Positions 1 to 64,000 of a stretch of DNA of 64,000 bases are shown here, one piece after another (the first letter of the stretch is position 1; each line of letters opens with the position of its first letter). The translations under genes and the position numbers were made by a program. Source of the stretch: Actinomycetota bacterium (lineage in GTDB: Bacteria; Actinomycetota; Actinomycetes; Mycobacteriales; SCTD01); the NCBI GenBank assembly GCA_046723735.1, contig JBKOVB010000045.1:2544-66543 (forward strand). Reading direction: 5' to 3'. A model generated the notes under the pieces. The model was not told the origin of the DNA. It did not search any database and was given only the letters and a program-made list of their open reading frames with translations.

Positions 1-2744
<2,744 letters not shown>

Positions 2745-3027
2745 TCACTGCGACGTGTCGCCGACGCGCGGCGACGCCTCCGAGCCTAGTGGCAGCGCCC
2801 GGGACAGGCGACGATCGCAACCCGGGCACGCCCCGGATGGGGCGTACGGCGGGAATCGCGGTACGCCGTCCGGTGTTGCAGACACGTTGATCGGTTCGGC
2901 GTGGCTCTTTGTGGCGTCTCACCGCGGCACATATCCTGCCCACCCGTCTGAGCACGTCGCAGGGCACGTCCCAGGTCGACTGGCGAGGCAGGTCCGCCCT
3001 GCCCGTCGTACGTGACGAGGAGCACTC

Positions 3028-4398
3028 ATGGCCAGCGAGCGCGGCATCGGCCGCCTGCGTAGCGCCTTCTCCCGCAAGGAGAAGGGCAAGGGGGCCGCCG
3101 CGACCACTGTGGCGATGGCTCCTCCGCCGGCTCCGGCCGCGTCCACCCCCGCATCAGCCGCCAAGGCGGTCCCGGCCAAGGCCTCCGCGGCCAAGCAGGT
3201 ACCGGCTTCGAAGAGGGCCGCGGCGCCCTCGAAGCCCGCGGCCAAGCGGGGCACGAAGCCCGGCGCCACGGCCACGCCGCCGAAGAGCGCCGCGAAGAGT
3301 CCTGCCAGGATCAGCCCCACGAAGGCGGCCCCGGCGCCGGCCAAGAAGGCGCCCGCCACCAAGGCAGCGAAGGCCGCGCCCGCCAAGACCGCGCCCGCCA
3401 AGGCCGCGACGAAGGCCACCCCCGCCGCCAAGACGTCCGTGGCCAAGGCCGCGCCGGCGAAGGCGGCCCCCGGCAAGGCGGCGGCGAGGAAGGCGGCTCC
3501 CACGAGGGCCGACCGGCCCAAGGCGTCGCCGGCGAAGAAGGCCACGCCCGCGAAGGCCGCCACCCCGTCGACCAAGGTGAAGGCGACCGCGACCGCGACG
3601 AGGGCGACCGCGAAGACCGCGCCTGCCAAGGTCGTGAGCAAGGCACCGGCGAAGAGCGCGCCCGCGAAGGCCCCGAGCAAGGCACCGGCGAAGACCACGC
3701 CCGCCAAGGCCGCGACGAAGGCACCGGCGAAGACTGCGCCAGCCAAGGCCGCGACGAAGGCACCGGCGAAGACTGCGCCCGCCAAGGCCGCGACGAAGGC
3801 GCCGGCGAAGACCGCGCCAGCCAAGGTCGCAACGAAGGCCGCGCCCGCCAAGAAGGCTGCAACACCCGCGAAGGTGGCGCCGGCGAAGGCGACGCCCGTG
3901 AAGGCCCCCCCGGACAAGGCATCCGCACCCGGCCCGGTCACGGCCCCGCCTGCGAAGGCGACGCCCGTGAAGGCCGCCCCGGTCAAGGCGCCTGCCAAGC
4001 CCGCCGCGTCCTCCGCACCGCTCACGGGTGCGGAGGCGTGGACGAAGAAGGAGCTCGACGCCGTCCGCAAGGACCTCGAGCGCGAGTCGGTGCACCTGCG
4101 CGGTGAGATCGACGACGCCGAGGAGCAGACCGCGGCGCTCAAGCGGGAGGCGGGGTCTGAGGGCGTCGGCGACGAGGCCGATGCGGGCAGCATGACGTTC
4201 GAGCGGGAGCACGAGCTGTCGATCGCAGCCAACAGCCGTGACCTCCTGCTGCAGGTGGAGCGGGCCCTGGCACGCCTCGACGAGGGCACGTACGGGCGTT
4301 GCGAGAACTGCGGCAACGTCATCCCCAAGGCACGGCTGCAGGCCTACCCGCGGATGACGCTGTGCGTGAGCTGCAAGCAGCGCGAGGAACGGCGCTGA
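3028..4398 (+). CDS. DksA/TraR C4 zinc-finger protein with ~330-aa Ala/Lys/Pro-rich histone-H1-like N-terminal tail (DdbA-like architecture)
   Basis: ATG at 3028 is preceded by GAGGAG. The C-terminal ~110 aa read ...[16 protein letters not shown]...[43 protein letters not shown] (CxxC-N17-CxxC). The N-terminal part is reiterated (T)APAKAA(T)KA units. Confidence 0.85.
3679..3834 (+). repeat. Four tandem in-frame 39-nt units (13 aa, [13 protein letters not shown]) inside the histone-like tail
   Basis: The unit aaggcaccggcgaagacNNcgccNgccaaggccgcgacg recurs at 3679, 3718, 3757 and 3796 with only a few substitutions. It lies within a broader low-complexity AKP region of about 3100-4010. Confidence 0.85.
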
Positions 4399-4916
4399 CC
4401 AAGCCCCGCTCCCTGCTGGTCCTGATCGCGCTCGTCACCGTCGCCCTGGACGCGGTGACGAAGGCGCTCGTCGTGGCCCACCTCGAGGGTCGCCACGTCG
4501 TTCACGTCATCGACGACGTGCTCACCCTCGACGTGTCCCGGAACAGCGGCGCGGCGTTCTCGTTCGCGCAGGGGGCCACCGTCCTGTTCACGCTCATCGC
4601 CGCCGGGGTCGTGGTGGTGATCGTCCGGACCCTGCCTCGCCTGCGGTCGCGCGCATGGGCGGTCACGCTCGGCCTGCTCCTCGGAGGAGCCGTCGGCAAC
4701 CTCGTCGACCGGCTCGCCCGGGCGCCCGGTGTGGGGCGTGGCTGGGTCGTCGACTTCATCCATCTCGAGTACTTCGCCACGTTCAACGTCGCCGACAGCG
4801 CGATCACGGTCGGCGCGCTGCTCGCGGTGCTGCTCTCGATGCGGGGGATCGAGGTCGACGGCAGCCACCGACATCGCGGCGAGCACCAGGACACGCCAGG
4901 CAGAATGGAACAGTGA
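4362..4916 (+). CDS. lspA: Lipoprotein signal peptidase (signal peptidase II)
   Basis: Translation reads ...[25 protein letters not shown]...[12 protein letters not shown]...[12 protein letters not shown]...VVDFIHL...[12 protein letters not shown]. The start is uncertain. GTG 4362 is the nearest in-frame ATG/GTG/TTG start upstream of the first TM helix and overlaps the preceding gene by 37 nt. Confidence 0.85.
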
Positions 4917-5842
4917 CCGACCGCCGCGCCCTGCCCGTGCCCGAGGGGCTGGACGGGCTCCGGCTCGACGCCGCGCTCTCGCGCCTGTTCGGTTTGTCCC
5001 GTACGACGGCCGCAGCTGTCATCGAGACCGGTGGCGCCCAGGTCGACGGCCGGGTCCGGGCCAAGTCGGACCGGGTCGTCGCCGGGTCGCTGCTCGAGGT
5101 GGAGCTGCCGTCCGCACCTGCGAGCAGCCTGCCCGTGCCGGAGGTGGTCGAGGGGCTGCGCGTGGTCCACGAGGACGACGACGTGATCGTCGTGGACAAG
5201 CCCGTCGGCGTGGCTGCCCACCCCAGCCCCGGCTGGACCGGTCCGACGGTCGTGGGCGGGCTCGTCGCGGCGGGTCACCGCGTGAGCACCAGCGGGGCCG
5301 AGGAACGGCAGGGCGTCGTACACCGCCTGGACGTCGGGACCAGCGGGCTGATGGTGGTGGCGAAGAGCGAGCACGCTTACTCGGTGCTCAAGGACGCTTT
5401 CCGCGAGCGCACGGTCGAGAAGATCTACCACACGCTCGTCCAAGGCCATCCGGACCCGCTCAAGGGCACGGTGGACGCGCCGATCGACCGACACCCGACC
5501 TCGGCGTACAAGTTCGCCGTCGTCGCCGACGGCCGCGACAGCGTCACCCACTACGACACGCTCGAGGCGTTCCGCCACGCCACGTTGCTGGAGATCCACC
5601 TCGAGACCGGGCGCACGCACCAGATCCGGGTGCACATGGCGGCCCTGAAGCACCCCTGCGTCGGCGACATCACCTACGGTGCCGACCCCACGCTCGCGGC
5701 CAAGCTCGGTCTCGAGCGGCAGTGGCTGCACGCCGTACGGCTCGGCTTTGCGCACCCCGACGACGGCCGCTGGGTGGAGTTCGAGAGCCCCTACCCGCCG
5801 GACCTGCAGCACGCGCTCGACGCCGTCGTGGCGATGTCGTGA
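4913..5842 (+). CDS. rluD: RluD-type 23S rRNA pseudouridine synthase (S4 domain + RluA-family catalytic domain)
   Basis: GTG 4913 overlaps the lspA stop (GTGA). Motifs include [16 protein letters not shown] (S4-like), [12 protein letters not shown], the catalytic [15 protein letters not shown], and [14 protein letters not shown]. Confidence 0.9.
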
Positions 5843-5852
5843 GGGTGGCGCG

Positions 5853-6788
5853 ATGAGACCGAACGACCTGGACGAGCGCTGGCTGCCCGCAGCGGCGGCG
5901 CAGGCCCGGGCCTGGGCGGAGCGCGTCGCCGCGGCGCGCCTGCGGGCTGCCGCGAGCGCTCGGTCGTTCGACCTGCGGGAGCTCGACGAGCGCTATGCCC
6001 GCGGCCCGTTGCGCGGACTGGTCCAGCACCCCGTGGTCGGGCTGGTCCTGTCGGGCGCCCTGCTCGTGGCCGGGATCGGTGCCGCCATCGGGCAGGAGCG
6101 TGGCAGCACCCCGACGCCGCCCGCGCCGGGCCAGACGGACACCGGTCCGTCGTACGACTCGTTGCGCGGAGCCACGCTGGGACCGGCCGTGGGGACGGAC
6201 GTCACCGCCTACGTGCGCGCGGCCACAGACGTCCTCGACCACGCCGCCACCAGCACGCCCGACGCCCGCCGGGTGGCGCTCGTGAGCCAGACGGGGTACC
6301 TCAGGCCTGAGGGGGAGGCGCGCCTCCTCGACGGGTTCCGGGTCTCCCGTGTCTTCGTGCGTGCCCCGGCGGCCGGTCGCGACGCGACGCCGTTCCCGGT
6401 GGAGGTCAGGGGCGACGTGCTGTCCGCCCTTCGCGCGGCCTACGCGAACACCGCGAAGAGCCGAGCCGACGCGGCTGCGTCGTTCCAGGCCTACGTCAGC
6501 AGCCTGCGCGGCACGACGAAGGAGGACGACACGTTCCGGCGCCTCTACGGCGCCTTCGCGCGCGCCGCCGCCATCGAGGCCAAGCAGTACGGCGGCGACT
6601 GCGCCTGCGTGTACGCCGCTCTGGTCGAGGCCACCCCCTCCCAGCTGCGCGCGCTGCGCCGGCACGACGGCGTGCGGGCGGTCGAGCTCGCGCCCGCGGG
6701 CTACTCGACGGGCCAGGTCCAGGTGCAGCCGTTGCAGCCCGAGGTGGTCGGCACCGTCCCGCGGCCGACCCCCGGCGGCCGCTCGTGA
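5853..6788 (+). CDS. Hypothetical protein with one predicted TM helix
   Basis: ATG 5853 lies 11 nt after the rluD stop. G+C at third codon positions is high throughout. A hydrophobic segment reads VVGLVLSGALLVAGIGAAIG. I recognised no family motif. Confidence 0.6.
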   Translation: MRPNDLDERWLPAAAAQARAWAERVAAARLRAAASARSFDLRELDERYARGPLRGLVQHPVVGLVLSGALLVAGIGAAIGQERGSTPTPPAPGQTDTGPSYDSLRGATLGPAVGTDVTAYVRAATDVLDHAATSTPDARRVALVSQTGYLRPEGEARLLDGFRVSRVFVRAPAAGRDATPFPVEVRGDVLSALRAAYANTAKSRADAAASFQAYVSSLRGTTKEDDTFRRLYGAFARAAAIEAKQYGGDCACVYAALVEATPSQLRALRRHDGVRAVELAPAGYSTGQVQVQPLQPEVVGTVPRPTPGGRS

Positions 6789-7201
6789 TCGCGCGGCTGG
6801 CAACGCCCGAGGACATGCCGGCCGTCTTCGCGCTGCGGCACCAGGTGTTCGTGGTGGGGCAGGGCGTCCCCGCCGAGCTGGAGCTGGACGAGCTCGACGC
6901 GGTGTCCGATCACGCCGTCGTCGTCGACGGCGGTCGCGTCGTCGGCACCGGCCGGCTGCTGCCGACCGCGACGATCGGTCGGATGGCGGTGGCCGACGAC
7001 CGCCGGGGCGAGGGCATCGGCGCCGCCGTGCTCGCCGTGCTCGAGGAGCGCGCGCGGGAGCGCCGCTTCCCGACCGTGGACCTGCATGCTCAGGTGCATG
7101 CGACCGGGTTCTACGAGAAGGCCGGTTACGTCCCGTACGGTGCGGTCTACCTCGAGGCCGGGATCGAGCACCGGTCGATGCGGAAGGAGCTGGTCCCATG
7201 A
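6785..7201 (+). CDS. GNAT family N-acetyltransferase
   Basis: GTG 6785 overlaps the upstream stop (GTGA). The acetyl-CoA motif reads IGRMAVADDRRGEGIGAAVL, followed by ...ATGFYEKAGY. Confidence 0.8.
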   Translation: MIARLATPEDMPAVFALRHQVFVVGQGVPAELELDELDAVSDHAVVVDGGRVVGTGRLLPTATIGRMAVADDRRGEGIGAAVLAVLEERARERRFPTVDLHAQVHATGFYEKAGYVPYGAVYLEAGIEHRSMRKELVP

Positions 7202-7590
7202 GCCCGTTGGAGACCGTGAACGCGTTCCTGAAGGTCGCGGCGCAGCGCGATTACGACGCGGCGCTGCCGATGCTCGCCGAGGACGTCGAGTACCAAAACA
7301 TGATGCTGCCCGCGGTCCGCGGTCGCGACGCGGTACGCGAGACCCTCGAGGGGCTGCTCGCGCTCTGCACCGGGTCGGAGTGGATCGCGCACCGCGGCCT
7401 CAGCGACGGTCCGCTCGTGAAGAACCAGCGGACCGACCGCTTCCAGCTGCACGGCGAGTGGGTCGACCTGCCGGTGATGGGCTGCTTCGAGGTGCACGAC
7501 GGCCTCATCACGCTGTGGCGCGACTACTTCGACCTGCAGACCGTGATGACGGCGATGTTCCCGGAGCCGGAGACCAGTCCGGAGGTCTGA
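7198..7590 (+). CDS. Limonene-1,2-epoxide hydrolase family (SnoaL/NTF2-like) protein
   Basis: ATG 7198 overlaps the GNAT stop (ATGA). EYQNMMLPAVRGRDAV and ITLWRDYFDL match the Rhodococcus LEH segments YQNMPLPPAYGRDAV and ITGWRDYFDL as I recall them. Confidence 0.8.
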   Translation: MSPLETVNAFLKVAAQRDYDAALPMLAEDVEYQNMMLPAVRGRDAVRETLEGLLALCTGSEWIAHRGLSDGPLVKNQRTDRFQLHGEWVDLPVMGCFEVHDGLITLWRDYFDLQTVMTAMFPEPETSPEV

Positions 7591-7693
7591 CCGGGTCCGG
7601 ACAGGCTGGCGCCGAGCTCTGTGGACTTCGACTTTCCTTGCACAGCAAGGATTTCCGGCCAGCTTTGTCGGACCTCGTCCGTATGGTTCGGTC

Positions 7694-9235
7694 ATGTATT
7701 CGGAGCTCGCCCCGCTGCCGCACCCGTATGTGCGGCGGCGGCAGCGGCTCGACGCGATCGAGGCCCGGGAGCGGCACATCGCGTGGTTGCAGGCGCAGCA
7801 GCGGCTGGACGTGGCGGCGTTGTACGCCGAGGACCGCGCGGGGATGAGCGAGCGGTTCGTGGTCGACGAGCTGGCGCTGGCCTGGGGTCGGTCCCGGCGG
7901 CAGGCGCAGGGCCGGTTGGACGACGCTCGGGTGTTCGTGGAGTTCCCGTGCGTGCATGCGCTGGTCGAGAACGGCACCTGGTTGATGGATCACGCCGACG
8001 CGGTGCTCGGTGAGCTGCTCGCGTCGGGGCTGCCCGGGCCCGTCGAGCAGCAGGCCGTGCTGGACCTGGTGCTGTCCCGCAACGTGCAGCGGACGCCGTA
8101 CGAGCTGAAGGTCGCGGTGCGCACCGCGGTGGTGGTGCTGTTCCCCGACCATGCCGCCAAAAGGGCGGAGCGGGCCAAGGCGGATCGGGACGTGACCATC
8201 CACTGCGACGCTCCGGGGTCGGCGCAGCTGTATGCGCACGGCCCGGTCGCGGACGTGGCGGCGATGATGGCGTCGCTGGACGCGTTGTGCTGGCCGCCCG
8301 CGCCGGGGGATGTCCGCACCGTGGCGCAGCGCCGGTTCGACACCCTGCGGGACCTGGTGTGCGGCCGGGCCCGCCCCGGGCAGTGGCAGGTGCAGCTGCT
8401 CGTCGGTCTTGCCACTGTCGAGGGTCAGGATGAGCTGCCCGGCGAGATCCCCGGCTTCGGGCCGCTCGCCGCCCCCCAGGCGCGGGAGCTGGTCGCGGCC
8501 GGCGCCGAGCTGCGCCGCGTGGTGGTCGACGAGCAGGGCCGGCTGGTCGCGGTCGACACCACCGTGCACCGTCCGGACCTGCGCCCGGCGGTGCCGGAGG
8601 CGACCGGACCGTTGATGTGGGCCCACGAGGACGAGCCCGACGAGCCGGCCGAGCCCGACCCCGACGCTCCCACGGCCGAGGACCGCGCCTGGCTCGAGGA
8701 CCACACCTACTACGTCGACCTCGACGACCTCGAGCAGACCCCAGCGTCCACGCCGGCGGAGGCTGCTGGGGAAGAGCCACGCGCGGGCACGGTCAGGTCC
8801 ACCCCGAGCAACGAAGGGGCGGTGGTGTGCGGCGGCTGGAGCGCCGACGCTCTCGCGAAGGCCCTGCACCGCATCCGCACCGACCCCGTCGTGACTGTGG
8901 ACTTGAGCACCGACCGGTACGCCGTGCCCGCCCCGCTGAAGCGGCATCTGGTCTTGCGCGACCGGACTTGTGTTTTCCCGGGCTGCACCCGTCGCGCCGA
9001 CCTCTGTGACAAGGACCATCTGCTCGCCTGGCCCGGCGGCCGCACCAGCGAGCCCAACCTCGCCGACGAGTGCGAGCACCACCACCAGGCCAAGCACGAC
9101 CGGTTCCGCGTCCAACGCCTGCCCGACGGAACCTTCCGCTGGACCACCCCCTCGGGCCACACCTACGACCGACCCCCACGGCCGGTGCTCGACCACCTCG
9201 GCTACCGACCACCGCCCGACATCATGTGGCCCTGA
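7694..9235 (+). CDS. HNH endonuclease with DUF222-type N-terminal domain (REP13E12-like family)
   Basis: The C-terminus reads RDRTCVFPGCTRRADLCDKDHLLAWPGGRTSEPNLADECEHHHQAKH, the HNH signature. The long N-terminal region is of the actinobacterial DUF222 type. Confidence 0.85.
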   Translation: MYSELAPLPHPYVRRRQRLDAIEARERHIAWLQAQQRLDVAALYAEDRAGMSERFVVDELALAWGRSRRQAQGRLDDARVFVEFPCVHALVENGTWLMDHADAVLGELLASGLPGPVEQQAVLDLVLSRNVQRTPYELKVAVRTAVVVLFPDHAAKRAERAKADRDVTIHCDAPGSAQLYAHGPVADVAAMMASLDALCWPPAPGDVRTVAQRRFDTLRDLVCGRARPGQWQVQLLVGLATVEGQDELPGEIPGFGPLAAPQARELVAAGAELRRVVVDEQGRLVAVDTTVHRPDLRPAVPEATGPLMWAHEDEPDEPAEPDPDAPTAEDRAWLEDHTYYVDLDDLEQTPASTPAEAAGEEPRAGTVRSTPSNEGAVVCGGWSADALAKALHRIRTDPVVTVDLSTDRYAVPAPLKRHLVLRDRTCVFPGCTRRADLCDKDHLLAWPGGRTSEPNLADECEHHHQAKHDRFRVQRLPDGTFRWTTPSGHTYDRPPRPVLDHLGYRPPPDIMWP

Positions 9236-9383
9236 CAGGCGCTCAGCCCCTTGCGTCGCGAGGGGGCCATGAGCGTTGCGCGAGATAGGTGTCGAGAGTG
9301 GCCCTTCCCCATGTTCGAGTAGCGGCCCTTCCTCGCGCCTCTTGGCAGGTGCGTCAGGCCTTCGGCCCCTACGATCTTGCGTC

Positions 9384-9824
9384 ATGCGACTCTCGCCCTT
9401 CGGGCCTCCGAGGAGCGAGCCGCGTCGCCCCGACATCGACGACATGCGGCCCATCACGCAGCAAGCGCTGCTGGTAGTGGGCCTCGTGCCCTTGGGCATC
9501 GGGATGTTGGGCTTGCTCAGCCAGCCAGGCGGTCGGTGGTTCTTCGTGGGGCTCGTCCTGTCGAGCCTGTTTGTCGTGGTGGCCTACGCGCGAAGCATCG
9601 CTTTTGAGACCAAGCACCTAGGTGAGTCGCGAGACTTCTGGCGGGACAGGGAGGCCCTAATCCGGACTCGAGTGTTCCTCGGGGGGCTGGTGACCTTTGT
9701 AGCTGGGGCGATCGCCCTCGTCGTCGCCGTCACGAGCGCTCGTTGGGGTATCGCGGGGTTCCTCTTGACGCCAGTGTTCTTGGCGGGTTCGTTCGTGCTG
9801 CTCCTCTGGGGCAAGGTTCCGTAG
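9384..9824 (+). CDS. Hypothetical integral membrane protein (about 4 TM) in a lower-G+C segment
   Basis: Hydrophobic helices include LLVVGLVPLGIGMLGLL, FFVGLVLSSLFVVVAY, FLGGLVTFVAGAIALVVAV and GFLLTPVFLAGSFVLLLW. The start is ambiguous (ATG 9384 or 9444). Codon usage is atypical (cta, ttt, gta, act, cga). Confidence 0.5.
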   Translation: MRLSPFGPPRSEPRRPDIDDMRPITQQALLVVGLVPLGIGMLGLLSQPGGRWFFVGLVLSSLFVVVAYARSIAFETKHLGESRDFWRDREALIRTRVFLGGLVTFVAGAIALVVAVTSARWGIAGFLLTPVFLAGSFVLLLWGKVP

Positions 9825-9992
9825 CTCCGACGGAGCGGAGAACGCCGCATAGCCTCGGGCGGCGCACAGAACGGCTTCCCGGCTCTCGGCGTTGAGTCCG
9901 ACGTCGCCTCGTTTCCATGAACCGTCGCTCAGCGTGGGCACGAGCAGCACTGGCTGAGGCCCCCTCAAGGAGGCGAGCCGTGGTGGAGCGAG

Positions 9993-11306
9993 TCAGGAGC
10001 CGAGGACTTGGCGTAGGAACGGGTTGGTGAACACCCGCTCCGGGTCGAGCTCGTCGCGCAGCGCCGCAAACCGTTTCATCTCCCGGTAGAGCGCGGCGAT
10101 CTCGATGGCGTCGTGGTCGAGCTCCTTGCCCCAGTGAGGCCGGGCCGCGAGCGGGCGCATCGCCTCCCAGAAGCCGGCGAAGAAGCGGGCCCGGTCCGGG
10201 CCGTCGGTGGTGTAGGCGCCGAGCTGGCAGGTGTCGCCGCCGTACGCCGGGCTGAGCCACGCCTCGTCGCCAGGCACGAACCGCACCTCGACCGGAAAGT
10301 TTGCGCCGATCCGCTCGCCCTCGACGAGGGCCACCACGCGGTTGAAGGCTTCGCCGGCCCGGGCCAGCGGCACCGCCGCCTCGGTCTCGCGGTGCACCAC
10401 GGGCATCGGGGTGTTGAGCACGAGGCTGCTCGCCCCGACCTGCACCGCCGGTCCGAGGTAGGCCCGCGACAGCCTCGCGTTGATCGCAGGCACCCAGCCC
10501 GGCCTGCGGTGCTGCAGCCGCACCAGCTGCGGGAAGAGCCACCGGTGCGTGACCCGCTCGTCGAGCGCGCGCAGCGTCGCCGAGGAGGGGCGTCGGGTCG
10601 TGGGTTCCGTGGTGCGGGTGTAGCGGACGACCTGCGCGTACGGCGCGTGCGGCAGCCACCAGACCTTGACGTACTCCGCCGACCTCGCGACCTGCTCCAG
10701 CCGACCCGCCACCTCGTGCACCGGTACCTGCTCCACCTCCTGGCGCAGCCGGAAGGCCGGCTCGGCGCGCAGCGTCACCCGGGTCAGCACGCCGAGCGCC
10801 CCGAGGTGGACCCGCACGCCGGCGAAGCGCGGGTCGGCGTCGTCGAGCTCGTGCACGTCGCCGCGGCCGTCCACGAGCCGGACGGCGGTCAGCAGCGACG
10901 ACAGGTTGCCGTGCACAAGGCTCGACCCGTGCGTGCCGGTCGCGGTGGCCCCGGCGACGGCCTGCGCCTGGATCGAGCCGACGACCGGCAGCGTCCAGCC
11001 GCGCTCGGCCAGCGCGGCGGACAGGTCGCGTAGCCGCGTGCCGGCCGAGCACGTCACGGTGCGGGCCTCGCGGTCGAGGCTGACCGGGCCCAGGAGCCGG
11101 TCGAGCGACATGGCCGCCCCTTCAGGCGCGGCCAGCGGGGAGAAGGAGTGGCCGGCCCCGACGACCCGCAGCCGGCGGGCGTGGCGGACGGCGTCGACCA
11201 CCTCCGCCTCCGTGCAGGGGAGGTACCACCGGGTGGGGGCGCTCGTCGCCGTACCGGACCAGTTGCGGAACCGGCCGTCGCCGGTGCGTGGGGGGACAGG
11301 TTGCAC
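9993..11306 (-). CDS. FAD-linked L-gulonolactone / D-arabinono-1,4-lactone oxidase family
   Basis: GTG 11306 has AGGAAG 5 nt upstream. The FAD-binding N-terminus reads RLRVVGAGHSFSPLA and ATGTHGSS. The ALO-type C-terminus reads RPHWGKELD...ERVFTNPFL. Confidence 0.85.
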   Translation of the reverse strand: MQPVPPRTGDGRFRNWSGTATSAPTRWYLPCTEAEVVDAVRHARRLRVVGAGHSFSPLAAPEGAAMSLDRLLGPVSLDREARTVTCSAGTRLRDLSAALAERGWTLPVVGSIQAQAVAGATATGTHGSSLVHGNLSSLLTAVRLVDGRGDVHELDDADPRFAGVRVHLGALGVLTRVTLRAEPAFRLRQEVEQVPVHEVAGRLEQVARSAEYVKVWWLPHAPYAQVVRYTRTTEPTTRRPSSATLRALDERVTHRWLFPQLVRLQHRRPGWVPAINARLSRAYLGPAVQVGASSLVLNTPMPVVHRETEAAVPLARAGEAFNRVVALVEGERIGANFPVEVRFVPGDEAWLSPAYGGDTCQLGAYTTDGPDRARFFAGFWEAMRPLAARPHWGKELDHDAIEIAALYREMKRFAALRDELDPERVFTNPFLRQVLGS

Positions 11307-11369
11307 GCCTGCTTCCTAGCACCGAGCGCGGCCGGCGTCGGACCGGGGTGGGTTCGGGTCCCAGGACCG

Positions 11370-11588
11370 CTAACCGGCCAGGCAGCGCAGGGGACAGGCG
11401 GGCGTCTCACCCACCACCTTGAACCGCAGGGTCTTCCACGAGCCACGGGGCGGTACTGGCTGCAGCACCATGCCGCTGCACGGGGGCTGCTCCTGCGGCT
11501 CCACGCGCGGGCAGCTGCCCGTCGTCGTGGGACCTGCGCAGGTGAAGACCCGCTGCTGGGTCCTCGGGTCCAGGACATCGATCCTCAT
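11370..11588 (-). CDS. Small Cys-rich hypothetical protein (72 aa)
   Basis: ATG 11588 is preceded by GAGAGGGG. G+C at third codon positions is high. The protein has 5 Cys residues (FTCAG, GSCPR, PPCSG, ACPLRC). I recognised no family. Confidence 0.4.
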   Translation of the reverse strand: MRIDVLDPRTQQRVFTCAGPTTTGSCPRVEPQEQPPCSGMVLQPVPPRGSWKTLRFKVVGETPACPLRCLAG

Positions 11589-11931
11589 GTCGTGCCCCTC
11601 TCGTCACAGTTTCGCTGCGCCAGCCTGGACACGACGAGACCGGCGCCAGTAGGGCCTTTGGTCCCTTCCGCCGTCCCGTCCCGCCGTGGTGAGGTGGTCG
11701 CGGGTGAGAGAAGCCCAGAAGAAGAGGCAGGGAGCAACGGCTCGTCCGTCCGCCCAGCATCTCGACACGCTGCCTAAGCGGCGCAGGACCCTCTCACCCT
11801 CAAACGTGTCCGGGGCCGGTACGTCCCGGGGGTGCCCTGCCACGCGGCGTCGCAGGCGGGCATGATGAGGGGTGAGCCTCCCGCCCCGACAGGCGGGACT
11901 GCGCCACCCGACCTGGAGAGGGACCACCCGC

Positions 11932-12819
11932 GTGAACGACCAGCAGCTCGAGAAGATCCGCACCGGCAAGGGGTTCATCGCCGCTCTCGACCAGAGCGGT
12001 GGCAGCACCCCCAAGGCGCTGAAGCTCTACGGCCTGGACGAGACCGCCTACGGCAACGAGGCCGAGATGTTCGACCGCATCCACGAGATGCGCAGCCGGA
12101 TCATCACCAGCCCGTCCTTCATGGGCGACCGGGTCCTCGGCGCCATCCTGTTCGAGATGACGATGGACCGTCAGGTGCTCGGCAAGGGCTCGGCGGAGTA
12201 CCTCTGGGAGGAGAAGCACGTCGTGCCCTTCCTCAAGGTGGACAAGGGCCTGGCGGACGAGGCCGACGGCGTGCAGGTGATGAAGCCGATCCCCGACCTC
12301 GACGCGCTGCTCGAGAAGGCCAAGGGCCACGGCGTCTTCGGCACCAAGATGCGTTCGGTCGTCAAGCTCGCCAACCCGGCGGGCGTGGACGCCGTGGTGA
12401 GGCAGCAGTTCGAGCTCGGCCACGAGATCCTCGCCGCGGGCCTGGTGCCGATCATCGAGCCCGAGGTCGACATCAAGAGCCCCGAGAAGGCCGCCGCCGA
12501 GGACCTGCTCAAGGACGGGATCCTGGCGCAGCTCGAGCAGGTGCCCGCCGGCCAGCAGGTGATGCTCAAGCTCTCGCTGCCCAGCAAGGACGGTTTCTAC
12601 GCCGAGCTCGTCGAGCACCCGAAGGTCCTTCGGGTCGTGGCGCTGTCGGGCGGCTACAGCCGGGACGAGGCGAACGAGATCCTCTCCCGCAACCACGGCG
12701 TCGTCGCGAGCTTCTCGCGCGCGCTCACCGAGGGCCTCACCGCGCAGCAGAGCGACGAGGAGTTCGACAAGGCGCTCGACGCCGCCATCCAGAGCATCTA
12801 CGACGCGTCGGTGACCTGA
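11932..12819 (+). CDS. Class I fructose-bisphosphate aldolase
   Basis: GTG 11932 follows GGAGAGGG. The N-terminus reads [23 protein letters not shown], typical of class I FBA, with later motifs ...ILFEMTMD...[11 protein letters not shown].... Confidence 0.9.
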
Positions 12820-12820
12820 A

Positions 12821-12833
12821 CCGGCTCAGCCGG
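12821..12833. terminator. Weak palindrome (CCGGC-tca-GCCGG) in the 6-nt gap between convergent aldolase and ppc
   Basis: The stem is 5 bp with a 3-nt loop, and it overlaps the ppc stop codon. There is no U-tract. It is seen directly but is thermodynamically marginal. Confidence 0.2.
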
Positions 12834-15507
12834 TGTTGCGCAGCCCCATGGCGATGCCGTTGACGGTCAGCAGCAGCGCGCGCTCGAGCAGCTCCCCCTG
12901 CTCGCCAGCCCGTCGACGCGCCAGCAGCTCGACCTGCAGGTGGTGCAGCGGCTCGAGGTAGTTCTCCCGCACCTCGAGGGTCTGCTTGAGCAGCGGGTTG
13001 CTCGCGAGCAGGTGGGGCTCGCCTGTCACCGCGAGCACCTGCTCGACGGTCAGGGCGTGCTCGCTCTCGATGTCGTCGAGGACCCGGTGCAGCTCCGGCT
13101 CCGCCAGCCGCTCGACGTACCGCCGGGCGATGGTGAGGTCGGTCTTGACCAGGGTCATCGCCACGTTGGACAGGAAGGCCTGGAAGTACGTCCACTCCGC
13201 GTGCATCTCGCGCAGCACGTCGAGCTGGTCGACGGCGGCCCGCAGGCCTGAGCCCACGCCGTACCAGCCGGGCACGACCTGCCGTGACTGCGTCCACCCG
13301 AACACCCAGGGGATGGCGCGCAGCCCTTCGACGCCCTGCGCGGAGTCGGGGCGGTGCGCCGGTCGGGACCCCAGGTGCAGGGCGCCGAGCAGCTCGACCG
13401 GGGTGGTGGTGAAGAAGTACGACGGCAGCGCCGGGTCCTCGACCAGCGCCCGGTAGCGGGCCAGGGCACCGGCCGAGACGCGGTCCATCACGCGGTCCCA
13501 GCGCTCACCTTGCTCAGCGCTGCGTCGCGGGGTGCGGTGCAGGACCGTGGCCTCGAGCGACGCCGCGACGAGCAGCTCGAGGTTCTCGCGGGCGAGCTCG
13601 GGCAGCGCGTACTTGTCGCTGATGACCTCGCCCTGCTCCGTGATCTTCACCTCGCCGTCGAGCGTGCCGTTGGGCAGCGCCATGATCGCGTCGTACGTCG
13701 GCCCGCCGCCCCGGCCGACCGAGCCGCCGCGGCCGTGAAAGAACCGCATCCGCACGCCGTGCCGGGCGGCCACGTCGCGGCAGGTGCGCTGTGCGCGGTG
13801 GATCTGCCACTGCGAGGTCGTGATGCCGCCGGCCTTGTTGGAGTCGGAGTAGCCGAGCATGACCTCCTGCACGTCGCCCCGCAGCCGCACCACTTCGCGG
13901 TACGACGGGTCGGCGAGCAGCGCGTCGAGCACGGCGCTCGCGCCCTCGAGCTCCTCGACCGTCTCGAGCAGAGGTACGAAGCCGATGCGGGCCACGCCGG
14001 CCGCGAGGTCGACCAGCCCGGCCTCGCGGGCCAGCACGACCGCGGCGAGCACGTCGTCCGCGCCCTGGGTCATCGAGACGACGTAGGACTCCACGGCCCG
14101 CTCCCCGAACGTGTCCAGCACCTCGCCCACCGTGAAGAACACCGCGGCCGTCCGCGCTGCAGCCTCGTCCAGGGGGAGCGGGTGCGGTGCCAGGGGACGG
14201 CGGCTTTGGAGCTCCTTCCGGAGGACGCCCAGCCGTTCGGGGCGGGTGAGGTCGTCGTACGGCACGGGCAGCTCGCCGGTGCGGTCGAGCAGCTGGCCGA
14301 CGGCGTCGTGGTGCTTGGCCGCGTGCTCACGGACGTCCAACGTGGCGAGCAGCAGGTCGGTGGCCGCGACCGTGCGCACCGCGCGGTCCAGCTCGCCGCC
14401 GGCCAGCAGCTCCCCTTGACAGGCGCGGGCCGACTCCTGCAGCAGCCGCAGGTCGGCGAGCAGCTCGGTGCCGTCGCGGTAGTCCCGCCCGTCGCGGTGG
14501 GGGAGCCCCTCGCGGACGCGCTCGGTGGTGAGCGCCAACCGCTGCCGGACGCAGGTGAGGTAGAGCCGGTAGGGCTCCTCCGCGTTGAGCCGCCGGTAGC
14601 GCGCCTCGATGCCTGGGAGCATGTCCAGCCACTGCGCCAGCCGCGCGAGCAGCTCGGGAGTCGCCCCCGACACGCGCTGGGACACCGACAGGTCGCGTCG
14701 GAGGTCGTCGACGAGCTCCGTGACGACTCGCAGGCCGTGCACCGCCTGCAGCCGCAGCACGTCCCACGTCACTGCCGGGGTGACGTACGGGTTGCCGTCG
14801 CGGTCGCCACCGATCCAGGAGCCGAGGGTCAGCGGGCGAGCGGTCGGGGCGAGCGGGACGTCCCGGGCGGCGAGCTGGTCGCGCAGCTCCTCCAGCACGT
14901 CGCCGAGACTGCTGCGGGCCATGTCCTCGAGGTAGTAGACGCCGTTGCGCGCCTCGTCGAGCGGCTCCGGGCGCTCGACCCGCAGCTCGTCGGTCTGCCA
15001 CAGCAGGTCGACGGCCTCGGCTAGCTGACGGGTACGACGGGGCGTGTCCGGCTCGTCCAGCAGGGCTGCGACGCGGCGCAGCTTGTCCAGCGTGGAGCGT
15101 CGGGCTGCCTCGGTCGGGTGCGCGGTCAGCACAGGGCGTACGGCGAGCCGCTGGGCCCCCTGCGTGAGCTCGGCGCGGTCCACGCCGGCGGCGTCGACGC
15201 GCGTCAGCGCTCGCGCGAGCCAGCCACCGCCGGCCTCTCGGTCGCGGCGCAGCGCCCGCGCGCGGTGCACCTGCTCGGTGACGTTGGCGAGGTGGAAGTA
15301 CGCCGTGAACGCCCGGGCCAGTCGGATCGTGGTGGTCAGGTCGAGCGCGGGGAGCTCGTCGAGCCGGCTCTCCTTGGCGTGCGCGCGCACGCGTTCCACC
15401 AGGTCGAGAAGCTCCTGGCCCTCGACCCTGGCCAGGGTGTCCCCGAGCAGCGTCGTGACCAGCCTGATGTCCTTGCGGAGGGCGGCTGCGTGGTCGCTGT
15501 CCTGCAC
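12826..15507 (-). CDS. ppc: Phosphoenolpyruvate carboxylase
   Basis: An 893-aa ORF with GTG start. Motifs include [32 protein letters not shown] and the canonical C-terminus [10 protein letters not shown]. Confidence 0.95.
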
Positions 15508-15532
15508 ACCCCCAGCCTCTCAGGCCCCCAGG

Positions 15533-16966
15533 TCAGGGCGACCGGGTGCCGGCGGGTTCCGGCGGCCGGGCGAGCGTCTTGGGAGGGCGCACCCGGTGGA
15601 GCCACGCCTCGAACAGTGCGAGGACGACGAGGACGGCGAGCACGCCCCACGGGTTGAGGTCGATCACGAGCAGAAGCAGCGCGGCTACGACCACGGCACC
15701 GACCCGCAAGACGTCGAAGTTGCGCCAGGCCCAGGCGATCGCCGGGTCGTCGGCGGGTGCCTCACCCGTCACGCCGGCCCTGGCGAGGTGCCAGACCCGG
15801 GTGCCGGCGGTCGCGACCCACCGGCGCGTGGCGGTGGCCCACCGGTACGGACCCGCCACCAGTGCGACGGCGGCGATGACGAGCGCGGCCACGAGGAAGA
15901 ACAGCGTGACGTCGAAGAACCCGTTGAGGACCGAGTGCACGATCGCGGATCGGGCGGCCTTGTTCTCCGGACGGCCGGTCGCGACGAGCTGGTCCTGCTC
16001 CCAGAACATCACCCGACGCAGCACCACCAGGAGCAGCGCGGCGCCGAGCGTCAGCTGCAGCAGCGTGCGCCGCCGGCGGCGGGAGATCGCGAGGGCGGCG
16101 ATGCCCACGAGCGGAGTCACGACGAGCAGCGCCACGACCCCCCGGTCGAAGGCGCGAACCAGGCGCCTGGCCTCCGTCAGGTCCTTGGCGGGGAACAGGG
16201 CGATCTGCCCGCACGTGTCGGGGACCGGCCGGTCCAGGGCGCTGGAGATCTGCTTGCAGACGTCAGAAGGGACGTCGCTGGCCGTGACGCTGGGCAGCGC
16301 GACCGTCTTGCCGACGATGCCCGAGACCAGCTGCATGGTCTGCTTGATCGCCTCGTTCACGAGCGGCGCGAGGTTCAGCACGACCTGGCCGTTGCTGGTG
16401 AGCAGCACCGAGCTCTTGTCGCGCAGCACGGTCACGAGCTGCGCGTGCGCGTACCGGTTGGCGTTGGCCCACAGCTGGTGGAACCGGTCACCGGCGAGCA
16501 CCCTGGCCACCGCGTCCCGCACGGCGTCCTTGGCTCCCAGTGCGATCGGGCCGGCCAGAAACGCAGCCCGCGGGGGCAGCGCGTCCTGGATGATCGCCTG
16601 CGGGTCGAGGGTGGCGTAGAGCTGGTCCGTGACGGTGCGGGCCAGCGCGGCCTGCACGGCCGGGTCCTCCGCGAGCGGGGCCACGGTGCTGACGTAGTGG
16701 TCGGTGTTGAGCAGCGTGCGGTGCGCCCAGGTGGACGCCACCGTGATGGGTACGAGCAGGGCGAACAGCAGTACCAGCAGGCCCACGAGCAGGCGTCGCC
16801 CGACGCCGCCACGCAGCTCGCGAGGACTCGGCTCGCGCGGGGCCGAGGCGGCGACGTCGGCTTCGGCGCGTGCTCGGGCCAGCTCGGGGGCGGCCGGTCC
16901 GACGGGAGCGCTCGTCTCGGTGTCGGACGGACCGGCAGCGGAGGGAGGGCCAGGCACCTCGGTCAT
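15533..16966 (-). CDS. Conserved integral membrane protein of unknown function
   Basis: ATG 16966 has AGGAGG 8 nt upstream (the track ORF extends to 17047). The protein has an N-terminal TM helix, a large extracytoplasmic region and several C-terminal TM helices. Confidence 0.7.
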   Translation of the reverse strand: MTEVPGPPSAAGPSDTETSAPVGPAAPELARARAEADVAASAPREPSPRELRGGVGRRLLVGLLVLLFALLVPITVASTWAHRTLLNTDHYVSTVAPLAEDPAVQAALARTVTDQLYATLDPQAIIQDALPPRAAFLAGPIALGAKDAVRDAVARVLAGDRFHQLWANANRYAHAQLVTVLRDKSSVLLTSNGQVVLNLAPLVNEAIKQTMQLVSGIVGKTVALPSVTASDVPSDVCKQISSALDRPVPDTCGQIALFPAKDLTEARRLVRAFDRGVVALLVVTPLVGIAALAISRRRRRTLLQLTLGAALLLVVLRRVMFWEQDQLVATGRPENKAARSAIVHSVLNGFFDVTLFFLVAALVIAAVALVAGPYRWATATRRWVATAGTRVWHLARAGVTGEAPADDPAIAWAWRNFDVLRVGAVVVAALLLLVIDLNPWGVLAVLVVLALFEAWLHRVRPPKTLARPPEPAGTRSP

Positions 16967-17063
16967 GGGGTGAACCTCCTGCGCGCCTGTCCCCGAGGCA
17001 TCACCCGTGTGGGGTGAACGCGGCCGCACGGGGACGTCTGTCCCCATCCGGTCGTGGCATGCC

Positions 17064-17471
17064 CTAGGTGGCGAGCGCCTTGCGCTTGAGCGCCTCGAAC
17101 TCGTCCGCCGTGATCGCCCCGCTGTCGAGCAGCTCCTTGGCGCGGCTGATCTCCGCGGTGGAACCGCCGTCGGACGAGGACGCCACGGACCGGACGTAGC
17201 TGTCGAACTCCGTCTTGCTGGCGTTGTAGTCGGCCATCCGTCGCTCTGCCATCGCGCTGCTCTGCGAGATGAGGTAGGCCAGCACGCCGATGAACGGCAG
17301 GACGAGGACGAGCACCGTCCAGCCCGCCTTGCCCCAGCCGCCGATGTCCTTGCGCCGGAACAGATCCGTGAAGATCACGAAGAGCAGCCAGATCCAGATC
17401 ACCCAGGAGAAGAAGATGACCATCGTCCAGAAGACGTCGAGCAGTGGGTAGTCGGTTGCGGCTTCGATCAT
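17064..17471 (-). CDS. PLD-nuclease-N-type small membrane domain fused to a SHOCT domain
   Basis: The N-terminus has two TM helices with FRRKDIGGWGKAGW. The C-terminus reads EISRAKELLDSGAITADEFEALKRKAL, the SHOCT signature. Confidence 0.8.
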   Translation of the reverse strand: MIEAATDYPLLDVFWTMVIFFSWVIWIWLLFVIFTDLFRRKDIGGWGKAGWTVLVLVLPFIGVLAYLISQSSAMAERRMADYNASKTEFDSYVRSVASSSDGGSTAEISRAKELLDSGAITADEFEALKRKALAT

Positions 17472-17598
17472 GACGTCACCGTCCCTCGAGGTGTCTGCCT
17501 TCTTCCACCGTGGGCGGTCGCGGGGGGTGCGGCATCATCCGCGCTGGGTGATATCGCATCTGCGGTGCGTCGCGGCGGCGGGAGGGGCAGCCCCGAAC

Positions 17599-19926
17599 TC
17601 AGCCCTGGATGAGCCCGAGCGACGTGGCGCGGTCCACGGCCTCGCCGCGGGAGGCCACGCCCAGCTTCCGGTACGCCGCGATGGCCTGGGTCTTGACGGT
17701 GTTGCGCGAGACCGAGAGCTGGGTGCTGATCTGCTCGAACGACAGGTGCGTCGGCAGCAGCCGGAGCACCCGCAGCTCGGCGGGCGTCAACGCGGCTGCC
17801 CCGGCCCCGGCCGCGAGGCTGAGGCTCTCCACGTGCGCCCAGGCGTCCTCGAGCCGGGTGGCGAGCCAGCCGGCCGCAGGAGCACCGCGCAGCAGCGGCT
17901 GGGCCTCCGCGAGCAGGGTGCGGGCGCCGGCCGGGTCGCCGAGCATGAGGTGGGTGCGGCCGAGCAGGTACCGGGTCTGGGCGCCGAGCCAGGCCGGGCA
18001 CTCCTCGTGAGCGGCGACCAGCTGGCGGGCGTGGCGGGCCGAGGCGCGCGCCTCGTCGCCGTGGCCGCGCTTGGCCAGCACCAGCGCCTCGAGGGCGCGC
18101 AGCGGCCCGACCGCCATGGTGTCGACGGTGCCGTGGTCGGTGAGGACGGCGCAGGCAGCGTCTGCGTGCCGACCGGCTGTGTCCCCGTCGCCGTCCTCGA
18201 TCGCGACCGCGGCGAGCTGGGCGAGCGCGAGCGCCTCCGGCGCGGGCATCGCCAGCTCTGCGGCCTGCCGGGCGGCCGCCTTGAAGGTGGCGCGCACGTC
18301 GTCGTGCGGCGCGCCCGCGAGGAGCGTGGTGACCGCGTGCAGGTGCAGCGCCAGGGGCCGCCACGGGTCGCCGAGCGCCTGCAGGCCGAGGGCGAGGGCG
18401 GCGTCCTCGCGCATCCGTGGCAGCCCGTCGTGGGCTCGCTGAGCACGCAGCAGCGCGAGACCCGCCGCGATGGTCTGGGTCTCGTCCGAGCGGGTCGCGG
18501 CGAGCAGCCCACGTTCCGCCGCCGTCAGCCACTGCTCGGCGGGCCGGCCCTCGACCACCGCGCACCAGGCTGCTGTCAGCGACAGCTTCGGGTGCCCCTG
18601 GAGCTGACGGGTGCTGAACGCCTCCAGGCAGTCCCGCAGTGCTGCGGTGCGCCCGTGCGCGACAGCCGAGGCCACCTGACCCCATACCAGACGCGCTGCG
18701 TGGTCCACCTCGCCGGCGGCGGCGGCCTGGTGGACCGCCTCCTGCATCTCGCCGGCGGCCGCGTGCCACCGCCCGGCGCGGGAGTGGAGGGCGGCCACGA
18801 CACCCGGGCCGTGCGCCTCCAGCTCGTCCTGGAGCACCTGTCTCAGGAGCGGGTGGCAGCGGTACCACTCCTCACGGCCGTCGAGGGCGGTCACGAACGC
18901 GTTCGAGCGCTCGAGGTCGCGCAGCACCAGCCCCGAGCCAGTGCTCTCGAGCAGCTCGTCGCACAACGGGCCGCACAGCCGCGGGAGCACCGAGGTGTGG
19001 ACCAGGAAGCGGCGCTGGTCAGGTGGCAGCCCGGCGAGCACCGTCTGCCGGAGATGATCGGCCAGGACGCCTCCCGGTCCTCCGAACGCCGCCGCCGCGT
19101 CCGCGGGCCGGGGCGTGCGCCGCAACGCGAACGTCGCGAGGTGCACCGCAAGCGGCCAGCCCTCGGTGCGTGCCATCAGCACGTCGAGGTCGTCGTCGGA
19201 GAGCTCGACGCGGTTGCTGACCAGCAGCGCGCGGGCCTCCGCGCGGGTGAGCCGGAGGCTGTCCTGGTGGAGCGCGAGCAGCCGTCGCTCGGCCTGCAGC
19301 TGGTGCCAGGGCAGGTCTGGGGACCGGCGCGTGGTCAGCACGAGCTGCGACCGGTCGTTGAGGTGCCGCGCGACCGTCATCAGCACCTCGTGCGTCTGCG
19401 GCGCGGACAGCCGGCCGACGTCGTCCAGGACGACCACGAACGCCTGCTCCTCATGGGTCAGGGCACGGCCGAGCCTTGGGAGCAGCACGGTGGTCAGGTC
19501 GCCGTCGTCCGCGAGCGCGCTCAGCACCCCTTGGTCCACGAACCCGATGCGCTCCAGCGCGAGCACCAGGTACCTGACCAGCGCAACGGGGTCCTCGGTC
19601 TCCTCGTCGAGCGACAACCACACGAACGGACGCGAGTCCTCGTCGTCCCACTGCCCGACCAGCGTCGTCTTGCCGTAGCCGGGAGGCCCGCTCAGCAGCA
19701 CGACGGGTACGTCGAGGTGGTCCTCCAGCAGGTCGAGCAGGGCGCGGCGCGGCAGCAGCCCGTCACGCATCCGGGGTCGTTCGAGGGGTGGCTCGGCTTG
19801 CAGCGTGGTGCGACGACGGGCCCGGATGTCCTGCACCGCGCGGACGTGCGCCACCGGGGCCGCGCGTCGCGGAGCGGTGCGGCGCCGCACCGGTCGCGTC
19901 ACTGCTCGCGCCTCGAGGTCCTGCAC
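17599..19926 (-). CDS. Large ATP-binding LuxR-family regulator (LAL/MalT-like), paralog 1
   Basis: Walker A reads LLSGPPGYGKTT. A long helical/TPR-like middle region follows. The C-terminal HTH reads LTPAELRVLRLLPTHLSFEQISTQLSVSRNTVKTQAIAAYRKLGV. The start is uncertain (GTG 19926 chosen; the track extends to 19980). Confidence 0.85.
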   Translation of the reverse strand: MQDLEARAVTRPVRRRTAPRRAAPVAHVRAVQDIRARRRTTLQAEPPLERPRMRDGLLPRRALLDLLEDHLDVPVVLLSGPPGYGKTTLVGQWDDEDSRPFVWLSLDEETEDPVALVRYLVLALERIGFVDQGVLSALADDGDLTTVLLPRLGRALTHEEQAFVVVLDDVGRLSAPQTHEVLMTVARHLNDRSQLVLTTRRSPDLPWHQLQAERRLLALHQDSLRLTRAEARALLVSNRVELSDDDLDVLMARTEGWPLAVHLATFALRRTPRPADAAAAFGGPGGVLADHLRQTVLAGLPPDQRRFLVHTSVLPRLCGPLCDELLESTGSGLVLRDLERSNAFVTALDGREEWYRCHPLLRQVLQDELEAHGPGVVAALHSRAGRWHAAAGEMQEAVHQAAAAGEVDHAARLVWGQVASAVAHGRTAALRDCLEAFSTRQLQGHPKLSLTAAWCAVVEGRPAEQWLTAAERGLLAATRSDETQTIAAGLALLRAQRAHDGLPRMREDAALALGLQALGDPWRPLALHLHAVTTLLAGAPHDDVRATFKAAARQAAELAMPAPEALALAQLAAVAIEDGDGDTAGRHADAACAVLTDHGTVDTMAVGPLRALEALVLAKRGHGDEARASARHARQLVAAHEECPAWLGAQTRYLLGRTHLMLGDPAGARTLLAEAQPLLRGAPAAGWLATRLEDAWAHVESLSLAAGAGAAALTPAELRVLRLLPTHLSFEQISTQLSVSRNTVKTQAIAAYRKLGVASRGEAVDRATSLGLIQG

Positions 19927-20002
19927 ACCATCGCCACCCCCACGACACCATTGGCCTGTCGGACGTTGAAGGCAACCCACGGGCCCCTCCGTAGCAGCCC
20001 CG

Positions 20003-20779
20003 TCACGCTGCGTCGGTCGGGCGCCAGGTCAGTGAGTCGCCGGGAGCGAGCACCGCCACCTCGGCCGGAAGCCGTCGACGCTCCACCTCGACGGCGTACG
20101 CGGTGGGCGCCGCTGCCGCGATCTCCTCGGACGGCGACCCGTGCCAGAACGGTCGCAGCGCGCCCCAGTGCATCGGCACGACCAAGGAGGGCGCGAGCAT
20201 CGCCGTCGCCTCGACCGCACGCACCGGGTCCAGATGACCGGGCCCTACGGTGCGTCCCCAGCCGGACACGGGCAGCAGGGCGACGTCGAGGTCGCCGGAC
20301 AGGTCGCGCATCTGGGGGAACAGGTCGGTGTCGCCCGCGAAGTAGACGCGCAGGCCGTCCGCCTCCAGCACGAAGCCGACAGCCTCGCCGCGGGGTCCCA
20401 GGGGCAGCCGTCGACCGTCGTGCGCCGCGAACGTCGCCGTGATCGTCACTCCACCCACGACGTGGGTCTCCCCAGGGCGCAGCGCCACGACGTCGGTGAA
20501 ACCGTGCCGCCGGAAGTACCCGGCCGTTCCCGCGGGGACCACGAGCCGACGCCGGCGACCCAGCAACCACAGCGACGCAGGGTCGCAGTGATCCAGGTGC
20601 AGGTGCGAGACGAGGCACGCCGCGACGCCGTCCAGCGGGTCGAGCTCCGGCCGCGGGGCCGTCCACCGCAGGAACGCGATGTGCCGACGGAGGATCGGGT
20701 CGGTGAGCAGCAGCGTGCCGCCCAGCTCGATCGTGAGCGCCGAGTGCCCCAGGAAGCCGAGGCGCAGCTCCGGGGGCAC
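20003..20779 (-). CDS. MBL-fold metallo-hydrolase
   Basis: GTG 20779 lies 1 nt after the upstream stop. Motifs include LVSHLHLDHCD (HxHxDH) and FAGDTD...MHWG. Confidence 0.8.
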   Translation of the reverse strand: MPPELRLGFLGHSALTIELGGTLLLTDPILRRHIAFLRWTAPRPELDPLDGVAACLVSHLHLDHCDPASLWLLGRRRRLVVPAGTAGYFRRHGFTDVVALRPGETHVVGGVTITATFAAHDGRRLPLGPRGEAVGFVLEADGLRVYFAGDTDLFPQMRDLSGDLDVALLPVSGWGRTVGPGHLDPVRAVEATAMLAPSLVVPMHWGALRPFWHGSPSEEIAAAAPTAYAVEVERRRLPAEVAVLAPGDSLTWRPTDAA

Positions 20780-20780
20780 G

Positions 20781-22832
20781 TCAGGCAGACCCTGACGGGA
20801 CGGGCGCGCCCAGCTGCCTGCGCTGCCCGAGATCCTCGAGCCACCGGACGAGCTGGGCGTGCACGGCGTCAGCCCCGACGAGCTCCGGGGGCGCCCGCCA
20901 TGCGCTCGGGTGCACGAGCACCGCCTCGCCCTGCCAGCCGCCCAGGCCGCCGTGGCAGCCCACCAGCTCCTCGAACGCCGCCACCTCACCGGTCGCGGTG
21001 TCGAGCCGGCTGTTCACGACGATGTCGCCGACGTGCGCGAGACCCGCGTGCCGACGGACCTCGTCCGCAGCCGTGGGACCGAAGGGCGCCAGCGGGTCGA
21101 CACCGACCACCCGCTGCTCGTCGAGGAAGTGCGCGCCCTCGCGCCCGAGCACGACCGCGCCGTGCCCCTCGGACCGCACGACGACGAAACCGACCCCGTC
21201 GTGCTGCACCAGCGCGTCGACCAGACCGGGAAAGGCCTCCTGCACCTCTTCCTGGGTCATCCGCTGCGGGTGCCGCGGGAAGTAGACGAACCCCAGGTTG
21301 CCGGAAGCAGTGACGACGAGGTCGGCCCGCTCCGCGTGCGCCCCGGTCCGGTCGGTCTCCTCGTGCCGCCTGAGCACGTGGTGGCTCAGCCGCGCCAGCG
21401 GACCACGGGAGGAACCGACCTCGCGCAGCAGCGCGCTCGGCTGGCCCCACTCCTCGTCCCGGTCCGTGCTCGCCACCGAGGTGGCCGCGCCTGTCGTGCC
21501 GATCAGGTGCCGTCGTACGACGTCCTCGAGCGACTCGCCGTAGCGCTGCAGGAAGGTCGCGCCCTGGCTCTGCCCGTGGTCGGACAGCACGACGAGCTCG
21601 TACGGACGCGGCGCGTGCCGTGCGACCCGCTCGAGCACGCCGAGGGCGCGGTCGACGCCGACCAGCGAGGCCAGGGACTCGGGCCGGGTCGGGCCCGCGT
21701 GGTGGGCCACCTCGTCGTAGTCGGTGAAATCGCAGTACATCACCGGTACGCCGGCCATCATCTGCTCGGCCAGCAGCCGCACGTTGAGGTCGCGCAGCAG
21801 CACGTTGGTCAGACCGCGCAAGGCGACGTACGTCGACAGCCGGTCGATGCGCGGTTCGACGCCGCGGCTGCTCTGCCGGTGCCCCTGGTAGACCTCCTTC
21901 ACCATCTCGCCCAGCGTCAGCAGCAGCGAGCGGGTGAAGCCGAACGGCCGGAGGTACGACGACGCGAAGCCGCGCGTGGGCCCGTGGCCCCGACCGGCGC
22001 TGATGGTCAGGAACGACTGGGCGGCGTCCCCCGAGAAGATGTTGCCGATGCTGACGCCGCCGCCGGCGAGCAGTCCTCGACCGTCCGTCATGCCCTGCTC
22101 GACGTAGGCCGCGTCGGCCGGGCGGTTGGTGACCGTGAGCCGGCCGGCCTCCTTCTCGTACCAGCGGAAGGCGGGCACGCAGTCGCTGCGGCCGTGCAGG
22201 AGGCCGGCCTGGCTCGCCGGTGTCGTGGGTGGGAGCTGTGCGCGCCACGGCACCAGCTGGTGGCTGCCGGTCCGGATCCACCGGCTCAGGGTGGGCAAGT
22301 CCCCGGCCTGGACGGCCCACTGCAGCAACGGGGCGGGGAGGCCGTCGACCTGGACGATCACGACACCCGGGTCCAGGTTGACCGCGGCGGCCCGGCGCTT
22401 CTGCGCGTGCCGCAGGACGTCGCGCAGGAACAGCTCGTCGTCGCCCGCGTCGAACACCCAGCTGACGGCGCTCACGACGAGGGCGAACACCCACGAGGCC
22501 CAGAACGCGGGCCAGAAGCCCGACAAGGAGATGTCGGGGACGAGGCTGAGCGCGGCGTAGAACACGACCGCCTGGGCGAACAGTCCGACGAGGGCGATGC
22601 CGACCCACCCGAGCAGGACCGCGGCTGCGGCGAGCACCGGGCGCAGCAGCGCCGACACGGCCCCCACCACCACGGCTGCGAGGAGAGCGCCGCCGGGCCC
22701 GGTGACGGCGATCCCCGGGACCACGGCGATGGTGACCCACAGGGCAGCCCAGCTGACGACCAGCAGCGTCAGGGCCTGCCGCAGCCGGTGCCGCTGCGGC
22801 GCCTCAGCGGGCCGGCTTGGTGAGGGGGACAT
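20781..22832 (-). CDS. Fusion of a 4-TM phage-holin-like domain with an alkaline phosphatase / nucleotide pyrophosphatase family domain
   Basis: The N-terminal ~130 aa form four helices (LTLLVVSWAALWVTIAVVPGI...). The remainder carries VQVDGLP, TTPASQAGLLHG, DYDEVAHHAGP, VVLSDHGQ and GCHGGLGG motifs. Confidence 0.8.
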   Translation of the reverse strand: MSPSPSRPAEAPQRHRLRQALTLLVVSWAALWVTIAVVPGIAVTGPGGALLAAVVVGAVSALLRPVLAAAAVLLGWVGIALVGLFAQAVVFYAALSLVPDISLSGFWPAFWASWVFALVVSAVSWVFDAGDDELFLRDVLRHAQKRRAAAVNLDPGVVIVQVDGLPAPLLQWAVQAGDLPTLSRWIRTGSHQLVPWRAQLPPTTPASQAGLLHGRSDCVPAFRWYEKEAGRLTVTNRPADAAYVEQGMTDGRGLLAGGGVSIGNIFSGDAAQSFLTISAGRGHGPTRGFASSYLRPFGFTRSLLLTLGEMVKEVYQGHRQSSRGVEPRIDRLSTYVALRGLTNVLLRDLNVRLLAEQMMAGVPVMYCDFTDYDEVAHHAGPTRPESLASLVGVDRALGVLERVARHAPRPYELVVLSDHGQSQGATFLQRYGESLEDVVRRHLIGTTGAATSVASTDRDEEWGQPSALLREVGSSRGPLARLSHHVLRRHEETDRTGAHAERADLVVTASGNLGFVYFPRHPQRMTQEEVQEAFPGLVDALVQHDGVGFVVVRSEGHGAVVLGREGAHFLDEQRVVGVDPLAPFGPTAADEVRRHAGLAHVGDIVVNSRLDTATGEVAAFEELVGCHGGLGGWQGEAVLVHPSAWRAPPELVGADAVHAQLVRWLEDLGQRRQLGAPVPSGSA

Positions 22833-23487
22833 GTGACGCGGTCGTCGACGGCCGCTCGTCGTCGCGCAGGTCGATGGCGCGCGCGTCGTCCGCCAGCTCG
22901 TGGGTGGCGTGGCGGATCTCGAAGGCCTGCACGCACAGCACGACGCCGGTGATGACGGTCCAGAGACCGATGATCGTGATGACCAGGTTCACCGTGACGT
23001 CGGGCCGTCGCATGACCCAGATGCCGAGCAGCAGCTCTACCACGCCGACGGCCACGCCGAAGCCCCACTGCGGCATGTGCCTGCGCCGCGCGACGCAGCT
23101 GACCACGTGAAACCCGCCGGACAGCGCGAGGAAGGCCCCGAAGATGATGGCGAGCACCAGCAGGGTCGGGCCGGGCCACGCGATGAGGACGATGCCCGCG
23201 ATCACCCCGACCACGCCAGCAGCGACCTGCTCGGCGGCGCCGTCCGCTGCGTAGCTGGGGTTGAAGCACAGGGCGAGGCCCCGGATCACGAGGAGGATGC
23301 CGGCGGTGACGACCAGGGCCTTGACGGTCCAGTCGATGGTCATCACGGCGATCCCGAAACCGACGGACACCAGGCCGGCGACGAGCGGCACCCACCACAG
23401 CCGGCCGACCTGGGCCGCCACCTCGCGGATGGGCGAGTGGCTGCCCCGGTCGAGGCCGGTGGTCCGCGTGTCGGCGTCGGCGGTCAT
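22804..23487 (-). CDS. HdeD/DUF308-family membrane protein
   Basis: Six hydrophobic helices carry the repeated G(I/V)xxxxxGxxLxxxP pattern. ATG 23487 overlaps the upstream stop (ATGA). The 3' end overlaps the next gene start by 29 nt. Confidence 0.75.
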   Translation of the reverse strand: MTADADTRTTGLDRGSHSPIREVAAQVGRLWWVPLVAGLVSVGFGIAVMTIDWTVKALVVTAGILLVIRGLALCFNPSYAADGAAEQVAAGVVGVIAGIVLIAWPGPTLLVLAIIFGAFLALSGGFHVVSCVARRRHMPQWGFGVAVGVVELLLGIWVMRRPDVTVNLVITIIGLWTVITGVVLCVQAFEIRHATHELADDARAIDLRDDERPSTTASHVPLTKPAR

Positions 23488-23996
23488 GCCGTGGTGGTGG
23501 CTGTGGTCTCCGGCGAGCCGTGCAGGGCCTTCTGAAGCTCCTCCTCCGCCTCCTTGGTGAGGTTGGAGGTGAGCACGGTCCCGCCGAACTGGCTCAGGGC
23601 GGCGACAGCCTTGTCCGGTGTGACCCGCTCGACGATGAGGAACAGCGCCGAGGTGCCGGGCTGCACCATGTCGCGGACGCGGTTCTGGAACTCGCGGTCG
23701 ATGCCGGTCTTCTCGACCTTGCCCATCAGGGCGCCGAGGCCCGCGCCGACGGCCATGCCGAAGACAGGGACGAAGAACAGCAGCCCGAACAGGAAGCCCC
23801 AGAACATGCCCCAGCTGGCACCCGTGCCGACGGGGTGGTGGCTGGTGGTGACGTGGTATTTGCCTTCACGGTCCCGACGGATCACCGCGATGGAGTCCGG
23901 CTCGATGATGAGGTCGTTCGTGAGCCGCTCGACTTCGTCCGCCGCTGCCTGCGCCGTGATCTCGTCGGGGTAGCCGATTGCGACGAGTGTTGCCAT
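23484..23996 (-). CDS. DUF1269-type membrane protein
   Basis: Translation reads MATLVAIGYPDE..., then the Gly-zipper helix pair GMFWGFLFGLLFFVPVFGMAVGAGLGALMG, then GIDREFQNRVRDMVQPGTSALFLIVE. Confidence 0.75.
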   Translation of the reverse strand: MATLVAIGYPDEITAQAAADEVERLTNDLIIEPDSIAVIRRDREGKYHVTTSHHPVGTGASWGMFWGFLFGLLFFVPVFGMAVGAGLGALMGKVEKTGIDREFQNRVRDMVQPGTSALFLIVERVTPDKAVAALSQFGGTVLTSNLTKEAEEELQKALHGSPETTATTTA

Positions 23997-24036
23997 GAAT
24001 ACCCTCCTGGGTCGTCTCGGGACGAGCGCAGCTGCG

Positions 24037-24483
24037 TCAGTCGAGGGCCTTCATCTCGCTCCCGTGGACCGCGAGGGCGTAGATGACGAGGACGTCGATC
24101 GCGATGATCGTGATGGCCCACACCGGCGCGGCGTTGACGAACCCGAGGTTCGCGAGGGCGCTGAGGAAGGCGAGCGCGATCCCGACGATGCGCGCCCACA
24201 GCTGGCCCACGACGACGCCCCACCCCGCGAAGATGCACAGCGCACCGAGGATCAGGTGGGTCCAGCCCCAGGCGGTGTAGTCCGCGTGGACGGCGAGCCC
24301 CGACTTGCTCACTGCGTAGTAGGAGTCGTTGAACAGCGCGACCAGACCAGCGGTGACCTGGAAGGCGCCGATCATGAACAGCATGATTCCGGCGAACAGG
24401 ATCCACCCGACCCACCCGGTCGGCTCACGACCCATCGAGCGCTCACGGGTGTATTCGCCTGTCGTGTGTCGCATCTCAGTCAT
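24037..24483 (-). CDS. Conserved 4-TM integral membrane protein
   Basis: ATG 24483 is preceded by GAGAGAGG. Only the last 148 codons of the 655-aa track ORF show coding-like composition. Motifs include GWVGWILFAGIMLFMIGAFQ and WGWTHLILGAL. Confidence 0.7.
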   Translation of the reverse strand: MTEMRHTTGEYTRERSMGREPTGWVGWILFAGIMLFMIGAFQVTAGLVALFNDSYYAVSKSGLAVHADYTAWGWTHLILGALCIFAGWGVVVGQLWARIVGIALAFLSALANLGFVNAAPVWAITIIAIDVLVIYALAVHGSEMKALD

Positions 24484-24624
24484 GACGGTTCCTCTCTCGG
24501 GGACACCGTCACCGTCCCCCTGCACGACGTCACCGCGCGTCGTCCAGAACGGATGAAAGCGAGGCGGTTCAAGGCTGCGCCAGTCCTGCCGACAGGGTCT
24601 GGGAGACCAGCCCCGGAGCCGTCC

Positions 24625-24894
24625 TTGTTCACCGTTCACGTCGTCGGTCACGACGGCAGCGAGGCCGAGTTCGTCGTCACGAGCCCGGTCGTGGCTTTCG
24701 ACCTGGCGAGCCGTGCCGACGGTGCCGGGCTGCGTTGGCGGGCGAGCCGACATCCGCACGCGGACCGGGCCCTGTCGCTGTGGCTGCTGCGCGAGCTGGC
24801 CGAGGGCGCGGCCGCGCAGGAGCCCGCGTCGGCGGCGTACTTCGCGGCGGTCATCCAGACGGCGCGGCAGGCCGCTGCCGCGCGCCTGAACTAG
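24625..24894 (+). CDS. Hypothetical small protein
   Basis: G+C at third codon positions rises after TTG 24625 (CGGAG lies 7 nt upstream). ATG 24553 is an alternative start. I recognised no family. The 3' end overlaps the cydB stop. Confidence 0.35.
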   Translation: MFTVHVVGHDGSEAEFVVTSPVVAFDLASRADGAGLRWRASRHPHADRALSLWLLRELAEGAAAQEPASAAYFAAVIQTARQAAAARLN

Positions 24895-25949
24895 CGTCCC
24901 TCCCGCGGCAGGGGTACGGCGGCCTCGCGGAGGTCCTCGTCGCGGTCCGCCGTGAGCCGCTCGGTCAGGTCGAGGCGGTAGAGCAGGGCGAGGGCGGGGC
25001 CGATCAGCAGCACGGCCACGACCGTCACGATCACGAGCCAGCGCATCGTGGCCTGTGCGCCCGCCGCCTGGTCGATCGTCAGCGTCGTGGGGAGCGCGTA
25101 GGGGCGTTGCGCGAATCCCCAGGCGAGCACGAGCGACGTGACGGCAGCGACGGCCGTCAGGCGGGTGCCCCGCAGCACGCCCCGGCTCATCAGCGCCAGC
25201 GTGAGGAGCACGAACACGACAGCGGTCCCGGCGAACGCGAGGCCCCAGCCCGAGGTCAGGCCGTCGTACAGGTGCTCCGCGTCCTCGTGCACGACCAGCA
25301 GGCCGACGCCCATCACGACCAGCAGGAGGCCCCCCGCCGCTACGGAGCGGGTGCGGAAGTAGGCCACCAGCCCGGGTGCGCCGAAGCGGCGGGCGTCCGA
25401 GGACAGGAACGACGCCGCGATGAACGCCGCGGCGGTCAGCCCCAGCACGCCGAACAGCACCGACGTCGGGTTCAGCCAGGACGTCACCGGGTCGCCCTGC
25501 CGGTTGCCCGGCGGTACCCGGCCGGAGGCCACGCCACCGAGGGCGGCAGCGAGGAAGAACGGCGTCAGCAGCGACGCGAGGCCGAAGACGAGGCTCAGCC
25601 GGTGGCGGCGCCGCAGCCCCAGGGTGGGCTTGCGGATGGCGAAGGCCGCGCCCCGCAGCACCAGGCCGAGGGCGGCGAGCACCAGGGCCGCCCACGTCGT
25701 GGACATCACGGCCTCGAAGACCGGCGGGAACCCGGTCCAGGTCACGACGAGGACGAAGACGAGCCAGACGTTGTTGGCCTCCCACACCGGCGCCATCGCG
25801 TGGTCCACCAGCTCCCGCGGGTGCCCGCCATGGTCCTTGTCGCCTGCCAGGAGGTCCCAGATGCCCGCGCCGAAGTCGGCGCCACCGCCGCAGGTGTAGG
25901 CGGCGAGCAGAAGCAGCAGCACGAGAGCGACGAGGTCCGTGGCGGTCAT
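24891..25949 (-). CDS. cydB: Cytochrome bd ubiquinol/menaquinol oxidase subunit II
   Basis: ATG 25949 overlaps the cydA stop (ATGA). The N-terminus reads YTCGGGADFGAGIWDLLAG...WEANNVWLVF, and there are 8-9 TM helices. Confidence 0.9.
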   Translation of the reverse strand: MTATDLVALVLLLLLAAYTCGGGADFGAGIWDLLAGDKDHGGHPRELVDHAMAPVWEANNVWLVFVLVVTWTGFPPVFEAVMSTTWAALVLAALGLVLRGAAFAIRKPTLGLRRRHRLSLVFGLASLLTPFFLAAALGGVASGRVPPGNRQGDPVTSWLNPTSVLFGVLGLTAAAFIAASFLSSDARRFGAPGLVAYFRTRSVAAGGLLLVVMGVGLLVVHEDAEHLYDGLTSGWGLAFAGTAVVFVLLTLALMSRGVLRGTRLTAVAAVTSLVLAWGFAQRPYALPTTLTIDQAAGAQATMRWLVIVTVVAVLLIGPALALLYRLDLTERLTADRDEDLREAAVPLPREGR

Positions 25950-27367
25950 GCGTCGACCTGCTCGGGTGCAGGGACGGTGCTCGTGACCCGGGCGTGCTCG
26001 GCATCCTCGTGCCGCCAGCGGATCTTCAGCCGCATGAGGATCCCGAGGAACGCCCACGCGACGAGCGCATAGACGACCACGACGATCGCGAACGATGTCC
26101 AGAGCGGACCCGCCGAGATGTTCGTGACCGCTTCGGAGACGCGCATCTGCTCGTAGACGACCCAGGGCTGGCGGCCGACCTCGGCGGTGACCCACCCCGT
26201 CTCGAGGGCGACCACCGACGCGATCCCGGCGACCGATGCCGCCCGGTAGAACCAGCGCGACCGGGGCATGTCTCGTCGTCGCACCCAGGCGATGGCGTAC
26301 CACAGGGCCAGGCCCATGAGCAGGGTCCCCATCCCCACCATCGAGTCGAAGGCGAAGTGTGTGATGGTCGCCTCGCGGGCCGTGGGGCGCTCGTCCGACG
26401 GGACCTCGGACAACCCCTGTACGACGGTGTCGCGGCTGCCTCCGGCCAGGAACGAGTCGAGGCCGGGGATCTTGATCCCGCCCTTGATCGAGCCGTCCGG
26501 CTGCAGCCGGCCGTAGAGGTACTCGGCCTGGTCGGAGCCGGTGTCCCAGACGATCTCCATGGCGGCGAACTTCACGGGCTGCTTGTCGTAGACGGCGCGC
26601 GCCAGCGAGTCGCCGATCACCAGCTGCACCGGCGTCACGAGGGCGGCGACGGTGAAGGGCACCAGGAAGCCAAGCCGGTGGTAGCGGTCGCGGCGACCGC
26701 GCAGCCAGCCCGCGGCGTACACGCTCGCGACGAGGAACCCGGCCGTCATGTAGGCGGCACCGAGCATGTGCAGGTACTGCGCACCGAGGATCGGGGTGAA
26801 CAACGCCTTGCTGACGACGACGTTCGTCGGGTTGCCCTGGGCGTCGAGCGTGAAGCCCTGAGGGGTGTTCATCCACGCGTTCACGGACAGGATCGAGAAG
26901 GCGCCCACGAGCGCGATGAACGGCAGCGGCAGGCCGACGAGGAAGTGCGCTCGCGGCGTCATCCGCCGCCAGCCGTAGATGTAGATGGCGATCAGGATCG
27001 CCTCGAGGAAGAAGGCCAAGCCTTCGATGCCGAAGGCGAGGCCCATGACGTCGCCCCACGTGCCCATGAGTCCCGGCCAGAGCAGGCCGAACTCGAGGCT
27101 GATGACGGTGCCCGTCACTGCACCCACGGCGAACTGGATCGCCATGACGGTCGACCAGCGCCGGGCCAGCTGCATCGCGACCTGGTCCCCACGGCGCAGC
27201 CCGAGGTAGTTCATCACCAGGGTGATGAAGGGCAGGGCGACGCCGAAGGGCACGAGGATCACGTGGACCATCAGGGTGAACGCCATCTGCTCCCGGGCCG
27301 GCAGCAGCTGCGCCGGCGTGTCCGCCGCGAGGCTGGGCGCGCCCGCGAGCAGCTCCAGCGGGGTCAC
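25946..27367 (-). CDS. cydA: Cytochrome bd oxidase subunit I
   Basis: GTG 27367 overlaps the ndh stop (GTGA). Motifs include REQMAFTLMVHVILVPFGVALP, GDVMGLAFGIEGLAFFLEAI, and a GRQPWVV-containing C-terminal part. Confidence 0.9.
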   Translation of the reverse strand: MTPLELLAGAPSLAADTPAQLLPAREQMAFTLMVHVILVPFGVALPFITLVMNYLGLRRGDQVAMQLARRWSTVMAIQFAVGAVTGTVISLEFGLLWPGLMGTWGDVMGLAFGIEGLAFFLEAILIAIYIYGWRRMTPRAHFLVGLPLPFIALVGAFSILSVNAWMNTPQGFTLDAQGNPTNVVVSKALFTPILGAQYLHMLGAAYMTAGFLVASVYAAGWLRGRRDRYHRLGFLVPFTVAALVTPVQLVIGDSLARAVYDKQPVKFAAMEIVWDTGSDQAEYLYGRLQPDGSIKGGIKIPGLDSFLAGGSRDTVVQGLSEVPSDERPTAREATITHFAFDSMVGMGTLLMGLALWYAIAWVRRRDMPRSRWFYRAASVAGIASVVALETGWVTAEVGRQPWVVYEQMRVSEAVTNISAGPLWTSFAIVVVVYALVAWAFLGILMRLKIRWRHEDAEHARVTSTVPAPEQVDA

Positions 27368-28737
27368 GTGGCGACCCGGTTGCGCTCGGCGGCCACGGCG
27401 GGCGGCGGCGCGTACAGGTCCTGGCCGGGGTGGACCTGCAGCATCGGGAACGCGCGCTCCCGGCGCGACTCGCGGCTGAAGGCGATCGCCCACGTGAGCA
27501 CGGCACCGACGCGGTTGCGGAACCCGGTCAGGAAGGCGAGGTGGATGAACAGCCACGCCAGCCAGCCGACGAAGCCGCTGGCGTGGAACCGGCCGACCGA
27601 GACGACCGCGCGGCCCCGCGAGATGTAGGCGGCCGACCCGAGGTCGTGGTAGCGGAAGGGCTTCTGCTCGCCCTTGCGGCGCTCGACCTGGTGCTTGATG
27701 CGGTGGCCGGCGTAGAGCCCGCTCTGCATCGCGACCTCGGCCACTCCCGGGAGGCCCTCGAGGCTCATGACGTCGCCGACCACGGTGATCTCGGGGTGTC
27801 CCGGCAGCGTCAGGTCGGGCTGGACCTTGAGGCGGCCGGCCCGGTCCTGCTCGGCGCCGGTGCGCTTCGCCAGGTTGGCGGCGAGCGGGGGTGCGGCGAT
27901 GCCGGCGGTCCAGAGCACGGTGGCCGCGTCGTACCTCGTCGTGGCGCCGTCAGGTCCCTTCGCCTCCAGGCCGCGTGCGTCGACAGCCGTGACGACGGAC
28001 CCCATGTGCAGCACCACCCCCATCGCCTCGAGCGACCTGGCGGCGCGGGTCGAGAGCTTGGGGCCGAAGGTCGCAAGCGGCTCCTTGCCGCCGTCGAAGA
28101 GGTGGACCGTCGCGCTGCCGGGGTCGATGTGCTTGAACTCCTGCTCCAAGGTGCTGGTCGCGAGCTCGTGGATCTGGCCGGCGAGCTCGACCCCCGTCGG
28201 ACCGGCGCCGACCAGCGCGAAGCTCAGCCAGCGACGCTGCTCCGCCGGGTCGGTCGCGGTCGCCGCCATCTCGAAGGCCCCGAAGACGCGTCGCCGGATC
28301 GTGAGCGCGTCCCCCAGCGTCTTCATCCCCGGCGCCCAGGTGGCGAACTCGTCGTGGCCGAAGTAGGACTGCCGCACGCCGGCGGCGACGACCAGGTCGT
28401 CGTACGGGATCTCGATCGGGAGGCCGGTCGGGCGCAGCCCGATGACGCGCCGTGCTGCGACGTCGACGTCCGTGACCTCCGCGAGCACGCAGCTGACGTT
28501 CTCGTGGCGGCGGAACAGGCTGCGCAGGGGTACGGCGATCTGGCCCTCCGACAGCACGCCGGTCGCGCACTGGTACAGCAGCGGCTGGAACAGGTGGTGG
28601 GCGCTGCGGTCGACGACGGTCACGTCCACCGGGAGCCGGCGGAGGGCGCGGGCGGCGAACAGGCCCGCGAACCCGCCGCCCACGACCACGACCCGGCGCG
28701 GGACGACGTGATCGGCGAGCCGCTCCCGCGGCCTCAT
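27364..28737 (-). CDS. ndh: Type II NADH dehydrogenase (NDH-2)
   Basis: ATG 28737 overlaps the GMC stop (ATGA). Motifs include RVVVVGGGFAGL, FQPLLYQ, ALVGAGPTGVELAG and VVGDV. Confidence 0.9.
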   Translation of the reverse strand: MRPRERLADHVVPRRVVVVGGGFAGLFAARALRRLPVDVTVVDRSAHHLFQPLLYQCATGVLSEGQIAVPLRSLFRRHENVSCVLAEVTDVDVAARRVIGLRPTGLPIEIPYDDLVVAAGVRQSYFGHDEFATWAPGMKTLGDALTIRRRVFGAFEMAATATDPAEQRRWLSFALVGAGPTGVELAGQIHELATSTLEQEFKHIDPGSATVHLFDGGKEPLATFGPKLSTRAARSLEAMGVVLHMGSVVTAVDARGLEAKGPDGATTRYDAATVLWTAGIAAPPLAANLAKRTGAEQDRAGRLKVQPDLTLPGHPEITVVGDVMSLEGLPGVAEVAMQSGLYAGHRIKHQVERRKGEQKPFRYHDLGSAAYISRGRAVVSVGRFHASGFVGWLAWLFIHLAFLTGFRNRVGAVLTWAIAFSRESRRERAFPMLQVHPGQDLYAPPPAVAAERNRVAT

Positions 28738-30314
28738 CGCAGCCGTTCGAGCAGGTGGTCGCCGACCCGCAGCGCGTTCGCGATCGCCGTCAGCGAGGGG
28801 TTCACGGCCCCGATGCTCGGGAAGAAGCTCGTGTCCACCACGTAGAGGTTGTCGAGGTCGTGCGCTTTGCACGTGGTGTCGAGCGCGCTGCTCGCGGGGT
28901 CCGTGCCGAAGCGGACGGTGCCCGCCTGGTGCGCGGTCGCGCCGATCGGCATCGCCTTGTGCAGGTAGAGCTGGTGGTCCAGCAGATGGTGACGGTCCAG
29001 CCCCAGGTCGCTCAGCATGCCGTCGAGCTTGTGCCGCAGCCGCTTCACGCCCTCGACGTTGTTCTTCTCGTCGAGCGCCAGGTGGATCTCGCCGTCCTTG
29101 TCCACCGTCACGCGGTTGTCGGCGTGCGGCAGGTCCTCGCCGCAGAGCCAGAAGTCGACGGCGTGGTGCGCCATCACCTCGAAGGGCATGTCGGGGGAGA
29201 GCCGACCGGCCCACCGGGGCGCCTCGGCGTGGATCATCGCCTCGTCGGACTTGCCGAGCATCTGGATCCCGCCGAGCGGGAAGTCCCAGTCGTCCGCGCC
29301 GAGATACCAGTCGTTGACGGCCAGTGTCTTCTGGAACTGCGTCGCGTTGGGCTCCTTGGACAGCGCCATCACCGCGACGTTGTTGTGCCGCATGTAGTGG
29401 CGTCCCACCACACCGGAGGAGTTCCCGAGGCCGTCGGGGTGACTGTCGTTCGCCGAGCGGAGAAGGAGCGCGGCGGAGTTCACTGCGCCGCAGGACACGA
29501 CGACGACGTCGCCACGGAAGGTCGTGACGGTGCCGTCATCGAGCTCGGCAACGACTCCGGTCACGCTGTGTCCGGACGCGTCGGTCTCGAGTCGGCGGAC
29601 GTCCGCGCCGGTGACCAGGGTGACGTTGTCCCGGTCGAGGACCGGGTCGACGCAGATCACCTGGGCGTCGGACTTGCCGTTGACGACGCAGGGGAAGCCG
29701 TCCACGCGCGAGCAGCGGATGCAGACGCTGGTGCGTGCCGCCTGCCCTGGGACGTCCTCATGAAGGTTCACCCCGATCGGCAGGTGGAACGGGTGCAGGC
29801 CCACCTTCTCGAGGTCGTCGCTGAGCTGCTGGATCCGGGCCTCGTGGGCGACGGGTGGGAAGGCGTACTGCGCGCTGGTGGGCCCCTCGGTCGGGTCCTC
29901 GCCGTGCCGCCCGTGCACGAGGTAGAGGTGCTCGGCCTGCGTGTAGTAGGGCTCCAGCTCGTCGTACGAGATCGGCCAGGCAGGTGAGATGCCGCCGTGG
30001 TGGCGCAGCTCGCGGAAGTCCTCAGGACGCAGGCGGAACAGCGCCGCCCCGTAGAACTTCGTGTTGCCGCCGACGTAGTAGTTGACCTCGGGCTGGAACG
30101 CGTGCCCGTGCCGGTCGTACCACGACTCCTGCGCGAGGTACTTCGCCCGCACGAACACCGCTCGGGTGTCCCAGTTGTCCAGCTCCCGGGGCAGGAAGCC
30201 GCCACGTTCCAGCCAGAGCACGCGAGCCCCTCCGAGGGCCAGCCGATGCCCGAGCGTGCCGCCCCCTGCGCCGGTCCCGATGACGATGACGTCGAAGTGC
30301 CGGTCGTCCGCCAT
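28734..30314 (-). CDS. GMC-family FAD oxidoreductase
   Basis: The N-terminus reads FDVIVIGTGAGGGTLGHRLA. Other motifs are VGGNTKFYGAA, CGAVNSAALLLRS, the HQAGTVRFG active-site region, and DTSFFPSIGAVNPSLT. Confidence 0.9.
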   Translation of the reverse strand: MADDRHFDVIVIGTGAGGGTLGHRLALGGARVLWLERGGFLPRELDNWDTRAVFVRAKYLAQESWYDRHGHAFQPEVNYYVGGNTKFYGAALFRLRPEDFRELRHHGGISPAWPISYDELEPYYTQAEHLYLVHGRHGEDPTEGPTSAQYAFPPVAHEARIQQLSDDLEKVGLHPFHLPIGVNLHEDVPGQAARTSVCIRCSRVDGFPCVVNGKSDAQVICVDPVLDRDNVTLVTGADVRRLETDASGHSVTGVVAELDDGTVTTFRGDVVVVSCGAVNSAALLLRSANDSHPDGLGNSSGVVGRHYMRHNNVAVMALSKEPNATQFQKTLAVNDWYLGADDWDFPLGGIQMLGKSDEAMIHAEAPRWAGRLSPDMPFEVMAHHAVDFWLCGEDLPHADNRVTVDKDGEIHLALDEKNNVEGVKRLRHKLDGMLSDLGLDRHHLLDHQLYLHKAMPIGATAHQAGTVRFGTDPASSALDTTCKAHDLDNLYVVDTSFFPSIGAVNPSLTAIANALRVGDHLLERLR

Positions 30315-30541
30315 GGACGGAGATTGCGCCGGGCGCAGAACAAAAGTCCATGGTTCTCAAGGGATCGCAACTCGTCGTGGTCTCCCGGTCACGCAAGCGG
30401 ACGCGCCATCCCTGGACTAGTCCGTGCCGACCACACGACCTGTTGTCGTACCGACGCGCAGGCCATTCCCTCGGGACCGCTTCGGGCGCATGGTGAGGGA
30501 CGACGCTGTCGGCAGGCACCGCGACGGCGGCTGGGGGGCAG

Positions 30542-32761
30542 GTGGCCAGGACTGCCGGTGATCGCAGGGTCGTGCGCCCTGTCGGCTTCGTCCCCGTCGA
30601 GGCGAAGTTCCGTCCGCCTGCCCAGCCGTCCGGCCTGGTGCTCCGAGGCCAGCTCGTCGACAGGTTGCTGGAGGCGCGGGACTGCCCGCTCGTGCTGCTC
30701 GCTGCCCCGCCCGGCTACGGCAAGAGCGTGGTCGTGACGCAGTGGGCCGGTGAGGACGACCGGCCCTTCGCCTGGCTCACCCTGGACCAGGCGGACAACG
30801 ACCCGCTCGTGCTCATCACCTACGTCGTGCTCTCCCTGCACCGTGTGGAGCCGGTGGAGGCCGGGATCATGGTCGACGCCGCGAGCGCCGCGGACGTGCT
30901 GCAGCGCTTGCTCCCGGCGCTGCGCCGCCGGCAGCCCTTCGTGCTCGTGGTCGACGCCGCCGACGCGCTCACGGCGCCCGAGGCCATCGAGGTGCTCCAG
31001 GTCCTGGGGGACAACCTCCCCGACGGTGCCCAGCTCGCGCTCGTGGGGCGCACCGTCCCAGCGGTGGGGTGGCGGTCGCGGACGACCGAGGTCGGTACGG
31101 CGGACCTCAAGCTCAGCAGGGCCGAGGCGCTCGCCCTCGTCAGGGGCACCGGCCTCGCGCTGGCGGACCACGACGTGGAGGAGCTGCTCCGTCGTACCGA
31201 GGGGTGGGCGGCGGGCATGTACCTCGCGACGCTCTCGCTCGGGGCGCACGGCCACCAGCCGCCCTCCGTCGCGAGCGTGGTGGGGCGCGACAGCCTGATC
31301 GCGGGATACCTGCGGGACCAGGTGCTCGACCTGCTCGCGCCGGAGGACCAGGAGCTGCTTGTCCGGACGTCGATCCTCACCCGACTGTCCGGCCCGCTGT
31401 GCGACGCCGTGCTGCTGAAGAAGAAGTCGGGGGAGAGCCTGCAGCGCCTGGCACAGGCCAACGTCCTGCTCTTCCGCATGGACGACCAGGGCCGCTGGTT
31501 CCGGCTGCACCAGCTGTTCGGCGAGGCGCTCCGGACGGAGCTGCTGCACCGGGAGCCACAGCTGGTCAAGAGCCTGCACTCCCGCGCGAGCCTCTGGTTC
31601 GAGGCGGCCGGCAACCTCGACGAGGCGATCGCGCACGCCATCGACGCCATGGACGTGGCGCGGGCCGCGCATCTGATCTGGCGGCACACGCCGGCGTGCG
31701 TCGCGACCGGGAGGCTGTCGCGGCTCGAGCGCTGGCTGGGTGCCTTCACCGCGCGTCAGGTGGGGACGCACGCGAAGCTCTCGCTCGCGGCCGCGTGGCT
31801 GGCGCTGGAGCGCGGCCGGCCCGCGGAGCACTGGGTGTCGGCGGCGGTGGGCGGCCAGTACGAGGCGGCGGTCAAGGGCGAGGCCGAGTCGGTCGCCTCC
31901 GCCACGGCCCTGCTCCGTGCCGTCCTTGCCAGGAACGGGCTCGTGCAGATGGCTGCGGACGCGATGCTCGCCGTGCGCCTGCAGGAACCGGGCGACCCGT
32001 GGTTCCCCGTCGCGACCTTGCTGGAGGCGGTCGCCACCTATCTCACCGGGCACACGGCGGAGGCGCACAGCAAGCTGGCCGACGCCGAGGGCCTCGCCGC
32101 CGCGACCGGCGCACACGCCACCCGGGCCGCGGCGCTGGCCCAGCTCGTGCTGGTCGCCCTCGACGACGGCGACCTCGACACGGCACGCGTGCTGACCGAG
32201 CAGGCCATGGACCTGCTGCGCGCCTTCCACCTCGAGGACAGCGCCTCCCTTCTCCCGGTGCACTGCGTGGCGTCCCTGGTGGCGGCTCGGTCGGGCCGCA
32301 CGGAGGAGGCCGCAGCGCTGTCCCGCGAGTGCCTGCGGAGGGTGGCGCTGACGGCGCACCCCGCGCCATGGGGGGGCGTGCAGTGCCGGCTGGTGCTGGC
32401 CCGCACCGAGCTCCTGCTCGGGGAGCCGCCCGCCGCCCGCACGCTGCTGTCGGAGGCACAGGAGCTGCTGCCCCAGGTGCCGGACGCCACCTTCCTGCGG
32501 GACGCCGTCGAGAGCACCTGGCACGAGCTCGAGGCCATCCCTCTGGACCGCGCCGGGAGGGGCACGACGCTCACGAGCGCCGAGCTGCGGGTGCTGCAGT
32601 ACCTGCCGACCCACCTGTCCTTCGAGGAGATCGGGCGCCAGCTGTTCGTGTCTCGCAACACGGTGAAGACCCAGGCCGTCGCGGCCTACCGCAAGCTCGG
32701 TGTGAGCTCCCGCTCGGAGGCCGTCGACCGGGCGCGTTCGCTCGGTCTGCTCACCGGCTGA
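30542..32761 (+). CDS. Large ATP-binding LuxR-family regulator (LAL/MalT-like), paralog 2
   Basis: GTG start. Walker A reads LLAAPPGYGKSV. The C-terminal HTH reads LTSAELRVLQYLPTHLSFEEIGRQLFVSRNTVKTQAVAAYRKLGV. It is collinear with the 17599-19926 protein over its full length. Confidence 0.85.
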   Translation: MARTAGDRRVVRPVGFVPVEAKFRPPAQPSGLVLRGQLVDRLLEARDCPLVLLAAPPGYGKSVVVTQWAGEDDRPFAWLTLDQADNDPLVLITYVVLSLHRVEPVEAGIMVDAASAADVLQRLLPALRRRQPFVLVVDAADALTAPEAIEVLQVLGDNLPDGAQLALVGRTVPAVGWRSRTTEVGTADLKLSRAEALALVRGTGLALADHDVEELLRRTEGWAAGMYLATLSLGAHGHQPPSVASVVGRDSLIAGYLRDQVLDLLAPEDQELLVRTSILTRLSGPLCDAVLLKKKSGESLQRLAQANVLLFRMDDQGRWFRLHQLFGEALRTELLHREPQLVKSLHSRASLWFEAAGNLDEAIAHAIDAMDVARAAHLIWRHTPACVATGRLSRLERWLGAFTARQVGTHAKLSLAAAWLALERGRPAEHWVSAAVGGQYEAAVKGEAESVASATALLRAVLARNGLVQMAADAMLAVRLQEPGDPWFPVATLLEAVATYLTGHTAEAHSKLADAEGLAAATGAHATRAAALAQLVLVALDDGDLDTARVLTEQAMDLLRAFHLEDSASLLPVHCVASLVAARSGRTEEAAALSRECLRRVALTAHPAPWGGVQCRLVLARTELLLGEPPAARTLLSEAQELLPQVPDATFLRDAVESTWHELEAIPLDRAGRGTTLTSAELRVLQYLPTHLSFEEIGRQLFVSRNTVKTQAVAAYRKLGVSSRSEAVDRARSLGLLTG

Positions 32762-34226
32762 TCAGCGCGGCGTCGTCCACCTTGGCGTGCTTCGGGATCA
32801 GCATGGCGAGGACCAGCCCGATCAGCGAGACCACCACCAGCACGGCCATCGCTGCCGCGAAGTTGTGGTTGCCCGGCAGCGCGGTCGAGACCAGCACGGA
32901 CCCGCACAGGGCCGTGCCGAGCGAGGACCCGAGGTTGGAGACGCTGCGCGACAGGCCGGAGATGTCGGCCTGGTCGCGGTCCGGGAAGCTGGACTGGACG
33001 ATGTTCACCGACGACGTCAGCATCGTGCCCATGCCGAGGCCCATCAGGATCAGCCCCGGCACCGAGCTGAGCACACCGGAGTCCTTGCGCACCAGGGCCA
33101 GGAGGAGCAGGAGGCCGACGGTGCTGATGAGGAAGCCCATGACGACGAGCCACCGCTGGGTGTGGCGTCGGGCGAACCGCTCCGCCGCGGCGGAGGAGAC
33201 CAGGATCCCGATCGTGGCCGGGGTGAGCGCCAGTCCCGTCTCGATGGCGCTGTAGCCCCGGGCCTCCTGCAGGAACACCGATACCACGAAGAAAGCGCCC
33301 TGCATCACCAGCCACTGGACCGTCTGCGTGCCCAGGCCGAGGTTCGCCTGGCGCACCCCGAACAGCCGCAAGGGAAGCAGCGGCGTCCTCCCGGTGCGTT
33401 CGGCCCGCCGTACGTGCAGGAAGAACAGCAGCAGGAAGACCGCGCCGACGGCGATGAACAGCCACACGGGGGACAGGCCGCCCTCCTCGACGAGGACGTT
33501 GTCCCCGACCGTGAAGTCCTGGCGGCAGCTGAACCACCCGTAGGTCCGGGAGAGCAGGATGCCGAGCACCACGAAGAACAGCCCCAGGGCCGAGAGCACC
33601 GCGCCCGTCAGGTCGAACCGCGGCGGCGGCCCCTCGCGGGGCGGGTCGAACAGGGAGCGTGACATCAGGATGATGGCAGCGACGACGAGGACCTGCAGCA
33701 GGAACGAGGCGCGCCAGCTGATCCAGCTGGTGATCGTGCCGCCGATGAGCGGGCCGGCGGCCGCACCCAGCCCGCCCGCACCACTCACCACACCGAAGAA
33801 CTTCGCCCTGGTCTGCACGTCAGCGAACCAGACCGTCACGAGGATGTAGATGGGCGGGATCATGAGCGCGGAGCCGACGCCCTCGAGCACCGAGTAGCCG
33901 ACGATCATCACGCCCAGCCCAGGCGCCAGGGTCGCCAGCAGGGCGCCGATCCCGTAGATCACCAGGCCGCCCATGAAGCAGGCCTTGCGTCCCCGGATGT
34001 CGCTCAGCTTGCTGCCTGGGATCATCAGGGCAGCCATCGTGAGCGTGAACAGCGTGATCGCCGTCTGCAGTCCGATGACCGTGGTGTCGAGGTCCTTCGC
34101 GATCGCGGTGATGGCGACGTTCATGTTGGTGGCGGCGTAGCTCGCGATGAACTGGGCCAGGGCGAGCGGGCGCACCATGGCGCGGTCGGGCACCCTCGGC
34201 GCACCAGTCGCGGACGAAGCGGTCAC
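32751..34226 (-). CDS. MFS transporter (14-TM DHA2-like)
   Basis: About 14 hydrophobic segments. Motifs include LSDIRGRKACFMGG and LEGVGSALMIP. The start is GTG 34226 or ATG 34178. The 3' end overlaps the convergent LuxR gene by 11 nt. Confidence 0.85.
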   Translation of the reverse strand: MTASSATGAPRVPDRAMVRPLALAQFIASYAATNMNVAITAIAKDLDTTVIGLQTAITLFTLTMAALMIPGSKLSDIRGRKACFMGGLVIYGIGALLATLAPGLGVMIVGYSVLEGVGSALMIPPIYILVTVWFADVQTRAKFFGVVSGAGGLGAAAGPLIGGTITSWISWRASFLLQVLVVAAIILMSRSLFDPPREGPPPRFDLTGAVLSALGLFFVVLGILLSRTYGWFSCRQDFTVGDNVLVEEGGLSPVWLFIAVGAVFLLLFFLHVRRAERTGRTPLLPLRLFGVRQANLGLGTQTVQWLVMQGAFFVVSVFLQEARGYSAIETGLALTPATIGILVSSAAAERFARRHTQRWLVVMGFLISTVGLLLLLALVRKDSGVLSSVPGLILMGLGMGTMLTSSVNIVQSSFPDRDQADISGLSRSVSNLGSSLGTALCGSVLVSTALPGNHNFAAAMAVLVVVSLIGLVLAMLIPKHAKVDDAALISR

Positions 34227-34373
34227 CCGGACACCATCCGATGTGGGGCAGCGGGCGTCGTCATCCAGGACGGGTGAGACCCGGCGTCCTGGTCACCCGA
34301 TGGGGATGATGCCCCTCCTCCCCCCTTGCTCGGAGAGTCGCAGCGTCCAGACAGGGAGCAAAACCGTGGCCCG

Positions 34374-34676
34374 TGGGTCTCGATGGGTGAGGACGCGAGC
34401 GTGTGGGCCGACCGGGTGGAGCTGCTCACGCTGTACCAGGTCAACGCCGACGTCGTCAGCCGTACGGGCAACCCCAAGGTCGGCTTCCTCCACTGCCTGC
34501 CGGCGTTCCACAACCGCGAGACCAAGATCGGAGAGCAGATCCACGAGCAGTTCGGCCTCGAGGGGCTGGAGGTCACCGACGAGGTCTTCGAGTCCGAGCG
34601 GTCCCTGGTGTTCGATCCTGCCGAGAACCGGATGCACACGATCAAGGCGGTCATGGTCGCCACGCTCGGCGGCTGA
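34374..34676 (+). pseudogene. C-terminal ~100-codon remnant of ornithine carbamoyltransferase (arcB/argF-like)
   Basis: Translation reads [24 protein letters not shown]...[14 protein letters not shown]...[35 protein letters not shown]. This matches the last third of OTCases (E. coli ArgI ...VWVSMGE...[10 protein letters not shown]...EVTDEVFES...[16 protein letters not shown]). Nothing OTCase-like lies upstream; about 230 N-terminal codons, including the carbamoyl-phosphate site, are missing. Confidence 0.8.
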
Positions 34677-34691
34677 CCGCAGGAGGAAGGC

Positions 34692-35606
34692 ATGAGGGTC
34701 GTGGTGGCGCTGGGCGGCAACGCGCTGCTCAAGCGCGGCGAGCCGATGACCGCAGCGGTGCAGCGCGCGAACGTGCGCGCCGCCGCACCCTCGCTCGCCG
34801 GGGTAGCGACCCGGCACCAGCTCGTGCTCACGCACGGCAACGGACCACAGGTCGGTCTGCTGGCGCTGCAGGCAGCGGCGTACGAGGAAGTGGAGGCCTA
34901 TCCGCTGGACGTGCTGGGTGCGGAGACCGAGGGCATGATCGGCTACGTGCTCGAGCAGGAGCTCGGCAACCTGCTTCCGTTCGAGGTTCCGTTCGCGACG
35001 CTGCTGACCATGGTGGAGGTCGACCCGGCCGACCCGGCGTTCCGCGACCCCACGAAGTTCGTCGGGCGGGTCTACACGAAGGACGAGGCGGACCGAGTCG
35101 GCGCCGAGACCGGATGGGTCTTCAAGCAGGACGGGCAGCACTGGCGGCGCGTCGTCCCGTCACCGGAGCCGCAACGCATCTTCGAGCTGCGGCCGGTGGA
35201 GTGGCTGCTGGAGAGGGGCACGGTCGTGATCTGCGCGGGGGGCGGTGGCATCCCGACGATGTACGAGGCCGGGTCGCCGCGCAGGCTCGTCGGGGTGGAA
35301 GCCGTCATCGACAAGGACCTGGCGAGCGAGCGGCTCGCGACGGGCGTGCACGCGGACCTGTACGTGATGGCGACCGACGTCGACGGCGTGTACGTCGGCT
35401 GGGGGACGCCGAGGCAGCACCGGCTGGAGCGGGTCACCGCCGAGGAGCTGCGAGGCATGGGTTTCCCGGCAGGCTCGATGGGCCCGAAGGTCGAGGCGGC
35501 GATCAGGTTCGTGGAGCGCACCGGCAACCGAGCGGCCATCGGTGCGCTGTCGGAGGTCGAGAAGGTCGTCGACGGCGTCGCGGGCACCCAGGTGGTGCCG
35601 TCGTGA
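34692..35606 (+). CDS. arcC: Carbamate kinase
   Basis: ATG 34692 follows AGGAGGA. Motifs include [38 protein letters not shown] and [10 protein letters not shown]. Confidence 0.9.
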
Positions 35607-35689
35607 CGGCCGCCGAACGACTGCGCGAGGCGTGAGCATCACCCAGCACGGATGATGCCCAGGCGGGGGGGTGCGTCGACCATCGCCGG

Positions 35690-38077
35690 ATGAAGAAGAC
35701 GGTGGACATCCTCGAGGGCAACACCTTCGTGGTCAGCGACGAGCGTGGCGACATCGACGGCTCGCCGGTCGAGGCGCACGGGCTGTTCGACCGAGACACC
35801 CGCTACCTCTCGCGCTGGGTGCTCACGCTCGACGGGCAGCGCCCGGCCACCCTGAGCGTGGACACGACGCACTACTACGCGGCGCAGTTCTTCCTGGCGC
35901 CCGGGGTGGCCTCGGCGTACATCAACGCCAAGGTCGCGATCATCCGGCGTCGCACGGTGCTGGACGGCTTCCACGAGTCGATCGCGGTGACCAACCACGA
36001 CTCGGCGCCGGTGACCATCGAGGTGGCGCTCGCCGCGGAGGCGGACTTCGCCGACCTCTTCGAGGTGAAGGACGCCACGGTCCATGACAAGCGGGGGCGG
36101 CCCTACCAGCGGGTGGAGAAGGACCGGCTGGTCCTGGGGTACGAGCGGGACGCGTACCGGAGGGAGACCTGGGTCCGGGCCACCGGCGACCCGTTGTATG
36201 ACGAGGGCGGGCTCCGTTTCACCGTGACCCTCGACCCGCAGGAGTCCTGGAGCACCGACGTCGACGTGCTCACCGTCCGCGGTGCGGATCGCCACCCGGC
36301 CTTCCACGACGCCGCGGACTGGGACGACCCCGAGAGCCGGCTGGGCCTGAAGCTGCTGCGGCAGCACGTGCCTGTGCTCGTGTGCGACTGGGAGCCGCTC
36401 GAGGCGATCTACGAGCAGACCATGAACGACCTGGCATCCTTGCGCTTCGACCTGCCCATCAGCCCCGGCCACTACCTGCCCGCGGCCGGGCTGCCCTGGT
36501 TCATGTCGCCCTTCGGCCGTGACAGCCTCATCACCAGCTTCCAGGCGCTGCCGTTCATGCCAGAGCTTGCGCACACGGCCCTGGTCACGCTCGCCGAGCT
36601 GCAGGCGCGCAAGCGGGACGACTTCCGCGACGCCGAGCCGGGGAAGATGCTCCACGAGCTGCGCTTCGGCGAGCTGACGGCCTTCGAGGAGCGCCCGCAC
36701 TCGCCGTACTACGGCAGCGCCGACGGCACGCAGCTGTGGCTCGTGCTGCTCGACGAGTACGAGCGCTGGACCGGCCGTGACGACGTCGTGCACGCGTTGG
36801 AGGGCCCGGCGCGGGCCGCGTTACGGTGGATCGACGAGTTCGGCGACCGCGACGGCGACGGGTACGTCGAGTACGAGCGCCGCAACCCCGAGACCGGCCT
36901 CGAGAACCAGTGCTGGCGCGACTCGTGGGACTCGATCCAGTCCGCTGACGGCACCATGGCATCCCTGCCACGGGCCACCTGCGAGCTCCAGGGCTACGTG
37001 TACGACGCCAAGCGCCGCGCGGCAAGGCTGGCGCGCACGGTGTGGGACGACGCGGCCCTGGCGGATCGGCTCGAGGAGGAGGCGGAGGCGCTGAACAAGC
37101 GGTTCAACGAGGACTTCTGGCTCCCCGACCTCGGATACTTCGCGCTCGCGCTGGACGGGGACAAGAAGCCGGTCGACAGCCTCACCTCGAACCTCGGCCA
37201 CCTGCTGTGGAGCGGCATCGTCGACGACGACAAGGTGCCGCGCGTCGTGGAGCTGCTCATGGGGGAGCGGCTGTACTCGGGCTGGGGGTTCCGCACCTTC
37301 GCGACGGAGCAGACCGGCTTCAACCCCATCGGCTACCACCTCGGCACCGTCTGGCCGCACGACACGGCGTTCGGCGTGCTGGGGCTGGCTCAGCACGGCT
37401 ACCGCGCGGAGGCCGCGACGGTGGCCATGTCGCTGCTCGAGGCCGCCGAGCTCCTGGGCGGCCGGCTGCCCGAGGCCTTCGCCGGCTTCTCCCGCGAGCA
37501 CACCGCCTTCCCGGCCGAGTACCCCACGGCCTGCAGCCCGCAGGCGTGGGCCTCCGGGGCGCCCCTCATGCTGCTGCGCGCCCTGCTCGGTCTGCAGCCG
37601 GACGGCGCGGTCCTGCGCTCGAACGCCCACCTGCCGGAGCGGATCCGCGAGCTGCGGCTGTTCCGGGTCCCTGGCCGCTGGGGGACCGCGGACGTCGGTG
37701 TGGACCTCACCGGTCAGGTGCTGCGGCTCGACCAGGCCTCGGGGCAGGAGCCGTCGCCCGTGGTGGGTGCACTGGTCGAGGCGGCGCGACAGATTCCCGC
37801 GGACGCCTGGCGGGGCCGGCGTGCGTCGGTCTGCTTCGACCTGGGGGCGGCGGGGACGTACCGCGTCGTCCTGGACAACGGCCGGGTGTCGCTCGACAGC
37901 CACGGCGACGCGGACTGCGTGGTCACCACCGACGAGAAGACGCTCGCCGAGCTGCTGCGGGGCGAGCGCAGCCCGATGACCACGGCGCTGTCCGGCCAGG
38001 CGCGGGTGGAGGGAGACGTCGACGTGGTGATGCGGCTGCTGTCCTTCCTCGGCCGTGTGGGCGCCTCGGCGGAGTGA
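35690..38077 (+). CDS. Glycogen-debranching-enzyme-like (GDE N-terminal + amylo-alpha-1,6-glucosidase (alpha/alpha)6 domain) protein with C-terminal SCP2 sterol-carrier domain
   Basis: The N-terminus reads ILEGNTFVVSDERGDI...GLFDRDTRYLSRW. The core carries AAGLPWFMSPFGRDSLI, GKMLHELRFGE, YYGSADGTQLW and GYHLGTVWPHD. The last ~95 aa read VCFDLGAAGTYRVVLDNGRVSLDS..DADCVVTTDEKTLAELLRGERSPMTTALSGQARVEGDVDVVMRLLSFL, the SCP2 pattern. Confidence 0.8.
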   Translation: MKKTVDILEGNTFVVSDERGDIDGSPVEAHGLFDRDTRYLSRWVLTLDGQRPATLSVDTTHYYAAQFFLAPGVASAYINAKVAIIRRRTVLDGFHESIAVTNHDSAPVTIEVALAAEADFADLFEVKDATVHDKRGRPYQRVEKDRLVLGYERDAYRRETWVRATGDPLYDEGGLRFTVTLDPQESWSTDVDVLTVRGADRHPAFHDAADWDDPESRLGLKLLRQHVPVLVCDWEPLEAIYEQTMNDLASLRFDLPISPGHYLPAAGLPWFMSPFGRDSLITSFQALPFMPELAHTALVTLAELQARKRDDFRDAEPGKMLHELRFGELTAFEERPHSPYYGSADGTQLWLVLLDEYERWTGRDDVVHALEGPARAALRWIDEFGDRDGDGYVEYERRNPETGLENQCWRDSWDSIQSADGTMASLPRATCELQGYVYDAKRRAARLARTVWDDAALADRLEEEAEALNKRFNEDFWLPDLGYFALALDGDKKPVDSLTSNLGHLLWSGIVDDDKVPRVVELLMGERLYSGWGFRTFATEQTGFNPIGYHLGTVWPHDTAFGVLGLAQHGYRAEAATVAMSLLEAAELLGGRLPEAFAGFSREHTAFPAEYPTACSPQAWASGAPLMLLRALLGLQPDGAVLRSNAHLPERIRELRLFRVPGRWGTADVGVDLTGQVLRLDQASGQEPSPVVGALVEAARQIPADAWRGRRASVCFDLGAAGTYRVVLDNGRVSLDSHGDADCVVTTDEKTLAELLRGERSPMTTALSGQARVEGDVDVVMRLLSFLGRVGASAE

Positions 38078-38080
38078 CGG

Positions 38081-38662
38081 TCAGCCCGACCGGGGCTCGT
38101 CGCCTCCGCCCGGCTCCCGGCGTGTCAGCCCCACCTGGACCGCGCCCACGAGCAGCCGGAACCCGAAGCCGATCACGATCAGGTCGCCGATCATCTGCAC
38201 GGTGACCACCGTCCGGGCGGTCTCGGTCCTCGCCACGATGTCGCCGAAGCCGACGGTGGCGAACACCGTGACCGAGAAGTAGAGCGCATCGAGCCGCGAC
38301 AGAGGCTCGCTGAAGCTTTCCGCGTCGTGGTGCTCCAAGAGGTAGTACGACGCGGCAAACATCAGCAGGAACAGCGGCGCCGCGGTGGCCAGCACCTCGA
38401 GCGCCCGCAGCCGCGGCGCGTCCGAGTGCATGATCGAGCGGATCTGCCACGTGAGCAGGACCGGGAACGCCAGCAGGCCGACAGTGAGCAGCAGGCCGCC
38501 GGTCAGGTCCGGCGCGTGGGTGAGGGGTACCGCGAAGTAGATCCAGACGAGCGTGGTCGTCGTCAGGACGGCCCGGATCAGGCTCAGCGCCAGCTGACGT
38601 CGAGGCGGCATCCCGGCCGGGGAGAGCCGGACGTTGGCGTCCAGGTCCGGGGACGGGTTCAT
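38081..38662 (-). CDS. Potassium-channel family protein (pore loop TVGFGD)
   Basis: The ATG 38662 start is internal to the track ORF. The pore region reads LYFSVTVFATVGFGDIV, flanked by TM helices. Confidence 0.8.
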   Translation of the reverse strand: MNPSPDLDANVRLSPAGMPPRRQLALSLIRAVLTTTTLVWIYFAVPLTHAPDLTGGLLLTVGLLAFPVLLTWQIRSIMHSDAPRLRALEVLATAAPLFLLMFAASYYLLEHHDAESFSEPLSRLDALYFSVTVFATVGFGDIVARTETARTVVTVQMIGDLIVIGFGFRLLVGAVQVGLTRREPGGGDEPRSG

Positions 38663-38684
38663 GGGCACCGGGGCTGCCCGGGGC

Positions 38685-39110
38685 TCAGCAGGTGCGCTTG
38701 ACGGCGGACACCAGCGCCTGACCGGCGTCGACCGCGGTGCGGGCCGAAGTCGCTGTCGCCGCGAGGCTGACCGCCGAGGGGTTGGCCTTCGCCGCGTCCA
38801 CGGCGGTCTGCAACGACGCGAGAGCGGTGTCCACGGCGGAGATCTCCGACGAGAACTGGCCCTTGGCGTCCGCCCTGAGCGTGGCAAGCCTCTGCTGGAT
38901 CGTGTCCAGGTCCTGCTGGGCCTCGGCGATCGCACCCTGCCCGACCTGCACGTCCTTGAGGTCGTCGACGGACGACCGCAGGCTGTCGACGTCGTTGCAG
39001 ACGGCCGGCTTCGCCTCGTTGTCCTTGTTGTCGTCGCTGCAGGCCCCGAGCGCAGCGGCCGTCAGCACCGCGGCGGTGAGGATCAGGGCGTGGCGCGGAT
39101 GTCCGGACAT
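38685..39110 (-). CDS. Helical lipoprotein of unknown function
   Basis: ATG 39110. The signal peptide with lipobox reads ALILTAAVLTAAALGAC. The mature part is Ala/Asp/Gln-rich and helical, with paired Cys residues. Confidence 0.7.
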   Translation of the reverse strand: MSGHPRHALILTAAVLTAAALGACSDDNKDNEAKPAVCNDVDSLRSSVDDLKDVQVGQGAIAEAQQDLDTIQQRLATLRADAKGQFSSEISAVDTALASLQTAVDAAKANPSAVSLAATATSARTAVDAGQALVSAVKRTC

Positions 39111-39261
39111 GGCTGAGACGTTCCTCGGCGGCACGCCCCGTGGCATCACCCCCGACGGGTGATCCCCTGTCAGACGAGGGGATGACGGGCTGTGACGGCT
39201 CGACTTCGTGCCGTACCCTGGGCGAGAAGAGCAACACCGAGAGAGGGCCCGCACGCGCGAC

Positions 39262-39555
39262 ATGGAGCTGCTCGACGTACCTGCCTTCACGAGTGCGCAG
39301 GCCCTTGACGGCATGCGACGTCCGTTCCTGAAGGCCTTCGGGCGGGGCCCGGTGGGCCGTCGGCTCGCCCGTGCCGCGTGGCCGGCCTTTCGGGCGGCGC
39401 TCCTGCACGGATCGGGGATCGCGCTCGCGCGCTCGCACGCCCGGGTGGCCGCCGACGAGCGCAACGCGCACACGCTGCTCGTGGCGCGCTGGACGCACAG
39501 AAGGATCGAGAGCGTCGTCCACCGCGCCGTTCAGGACGCGGCGAACGCCGTCTGA
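39262..39555 (+). CDS. Hypothetical Arg-rich protein (weak call)
   Basis: ATG 39262. G+C at third codon positions is moderately high. No motif was recognised. It lies in an otherwise 455-nt gap. Confidence 0.3.
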   Translation: MELLDVPAFTSAQALDGMRRPFLKAFGRGPVGRRLARAAWPAFRAALLHGSGIALARSHARVAADERNAHTLLVARWTHRRIESVVHRAVQDAANAV

Positions 39556-39565
39556 GCGGAGCCCG

Positions 39566-39868
39566 TCAGCCGTTGAGCAGTCGCGCCTTCTGCTCCTGGA
39601 ACTCGGCCTCCGTCAGCACGCCCTGGTCCTTCAGCGCGCTGAGCTGCTTCAGCTGCTCGACGGCCGCGCTCGAGATCGGCTCCGGCTCCGTGCGGGGTGC
39701 GGGCGCGTACTGCTGAGGCGGTGGTGCGTACTGCTGCTGCTGGGCGTACGCCGCGTCCTCCTGCTCCGCCCAGCGGTTGGCCTGCCGACGCGAGACGCGG
39801 TTGGACACGGCCGTGGCCGTGCCGGCGACGACGGCGGTGCGGGCGACACCACGGATCAGTCCGGGCAT
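39566..39868 (-). CDS. SHOCT domain-containing protein
   Basis: The C-terminus reads VEQLKQLSALKDQGVLTEAEFQEQKARLL (SHOCT). A Gln/Pro-rich linker and an N-terminal amphipathic segment precede it. Confidence 0.75.
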   Translation of the reverse strand: MPGLIRGVARTAVVAGTATAVSNRVSRRQANRWAEQEDAAYAQQQQYAPPPQQYAPAPRTEPEPISSAAVEQLKQLSALKDQGVLTEAEFQEQKARLLNG

Positions 39869-39895
39869 GACGGTCCTCTCTGTACGGCGGGCGGG

Positions 39896-40351
39896 TCAGA
39901 GCTCGGCCGGCTCGGCCTCGAGGGCGGCGAGGAGCGCCTGCACCGGGATGCGGCCGCTCGCGACGAGCTCGGCACCGTTGCGGCGCAGGGTGCGGGCGAG
40001 GGGGGCGGCCCAGAGGTTCTCGTACACGAGGATGGCGCCCGCGTTGCCCGGCTCGAGGGCCTCAGCCGCCTCCTTGACGTCGTCGCCGCCGAGCAGACCG
40101 GATGCCGCGCCCTCGAAGATCGCGAGGTCGAGGGTGCCGTCGTGGTCGAGGTCGGTGACCGCCACGACCTGGATCGTCCCGTCCTCCTGCTTGTGCACGA
40201 AGACCAGGTCGAGCACGCGGATGATCCCGCGGTCGACGAGCGAGACCAGCTCCTTCAGGCCCTCACCGGTCATGGTGAACCTGGGGAACTCGATCACCAG
40301 GTAGTCGACCGGTCCCATCGCGTCCAGCTCGCGGGTCTCGTCAGCCACCAC
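39896..40351 (-). CDS. DUF6325-like cytoplasmic protein (commonly paired with SHOCT proteins)
   Basis: Translation reads GPVDYLVIEFP...GIIRVLDLVFVHKQEDGT...AILVYENLWAAP. The family name is from memory and was not searched. Confidence 0.6.
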   Translation of the reverse strand: MVADETRELDAMGPVDYLVIEFPRFTMTGEGLKELVSLVDRGIIRVLDLVFVHKQEDGTIQVVAVTDLDHDGTLDLAIFEGAASGLLGGDDVKEAAEALEPGNAGAILVYENLWAAPLARTLRRNGAELVASGRIPVQALLAALEAEPAEL

Positions 40352-40514
40352 GTCACGCTCCTGCGTCGCTCCAGCCCTGCACCGACGTCTGAACGTCTGA
40401 CGGACCGGCCCGTAGCGGCATCATCCTGATCGTGTGAAGTTGGCCCACCTCACCCCGTCCGGGTGATGCGCCGCCGACGGCCTCGCGCGACGGTCGCGCT
40501 GTGAGGGGGAGGTC

Positions 40515-41447
40515 GTGGACGATGGCGGGCTGAGCGCTGCTGCCCCCTCGGCGCCGGGGCGGCCCATGACAGCACGCCGGTTGTCGGTGTCGCAGGTCGT
40601 CGGCCGGGTCACCCAGACGCGCCGACGGCTCGAGGAGCAGCGCCGCGACCACCCCTTCGTCGACACGGCGTTCAACGCCAGGGACGTGCTCGACGAGACC
40701 GGCGGCGGCCTGCTCGCAGGCGCGATCGCGTTTCGGATCTTCCTGTTCCTGGTGCCGGCGGTGTTCCTGTTCGTCATCGGCTTCGGGCTCGGGGCCGACG
40801 CCGCGGGGTCCTCGCCCAGGGAGGCGGCCCGCAGCTTCGGGATCGCGGGCATCGTGGCGACCTCGATCGAGGGCGGGTCGCAGGCGTCGACGTTCGCCCG
40901 GTGGGCGACGTTCCTGATCGCGGCCTACGCCACGTTCAGCGGGGCGCGCGGGCTGCTCAAGGCGGTCTGGGTGGCGCACGCGCTGGTCTGGAAGGTGCGT
41001 CCGGGGCGCCTCACGCGGCTGCCGCAGCGCAGCGTGCAGCTGATCGGAGTGTTCGTGGCCGCGCTGGCGCTCGCCCGGGTGGTCGACCTGCTGCACTCGT
41101 GGTCGCTCATCGGCTGGGTCGTGGCGCTGGCGCTCTACACGGCCATCCCCGCCACGGTGTGGCTGCTGTGCTCGTCGCGGCTGTTCCCACGCCGGCCGGG
41201 CGTCACGTGGCTGCACGTGCTCCCTGGCGCGGTGCTCTTCGGCATCGGGGCGCAGGCGCTGCACGTGCTGACGCTCGTCTGGCTGACGCGATCCGTGGAA
41301 TCCAAGCAGGAGGCGTACGGCGCCATCGGCGCCGCGCTCACGATCCTGCTGTGGGCCTACCTGCTCGGGCTGGTGATGATCGCCGGGGCGGCGCTCAACG
41401 CGGCGGTCTGGCGCAGGTCCGGGGGCGCTGTCCCCGGGGAGGAGTGA
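40515..41447 (+). CDS. YihY/BrkB-family membrane protein, copy 1
   Basis: Motifs include GGLLAGAIAFRIFLFLVPAVFL and six TM helices, ...YGAIGAALTILLWAYLLGLVMIAGAALNA. The start could be ATG 40566. Confidence 0.8.
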   Translation: MDDGGLSAAAPSAPGRPMTARRLSVSQVVGRVTQTRRRLEEQRRDHPFVDTAFNARDVLDETGGGLLAGAIAFRIFLFLVPAVFLFVIGFGLGADAAGSSPREAARSFGIAGIVATSIEGGSQASTFARWATFLIAAYATFSGARGLLKAVWVAHALVWKVRPGRLTRLPQRSVQLIGVFVAALALARVVDLLHSWSLIGWVVALALYTAIPATVWLLCSSRLFPRRPGVTWLHVLPGAVLFGIGAQALHVLTLVWLTRSVESKQEAYGAIGAALTILLWAYLLGLVMIAGAALNAAVWRRSGGAVPGEE

Positions 41448-41454
41448 GGCGGAC

Positions 41455-42243
41455 ATGGTGCTCCGGACCGAGACCCCTGCGGTTGTCCCGCTCCCGCGTG
41501 TGGCCGAGGGGCCGCCGCCCGTCGTACCGGCTCGGGAGGCGCCCGCCCTGCCGGCCGCGGCCGACGTCGCGATCGGGCTGGGGGTCGAAGGGTTCCGGCT
41601 CGGGGTCAGGTCCGTGCGGGCCGGCGCCCGGTTGCTCGACCCGGTGACCCGTCGCCTGCTGCGGCCCAGCCCGTTGCCGGAGCGGTGGTGGCCCGCGACG
41701 CTCGCCGAGCGCCTCGCCGGTCAGGGACAGGAGGACCGCGCTCAGGTGGTCGAGGCCCTGACGCGGGCCTTCGACGCTCTCGTGCCCAAGGTGCTCGACG
41801 CGGTGCTCGACGACGTCGACCTGACCGCCCTCGTGCTGCACCGCGTCGACCTGGACGCGATCGCCGGCGGCCTCGACCTCGACGCCGCGGTGGCCCGGGT
41901 CGACCTCGACCGGATCGTCGACAGGATCCCGATCGACCACGTCCTCGCGCGCATCGACATCGACGAGGTGGCCGCCCAGGTCGACGTCGACGCCGTCCTC
42001 GACCGGGTCGACCTGATCGGCTTGGCGGGCTACATCATCGACGGCGTCGACCTGCCCGAGATCATCCGGGAGTCGACGGGCTCCATGGCGTCCGAGGGCC
42101 TGCGCGGGGTGCGCATGCAGAGCATTGACGCCGACGAGCGCGTGAACCGCCTCGTGGACCGGGTGCTGCTGCGCCGGCACGCGCGGCGGACGGAGGCGCC
42201 GGGACGGCTGAGCCCGGCGTACGAGGACGGGGACGCCACGTGA
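41455..42243 (+). CDS. Hypothetical protein with about eight 9-residue (V/I)D(L/I/V)Dx(I/V)xxR repeats
   Basis: The repeat block is at aa 121-205 (nt 41815-42069): VDLTALVLHR VDLDAIAGGL DLDAAVAR VDLDRIVDR IPIDHVLAR IDIDEVAAQ VDVDAVLDR VDLIGLAG.. VDLPEIIRE. The stop overlaps the start of the next gene (GTGA). Confidence 0.6.
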   Translation: MVLRTETPAVVPLPRVAEGPPPVVPAREAPALPAAADVAIGLGVEGFRLGVRSVRAGARLLDPVTRRLLRPSPLPERWWPATLAERLAGQGQEDRAQVVEALTRAFDALVPKVLDAVLDDVDLTALVLHRVDLDAIAGGLDLDAAVARVDLDRIVDRIPIDHVLARIDIDEVAAQVDVDAVLDRVDLIGLAGYIIDGVDLPEIIRESTGSMASEGLRGVRMQSIDADERVNRLVDRVLLRRHARRTEAPGRLSPAYEDGDAT

Positions 42244-42788
42244 CGGCCCTGGCCGACCGGCGAAGCGGCCGCCGCAGCCAGCCGCCCGTGGTCTCCGCCG
42301 TACCGGTGGAGGGCCGTCCCTACCAGGGACGTCGGGCCGGCATCGTGAGCCGGCTGGTGGCCAACACCGTCGACTTCCTCGTGGTGGTGCTCGTCCTGGC
42401 CGCGGGGTACGCCGCCGTGTCCGCCACCCTGTTCCTCTTGTCGCCGTCGCGCTTCAGCTGGCCCGACTTCCGTGGCCTGGTGCTGTTGGCGGTCGGCGCG
42501 TGCGTGATGTTCGTCTACCTCACGGCGTCGTGGGCGACGACCGGTCGGACGTACGGCGACCACCTCCTCGGCCTGCGGGTGCTCAGCTTCCGCGGCGAGC
42601 GGATGACCTGGCCGGGTGCCGCCGCGCGTGCGGCGCTCTACGTCGTGCTCCCTATCGGGATCATGTGGGCTGCCGTCAGCCGGCAGAACCGGTCGGTGCA
42701 GGACGTCGTGCTCCGCACGTCGGTGATCTACGACTGGGGGCCGGGGCACGTGCCGGGCGCAGGGGCTCGCATCACCCCGGCCGGGTGA
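42240..42788 (+). CDS. RDD-family membrane protein
   Basis: Translation reads YQGRRAGIVSRLVANTVDFLVV, then ...TTGRTYGDHLLGLRV, with three TM helices. Confidence 0.75.
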   Translation: MTALADRRSGRRSQPPVVSAVPVEGRPYQGRRAGIVSRLVANTVDFLVVVLVLAAGYAAVSATLFLLSPSRFSWPDFRGLVLLAVGACVMFVYLTASWATTGRTYGDHLLGLRVLSFRGERMTWPGAAARAALYVVLPIGIMWAAVSRQNRSVQDVVLRTSVIYDWGPGHVPGAGARITPAG

Positions 42789-42844
42789 TGCCGTCCTCCG
42801 AGGCGCCCGGAAGTGTCGAGGAGTCACCGGACGAGGAGGCCAGC

Positions 42845-44710
42845 ATGCAGACGTATCCACCCATCGCCGACCACGGTTTGATCGGTGACCTCCAGACCTG
42901 CGCTCTCGTGTCGACCGACGGCGAGGTGGACTGGTTCTGCTGTCCGCGCTTCGACTCCCCGAGCGTGTTCGCGTCGCTGCTCGACCGGCAGCGCGGCGGG
43001 CACTTCTCGATCCGGCCGCACACCGGCGGCTACGTCACGAAGCAGCTCTACCTGCCGGACACGGCGATCCTCATCACCCGCTTCCTCACGGAGGAGGGCG
43101 TTGGCGAGGTGTGCGACTTCATGCCGGTGATCGAGGGTGCAGCCACCGACCGGCACCAGCTGGTGCGGCTGGTGCGCGTGGTGCGTGGCGAGATGACCTT
43201 CGTCGCGGGATGCCAGCCGCACTTCGACTACGGGCGGGCCGGCCACAAGACGGAGGTCACGAAGCAGGGGGTGGCCTTCATCGGCGACGACGGGACGGAG
43301 CTGGCCCTGCACCTGGTACGCCGGCAGGGCATCGCCGCCGAGGAGCAGGTGGAGGTGCAGCACGACGAGGAGGGCGTCCGCGGGGTGGTCACGCTGAGCG
43401 CGGGCCAGGTGGGTGGCCTCATCCTGGAGTCGGCTCCGGGCGGGCCACCTCGCGAGCTCTCACCCGGCGAGGTGGTCTCGATGTTCGAGCACACCCGGGA
43501 CTTCTGGCGGAGGTGGGTCGGCCGCTCGACGTACCGCGGGCGCTGGCGCGAGCAGGTGGAGCGCTCCGCGATGACGCTGAAGCTCATGACCTACCAGCCG
43601 ACCGGCGGGCTCGTGGCCGCCCCCACCACGGGACTGCCGGAGCAACCGGGCGGCGAGCGCAACTGGGACTACCGCTTCACCTGGGTCCGGGACGGCTCGT
43701 TCTCGGTCTACGCACTGCTGGGGCTCGGCTACACAGAGGAGGCCGAGGCGTTCCTGCGCTGGCTCGGGGCGCGGGTCTCGGAGACGGCCGCGACGGACGG
43801 CCAGTCCCCGCTGAAGATCATGTACCGCATCGACGGCTCATCGGACCTCGCCGAGGAGGAGCTCGACCACTTCGAGGGATGGCGCGGTTCGCGGCCGGTC
43901 CGGATCGGCAACGGCGCCTCGGACCAGCTGCAGATGGACATCTACGGCGAGGCTCTCGACTCCGTGCGGCTGGGTGACGAGCACGGTCTCGAGATGAGCC
44001 ACGCCGGGTGGGAGGACGTGCGCCGCGTGGTCGACTGGCTGTGCGACCACTGGGACACGCCGGACGACGGCATCTGGGAGACCCGTGGCGGGCGGCAGGA
44101 CTTCACGTACGGCCGCCTCATGTCGTGGGTGGCGCTCGACCGTGCCGTCCACCTGGCGATCACGCGTGCCCGGCCGGCCGACCTGCCGCGCTGGGTGGCG
44201 GTCCGCGACGCGATCTACCGGCAGATCATGGACCGCGGCTGGAACGCCGAGCGGCAGGCCTTCGTGCAGCACTACCGCACGCACGTGCTCGACGCGTCGC
44301 TGCTCTACATGCCTCTCGTCGGCTTCGTCTCGCCCCGCGACCCCATGTGGGTGTCGACGATGCGAGCCATGGAGGAGGAGCTGGTGTCCGACAGCCTCGT
44401 GTACCGCTACGACCCGGAGGCGTCGCCAGACGGCCTGCGGGGCTCCGAGGGCACGTTCTCGATCTGCACATTCTGGTACGTCGACGCGCTGGCCCGCGCG
44501 GGCCGGCTCGACGACGCGCGGCTGACCTTCGAGAAGATGCTGACCTACGCCAACCACCTGGGGCTCTACTCGGAGGAGATCGGCCCGACCGGCGAGCAGA
44601 TCGGCAACTTCCCCCAGGCGTTCAGCCACCTCGCGCTCATCAGCGCTGCGGTGAACCTGAACTACCAGCTCGACCACGACGGATCGCTCGCCGGGGTGCT
44701 CGCCAGGTGA
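42845..44710 (+). CDS. Glycoside hydrolase family 15 (glucoamylase/trehalase-type)
   Basis: ATG 42845. The N-terminus reads YPPIADHGLIGDLQTCALVSTDGEVDWFCCPRFDSPSVFASLLD. The catalytic region carries ERNWDYRFTWVRD, QMDIYGE, GIWETRG and FPQAFSHLALI. Confidence 0.9.
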   Translation: MQTYPPIADHGLIGDLQTCALVSTDGEVDWFCCPRFDSPSVFASLLDRQRGGHFSIRPHTGGYVTKQLYLPDTAILITRFLTEEGVGEVCDFMPVIEGAATDRHQLVRLVRVVRGEMTFVAGCQPHFDYGRAGHKTEVTKQGVAFIGDDGTELALHLVRRQGIAAEEQVEVQHDEEGVRGVVTLSAGQVGGLILESAPGGPPRELSPGEVVSMFEHTRDFWRRWVGRSTYRGRWREQVERSAMTLKLMTYQPTGGLVAAPTTGLPEQPGGERNWDYRFTWVRDGSFSVYALLGLGYTEEAEAFLRWLGARVSETAATDGQSPLKIMYRIDGSSDLAEEELDHFEGWRGSRPVRIGNGASDQLQMDIYGEALDSVRLGDEHGLEMSHAGWEDVRRVVDWLCDHWDTPDDGIWETRGGRQDFTYGRLMSWVALDRAVHLAITRARPADLPRWVAVRDAIYRQIMDRGWNAERQAFVQHYRTHVLDASLLYMPLVGFVSPRDPMWVSTMRAMEEELVSDSLVYRYDPEASPDGLRGSEGTFSICTFWYVDALARAGRLDDARLTFEKMLTYANHLGLYSEEIGPTGEQIGNFPQAFSHLALISAAVNLNYQLDHDGSLAGVLAR

Positions 44711-44855
44711 GCCGTGCCCCGGGTGCGCCGCCGCGGCGTGGCACCCGGGGCGTTGCTCGGCCGTGCGCTCAGGCTGTCCCCGGCGCAGACGTCCTGTCAG
44801 GGCCCGAGACGCACTTCTGCTGGCCGGCCGGGTCGCCGGGGGGTATGACGGCGAC

Positions 44856-45566
44856 GTGACCACCCTCGGCATCGTCGACCTCACCCTGCGCCTCCTGGTG
44901 GCCGGGCTGGCCGCTGTGCTGCTGGGCGTCGAGCGCGAGGTGCGTGGTCATGCCGCAGGAGTGCGCACGCACGCCCTGGTCGCCATCGGCGCCGCGCTCT
45001 TCACGTTGGTGGGCGCGTACGGCTTCGCGGACGTGCCGCGGGGGCCGAGCTACGACCCGACCCGGATCGCCGCCCAGGTGGCGAGCGGCATCGGCTTCCT
45101 GGGTGCGGGGGCCATCCTCCGTCAGGGGATCGGCGTACGCGGACTCACCACGGCAGCCACGCTGTGGCTCGCCGCCGCGCTGGGCGTGGCGTCGGGTGCC
45201 GGCGCCTACGCGGCGGTGGCCGTGACGACCGTCGTCGTCCTGCTCGTCCTCGTCGCGCTGCGGCTCGCCAAGCCCGTCCTGCAGCGGGTGGGGGGAGGGG
45301 TCACTCTCGTCGAGCTGGAGTACGAGCGGGGCCACGGCACCCTCGGCCCGCTGCTGCGTGCCGTGAACGCCCTGCCCGGCCGCCTGGACCACCTCGAGCT
45401 GGACGACGACGAGGACGAGGAGGAAGGCCTGCGGCGCGCGAGCCTCTACGTCACGGGACGAGACCTGGACCAGCTGCACGCCGTCGTCGAGCAGCTCCGT
45501 GAGCGCCCCGAGGTGCGGGCGGTCCGCATCACGCGCGGCGCAGGCGGCGCGCCCGCGCCGGGTTAG
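44856..45566 (+). CDS. MgtC/SapB-family membrane protein with acidic ACT-like C-terminal domain
   Basis: GTG 44856. Motifs include GVEREVRGHAAGVRTHALVAIGAALF, ASGIGFLGAGAI and GLTTAATLWLAAALG. Confidence 0.8.
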   Translation: MTTLGIVDLTLRLLVAGLAAVLLGVEREVRGHAAGVRTHALVAIGAALFTLVGAYGFADVPRGPSYDPTRIAAQVASGIGFLGAGAILRQGIGVRGLTTAATLWLAAALGVASGAGAYAAVAVTTVVVLLVLVALRLAKPVLQRVGGGVTLVELEYERGHGTLGPLLRAVNALPGRLDHLELDDDEDEEEGLRRASLYVTGRDLDQLHAVVEQLRERPEVRAVRITRGAGGAPAPG

Positions 45567-45572
45567 CCCGCT

Positions 45573-45600
45573 GCGAGCGCGGCAGGGCTGCCTCGCTCGC
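45573..45600. terminator. GC-rich hairpin between convergent mgtC-like and CYTH-CHAD genes
   Basis: The hairpin gcgagcgcggca-gggc-tgcctcgctcgc has 11 of 12 positions paired and starts 7 nt after the MgtC stop. There is no U-tract, which is typical of high-G+C actinobacterial terminators. Confidence 0.5.
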
Positions 45601-45640
45601 CCTCGGCGATCGACGAGGTGGCACGCCTGCGTCGGCCTCG

Positions 45641-47068
45641 TCAGCCCAGCGGCAGCTGCGCGAGGAAGGCCCGGCGCGCCTGGAGCGCCTGCGCCCGCTC
45701 ACGCTCCACGAGGCGACCGCACAGCACGCCGAGCGCGGGGTTCTCGGAGGCCAGCTGTTCGAGCCGCTGTACCGCGACGACCGCGTCCTGGTGCTCCCCG
45801 AGGTGCTCCTGCACCTTCTCCGCCGCCTTCACCTGTCGCCGTACCTCGCCTCCCAGCGCCACGCGTGCGGTCTCGGCGGTGTAGCGCGCCCGCTTCGCCG
45901 CGATCCGGGTCCCGTGCCACTCCTCGTCCGGGCTGTCGAGGCCGAGACGGTCCGCCCGCCGGCGCAGCGCCCGCCACGTGCCCTTGAGCAGCGGAGGCAG
46001 CGCCCGCCGGCACGGGCCCGCGGCGGCCGGTGCCAGGCGCAGCGAGCCTGCGAGCTCCTCGAGCAGTCCCAGCACGGCCAGGTAGCGCGGCGAGCCGAGC
46101 GCGGCATCTCCCTCCGCGGCGGCGGTGCGCTCCTCCGCCTCGAGCAGGGCGTCGACCGGGTCCACGTCGAGGACACCGGTGGGGTGTTCCGCCGTGCGCC
46201 GCAGGCGTGCGCGCAGCACCTCCAGGTCGCGCGCCGTGCCGAGGCTGTCCGCCAGCCACCGCAGCTCGCCGCGCAACGCCTCCGCACGAGGGTCGTCGAG
46301 CATCGGCCGCAGCGCCCGCAGGTCGCTGCGCAGCCGGCGGCACGTCACCCGCAGCTGGTGCACGGCGTCGGGCAGCCCGCGGCGCACCCCGAGGTCGTGC
46401 TCGAGCAGCTGGGAGCCGCGCGTGCGCAACGACCACCGGACGAGCTCGCCGACCGGGTCGTCGGGCCCCACCTGCACCGGGGCGTCGAAGGGGACGTCCA
46501 GGACGCGCAGCGCCTTCGGTGTCTGGTCCCCGAGCTGGGCCCCCGACGCCAGCAGCGCGTCCAGGACCCGGCGGTGCACCTTGGTCCCTGCGTCCCGCTG
46601 CTCCAGCTCGAGCTCGTGCCAGCCGGTCCCGCCCACGACCTCGACGACGTCGTCGACCAGCTCGGCCAGCTCGTCCCCGCTCTCGTTCAGCAGCACCAGG
46701 CTGGTACGCCGGGTGAGCAGCTCCACGACCGGGCGCAGTGGCTCGCCGCGATGCAGCGCTACGAGCAGCGAGGAGAGCTGGCGCGGCAGGACGGCGCGGG
46801 ACGCCGGCACGGAAAGCTCCCGGCGGTCGAGCGCCCCTCCCACGACGCCGCCGAGCTTCAGCGTCCAGCCGGCCTCCCCGTCGCCGGTTCGATGGCGCAG
46901 CGTCACGCCGTGCTGGGCGAGGGCCAGGGCCTCGGTGTCGAAGTACCGGGCTCGCAGCGTCGCGGACCGTGTGGACACCGCGTGGACACCTTTGACGCCG
47001 TCGAGCGCGGGCAGCACGAAGTCGTCGGGGACGGTGAGCTTCGTCTCGACCTCGTGGAGGTCTTGCAC
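45641..47068 (-). CDS. CYTH (triphosphate tunnel) + CHAD domain protein
   Basis: GTG 47068. The N-terminus reads HEVETKLTV...RYFDT...HGVTLRHR...GWTLKL (CYTH EXEXK). The C-terminal half reads VHQLRVTCRRLRSDLR...WHGTRIAAKRARYTAE (CHAD helices). Confidence 0.85.
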   Translation of the reverse strand: MQDLHEVETKLTVPDDFVLPALDGVKGVHAVSTRSATLRARYFDTEALALAQHGVTLRHRTGDGEAGWTLKLGGVVGGALDRRELSVPASRAVLPRQLSSLLVALHRGEPLRPVVELLTRRTSLVLLNESGDELAELVDDVVEVVGGTGWHELELEQRDAGTKVHRRVLDALLASGAQLGDQTPKALRVLDVPFDAPVQVGPDDPVGELVRWSLRTRGSQLLEHDLGVRRGLPDAVHQLRVTCRRLRSDLRALRPMLDDPRAEALRGELRWLADSLGTARDLEVLRARLRRTAEHPTGVLDVDPVDALLEAEERTAAAEGDAALGSPRYLAVLGLLEELAGSLRLAPAAAGPCRRALPPLLKGTWRALRRRADRLGLDSPDEEWHGTRIAAKRARYTAETARVALGGEVRRQVKAAEKVQEHLGEHQDAVVAVQRLEQLASENPALGVLCGRLVERERAQALQARRAFLAQLPLG

Positions 47069-47108
47069 GCGCCACAGGATCACGCAGCGGACAGGGCGGC
47101 CGCAACGC

Positions 47109-48011
47109 CTACGGCTGCAGGAGGTTCTTCCAGCGGTGACGCGTGAGCAGCACACCCTCGCGGACGCCCCAGGGGCACAGGTTGAGCTCTTCGGCCCTCA
47201 CCTGGTGCAGGGTCGTGGCGGCCACGACCGCGGTGGCGAGCAGCTGCTCGGCCTTCTCCGGCGAGATGCCCGGGAGGCTGTCCAGCTCCTCCTTCGACCT
47301 GGCCGCAAGCTCGGTGACGAGCTGGTCCAGGTCGTGGCGTCGCAGCCTCACCGACCTGTAGGCCTCCTCCCTCGGCGACGCTGTGCCCGACACGCGGGCC
47401 AGCGCCCGCAGCGTGGGTGACGTGCCGACGACGATGTCGCAGGCCACGTCGTACAGAGCCTGGAGCGCCTCGCAGAGCACGTCGTCGACGTGCGCCCGCA
47501 ACCGCTTCAGCTGCCGCGGCCGGGGCGGGTCGTGCAGCAGGTGCTCGCAGGTGAGCCGCGCGGCGCCGAGGGGGAGTGAGGCGACCTGGTCGGCCACCTC
47601 GTCCGACCCGACGGCGAGGGCCGTGGCCTCCGCCCCGACGTCGAGCGTCAGCAGCCGTCCGGCGCTCCACCCGCACCAGCGACGCGCCGCCAGGAACGTG
47701 AGCTGTGCCTCGTCCTCCGCCCGCAGCACCAGGAGCTCGGCGCCCGTGAGCTGGCGCACCCCGCGCGTGACGCCGTCGGCTTCGGGGGCCTGCCGGAAGG
47801 CTGCGCGGGCGAAGGCGAACAGGTCGCCCACACCCAGCCGCCGGGACAGCGCGCAGGCCTCGTGCACGGCGAACGGCAGCCCGGTGCCGTTGCGCGACGC
47901 ATCCACCGGCCAGTGCCGGTCCGCGACCCGCGCCGGCTCCGACCCGGGCTGGGTGTCAGCCACGAGCAGCCGCGCCCCGTCGGCGCCGACCTCCAGGATC
48001 CCGTGCCGCAT
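47109..48011 (-). CDS. Ppx/GppA-family phosphatase (short, two-domain form)
   Basis: Translation reads GILEVGADGARLLV, then ...EDEAQLTFLAARRW...LTLDVGAEATAL, with the ASKHA fold phosphate motifs. Confidence 0.75.
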   Translation of the reverse strand: MRHGILEVGADGARLLVADTQPGSEPARVADRHWPVDASRNGTGLPFAVHEACALSRRLGVGDLFAFARAAFRQAPEADGVTRGVRQLTGAELLVLRAEDEAQLTFLAARRWCGWSAGRLLTLDVGAEATALAVGSDEVADQVASLPLGAARLTCEHLLHDPPRPRQLKRLRAHVDDVLCEALQALYDVACDIVVGTSPTLRALARVSGTASPREEAYRSVRLRRHDLDQLVTELAARSKEELDSLPGISPEKAEQLLATAVVAATTLHQVRAEELNLCPWGVREGVLLTRHRWKNLLQP

Positions 48012-48193
48012 GCGTCGTCACCTCAGGGCCATGTGTGCCCCTTCACGCCGTGTTCACGCGTTCGGCGACGGAGCGACGGGACCAAGGACCTCTGGTGAGG
48101 AAGCGGTCGACGGTGCACCATGACCCGCGAGGCGGCAGCACCTGTCGACCAGATGTCGTGCGTCCTCCGCACCCGCGTGACCCGGAGGGGTTC

Positions 48194-48454
48194 GTGGCTG
48201 GGTCTTCGTCGGACCTCGGGTCCGCGGAACGTCAGCACCTGGAGGCCGTGACCGCGCGGCTGGTGCGCCAGTTCCCCGAGCTCCCCGAGCGCGACGTCCG
48301 CGTCGTCGTGGCCGCCGCCGCACGGCGCCTCGAGGACGCGAGGGTGCGCCAGTTCGTGCCGCTGCTCGTGGAGCGCGCTGCCCGCGCGGACTGCCGCCGC
48401 CGGCGGCGTGTCATCCACCTGCCCGACGCCGCTCCCGCGCCGGCGCCCCGCTAG
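48194..48454 (+). CDS. Small three-helix-bundle-type protein (like the N-terminal dimerisation module of some actinobacterial phosphatases)
   Basis: Translation reads AERQHLEAVTARLVRQFPELPERDVRVVVAAAARRLEDARVRQFVPLLVERAARADC. The start is ambiguous (GTG 48194 after GGAGG, or GTG 48158). Confidence 0.45.
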   Translation: MAGSSSDLGSAERQHLEAVTARLVRQFPELPERDVRVVVAAAARRLEDARVRQFVPLLVERAARADCRRRRRVIHLPDAAPAPAPR

Positions 48455-49401
48455 CCCTCGTCAGCCTTCAGCGTCGAGTCGTCCCGCAGCTCGACGTACG
48501 GCTCCTCGTCCGCGGGGAAGCCCTCGGCGATGCGCCGGGCGCGCTGCAGCTCGGCGTCGAGCTCGGCACCCAGCAGCACCGCGATGTTGGAGATCCACAG
48601 CCACACGAGGAAGACGATCACGCCCGCGACGGTGCCGTAGGTCTTGTTGTACGAGCCGAAGTTGGCGACGTAGAACCCGAACCCGAGCGACGCCGCAATC
48701 CAGATGACCAGGGCCACGAAACTGCCGGGAGTGACCCACCGGAAGCCGGTCTGCTTCGCGTTGGGGGTGGCGTAGTAGAGGATCGCCAGCATCACGACGG
48801 CCACCAGCAGCAGCGCCGGCCACTTCGCCACGTCCCAGACCGTCACCGCGGTACTGCCGACGCCGAGCGCGTCGCCGGCCCGCTCCGCGAACGAGCCGGT
48901 GAACACGACGGCCAGCGCGCCGGCCGTGGCCAGCACGACGAGGACGAGCGTCACGCCGAGGCGCACCGGGAGCCGTTTCCACAGCGGCCGGCCTTCCTCC
49001 ACGTCGTAGATCGCGTTCGCCGCACGCGTGAAGGCCGACACGTAGCTGGACGCTGACCACAACGCGACCGCGAGGCCGACCACGAAGAGGACACCCGCCG
49101 ACCGCTGGCTGCGTTGCAGCTCCTCCACGGCGCCGGTGAGGACGTCGCGGGCCGGTCCCGGGGCGAGCTCTGCGACGTTGTCGAGCACGGGCTGGGTCGC
49201 CGACTTCCCGAACAACCCGAGCACCGACAGCGTCGCGATGAGCGCGGGGAACAGCGACAGGATCCCGTAGTACGTGAGCGCGGCCGCCCAGTCGCCCACG
49301 TTGTCGTCCTTGTACTCCCGGGCCGTCCGCCTCAGCGCCCCGAGCCACTCCTGCCGGGACAGCCTCGTGGGCCGGTCAGGTTCTTGCTCGCGATCCGGCA
49401 T
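48451..49401 (-). CDS. YihY/BrkB-family membrane protein, copy 2
   Basis: ATG 49401. Translation reads DWAAALTYYGILSLFPALIA, then ...YGTVAGVIVFLVWLWISNIAVLLGAELDAE. Confidence 0.8.
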   Translation of the reverse strand: MPDREQEPDRPTRLSRQEWLGALRRTAREYKDDNVGDWAAALTYYGILSLFPALIATLSVLGLFGKSATQPVLDNVAELAPGPARDVLTGAVEELQRSQRSAGVLFVVGLAVALWSASSYVSAFTRAANAIYDVEEGRPLWKRLPVRLGVTLVLVVLATAGALAVVFTGSFAERAGDALGVGSTAVTVWDVAKWPALLLVAVVMLAILYYATPNAKQTGFRWVTPGSFVALVIWIAASLGFGFYVANFGSYNKTYGTVAGVIVFLVWLWISNIAVLLGAELDAELQRARRIAEGFPADEEPYVELRDDSTLKADEG

Positions 49402-49568
49402 GCCTGCCCCCTGCCTTGTCCGGTACGGCGGACGAAGCGCCCGCCCGGCAGCCACGAGACCTAGGCTGCCCGGCCGGTGCGCGCCTCACACCCGGCTCGG
49501 CTCGGCCACCGAGGCCACCGCCGTATGGGAGAGAAGGGCTGGTCGTGACGACACCGCGTTGACTGCGG

Positions 49569-50330
49569 TCAGCGGCACTGCTCCTGCGGGGGCCGCTCAC
49601 GCGTCGTACCGGGGGTCGTCGTGACGTCGGCGCGTGGGGAGTTCTCCACCCGGTGCCGTGCGGCCCGCGGCGAGGAGCACGGACCGTCGGGCGGTGTGTC
49701 CGTGAACGGCAGCTGCCAGGCCAGCCGGCTCAGCACCCGCAGGTCCTTGACCCGCTGCACCTGCTCGAAGCCGAAGACGACGCGGGTCAGCAGCTGGTTC
49801 GCGCGGTTGTCCCGGAGCACGTAGCCGTAGGCCTTGACCACCTGTCCGCTGTCGTGAAGGTCCTCGAGGGCGCCGTGCATGACGAAGGCCCCGGCCCCGC
49901 TCGTGCGGTGGGCGGGGAACGACCACAGGTCGTAGAGGTAGGCCTCGTCAGGCTGCAGGTGGAAGCGCAGCCCGCTCCATCGGCAACGGAATGAGGTGGA
50001 CCGGCTCGCCCAGACCCAGGCCGCCACCTGGTCGTCCCGCGTCGCGACGTAGGCGACGTCTCCGCGGCGCAGCCGCTCGGCGGTGCGCCGCTCTCGCCGC
50101 CGCTGCAGCAGCGGGGAGAGCGCGGGGCGCAGCAGCGCGGGCAGCGCCGCCACCCGCTCGCCCGGTGCCCGCACCAGCACGTCGTCGAGCGTCGTCAGGC
50201 GGTGAAGGACGAGGTCCGGGGCGTGCGGGATCGGCGGTGGCGGTTGCACCGTGGACCGGCCCACGACGTCGATGGTGTGCACGAACACCAGGCGACGCAG
50301 CACGGGCTTGAGCCGTGCGGCGGCAGTCAT
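49569..50330 (-). CDS. GNAT-fold acyltransferase, last gene of the adenylation/carrier cassette
   Basis: ATG 50330 overlaps the carrier-protein stop (ATGA). GNAT motif A reads AYLYDLWSFPAHRTSGAGAFVM. Motif B reads AYGYVLRDNRANQLLTRVVFGFEQV. Confidence 0.65.
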   Translation of the reverse strand: MTAAARLKPVLRRLVFVHTIDVVGRSTVQPPPPIPHAPDLVLHRLTTLDDVLVRAPGERVAALPALLRPALSPLLQRRRERRTAERLRRGDVAYVATRDDQVAAWVWASRSTSFRCRWSGLRFHLQPDEAYLYDLWSFPAHRTSGAGAFVMHGALEDLHDSGQVVKAYGYVLRDNRANQLLTRVVFGFEQVQRVKDLRVLSRLAWQLPFTDTPPDGPCSSPRAARHRVENSPRADVTTTPGTTRERPPQEQCR

Positions 50331-50596
50331 GATCGCTTGGCGCCGTCGACGAACTCCGCGATGGTCCGCATCGAGGAGAAGTTGGTCGGGTTGATGTCGA
50401 CGGGGTCGAGCTCCAGCCCGAAGGTCGACTCGATCCGTTCGACGAACTCCACCAGGTGCAGCGAGTCCACGACGCGGTGCTCGAAGAGCAGGTCGTCGTC
50501 GCGCACCCCTCGCATCCGGTCGCTGCCGATGACGTCGACCAGGACGTGGCGGACCTGGGCCAGGCTGTCCTCGCCCGCTGCTCGGTTCTGCTCCAT
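50327..50596 (-). CDS. Acyl/peptidyl carrier protein (89 aa)
   Basis: ATG 50596 overlaps the adenylation-gene stop (ATGA). The phosphopantetheine site reads LFEHRVVDSLHLVEFVERIE (DSL). Confidence 0.8.
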   Translation of the reverse strand: MEQNRAAGEDSLAQVRHVLVDVIGSDRMRGVRDDDLLFEHRVVDSLHLVEFVERIESTFGLELDPVDINPTNFSSMRTIAEFVDGAKRS

Positions 50597-52140
50597 CACG
50601 CGTGCACCCCCCACAGCTCCTGTGCGCGTGCCGTCAGCGCCTGGCGGTCGCACTTGCCGTTCGCCGTCATCGGGAGCGCCTCGGTGACCAGGACGTGCTC
50701 AGGCACCATGTACCCGGGAAGTCGCTGACGACAGGCCTCGAGCAGGGCGTCGACCTCCACCTCCCCGGCGACCGAGCAGAAGGCGACGATCCGGTTGCCG
50801 ACAGTGTCGTCGGGCACCGGGACCGCAGCGCACTCCCGCACCGCGTGGTGCGCGTAGAGCGCCGCCTCGACCTCGCCCAGCTCCACCCGGTAGCCACGCG
50901 TCTTCACGAGATGGTCACGACGGCCGAGGAAGCGCAGCAGCGGGTTGTCACCGTCCTCCATGATCTGGACCACGTCGCCGGTGCGATACGTGTGCGGACG
51001 CGCGAAGCGCTCCGCTGAGCGGTCGACGTCCCCCCAGTAGCCGCTCGCGACCCCTGGCCCTGTGACGACCAGCTCCCCCTCTGCCCCAGGCTCGTGCCGG
51101 GTTGCGCCCGACTCGTCGACCACCTCGCAGCGGTGGTTCGCGCAGCCGCGCCCTATCGGGACGGAACCCGTAGGAGGTGGTGGCTCGGCCACCTCGTAGT
51201 AGGTGCAGACGTTGGTCTCCGTCGGGCCGAAGAGGTTGTAGTAGCGAGGGTGCGGCACCTGGTGCATGAGCTCGGACAGGTACCGGTTGGGAAAGACCTC
51301 GCCCGCGAAGAGCACGAGCCGCAGCGCCGAGAGCGGGAGCGAGGCCAGGTCGCCGTAGCGGACCAGCAGCGACAAGGCCGTGGGCACGGAGTACCAGACG
51401 CTGATCGCGGCCTCGTCGATCCAGCGCGCCAGCTGCACGGGGAAGGCCGTGGCGGGCACGATGCTCGTACTGGCGCCGACCGACGCCGCGCCGAACAGGT
51501 CGAGCGTCGACAGGTCGAAGTGAAGCGGCGCGTGGTTCGACAGGACGTCGTCGGGACGCAGTGCGAACGTGTCACGCGCCCACAGCACGAACGTCAGCGC
51601 GCTCCGGTGTGTGATCGCCACGCCCTTGGGGCGGCCTGTCGAGCCGGACGTGTAGAGGATGTACGCGAGGTCGGTCTCGACGAGCTGCCTCCGCGGCACG
51701 TGCCCGTCCCCGCTCAGGACGTCGTCCCAGGGGATGAAGCCGTCGACGGGGCCACCGCACACGAGGCCGCGCAGCCGTTGCGGGAGCAGCTGCTGCAGGT
51801 CGCGAGCCCGCACGTCGTCGGAGACGAGCGCGACGAGGCCGCAGTCGTCGGCGATCGCGGCGGCCCGCGACGTCGGACCCGAGGGGTCGATCGGCACGTA
51901 GCCGGCGCCGGCGCGCATGATCCCGTAGAGCGCGGTGACTGCCACGAGGCCCTTGTCGACGTAGAGCCCGACGCGGTCGCCGATCCCGACGCCAAGCTCG
52001 ACCAGGCAGGCGGCGACCCGGTCGGCGGCCGCGTCGAGCTCGCCCCACGTCGCGCAGGCCTCGCCGGCTCGCACGGCCGTCGCGTGAGGAGTCCTGGCAG
52101 CAGCCTCGCTGAGCAGCTGGTCCAGGCGGAAGGGCTCCAC
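50596..52140 (-). CDS. Stand-alone amino-acid adenylation enzyme (DltA-like size; no C, T or TE domains)
   Basis: GTG 52140 directly abuts the upstream TGA. The core motifs are LAYILYTSGSTGRPKGV (A3), HFDLST (A4), NLFGPTE (A5), GELVVTGPGVASGYW (A6), YRTGD (A7), GRRDHLVKTRGYRVELGEVE (A8) and NGKCDR (A10). Confidence 0.9.
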   Translation of the reverse strand: MEPFRLDQLLSEAAARTPHATAVRAGEACATWGELDAAADRVAACLVELGVGIGDRVGLYVDKGLVAVTALYGIMRAGAGYVPIDPSGPTSRAAAIADDCGLVALVSDDVRARDLQQLLPQRLRGLVCGGPVDGFIPWDDVLSGDGHVPRRQLVETDLAYILYTSGSTGRPKGVAITHRSALTFVLWARDTFALRPDDVLSNHAPLHFDLSTLDLFGAASVGASTSIVPATAFPVQLARWIDEAAISVWYSVPTALSLLVRYGDLASLPLSALRLVLFAGEVFPNRYLSELMHQVPHPRYYNLFGPTETNVCTYYEVAEPPPPTGSVPIGRGCANHRCEVVDESGATRHEPGAEGELVVTGPGVASGYWGDVDRSAERFARPHTYRTGDVVQIMEDGDNPLLRFLGRRDHLVKTRGYRVELGEVEAALYAHHAVRECAAVPVPDDTVGNRIVAFCSVAGEVEVDALLEACRQRLPGYMVPEHVLVTEALPMTANGKCDRQALTARAQELWGVHA

Positions 52141-53313
52141 TCAGCTCCCTCCCTCCGTGGCGGCGGTGCCGAGGCCGAGGTCTTGCGCGACGAGATTGCG
52201 CATGATCTCGGAGGTACCGGAGTAGATGAGGCCACCGACCGCGTCACGCACGTTGCGCTCCACGCCTGCCTGCGTCATGTAGCCGAGGCCGCCGTGCACC
52301 TGGACGCTGTCGAGGCTGCTGGCCAGGGCGCTCTCGCTGGTCCAGAGCTTGGCGAGGGCCGCCTCGCTGCCGGCCGTCCGTCCCTGCGCCAGCAGCCAGG
52401 CTGCGCGGTAGACCAGCATCCGGCTGCACTCGAGGCGCAGGTGCATGTCGACGACCCGGTGCGCGACCGCCTGCTGGGTGCCGATGGGCGCGCCGAAGGC
52501 CGTGCGCGCGGTCGCGTACGCCCGCGTCTCGTCGAGCTGGCGTTGCAGGGTGCCGACGTGGAGCGCGCTGAGGAACGTCCGCTCCCAAGCCATCGCGGCG
52601 TGGAACACCGCGAGCCCCCGGCCTCGCTTGCCCAGCAGAGCACCGCTCGGGACGTGCACGTCCTCGAAGGCGATCTCGCCGAGCGGGGAGGTGCGCAGGC
52701 CCATCTTGGGCTCCACGGGGCCGCGGGACACACCGGCGGCCGAGGTGGGCACGAGGAACGCCGTGATCCCGCCGAGCAGCTCCTGCGAGCCGGTCGAGGC
52801 GAAGCACAGGACGAGGTCGGCGACCGGGGCGTTCGTGATGTACGACTTGCGACCGCTCAGCAGCCAGCCGTCCGGGGCCTCCCGCGCCGTCGTGCGAATC
52901 GCCAGGGCGTCGGAGCCGGTGTCCGGCTCCGTGATGGCGAGCGCCCCGATGGTCGTGCCCGCGAGCAGTCCGGGCAGGTGCTGGGCCAGCTGGTCGTCGT
53001 CGCCGAAGTGCACGAGTGCGACGAGGAGGACCCAGGCCTGCACGGACGCCGAGAACAGCAGCCCGAAGTCGGGGCAGCCCTCGGCGAGCGCCTCGGTCAC
53101 GAGCAGCCCGGTCAGCGGGTCGAGCCCCGCCCCTCCGAGCTCCGGCGGTACGCCGAGGCCGAAGTAGCCCCAGTCCGCGAGCCGTTGCCACTTCTCCGCC
53201 GGGAACCGGCCGGCGGCGTCGTCCTCAGCGACGCCTGCACCCAGCACGTCTCGAGCGAACGCCGCGGCCTGCTGACGCAGCGCGGACTGCTCCTCGCTCC
53301 ATCCGAACTCCAC
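52141..53313 (-). CDS. Acyl-CoA-dehydrogenase-family flavoprotein, first gene of the cassette
   Basis: GTG 53313 gives the typical ACAD N-terminus (V)EFGWSEEQ. Motifs include ALAITEPDTGSD, GRKSYITNAP, AMAWERTF and IYSGTSEIMRNLVA. Confidence 0.85.
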   Translation of the reverse strand: MEFGWSEEQSALRQQAAAFARDVLGAGVAEDDAAGRFPAEKWQRLADWGYFGLGVPPELGGAGLDPLTGLLVTEALAEGCPDFGLLFSASVQAWVLLVALVHFGDDDQLAQHLPGLLAGTTIGALAITEPDTGSDALAIRTTAREAPDGWLLSGRKSYITNAPVADLVLCFASTGSQELLGGITAFLVPTSAAGVSRGPVEPKMGLRTSPLGEIAFEDVHVPSGALLGKRGRGLAVFHAAMAWERTFLSALHVGTLQRQLDETRAYATARTAFGAPIGTQQAVAHRVVDMHLRLECSRMLVYRAAWLLAQGRTAGSEAALAKLWTSESALASSLDSVQVHGGLGYMTQAGVERNVRDAVGGLIYSGTSEIMRNLVAQDLGLGTAATEGGS

Positions 53314-53385
53314 CTGGGGAGGAGTTGTCGTGATTCGGACTTGATACCTGAACCGTTGATACACCGGCCGTGGCGCGGCGCGCTG

Positions 53386-53835
53386 TCAGCAGCAGGCGGT
53401 CACCTGGTCGGCGTCCGCCTCGCAGCAGGCGCCCGACTCCTCTGCGCCGAAGGTGTCGCTGTCGGCGAGGACCGTGTAGACCTCCCACCGCTCCCCGCCG
53501 GGACCCGTGACCCAGACCTTGTCCTGCGTCGCGAAGCAGCAGGTCTGCCCCTTCTCCTCATCGGTGAGCAGGCCTGCGTCGCTCAGGCGGGTGACTTCGG
53601 CGTCCACCCGCGTGCTGTCCGGGACCTCCACGCCGAGGTGGTTCAGCGTCCCTCCCTGGCCGGGGTTCTCGAGGAGCACGAGCTTGAGAGGTGGCTGCGC
53701 CACGGCGAAGTTGGCGTAGCCGGGCTTGACCTTCGACGGGCCGGTGCTGAACAGCGTCGAGTAGAACGCGATCGCCGCGTCGAGGTCGTCGACGTTCAGG
53801 GCGAGCTGGACGCGGCCTCCGGGCGGGACAGTCAT
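53386..53835 (-). CDS. ArsI/CadI-family VOC (glyoxalase-fold) metalloenzyme
   Basis: ATG 53835 has AAGGAG 6 nt upstream. Translation reads VQLALNVDDLDAAIAFYSTLF...LNHLGVEV. It has the vicinal Cys pair GQTCCFATQDKVW and a Cys-rich tail GACCEADADQVTACC. Confidence 0.8.
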   Translation of the reverse strand: MTVPPGGRVQLALNVDDLDAAIAFYSTLFSTGPSKVKPGYANFAVAQPPLKLVLLENPGQGGTLNHLGVEVPDSTRVDAEVTRLSDAGLLTDEEKGQTCCFATQDKVWVTGPGGERWEVYTVLADSDTFGAEESGACCEADADQVTACC

Positions 53836-53849
53836 GACGGGCTCCTTCG

Positions 53850-53865
53850 TTCGACATTTGTCGAA
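53850..53865. promoter_or_regulatory. Perfect 7-2-7 inverted repeat TTCGACA-tt-TGTCGAA; candidate ArsR operator
   Basis: It sits in the 106-nt divergent arsI/cadI-arsR intergenic region, immediately 5' of the arsI RBS. A degenerate second copy (cTCGAtg-tt-cGTCGAA) lies at 53906-53921. Confidence 0.5.
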
Positions 53866-53941
53866 TAAGACGATGCCTCGACGTGAGACGTTCGTCAAGA
53901 CATTCCTCGATGTTCGTCGAACTCTGTGTCAGGATGGTCCC

Positions 53942-54298
53942 GTGCCCAAGGCCCTTCCTGTCGTCGACATCAGCGCGCCGGTCTGCTGCGAGCCGCTCGC
54001 CGCCGGCGTCGTGAACCCCGACGACGCCCTCGCCGTGGCGCTACGCCTCAAGGCCCTCGCCGACCCGGTCCGCGTGCAGCTGATGTCCATGCTCCTGGCC
54101 CAGCCGGACCACGGGATCTGCACCTGCGACCTGGCCCCCGCGGTGGGGCTCACCGAGGCCACGATCAGCCACCACCTGAAGCAGCTGAGGGACGCGGGCC
54201 TGGTCGAGGGGACCCGCAAGGGCACCAACGTGTTCTACCGGCCGCAGCGGGACTGCCTCGCGGCGCTGGTTCGGGTGCTCGACCCGAGCTGCTGCTGA
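53942..54298 (+). CDS. arsR: ArsR/SmtB-family metalloregulator
   Basis: GTG 53942. Translation reads LKALADPVRVQLMSMLL...ICTCDLAPAVGLTEATISHHLKQLRDAGLV, with additional Cys pairs near both termini (VCCEP, PSCC). Confidence 0.85.
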   Translation: MPKALPVVDISAPVCCEPLAAGVVNPDDALAVALRLKALADPVRVQLMSMLLAQPDHGICTCDLAPAVGLTEATISHHLKQLRDAGLVEGTRKGTNVFYRPQRDCLAALVRVLDPSCC

Positions 54299-54303
54299 CT
54301 GCC

Positions 54304-54723
54304 GTGAATACGCCGGTGATCCTCTTCGCCTGTGTCCACAACGGTGGGCGCAGCCTCGCCGCGAAGGTGCTCGCCGAGCGCTATGCCGGAGGTGCGGCGA
54401 TCGTCCGGTCCGCTGGCAGCGAGCCGGGCGACAGCCTCAACCCGGTGGTCGTGCAGGTGCTGCACGAGCGCGGGCTGTCGACAGAGGGCGAAGCCCCGAC
54501 GCAGCTCACGTACGACGGGGTGCAGGCGGCCGACGTCGTGATCACCATGGGCTGCGGCGAGACGTGTCCGGTCTTCCCCGGCAAGCGGTACGAGGACTGG
54601 GAGCTCGAGGACCCCAAGGGCAGGGACCTGGCCACCGTGCGCCGGATCGTGGACGAGGTGGACGTCCGCGTGCGCGGGCTGCTCGACGACCTCGGCATCC
54701 CGCGACGGCCCGTGCGCCCCTGA
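54304..54723 (+). CDS. arsC: LMW-PTPase-type arsenate reductase (single-Cys P-loop CVHNGGRS, as in mycothiol-dependent ArsC)
   Basis: GTG 54304. Translation reads VILFACVHNGGRSLAAKVLAE...VITMGCGETCP...EDWELEDP. Confidence 0.8.
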   Translation: MNTPVILFACVHNGGRSLAAKVLAERYAGGAAIVRSAGSEPGDSLNPVVVQVLHERGLSTEGEAPTQLTYDGVQAADVVITMGCGETCPVFPGKRYEDWELEDPKGRDLATVRRIVDEVDVRVRGLLDDLGIPRRPVRP

Positions 54724-54973
54724 GCGAGTCGGGGCCTCCGGGTGCGCCCCTTGCACGAGCACCCCTTCCCATTGCGCGCAGCACGCGGCAGGCGCACGCT
54801 GACGCACACATCGACCATGGACCGTGGCGAGCGCGGACGGAGGCCGGCGCAGGCCCCGCCTCGGCTCTCGATCGGTGACTCCAGAACGGAGCGGCAGGGC
54901 CGTCGCCCGGCATGTGCTGTGCGGTGACGACGACCCCGTGACCTGCACGAGTCGTGGGGAGGAGAAGCAGCGC

Positions 54974-56080
54974 ATGAAGGAATCACCGATCAGGGTCGGC
55001 GTCATCGCGGACCAGACCGGGCCGCTGTCGTTCATGGGTGTCGCCAACGCCAACGTGGCCACGATGGTCGTGGACGACATCAACGCGAAGGGCGGCTTGC
55101 TGGGGCGGCAGATCGAGCTGTATCTCGAAGACAGCGAGACGACAGACAGTGCGGCCGAGGCAGCTGCGAGGAAGCTCGTCGAGCAAGACCACGTCGACGT
55201 GGTCCTCGGTGGGATCTACAGCTCCACCCGGCAGGCGATCAAGGGTCCGGTCGTCGTCGAAGGCGAGACGCTGTACATCTACCCCGAGCAGTACGAAGGA
55301 CAGGAGTCCGACCCGCTCATCTTCTGCACCGGCCCGGTCCCGGCGCAGCAGGTCGACCCGCTCATTCCTTGGCTGATGCAGCGGACGGGGGCGAAGAAGT
55401 TCTACCTGCCGTCTGCCGACTACATCTGGCCGCATGTCCTTAACCAGAAGGTGCGCGACGTCGTCACCGCCAACGGCGGCACGATCGTCGGCGAGGAGTA
55501 CTTCCCCCTCGACCACGCGGACTACAAGGAGACGGTCGCCAGGATCGAGTCCAGCGGTGCCGACGTCGTCTTCAACACGATCGTCCCGCCAGGACTCACG
55601 CCGTTCCTCGAGCAGCTCGGCAACTCCGGATTCGCGGAGCGCGGCGGGCAGCTCGTCTGCACCTACTTCGACGAGAACTTCCTCAACCTCGTGCCGGCGG
55701 AACAGGTCGAAGGCTTGTACAGCTGCCTCGACTACTACCAGGCGGTCAACGACCCGTTCAGCACACAGCTGATCCAGCTCTACGACGAGCGCTATCCGGG
55801 CAGTGCCAAGTTCACGGCGGGAAGCGCGTGCACGGGCATGTACCGCGGCCTGAAGCTCTGGGAGGCGGCCGTGAAGGAGGCCGGCTCACTGGATCAGGAG
55901 GCCGTGATCGAGGCGCTCGACCACGCACGGATCACGGACGGTCCGGGCGGCTCGGCCGAGATGGTGCCGGGCCAGCACCACCTGCGCCTGAACATGTACA
56001 TCGCACAGGCGCACAACGGCGAGTTCGATGTGGTCAAGAGCCTCGGAGTCATCGAGCCGAACGAACGCGTCGTGGCCTGA
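54974..56080 (+). CDS. AmiC-like cytoplasmic amide/urea-binding protein (type I periplasmic-binding fold, no signal peptide)
   Basis: ATG 54974 follows GGAGGAG. The protein begins directly with IRVGVIADQTGPLS. LYIYPEQYEGQESDPLIFCTGPVPAQQ...FYLPSADYIWPHVLNQKVRDVVTANGGTIVGEEYFPL...GADVVFNTIV parallels P. aeruginosa AmiC ([26 protein letters not shown]...FIGSDYIYPRESNHVMRHL...GGTVLEEIYIPL...ADVVFSTVV) as I recall it. Confidence 0.8.
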   Translation: MKESPIRVGVIADQTGPLSFMGVANANVATMVVDDINAKGGLLGRQIELYLEDSETTDSAAEAAARKLVEQDHVDVVLGGIYSSTRQAIKGPVVVEGETLYIYPEQYEGQESDPLIFCTGPVPAQQVDPLIPWLMQRTGAKKFYLPSADYIWPHVLNQKVRDVVTANGGTIVGEEYFPLDHADYKETVARIESSGADVVFNTIVPPGLTPFLEQLGNSGFAERGGQLVCTYFDENFLNLVPAEQVEGLYSCLDYYQAVNDPFSTQLIQLYDERYPGSAKFTAGSACTGMYRGLKLWEAAVKEAGSLDQEAVIEALDHARITDGPGGSAEMVPGQHHLRLNMYIAQAHNGEFDVVKSLGVIEPNERVVA

Positions 56081-56122
56081 GCCGAGCCACGGCGATCAAA
56101 CTCCGACGAAAGGATCAACCCG

Positions 56123-56395
56123 ATGTTCCTGGCAACGACAACAGTTGAGGACTTCGACCGCTTCTTGGAGATCTTCTCGACGAAGGGCGCGGAAAAGCGG
56201 CGTCAGCACGGGTCCAAGGGGTCGACCGTGTTCCGCGACCCGAACGAGGGCGACCGGGTCTGGGTCCTCTTCGACTGGGACGCCGAAGGCTTCCAGAACT
56301 TCATCTCCGACCCTGAGGTCCCGCCGATCATCCAGGAGGCCGGGCACAAGAGCAGGCCACAGCCCGCGGAGTTCAGCGGCTCCTACGACGCGTAG
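56123..56395 (+). CDS. Small hypothetical protein (90 aa; possibly ferredoxin-like/ABM fold)
   Basis: ATG 56123 follows AAGGA. Translation reads TVEDFDRFLEIFSTKGAEKRRQHGSKGSTVFRDPNEGDRVWVLFDWD. The fold guess is inference only. Confidence 0.55.
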   Translation: MFLATTTVEDFDRFLEIFSTKGAEKRRQHGSKGSTVFRDPNEGDRVWVLFDWDAEGFQNFISDPEVPPIIQEAGHKSRPQPAEFSGSYDA

Positions 56396-56544
56396 GTCTG
56401 GGCTGTCAGAAAGGTCCTGACCCTGCCGCCATGGTGCGGCTTCGCCACGGCATGAGAGCCCTGCAGGGCGGACGGGGCGGCGAGCAGCCCTAGAGACGAC
56501 TCAGGGCGTCCCCTCCGGTGAGAGAACGCCCAGGTCACAACGGG

Positions 56545-56617
56545 TGCGCCGCCAGGGACTCGAACCCCGAACCCGCGGATTAAGAGTCCGCTGCTCTGCC
56601 AGTTGAGCTAGCGGCGC
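56545..56617 (-). tRNA. tRNA-Lys (anticodon CTT)
   Basis: The reverse complement reads GCGCCGC TA GCTC AACTGGCA GAGC A GCGGA CTCTTAA TCCGC GGGTT CGGGG TTCGAGT CCCTG GCGGCGC A. This gives a full cloverleaf of 73 nt. CCA is not encoded. Confidence 0.9.
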
Positions 56618-56755
56618 CGGTCGTGCAGGCGGAAACACTAGCAGGTCGGGCGCGCGTGCTGACGGGCCCCCCGACGTCACCCAGGCGGGTGACTTCGGCG
56701 CACGGACGGCAACCGAAGGAGGCATACACAGCACCAGTGAGTCGAGGAGGGCCCG

Positions 56756-56980
56756 ATGAGCACCACCACGATGGAGCGGGCCCCGCTCTCGATCGCCGAC
56801 CGGTGCGACCGGTGCGGCGCCCAGGCCTTCATGAGGGCGCTATTCGTCAACGGCGACCTGATGTTCTGCGGGCACCACGGCCGCGAGCTGCGCGAGCAGC
56901 TCGACCGGGACGCCCTGCTCGTCGAAGACGCGACCGACCTCATCAACGCCAAGCCCAGCCCGAGCGCGAACTCCGACTAA
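56756..56980 (+). CDS. Small conserved Cys/His zinc-ribbon-like protein (74 aa)
   Basis: Translation reads CDRCGAQAFMRALFVNGDLMFCGHHG. G+C at third codon positions is high. I recall small proteins of this type being widespread in Actinobacteria. Confidence 0.65.
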   Translation: MSTTTMERAPLSIADRCDRCGAQAFMRALFVNGDLMFCGHHGRELREQLDRDALLVEDATDLINAKPSPSANSD

Positions 56981-57306
56981 GCGCGCAGCCCCTCCACCTG
57001 ACGGGCAGCGCCCAGGAGCTCGGCGAACTCCTCCGGGTGCAGCTCGGCCAGCTGGTCGAGCGCGGCCCGGCGTGCCCGCCGCTCCCGCACCTCGAGGTCG
57101 CCGCTGCCCGCCACGCCGAGCAGCGGTGAGCGCTCAGCGGGCGCAGGTGCGCTCGCAGCACGGACAGTGGTGACGGCCGAGGCGCGGGCCTTCTTCACCT
57201 TGGGCGGGGGACCGGCCAGGCAGCCTCGACAGGTCGTGGCGTCGTCGTCGAACTCGCTCGCCGGGAGGACCTTCCTGCAGGAGTCGCACCGGATCCAGGA
57301 AGCCAC
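56977..57306 (-). CDS. Hypothetical small protein with N-terminal CxxC...CxxC
   Basis: GTG start. Translation reads WIRCDSCRKVLPASEFDDDATTCRGCL. G+C at third codon positions is high. It overlaps the convergent gene by 4 nt. Confidence 0.5.
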   Translation of the reverse strand: MASWIRCDSCRKVLPASEFDDDATTCRGCLAGPPPKVKKARASAVTTVRAASAPAPAERSPLLGVAGSGDLEVRERRARRAALDQLAELHPEEFAELLGAARQVEGLRA

Positions 57307-57330
57307 GTCGTCACTCTAGACGGCGGGTTC

Positions 57331-59214
57331 TCAGCCGCTGACGACGGCCAGCACCGTCCCCGGCTCCACCTGCTGCCCCGACGAGACCAGCACGTCGGTG
57401 ACCGTGCCGTCGGACGCCGTACGGACCGCGTGCTCCATCTTCATCGCCTCGAGGACGACGAGCGTGTCGCCCGCCTTCACCTCGTCCCCGACGCCGACCT
57501 CGACGCGCGTGACCGTGCCCGGCATCGGCGCCACGAGCGAGCCGGCGGCGAGCGCCGAGCCGGGCAGCGGGAAGCGCGGGTCCTCCACGAGCGCCGAGTG
57601 CCCGAGGGTCGAGTCGATGTATGTCGTGCCGCCCAGCACTACGTCGTACCTGCGTCGCACTCCGGCCACGCTCATGTCCACGTACGACGGGGCCGCCCCC
57701 CACACGACCACGTCGAGCGGCACGTCGTCGACCGTGACGACCACGCCGTCGCGCCCGTGCGCGTAGGTGACCCGCGTCCCGTCGTATGACACCGACTGCG
57801 GCTGTGAGCGCACGTTGCGCCAGCCGCTCGGGAACACGCCGCGGCGCGCCTCGGCCGCGGCCAACGCCCCGGCGACGCAGTGGATCCGGTGCACCTCAGG
57901 ATCCAGAGAAGGCAGCGGGAACCGCTCGAGGAAGTGGGTGTCGACGTCGTCCGCGGCCCAGGCCTCGGAGCGCAGCACCGCCACGAGCAGGTCGCGGTTG
58001 GTCACTACGCCGTGGAGCCGCGCGCGCGACAGCGCATCCGCCAGCCGGGCGGTGGCCTGCTCGCGGGTGGCGCCGTGCGCGATCACCTTGGACAGCATCG
58101 CGTCGTAGTGCACGCCGACGACCGAGCCGGCCTCGACGCCGGCGTCGACGCGCACCTCGCCAGGCACGTCGAACGCGGTGAGGATGCCGGTCCGCGGCAG
58201 GTACGAGGCGTCCTCGGCGTAGAGCCGAGCCTCGATCGCGTGCCCGGCCAGCGCGGGCGACAGGGCCTCGGGAGGGAGGGTCTCGCCGCGGGCCACCGCG
58301 AGCTGCAGCGCCACCAGGTCGAGCCCGGTGACGAGCTCGGTGACCGGGTGCTCGACCTGCAGCCGGGTGTTCATCTCCAGGAAGAAGAACGCGCCCGTCG
58401 AGTCGAGCACGAACTCGACCGTGCCGGCGCCTTCGTAGGACACCGCGCGGGCGGCGGCCACGGCGGCCTCGGACAGGGCGGTCCGCAGCGCCGGGTCGAC
58501 GGCGGGGGAGGGCGCCTCCTCGATCACCTTCTGGTGGCGGCGTTGCACGGAGCAGTCGCGCTCGAACAGCGCCACGACGTTGCCGTGGCTGTCCCCGACG
58601 ACCTGCACCTCGACGTGGCGGGGGCGCTCGACGTACCGCTCGAGGAAGACGGTGCCGTCGCCGAAGGCCGACAGCGCCTCGCGTTGCGCGGCGGCGAACG
58701 CCGCGGCTAGGTCGTCGGCCGACCGGACGACGCGCATCCCGCGCCCGCCGCCGCCGGCGGAGGCCTTGACCAGCACCGGGAAGTCGGTGACCTGCGAGGG
58801 CTCGGTCCAGGTGGGCAGGCACGGCACGCCGGCGGCAGCCATGAGCTCCTTGGAGCGCAGCTTCGAGCCCATCGCCTCGATCGCGGCGGGCGGCGGCCCG
58901 ACCCAGGTGAGGCCCGCGTCGATCACGGCCTGGGCGAAGGCAGCGTTCTCCGACAGGAACCCGTACCCGGGGTGGATCGCGTCGGCCCCGGCAGCCTTGG
59001 CAGCGGCGATGACGAGGTCGGTCCGCAGGTAGGTCTCGGACGGCGCGTTGCCGGGCAGGTGCACGGCGGCGTCCGCCTCGCGGACGAACGGCATGTCCCG
59101 GTCGGCGTCGGAGAACACCGCGACGGTCCCGATGCCGAGCGAGCGGCAGGTGCGGAAGACCCGGCGGGCGATCTCCCCCCGGTTGGCGACGAGCAGGGTG
59201 CGCACGACCCTCAC
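57331..59214 (-). CDS. Acyl-CoA carboxylase alpha subunit (biotin carboxylase + BCCP)
   Basis: GTG 59214 overlaps the upstream stop (GTGA). Translation reads LLVANRGEIARRV, then ...HPGYGFLSEN, GGGGRGMR, EMNTRLQVEHPVTE, and the C-terminal biotinylation motif LEAMKMEH. Confidence 0.9.
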   Translation of the reverse strand: MRVVRTLLVANRGEIARRVFRTCRSLGIGTVAVFSDADRDMPFVREADAAVHLPGNAPSETYLRTDLVIAAAKAAGADAIHPGYGFLSENAAFAQAVIDAGLTWVGPPPAAIEAMGSKLRSKELMAAAGVPCLPTWTEPSQVTDFPVLVKASAGGGGRGMRVVRSADDLAAAFAAAQREALSAFGDGTVFLERYVERPRHVEVQVVGDSHGNVVALFERDCSVQRRHQKVIEEAPSPAVDPALRTALSEAAVAAARAVSYEGAGTVEFVLDSTGAFFFLEMNTRLQVEHPVTELVTGLDLVALQLAVARGETLPPEALSPALAGHAIEARLYAEDASYLPRTGILTAFDVPGEVRVDAGVEAGSVVGVHYDAMLSKVIAHGATREQATARLADALSRARLHGVVTNRDLLVAVLRSEAWAADDVDTHFLERFPLPSLDPEVHRIHCVAGALAAAEARRGVFPSGWRNVRSQPQSVSYDGTRVTYAHGRDGVVVTVDDVPLDVVVWGAAPSYVDMSVAGVRRRYDVVLGGTTYIDSTLGHSALVEDPRFPLPGSALAAGSLVAPMPGTVTRVEVGVGDEVKAGDTLVVLEAMKMEHAVRTASDGTVTDVLVSSGQQVEPGTVLAVVSG

Positions 59215-60794
59215 ATCCTGAAGACCCCGAAGCCGCCACGGGCTCCGGTGAAGGGGACACGGTTGACGACGCCCAGGCAGTAGCCGAGCACGGTGCGGGT
59301 GTCGCGCGGGTCGATGATGCCGTCGTCGTAGACCCGGCCGGAGTTGGCCAGCGCCAGCGACTCGGCCTCGATCTGGGCCTCGACGAGCTGGCGCATCGCG
59401 GCGTCCTGTTCCTCGTCGTACGGCAGGCCGCGGTCGAGCGCGGACTGGCGCCCGACGATCGACAGCACGCCGGCGAGCTGCGCCGGGCCCATCACCGCGG
59501 ACTTCGCGTTGGGCCAGCTGAAGAGGAACCGCGGGTCGTACGCGCGGCCGCACATGCCGTAGTTGCCGGCACCGTAGGAGGCGCCGATGACGACTGTGAG
59601 GTGCGGGACCGTGCTGTTGGAGACGGCGTTGATCATCTTCGCGCCGTCCTTGATGATGCCGGCCTGCTCATAGCGCTGCCCGACCATGTAGCCGGTCGTG
59701 TTCTGCAGGAACAGCAGGGGCGTGTCGGAGGAGTTGGCGAGCTGGATGAACTGCGCCGCCTTCTCCGACTCCTCGCTGAACAGCACGCCCTGCGCGTTGG
59801 CCAGGATGCCGACCGGCCACCCGTGGATCTTCGCCCACCCGGTCACGAGCGACGTTCCGTAGAGCGGCTTGAACTCGTCGAAGTCGCTGTCGTCGACGAT
59901 GCGGGCCAGCACCTCGCGCGGGTCGAAGGGCACCCGCAGGTCGACCGACGCGATGCCGAGCAGGTCCTCCTCGTCGTACCGCGGGGGCAGCGACGGCCGG
60001 TCGGCGGCGGGCGTCAGGTTGAGCCGCTTGACGATGTCACGCCCGATCCGGATGCAGTCGACCTCGTCCTCGGCGAGGTAGTCCGCGAGGCCGGACGTGC
60101 GGGCGTGCATCTCGGCGCCACCGAGCGACTCGTCGTCGCTCTCCTCGCCGGTCGCCATCTTCACCAGCGGCGGACCGCCAAGGAACACCTTGGCGCGCTC
60201 GCGGACCATCACGACCCAGTCGCTCATGCCGGGCACGTAGGCACCGCCCGCGGTCGAGTTTCCGAAGACCAGCGACACGGTCGGGATGCCCTGGGCCGAC
60301 AGGCGGGTGAGGTTGCGGAACATCGCGCCGCCGGGGATGAAGATCTCCGCCTGCGTCGGCAGGTCCGCACCACCCGACTCCACGAGGAACAGCAGCGGCA
60401 GCCGGTTGACGCGGGCGATCTCCATGGCACGGCCGGTCTTCTTGGCCGACCAGGGGTTGCTCGCGCCGCCGCGGACCGTCGGGTCGTTGGCCATGATCAT
60501 GCAGTCGACGCCGTGCACCCGGCCGATACCGGTGACGAGCGAGGCGCCGACAGGGAACGACGAGCCGTACGCCGCGACCGGCATCAGCTCGAGGAACGGC
60601 GCGTCCTGGTCGAGGAGCAGCTCGATGCGCTCGCGGGGGAGGAGCTTGCCGCGGGCGCGGTGCCGGGCGACGTACTTCTCGCCGCCTCCGCCCAGGGCCT
60701 TGTCCGTCTCGGCCTGCACCAGCGCGATCTGCTCGAGCATCGCCGTACGGCGGTCGGCGGACACCACGTCCGGACGTGAGGTGAGCGTCGTCAC
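59211..60794 (-). CDS. Acyl-CoA carboxylase carboxyltransferase (beta) subunit, methylcrotonyl-CoA-carboxylase-like
   Basis: The GTG 60794 start is internal to the track ORF. Motifs include GKLLPRERIELLLD, ANDPTVRGGA, VFGNSTAGGAYVP and LQNTTGYMVG. Confidence 0.9.
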   Translation of the reverse strand: MTTLTSRPDVVSADRRTAMLEQIALVQAETDKALGGGGEKYVARHRARGKLLPRERIELLLDQDAPFLELMPVAAYGSSFPVGASLVTGIGRVHGVDCMIMANDPTVRGGASNPWSAKKTGRAMEIARVNRLPLLFLVESGGADLPTQAEIFIPGGAMFRNLTRLSAQGIPTVSLVFGNSTAGGAYVPGMSDWVVMVRERAKVFLGGPPLVKMATGEESDDESLGGAEMHARTSGLADYLAEDEVDCIRIGRDIVKRLNLTPAADRPSLPPRYDEEDLLGIASVDLRVPFDPREVLARIVDDSDFDEFKPLYGTSLVTGWAKIHGWPVGILANAQGVLFSEESEKAAQFIQLANSSDTPLLFLQNTTGYMVGQRYEQAGIIKDGAKMINAVSNSTVPHLTVVIGASYGAGNYGMCGRAYDPRFLFSWPNAKSAVMGPAQLAGVLSIVGRQSALDRGLPYDEEQDAAMRQLVEAQIEAESLALANSGRVYDDGIIDPRDTRTVLGYCLGVVNRVPFTGARGGFGVFRM

Positions 60795-60831
60795 GGGCCC
60801 GACCCTACCGGGTGTGTGAACCACCGTTAGC

Positions 60832-61975
<1,144 letters not shown>

Positions 61976-61983
<8 letters not shown>

Positions 61984-62488
61984 CGTCCACGAGCACGAGC
62001 TGGCCCTGCGGGAGGGTCGCGTCGAGCGCGAGCCGGGTGCCCTGCCGCCGCACTACCCGTCCTGCTTCGGCTGCGGGCCCGACGCGGAGTACGGCCTGCA
62101 CGTCGTCAACCGCAAGGTCGGCGACGAGGTGCACGCGACCTACGTCTTCGGCGAGAAGCACCAGGGCGCGCCGGGCATCGCGCACGGCGGCACGGTGGCC
62201 GCCCTCGTCGACGACGTCTGCGGCGGGCTGCTGTTCGTCGTCAAGGAGCCGGCGGTCACGCGCTCCCTCAACGTCGAGTACCTCAGGCCGGTGCTCGTCG
62301 GCGTGACCTACCACGTGGTCGCGCGCATCGACCGGCGCGAGGGTCGCAAGCTGTTCGTGAGCTGCGAGGGTCGCGACGACTCAGGCGAGCTGGTGTTCCG
62401 GGGTGGCGGGCTGTTCATCGTCGTGGACCTCTCCCACTTCGACCAGGGCGCCGGCCCCGGCGAGGGGCAACCCCCGGTCGCGCTGTAG
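61976..62488 (+). CDS. PaaI/hotdog-fold thioesterase
   Basis: GTG 61976 overlaps the ACAD stop by 8 nt. Translation reads CFGCGPD...GAPGIAHGGTVAALVDDVCG...SLNVEYLRPV. Confidence 0.8.
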
Positions 62489-62935
62489 CCACGCCGTACC
62501 CGCGAAGACGGTCAACAGCTCGCAGGCCGTCGCCGCCAGGTCGGCCGGGCCCATGCGCTCTCGCGGGCCGAGGCCGAAGGGCACGCTCACCGCGCGCGTC
62601 CAGACCCAGAGCTCCACCACCGCGAGGTTGGCGCACACGCCGAGCAGGACGAGGCGCCGGCCCGGTGAGAGCAGCAGCGCACCGACCCAGACCAGCTGGG
62701 CCAGGCAGAGCAGCGTGAAGAACCAGCCCAGCACCGCGGCCTCCTCCGCGTGCGCGGGGACGACGAGGGCGTGGATCAGCGCGGATCCCACGGTCCCCGC
62801 CACGACGAGGTGCAGGCTCAGCGGCAGGGGGGCTCCCGCCGTACGCCGCCACTCGCGCAGGAACAACACGCAGAAGAACAGCAGCGGTACGACGAGCATC
62901 AGCAGGTGCGGCAAGTGACGGGTCGTAGTCACCAC
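62381..62935 (-). CDS. Hypothetical integral membrane protein
   Basis: GTG 62935. It has four to five hydrophobic helices. The last ~36 codons overlap the convergent thioesterase gene. Confidence 0.55.
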   Translation of the reverse strand: MVTTTRHLPHLLMLVVPLLFFCVLFLREWRRTAGAPLPLSLHLVVAGTVGSALIHALVVPAHAEEAAVLGWFFTLLCLAQLVWVGALLLSPGRRLVLLGVCANLAVVELWVWTRAVSVPFGLGPRERMGPADLAATACELLTVFAGTAWLQRDRGLPLAGAGALVEVGEVHDDEQPATPEHQLA

Positions 62936-63070
62936 CCCCCGGTTCCGTAGCTTCCGTCACCTTGCGTCGCAGGGTGATCGCACGGAATGACGACAACGGG
63001 CCATTCGCGCCCTGTGCGGAGAGCGGGATGCTGCCGGGTAGGAAGCATTCCCTTCCCCAGGGGGAACCTC

Positions 63071-63658
63071 ATGGTGTGGAAGCTGGGAGCGGCCGCGAAC
63101 TTCGTGACCATGATCGCGTACTTCGCGATCGTGGTCGCGATCCTTGTCCCGCTCATCCGGGAGAACCAGCTCAGGGCCAACCGCCTCGGCACCGCCACCG
63201 CGCTGATCTTCTTCACGTGCGCGGTCCACCACGGCGGTCACACGGTGCACATGCTGCTGCCTGCTCTCGGCATCTCCTCGGGCAGCGGGTTGGCGATGCG
63301 GCAGGCTTTCGACCTGCAGGCTGTGCTCTGGGACGTGTTCACCGCAGCCGTCGGCATCTACTACTGGACGCTGCGCAGGACGTACGGCGCGCTCATGAAC
63401 GGCGCCAAGCTCTTCGAGGACCTGCGCGAGCGGCAGCGCCAGGCGCTCGAGATCAACGACGGCATCGTGCAGGGCCTGGCGACGGCGAAGCTGGCCCTCG
63501 AGCTGGACCAGACCCACCTCACGCGGGAGGCGCTCGAGTCCACGCTGGCCTCCGCGCGGGGCCTGATCACCGACCTGTTGGGCGAGGTCTCCGACCAGTC
63601 TGCCTTCGAGCCGGGCGAGCTCCGGCGCTCGCGTGCCGCCCTGCTGAGGAAGGCATGA
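63071..63658 (+). CDS. Membrane protein (3 TM) with a HisKA_3-like DHp hairpin only: His replaced by Asn, no HATPase domain
   Basis: ATG 63071 follows GGGGGA. The TM helices are NFVTMIAYFAIVVAILVPL, ATALIFFTCAV and VLWDVFTAAVGIYYW. Then ERQRQALEINDGIVQGLATAKLALELD...REALESTLASARGLITDLLGEV aligns with DesK ERQRIARDLHDTLGQKLSLIGLKSDL...ELKSVQQTARTSLNEVRKIV. A stop follows 24 codons later. Confidence 0.65.
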   Translation: MVWKLGAAANFVTMIAYFAIVVAILVPLIRENQLRANRLGTATALIFFTCAVHHGGHTVHMLLPALGISSGSGLAMRQAFDLQAVLWDVFTAAVGIYYWTLRRTYGALMNGAKLFEDLRERQRQALEINDGIVQGLATAKLALELDQTHLTREALESTLASARGLITDLLGEVSDQSAFEPGELRRSRAALLRKA

Positions 63659-63668
63659 GCACCCCCGC

Positions 63669-64000
63669 ATGACCGCTCCCTTCGGGCTGGACCTCCGCTC
63701 CCGCACCTCCGGCGCCCCGGTGCGCGTGCTCGTCGTCGACGACACCCCGGCGCTGCGCCTGCTGACGCGGCTCATGCTGGAGGGCAGCGGGTTCGAAGTC
63801 GTGGGCGAGGCCGGTGACGGCCTCGCCGCCATCGCGGAGGCCGCCACCCTGCAGCCCGACCTCGTGCTGCTCGACCTCGCCATGCCGGTGATGGACGGCC
63901 TCGAGGCGCTGCCCCGGATTCGCGCAGCCGCCACCGGGGTGAGGGTCGTCATCGTGTCTGGCTTCGACCGCCGCGCGATGGAGTCCCAGGTCGTCGAGGC
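63669..64000 (+). CDS. Response regulator receiver domain (3' end beyond the window)
   Basis: ATG 63669. Translation reads VRVLVVDDTPALRLLTRLML...PDLVLLDLAMPVMDGLEALPRIR...VVIVSGF. The frame is open to the window edge, so it is absent from the ORF track. Confidence 0.85.
   Translation, partial: MTAPFGLDLRSRTSGAPVRVLVVDDTPALRLLTRLMLEGSGFEVVGEAGDGLAAIAEAATLQPDLVLLDLAMPVMDGLEALPRIRAAATGVRVVIVSGFDRRAMESQVVE

Follow-up and report, generated by a model that had tools for sequence, protein, structure and literature searches.

Introduction

Two-component sensors are usually pictured as kinases that may double as phosphatases, and receivers of the NarL and CheB types are the usual partners of HisKA_3 sensors. 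The phosphatase activity of NarX can dispense with the phospho-accepting His, and in the transmitter phosphatase reaction a Gln positions the water (PMC5231405). In DesK, Asp189 binds Arg84 of the regulator, and Ser196 (His+8) and Leu200 (His+12) contact the pocket residues Leu13, Ala16, Leu17 and Leu20 of DesR (PMC5231405).

The ethylene receptors form a second group of described systems that bears on the present locus. For bacteria, the discussion of such domains has so far been confined to proteobacteria and cyanobacteria (PMC7700396). The number of residues needed for ethylene binding in ETR1 is given as seven (PMC11819568). One position of interest here, ETR1 Asp25, is 93.6% conserved among known ethylene-binding domains and is replaced by Asn in 3.7% of them (PMC10266040), and the D25N exchange strongly lowers the ethylene affinity of ETR1 (PMC10266040, PMC11971883).

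We analysed a stretch of actinobacterial DNA of 64,000 nucleotides, hereafter the window, which near its 3' end carries the gene of a small membrane sensor. Literature searches brought up no description of a HisKA_3 protein that lacks the CA domain and is joined to a domain of the ethylene-binding type, which is the arrangement that this gene appears to encode.

Results

The sensor gene occupies positions 63071..63658 of the plus strand and encodes a product of 195 aa, with an ETR1_N-like domain of three transmembrane (TM) helices followed by a HisKA_3 hairpin that lacks both the CA domain and the His. All homologue N-termini read M-x-W, at a length of about 195 aa, and a ribosome-binding-like GGGGGAA lies at 63060-63066, 4 nt 5' of the ATG at 63071; the start is therefore placed at 63071. 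A longer ORF of 223 aa, beginning at ATG 62987, finds no support in the N-termini of the family. The divergent intergenic region upstream, as read from the sequence, measures 135 nt (62936..63070). A consensus scan gave no sigma-70-like promoter and no intrinsic terminator near the gene, but in an actinobacterium of high GC content such a scan carries no information. Rfam gave no match there either.

The truncated appearance of the protein is the one argument for regarding it as the decaying remnant of a kinase, or as an assembly or frameshift artefact masking a CA domain. Set against this, the family comprises 1,139 homologues at E <= 1e-3, and the best 120 of these, from several phyla, are 182-214 aa long. 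The dN/dS of the gene against its orthologues is 0.17-0.34, a range that indicates purifying selection and rules out a pseudogene. A frameshift or sequencing error, which the initial annotation had held in reserve as an objection to its own reading, is excluded by the short length and missing CA domain, both of which hold family-wide; moreover, the next ORF is the receiver in every locus. Decay or artefact thus retains practically no credibility.

In the AF2 model of the sensor (pLDDT 73), helices span residues 2-30, 38-66, 70-79, 82-100, 102-144 and 148-173. The first four are TM1 (~2-30), TM2 (38-66), a short loop helix (70-79) and TM3 (82-100); TM3 runs on into the hairpin, and the continuous helix comprises residues 102-144. 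ORF and modelled helices agree with the initial annotation, which had described three TM helices and a hairpin of the HisKA_3 type in a 195-aa product. The sensor module (residues 1-120; 63071..63430, plus strand) consists of TM1, TM2, the loop helix, TM3 and a conserved juxtamembrane motif, Y-G-x-L-M-x-G-A-x-L-F-E-D-L. Positive charges are found in loop 1 and after TM3, and the predicted topology has the N-terminus outside and the C-terminus inside. In other proteins, this module is joined to a range of outputs, among them HisKA-HATPase_c, PAS-GGDEF-EAL and Hpt.

By its profile scores, which are below threshold yet consistent, the TM domain is similar to the ethylene-binding domain. For the window protein, Pfam ETR1_N (PF25487) gives E = 1.1e-4 and 22.8 bits (gathering score 27); all 23 aligned family members match, each of them below threshold (best 3.9e-6), and 85 of 150 cluster representatives do so at E <= 0.01 (best 7.5e-8), P0235 scoring 28.2 bits. 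An hhalign comparison of the family with a single ETR1 sequence is weak (E = 0.034) and leaves the register unchanged, window residue n corresponding to ETR1 residue n+15. With this offset of 15, Cys50 (63218-63220) and His54 (the pair His53/His54 being encoded at 63227-63232) are in register with the ETR1 Cu(I) ligands Cys65 and His69. In a set of 82 short sequences, made up of 81 cluster representatives and the window protein, 63 have the TM2 Cys and 73 the TM2 His; both occur together in all 80 genome loci. The domain probably binds copper. Further His residues lie at 57 (63239-63241) and 60 (63248-63250). An HHGGH cluster had been noted before; it is real, at residues 53-57, but it sits in TM2 just after Cys50 and not in a cytoplasm-proximal helix, and since the copper-ligand Cys and His are conserved, we count it as part of the TM2 Cys/His motif.

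The agreement with ETR1 is partial in TM1. According to Wang et al. in 2006, the seven residues required for ethylene binding in ETR1 reportedly include Y32, I35, P36 and I62. Tyr17 (63119-63121) and Ile20, at the positions of Y32 and I35, are conserved; V, A or S stands in the place of P36, and an invariant Phe in that of I62. The position of ETR1 Asp25 is taken by Asn10 in the window protein (63098-63100), and Asn is found there in 78 of 80 loci.

The HisKA_3-type DHp hairpin (residues 117-173; 63419..63589, plus strand) was delimited by Pfam, alignment, AF2 and hhalign. Its helix 1 reads A-L-E127-I-N129-D130-G-I-V-Q134-G-L where kinases have E-L-H-D-x-x-x-Q, with N129 encoded at 63455-63457, D130 at 63458-63460 and Q134 at 63470-63472; helix 2 comprises residues 148-173. 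HisKA_3 (PF07730) is the only DHp family in Pfam that matches, aligning residues 120-173 with profile positions 1-56 at a sub-threshold 15.9 bits (E = 0.02; gathering score 24). The profile matches 13 of 23 family members at E < 0.1 (best 0.0017) and 10 out of 10 short relatives that bear the His, one of which, P0131, reaches 24.2 bits and hence the gathering score. In hhalign, alignment A2 against seven validated HisKA_3 DHp domains gave E = 9.2e-5 and a probability of 59% over 30 columns, with N/H, D/D and Q/Q in register. PDB-sequence profile searches with full-length and C-terminal alignments returned nothing but a TetR protein and some designed helical repeats, and no histidine kinase, DesK and NarQ included; Foldseek with the sensor found nothing. 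Taken together, there is moderate support for a HisKA_3 origin of the hairpin. HATPase_c gave no match in the window protein (Pfam, E <= 1).

N129, D130 and Q134 are invariant in the 23 aligned homologues of alignment A1, in line with the earlier observation that the acceptor His is replaced by Asn in an intact D-x-x-x-Q context. Asn occupies the acceptor position in 79 of 80 genome loci. Across the 82 short sequences this position is more diverse (N 46, H 22, other 14, including Q 4, R 4 and S 2), 70 of them have D130 and 69 have Q134, and the 22 sequences that have kept the His are also devoid of a CA domain. Conservation of Asn and of the missing CA domain had been proposed as a check; the short family lacks the CA domain throughout, and Asn is shared by nearly all genome loci but not by the wider set of short sequences. 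Asn thus appears to be a clade-specific trait and D-x-x-x-Q the constant feature. Having neither His nor CA domain, the sensor is shown by its sequence to be incapable of autophosphorylation, as had been proposed, and both absences are family-wide. No CA-domain gene is linked, even at the locus of a His-bearing relative, which also disposes of a split kinase whose CA domain would be a protein of its own.

A hairpin that consists of a DHp without ATP binding recalls the histidine phosphotransferases, and His-bearing relatives do exist, so that a Spo0B/ChpT-like intermediate carrying phosphate between receivers has to be considered. The Asn at the acceptor position of the window protein and of nearly all loci, together with the lack of any other conserved His within the hairpin (alignment A1), excludes this role for the Asn clade by sequence, and we consider it very improbable overall.

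The ORF has no HATPase_c domain, as stated in the initial annotation, but does not stop directly after helix 2: a tail of 22 residues intervenes (residues 174-195; 63590..63655, plus strand; alignment A1), which is disordered in the AF2 model (pLDDT <50). The tail carries a conserved motif, G-P-G-(D/E)-L-R-R (G182, R186; alignment A1), and may be the remnant of a DHp-CA linker.

Immediately downstream lies the 5' part of a partner gene, which is cut by the end of the window (63669..64000, plus strand; Response_reg 74.5 bits; D24, D25, D69, S97). The next gene is thus a receiver with an acidic pocket, as first noted, but its ATG at 63669 lies 10 nt after the sensor stop, not 11. Between the two genes we read a mini-ORF of five codons (M-S-T-P-A-stop; 63655..63672, plus strand), the ATG of which overlaps the sensor stop and the stop of which overlaps the ATG of the receiver gene. 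In the relatives L001-L008, it is the receiver gene that begins at this junction, which is conserved as GAGGAAG-N2-RTGA. The orthologous locus L001 (84% identical) served as a guide beyond window position 64000, and the 110 aa of the window receiver align with the N-terminus of a 384-aa protein in that locus. By orthology, with the architecture read from orthologues at 76-86% identity, the full partner gene would encode a soluble REC-HisKA-HATPase_c kinase of ~384 aa, followed by a REC-GGDEF-EAL protein. The neighbour is accordingly a receiver but not the classical response regulator that had been assumed, an option that the orthologous locus rules out.

A REC-first gene lies downstream of the sensor in all 80 loci that have downstream DNA, and in 61 of them start and stop overlap by 4 nt. 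The outputs of the partners are kinases in 66 cases, GGDEF(-EAL) proteins in 4 and others in 10, and the set includes REC-only, REC-PAS and REC-PAS-GGDEF-EAL proteins; the REC-first gene is the only constant partner of the sensor. In natural sensor-REC fusions (P0158, P0207, P0213, P0279), V, L or A takes the place of the His, and D-x-x-x-Q-G-L is kept. The partner receivers are closest to the NarL and CheB types, and their active site (DD, D, S, K) is kept in at least 90% of the 80 partners, so that they should be phosphorylatable. At the REC-only and REC-GGDEF loci, no kinase is linked.

The frequency of kinase cores among the partners allows another view, that the hairpin is an accessory subunit which heterodimerises with, or docks on, the DHp/CA of a full-length kinase and provides it with membrane sensing, as a RocA-type accessory or one half of a split kinase. 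This kinase could be the REC-HisKA-HATPase_c protein encoded downstream or a HisKA_3 kinase from an unlinked gene. The His retained by about a quarter of the short relatives could then be phosphorylated in trans, and at one locus (L022) a GAF-HisKA_3-HATPase_c kinase lies directly upstream; this is the only linked HisKA_3 kinase in 81 loci. We think this quite improbable: the constant element of the partner is the receiver and not the kinase core, the fusions carry a bare receiver, the DHp of the partner kinase is of the HisKA and not the HisKA_3 type, and the window protein lacks the His that would take up phosphate.

Covariation between sensor and receiver was computed for 77 pairs. The strongest of 3,075 inter-protein column pairs joins sensor residue 138 (Asn+9) to the receiver position DD+3, which in our own numbering we take to be DesR Leu13; the pair would thus sit at the canonical DHp-REC interface. 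The covariation is mostly clade-structured, with V-D in 60 of the 77 pairs, and phylogeny may therefore inflate the signal. Synteny, gene overlap, fusions, the intact active site and this interface covariation uphold the adjacent receiver as the partner, and we regard the receiver encoded immediately downstream as a strongly supported candidate for the target of the sensor.

The same four lines of evidence, namely synteny, overlap, fusions and covariation, would fit equally well a non-catalytic pseudo-kinase adaptor, similar to DivL, whose hairpin binds the receiver in a phosphorylation-dependent or -independent manner and so keeps the attached kinase or cyclase at the membrane, or controls it through allostery, with no gain in the rate of dephosphorylation. 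The REC-only and REC-GGDEF partners without a linked phosphodonor suit such a role, and DivL, in which a DHp lacking the His senses the state of a receiver, offers a precedent (PMC4211667). Pure binding, however, offers no reason for the near-invariance of precisely the catalytic Asp and Gln in a family that varies at the His and at the specificity positions, and the receiver retains a complete phospho-acceptor site. We see in the adaptor a tentative possibility, doubtful but deserving of attention.

On the other side of the sensor gene lies a gene for a membrane protein of 184 aa of unknown family (62381..62935, minus strand), delimited by tblastn conservation beside the sensor and by AF2. 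The AF2 model has five helices (pLDDT 75), and the invariant residues are H55, H62, Q80, W110, R114, G129 and D132. No Pfam or NCBIfam match was obtained, and Foldseek against PDB gave nothing significant. By tblastn, the gene directly adjoins the sensor gene in ~57 of 80 loci. It is divergent from the sensor gene in the clade of the window (L001-L009) and co-directional in Nocardioides, Marmoricola and other loci, in most of which the distance between its stop and the start of the sensor gene is -4 to +50 nt. As a conserved neighbour, the 184-aa protein can be counted as a likely member of the sensor unit.

Discussion

With the loss of both the phosphorylatable His and the ATP-binding domain, the sensor most likely dephosphorylates, or binds, the receiver of the adjacent kinase. 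The best reading, to which we would give even chances on the strength of motif conservation and analogy, is a signal-gated phosphatase of the receiver. According to this reading, the hairpin dimer would dock on the phosphorylated receiver in the manner of a HisKA_3 kinase acting as a phosphatase, with Gln134 placing the attacking water and Asp130 helping to open the active site of the receiver. A ligand in the membrane domain would rotate the helix and thereby turn the phosphatase on or off; the signal could be a small molecule that binds Cu(I), for instance ethylene or a different alkene, or else copper or the redox state itself. The switch would decide how far the receiver is phosphorylated and thereby how active the attached kinase is; an effect on c-di-GMP turnover would probably follow. 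The invariant Asn could indicate a role outside standard phosphatase chemistry.

One may speculate further and join all parts into a single system, in which a widespread copper-cofactor receptor for a small unsaturated or gaseous ligand, such as ethylene or a different alkene, acts as a phosphatase-only two-component sensor and, with a His-bearing membrane partner that had gone unrecognised, controls a REC-kinase and c-di-GMP turnover in soil Actinomycetota, Chloroflexota and Dormibacterota. This full picture, of course, is unlikely to hold in every part.

The sensor family counts over 1,000 non-redundant members from several phyla; the ATP-binding domain is gone, as is the His in a large clade, and exactly the residues of the phosphatase reaction have been retained. 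If the phosphatase reading is correct, the family would be a natural minimal system for isolated transmitter-phosphatase control. The family also ties an ethylene-receptor-like, probably copper-binding domain to soil actinobacteria, with an output that appears to be c-di-GMP signalling. Among the carriers are the cultured strains Nocardioides psychrotolerans, N. szechwanensis, N. kribbensis and Marmoricola sp. RAF53, and the predictions are therefore directly testable.

Several known systems share features with the sensor. DivL of Caulobacter and RocA of Streptococcus are likewise kinase-derived proteins without a phospho-accepting His that have been repurposed for interaction with a partner. 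However, DivL has kept its CA domain and is of the HisKA type, whereas the sensor has no CA domain and is of the HisKA_3 type; the ethylene-binding-domain-like sensor module and the conserved D-x-x-x-Q, both present in the window sensor, are lacking in DivL. The DivL type, taken as a complete DHp and CA core that lacks only the His, hence does not extend to the window protein, in which the CA domain is absent.

CheZ offers a likeness of a different kind, being a helical bundle in which one helix carries a catalytic Asp and Gln at a spacing of four residues, as in the sensor motif, and which acts on a phosphorylated receiver, as we propose for the sensor (PMC5231405). CheZ is soluble and has no fused sensor domain, whereas the window sensor is a membrane protein, and in the window protein there was no CheZ match in Pfam and no detected sequence homology to it.

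With the ethylene receptors (ETR1, SynEtr1, AzoEtr1), the sensor has in common the N-terminal three-TM domain with its predicted topology, the Cys and His one turn apart in TM2, and the Tyr and Ile of TM1. In AzoEtr1 a receiver gene overlaps the stop codon, as it does in the sensor family (PMC11819568). The differences lie in the sub-threshold ETR1_N scores, in the Asn that replaces Asp25, in the unconserved Pro36 and Ile62, in the extra His residues H53, H57 and H60, and in the output, which is a CA-less hairpin in the sensor and GAF/PAS with a HisKA kinase in the ethylene receptors. The phyla also differ, Actinomycetota, Chloroflexota and Dormibacterota not being among those discussed for bacterial ethylene-binding domains (PMC7700396).

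The HisKA_3 kinases (DesK, NarX/NarQ, LiaS/VraS) resemble the sensor in the output half. Unlike these kinases, the short family has HATPase_c nowhere and, in the clade of the window, Asn in place of the phospho-accepting His, and its partner receiver usually heads a HisKA-type kinase and not a DNA-binding domain. Nevertheless, their E-R-x-R-x-A-x-E-(L/I)-[H]-D-x-x-x-Q-x-L is in register with helix 1 of the sensor, and their Asp and Gln of the transmitter phosphatase are conserved in it; in DesK, as in the sensor, TM3 passes directly into the DHp helix; and an adjacent downstream gene for a NarL/CheB-like receiver, with start/stop overlap, is common to these kinases and the sensor family.

A conserved short sensor

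The sensor gene (63071..63658, + strand) encodes a 195-aa membrane protein. An AlphaFold2 model with a 23-sequence alignment as input (mean pLDDT 73) places helices at residues 2-30, 38-66, 70-79, 82-100, 102-144 and 148-173, bearing out the three transmembrane (TM) helices and single hairpin read by the initial annotation. TM3 runs on without a break into helix 102-144, which bears the motif A-L-E-I-N129-D130-G-I-V-Q134-G-L. Positive charges occupy the loop 28-38 and the stretch directly after TM3, from which the N-terminus is predicted to lie outside the cell and the hairpin inside. The protein was said to stop after helix 2; it indeed lacks a CA domain, but a disordered tail (174-195) extends beyond this helix. 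The tail (63590-63655, + strand) carries a conserved G-P-G-(D/E)-L-R-R motif, which may be left over from the DHp-CA linker or may serve as a short docking motif. A start at the upstream ATG 62987, which would yield 223 aa, was rejected because every homologue starts with M-x-W and spans about 195 aa, and because GGGGGAA lies 4 nt upstream of the ATG at 63071.

There are 1,139 homologues at E ≤ 1e-3, of which the best 120 are 182-214 aa long. Across 23 aligned members (59-83% identity), N129, D130, V133, Q134, G135 and L136 are invariant, and dN/dS against seven orthologues is 0.17-0.34. Homologue lengths, motif and dN/dS together rule out a truncation artefact, including the hidden frameshift that had been a concern. 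When one genome per species was scanned, the gene turned up at 80 loci, in Mycobacteriales/Frankiales MAGs (76-86% identity), Nocardioides and Marmoricola (cultured species included), Acidimicrobiia, Chloroflexota and Dormibacterota. The acceptor position, whose conservation in orthologues had been in question, is Asn at 79 of these loci and His at one.

A hairpin derived from HisKA_3 kinases

Both the acceptor His and the ATP-binding domain are absent from the sensor sequence. Pfam returned two matches on the protein, both sub-threshold, and nothing else: one to ETR1_N, the ethylene-binding domain, and one to HisKA_3 at residues 120-173 (E = 0.02, 15.9 bits against a gathering score, the Pfam inclusion threshold, of 24). 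HATPase_c was not matched, and N129 is read in helix 1, both as in the initial annotation. NCBIfam gave weak matches only, to the HisKA_3 kinases MacS and MctS. Of the 23 family members, 13 match HisKA_3 at E < 0.1; none matches another DHp family. We also aligned a profile of the C-terminal half with a HisKA_3 DHp profile built from seven true domains (six from kinases validated at 55-83 bits, and one from locus L022). This alignment (E = 9.2e-5, probability 59%, 30 columns) pairs the Asn with the kinase His and brings the Asp and Gln of the two profiles into register. Kinases were not retrieved by PDB sequence searches or Foldseek with the sensor family, and the homology therefore rests on profile evidence, by which the sensor hairpin is derived from HisKA_3.

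An exhaustive profile search over 1.84 billion cluster representatives yielded 1,306 relatives; the 81 short sequences among the top 150, with the window protein, form an alignment of 82. At its His position Asn is commonest (46 sequences), followed by His (22), Gln and Arg (4 each) and Ser (2); D130 and Q134 are kept in 70 and 69 sequences, respectively. Ten His-bearing short relatives with A-L-E-I-H-D-N-V-V-Q-G-L were compared with HisKA_3 and each of them matches, one reaching the gathering score (24.2 bits). Hairpin and HATPase_c were never found in one chain among the relatives inspected. The only genome locus with a His acceptor (A-L-Q-I-H-D-E-V-V-Q-G-L) is in an Acidimicrobiales MAG (L018:7001-8004, + strand), where the sensor's partner is a free-standing receiver of 139 aa and no gene for a CA domain lies nearby. 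In P0164, a 426-aa representative, the whole sensor-plus-hairpin unit is tandemly duplicated in a single chain, the first copy keeping His (L-E-V-H-D-G-I-V-Q) and the second reading M-Q-D-T-T-V-Q.

The partner receiver

The partner gene starts at ATG 63669 (+ strand) and is cut by the window end. Its 5' part encodes the response-regulator receiver previously noted (74.5 bits; D24, D25, D69, S97), 10 nt past the sensor stop rather than 11. An orthologous locus on a 244-kb contig (L001, 84% identity) has the same upstream genes (carboxylase, acyl-CoA dehydrogenase, thioesterase) and, downstream, a gene for a 384-aa REC-HisKA-HATPase_c kinase, which shares 4 nt with the end of the sensor gene and is followed by one for a 550-aa REC-GGDEF-EAL protein. 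The 110 residues of the window receiver align with the N-terminus of this kinase. A REC-first gene follows the sensor in 80/80 loci with downstream sequence, carrying a HisKA/HATPase_c core in 66, GGDEF(-EAL) in 4, and REC alone, REC-PAS, REC-REC or an incomplete product in 10; the 4-nt overlap recurs in 61/80. Relatives start the receiver gene at a conserved GAGGAAG-N2-RTGA junction, and the window partner therefore has a frame change in its first codons with a restart at ATG 63669. Between the sensor stop and the receiver start lies a five-codon mini-ORF, MSTPA (63655-63672, + strand), where ATGA overlaps occur twice in succession.

The DD pair, acceptor Asp, Ser and Lys are kept in at least 90% of partner receivers, which most resemble those of the NarL/FixJ and CheB types. 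In rare cases a single chain of 333-345 aa comprises sensor, hairpin and receiver; D-x-x-x-Q-G-L is kept there, and the His position is occupied by V, L or A. Comparison across loci strongly supports the receiver as the sensor's partner. Over 77 sensor-receiver pairs, the highest mutual information after APC correction, out of 3,075 column pairs, is between sensor residue 138 (Asn+9) and the receiver residue at DD+3, three places past the DD pair (V-D 60, T-A/T/S 6, E-G 4, L-E 2, Q-R 1); the signal is partly phylogenetic and the link only suggestive. By our own numbering, DD+3 is presumably DesR Leu13, an equivalence absent from the paper on the DesK-DesR complex. In that complex, DesK Ser196 (His+8) and Leu200 (His+12) touch a pocket of DesR Leu13, Ala16, Leu17 and Leu20 (PMC5231405).

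One may propose that the hairpin would act on the receiver as a regulated transmitter phosphatase. HisKA_3 kinases do not need the His to act as phosphatases; their Gln places the water for hydrolysis, and their Asp makes contact with the regulator (PMC5231405, citing Huynh et al. 2010). The chief alternative is a hairpin that, like DivL, reads the receiver without catalysis. The His position varies (N, H, Q, R, S, V, L or A) and Asp and Gln stay fixed, an evolutionary pattern that fits retained catalysis better than mere binding. For such a phosphatase, the receiver's phosphate could come from the partner's own kinase core or from a small-molecule donor. A linked HisKA_3 kinase occurs at 1/81 loci: in a Chloroflexota MAG, the sensor gene is immediately preceded by the gene for a GAF-HisKA_3-HATPase_c kinase (L022:1058-2227, + strand), which might act as the phosphodonor there.

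An ethylene-binding-like input module

ETR1_N matches residues 5-69 (E = 1.1e-4, 22.8 bits; gathering score 27). It is matched by 23/23 family members (best E = 3.9e-6) and, at E ≤ 0.01, by 85 of 150 cluster representatives (best 7.5e-8), among which no competing membrane family was found; a single relative, P0235, exceeds the gathering score (28.2 bits). Arabidopsis ETR1, validated at 116 bits, aligns through residues 17-115 to profile positions 2-97, which sets the register: residue n of the sensor is ETR1 residue n+15. Thus N10 corresponds to D25, Y17 to Y32, I20 to I35 and V21 to P36 and, in TM2, F47 to I62, C50 to C65 and H54 to H69. The Cu(I) cofactor of ETR1 is held by Cys65 and His69. 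Asp25 is 93.6% conserved; Asn is a natural variant (3.7%) that keeps receptor function with strongly lowered ethylene affinity (PMC10266040, PMC11971883). In the sensor family C50, H54, H57 and H60 are near-invariant and form a ladder along one TM2 face. The HHGGH cluster, assigned initially to the cytoplasm-proximal helix, sits in TM2; apart from this location the initial annotation is accurate, since the HisKA_3 match, the lack of HATPase_c and the adjacent receiver agree with it.

The module, including a juxtamembrane Y-G-x-L-M-x-G-A-x-L-F-E-D-L, is also fused to HisKA-HATPase_c(-REC-Hpt), PAS-GGDEF-EAL, SpoIIE and HD outputs. This variety of fusions marks the TM region as a modular input domain, the hairpin being one output option. 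The domain may bind copper, ethylene or another ligand.

A third component and neighbouring genes

A 184-aa membrane protein (62381..62935, − strand), matched by no Pfam or NCBIfam family, is encoded directly beside the sensor gene in about 57/80 loci (tblastn). Its gene diverges from the sensor gene in the window's clade; elsewhere the two point the same way, its stop mostly falling at -4 to +50 nt relative to the start of the sensor gene. H55, H62, Q80, W110, R114, G129 and D132 are invariant in this family; the AlphaFold2 model has five helices (pLDDT 75) and found no Foldseek match. The protein could be a cofactor-loading or co-sensing partner of the sensor. The L001 copy was missed by the JGI gene caller. 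The upstream genes (59211-62488; acyl-CoA carboxylase carboxyltransferase, acyl-CoA dehydrogenase, 4HBT thioesterase) are syntenic with L001-L008; as this synteny does not extend to more remote loci, a link to the signalling unit is improbable. The sole Rfam match in the window is a single tRNA gene (56545-56617, − strand).

Comparison with known systems

No description of a CA-less sensor-hairpin architecture was found in the literature searched. The window protein would resemble the phosphatase half of a HisKA_3 sensor, and, without His or CA domain, it misses two features that define a histidine kinase. On the input side it is similar to the ethylene-binding domain, but without Asp25 and with a Pfam score below threshold. 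Reviews cover bacterial proteins with this domain from proteobacteria and cyanobacteria, whose outputs vary (PMC7700396). In AzoEtr1, a receiver gene overlaps the stop codon of the receptor gene (PMC11819568), an arrangement similar to that of the sensor-receiver pair described here.
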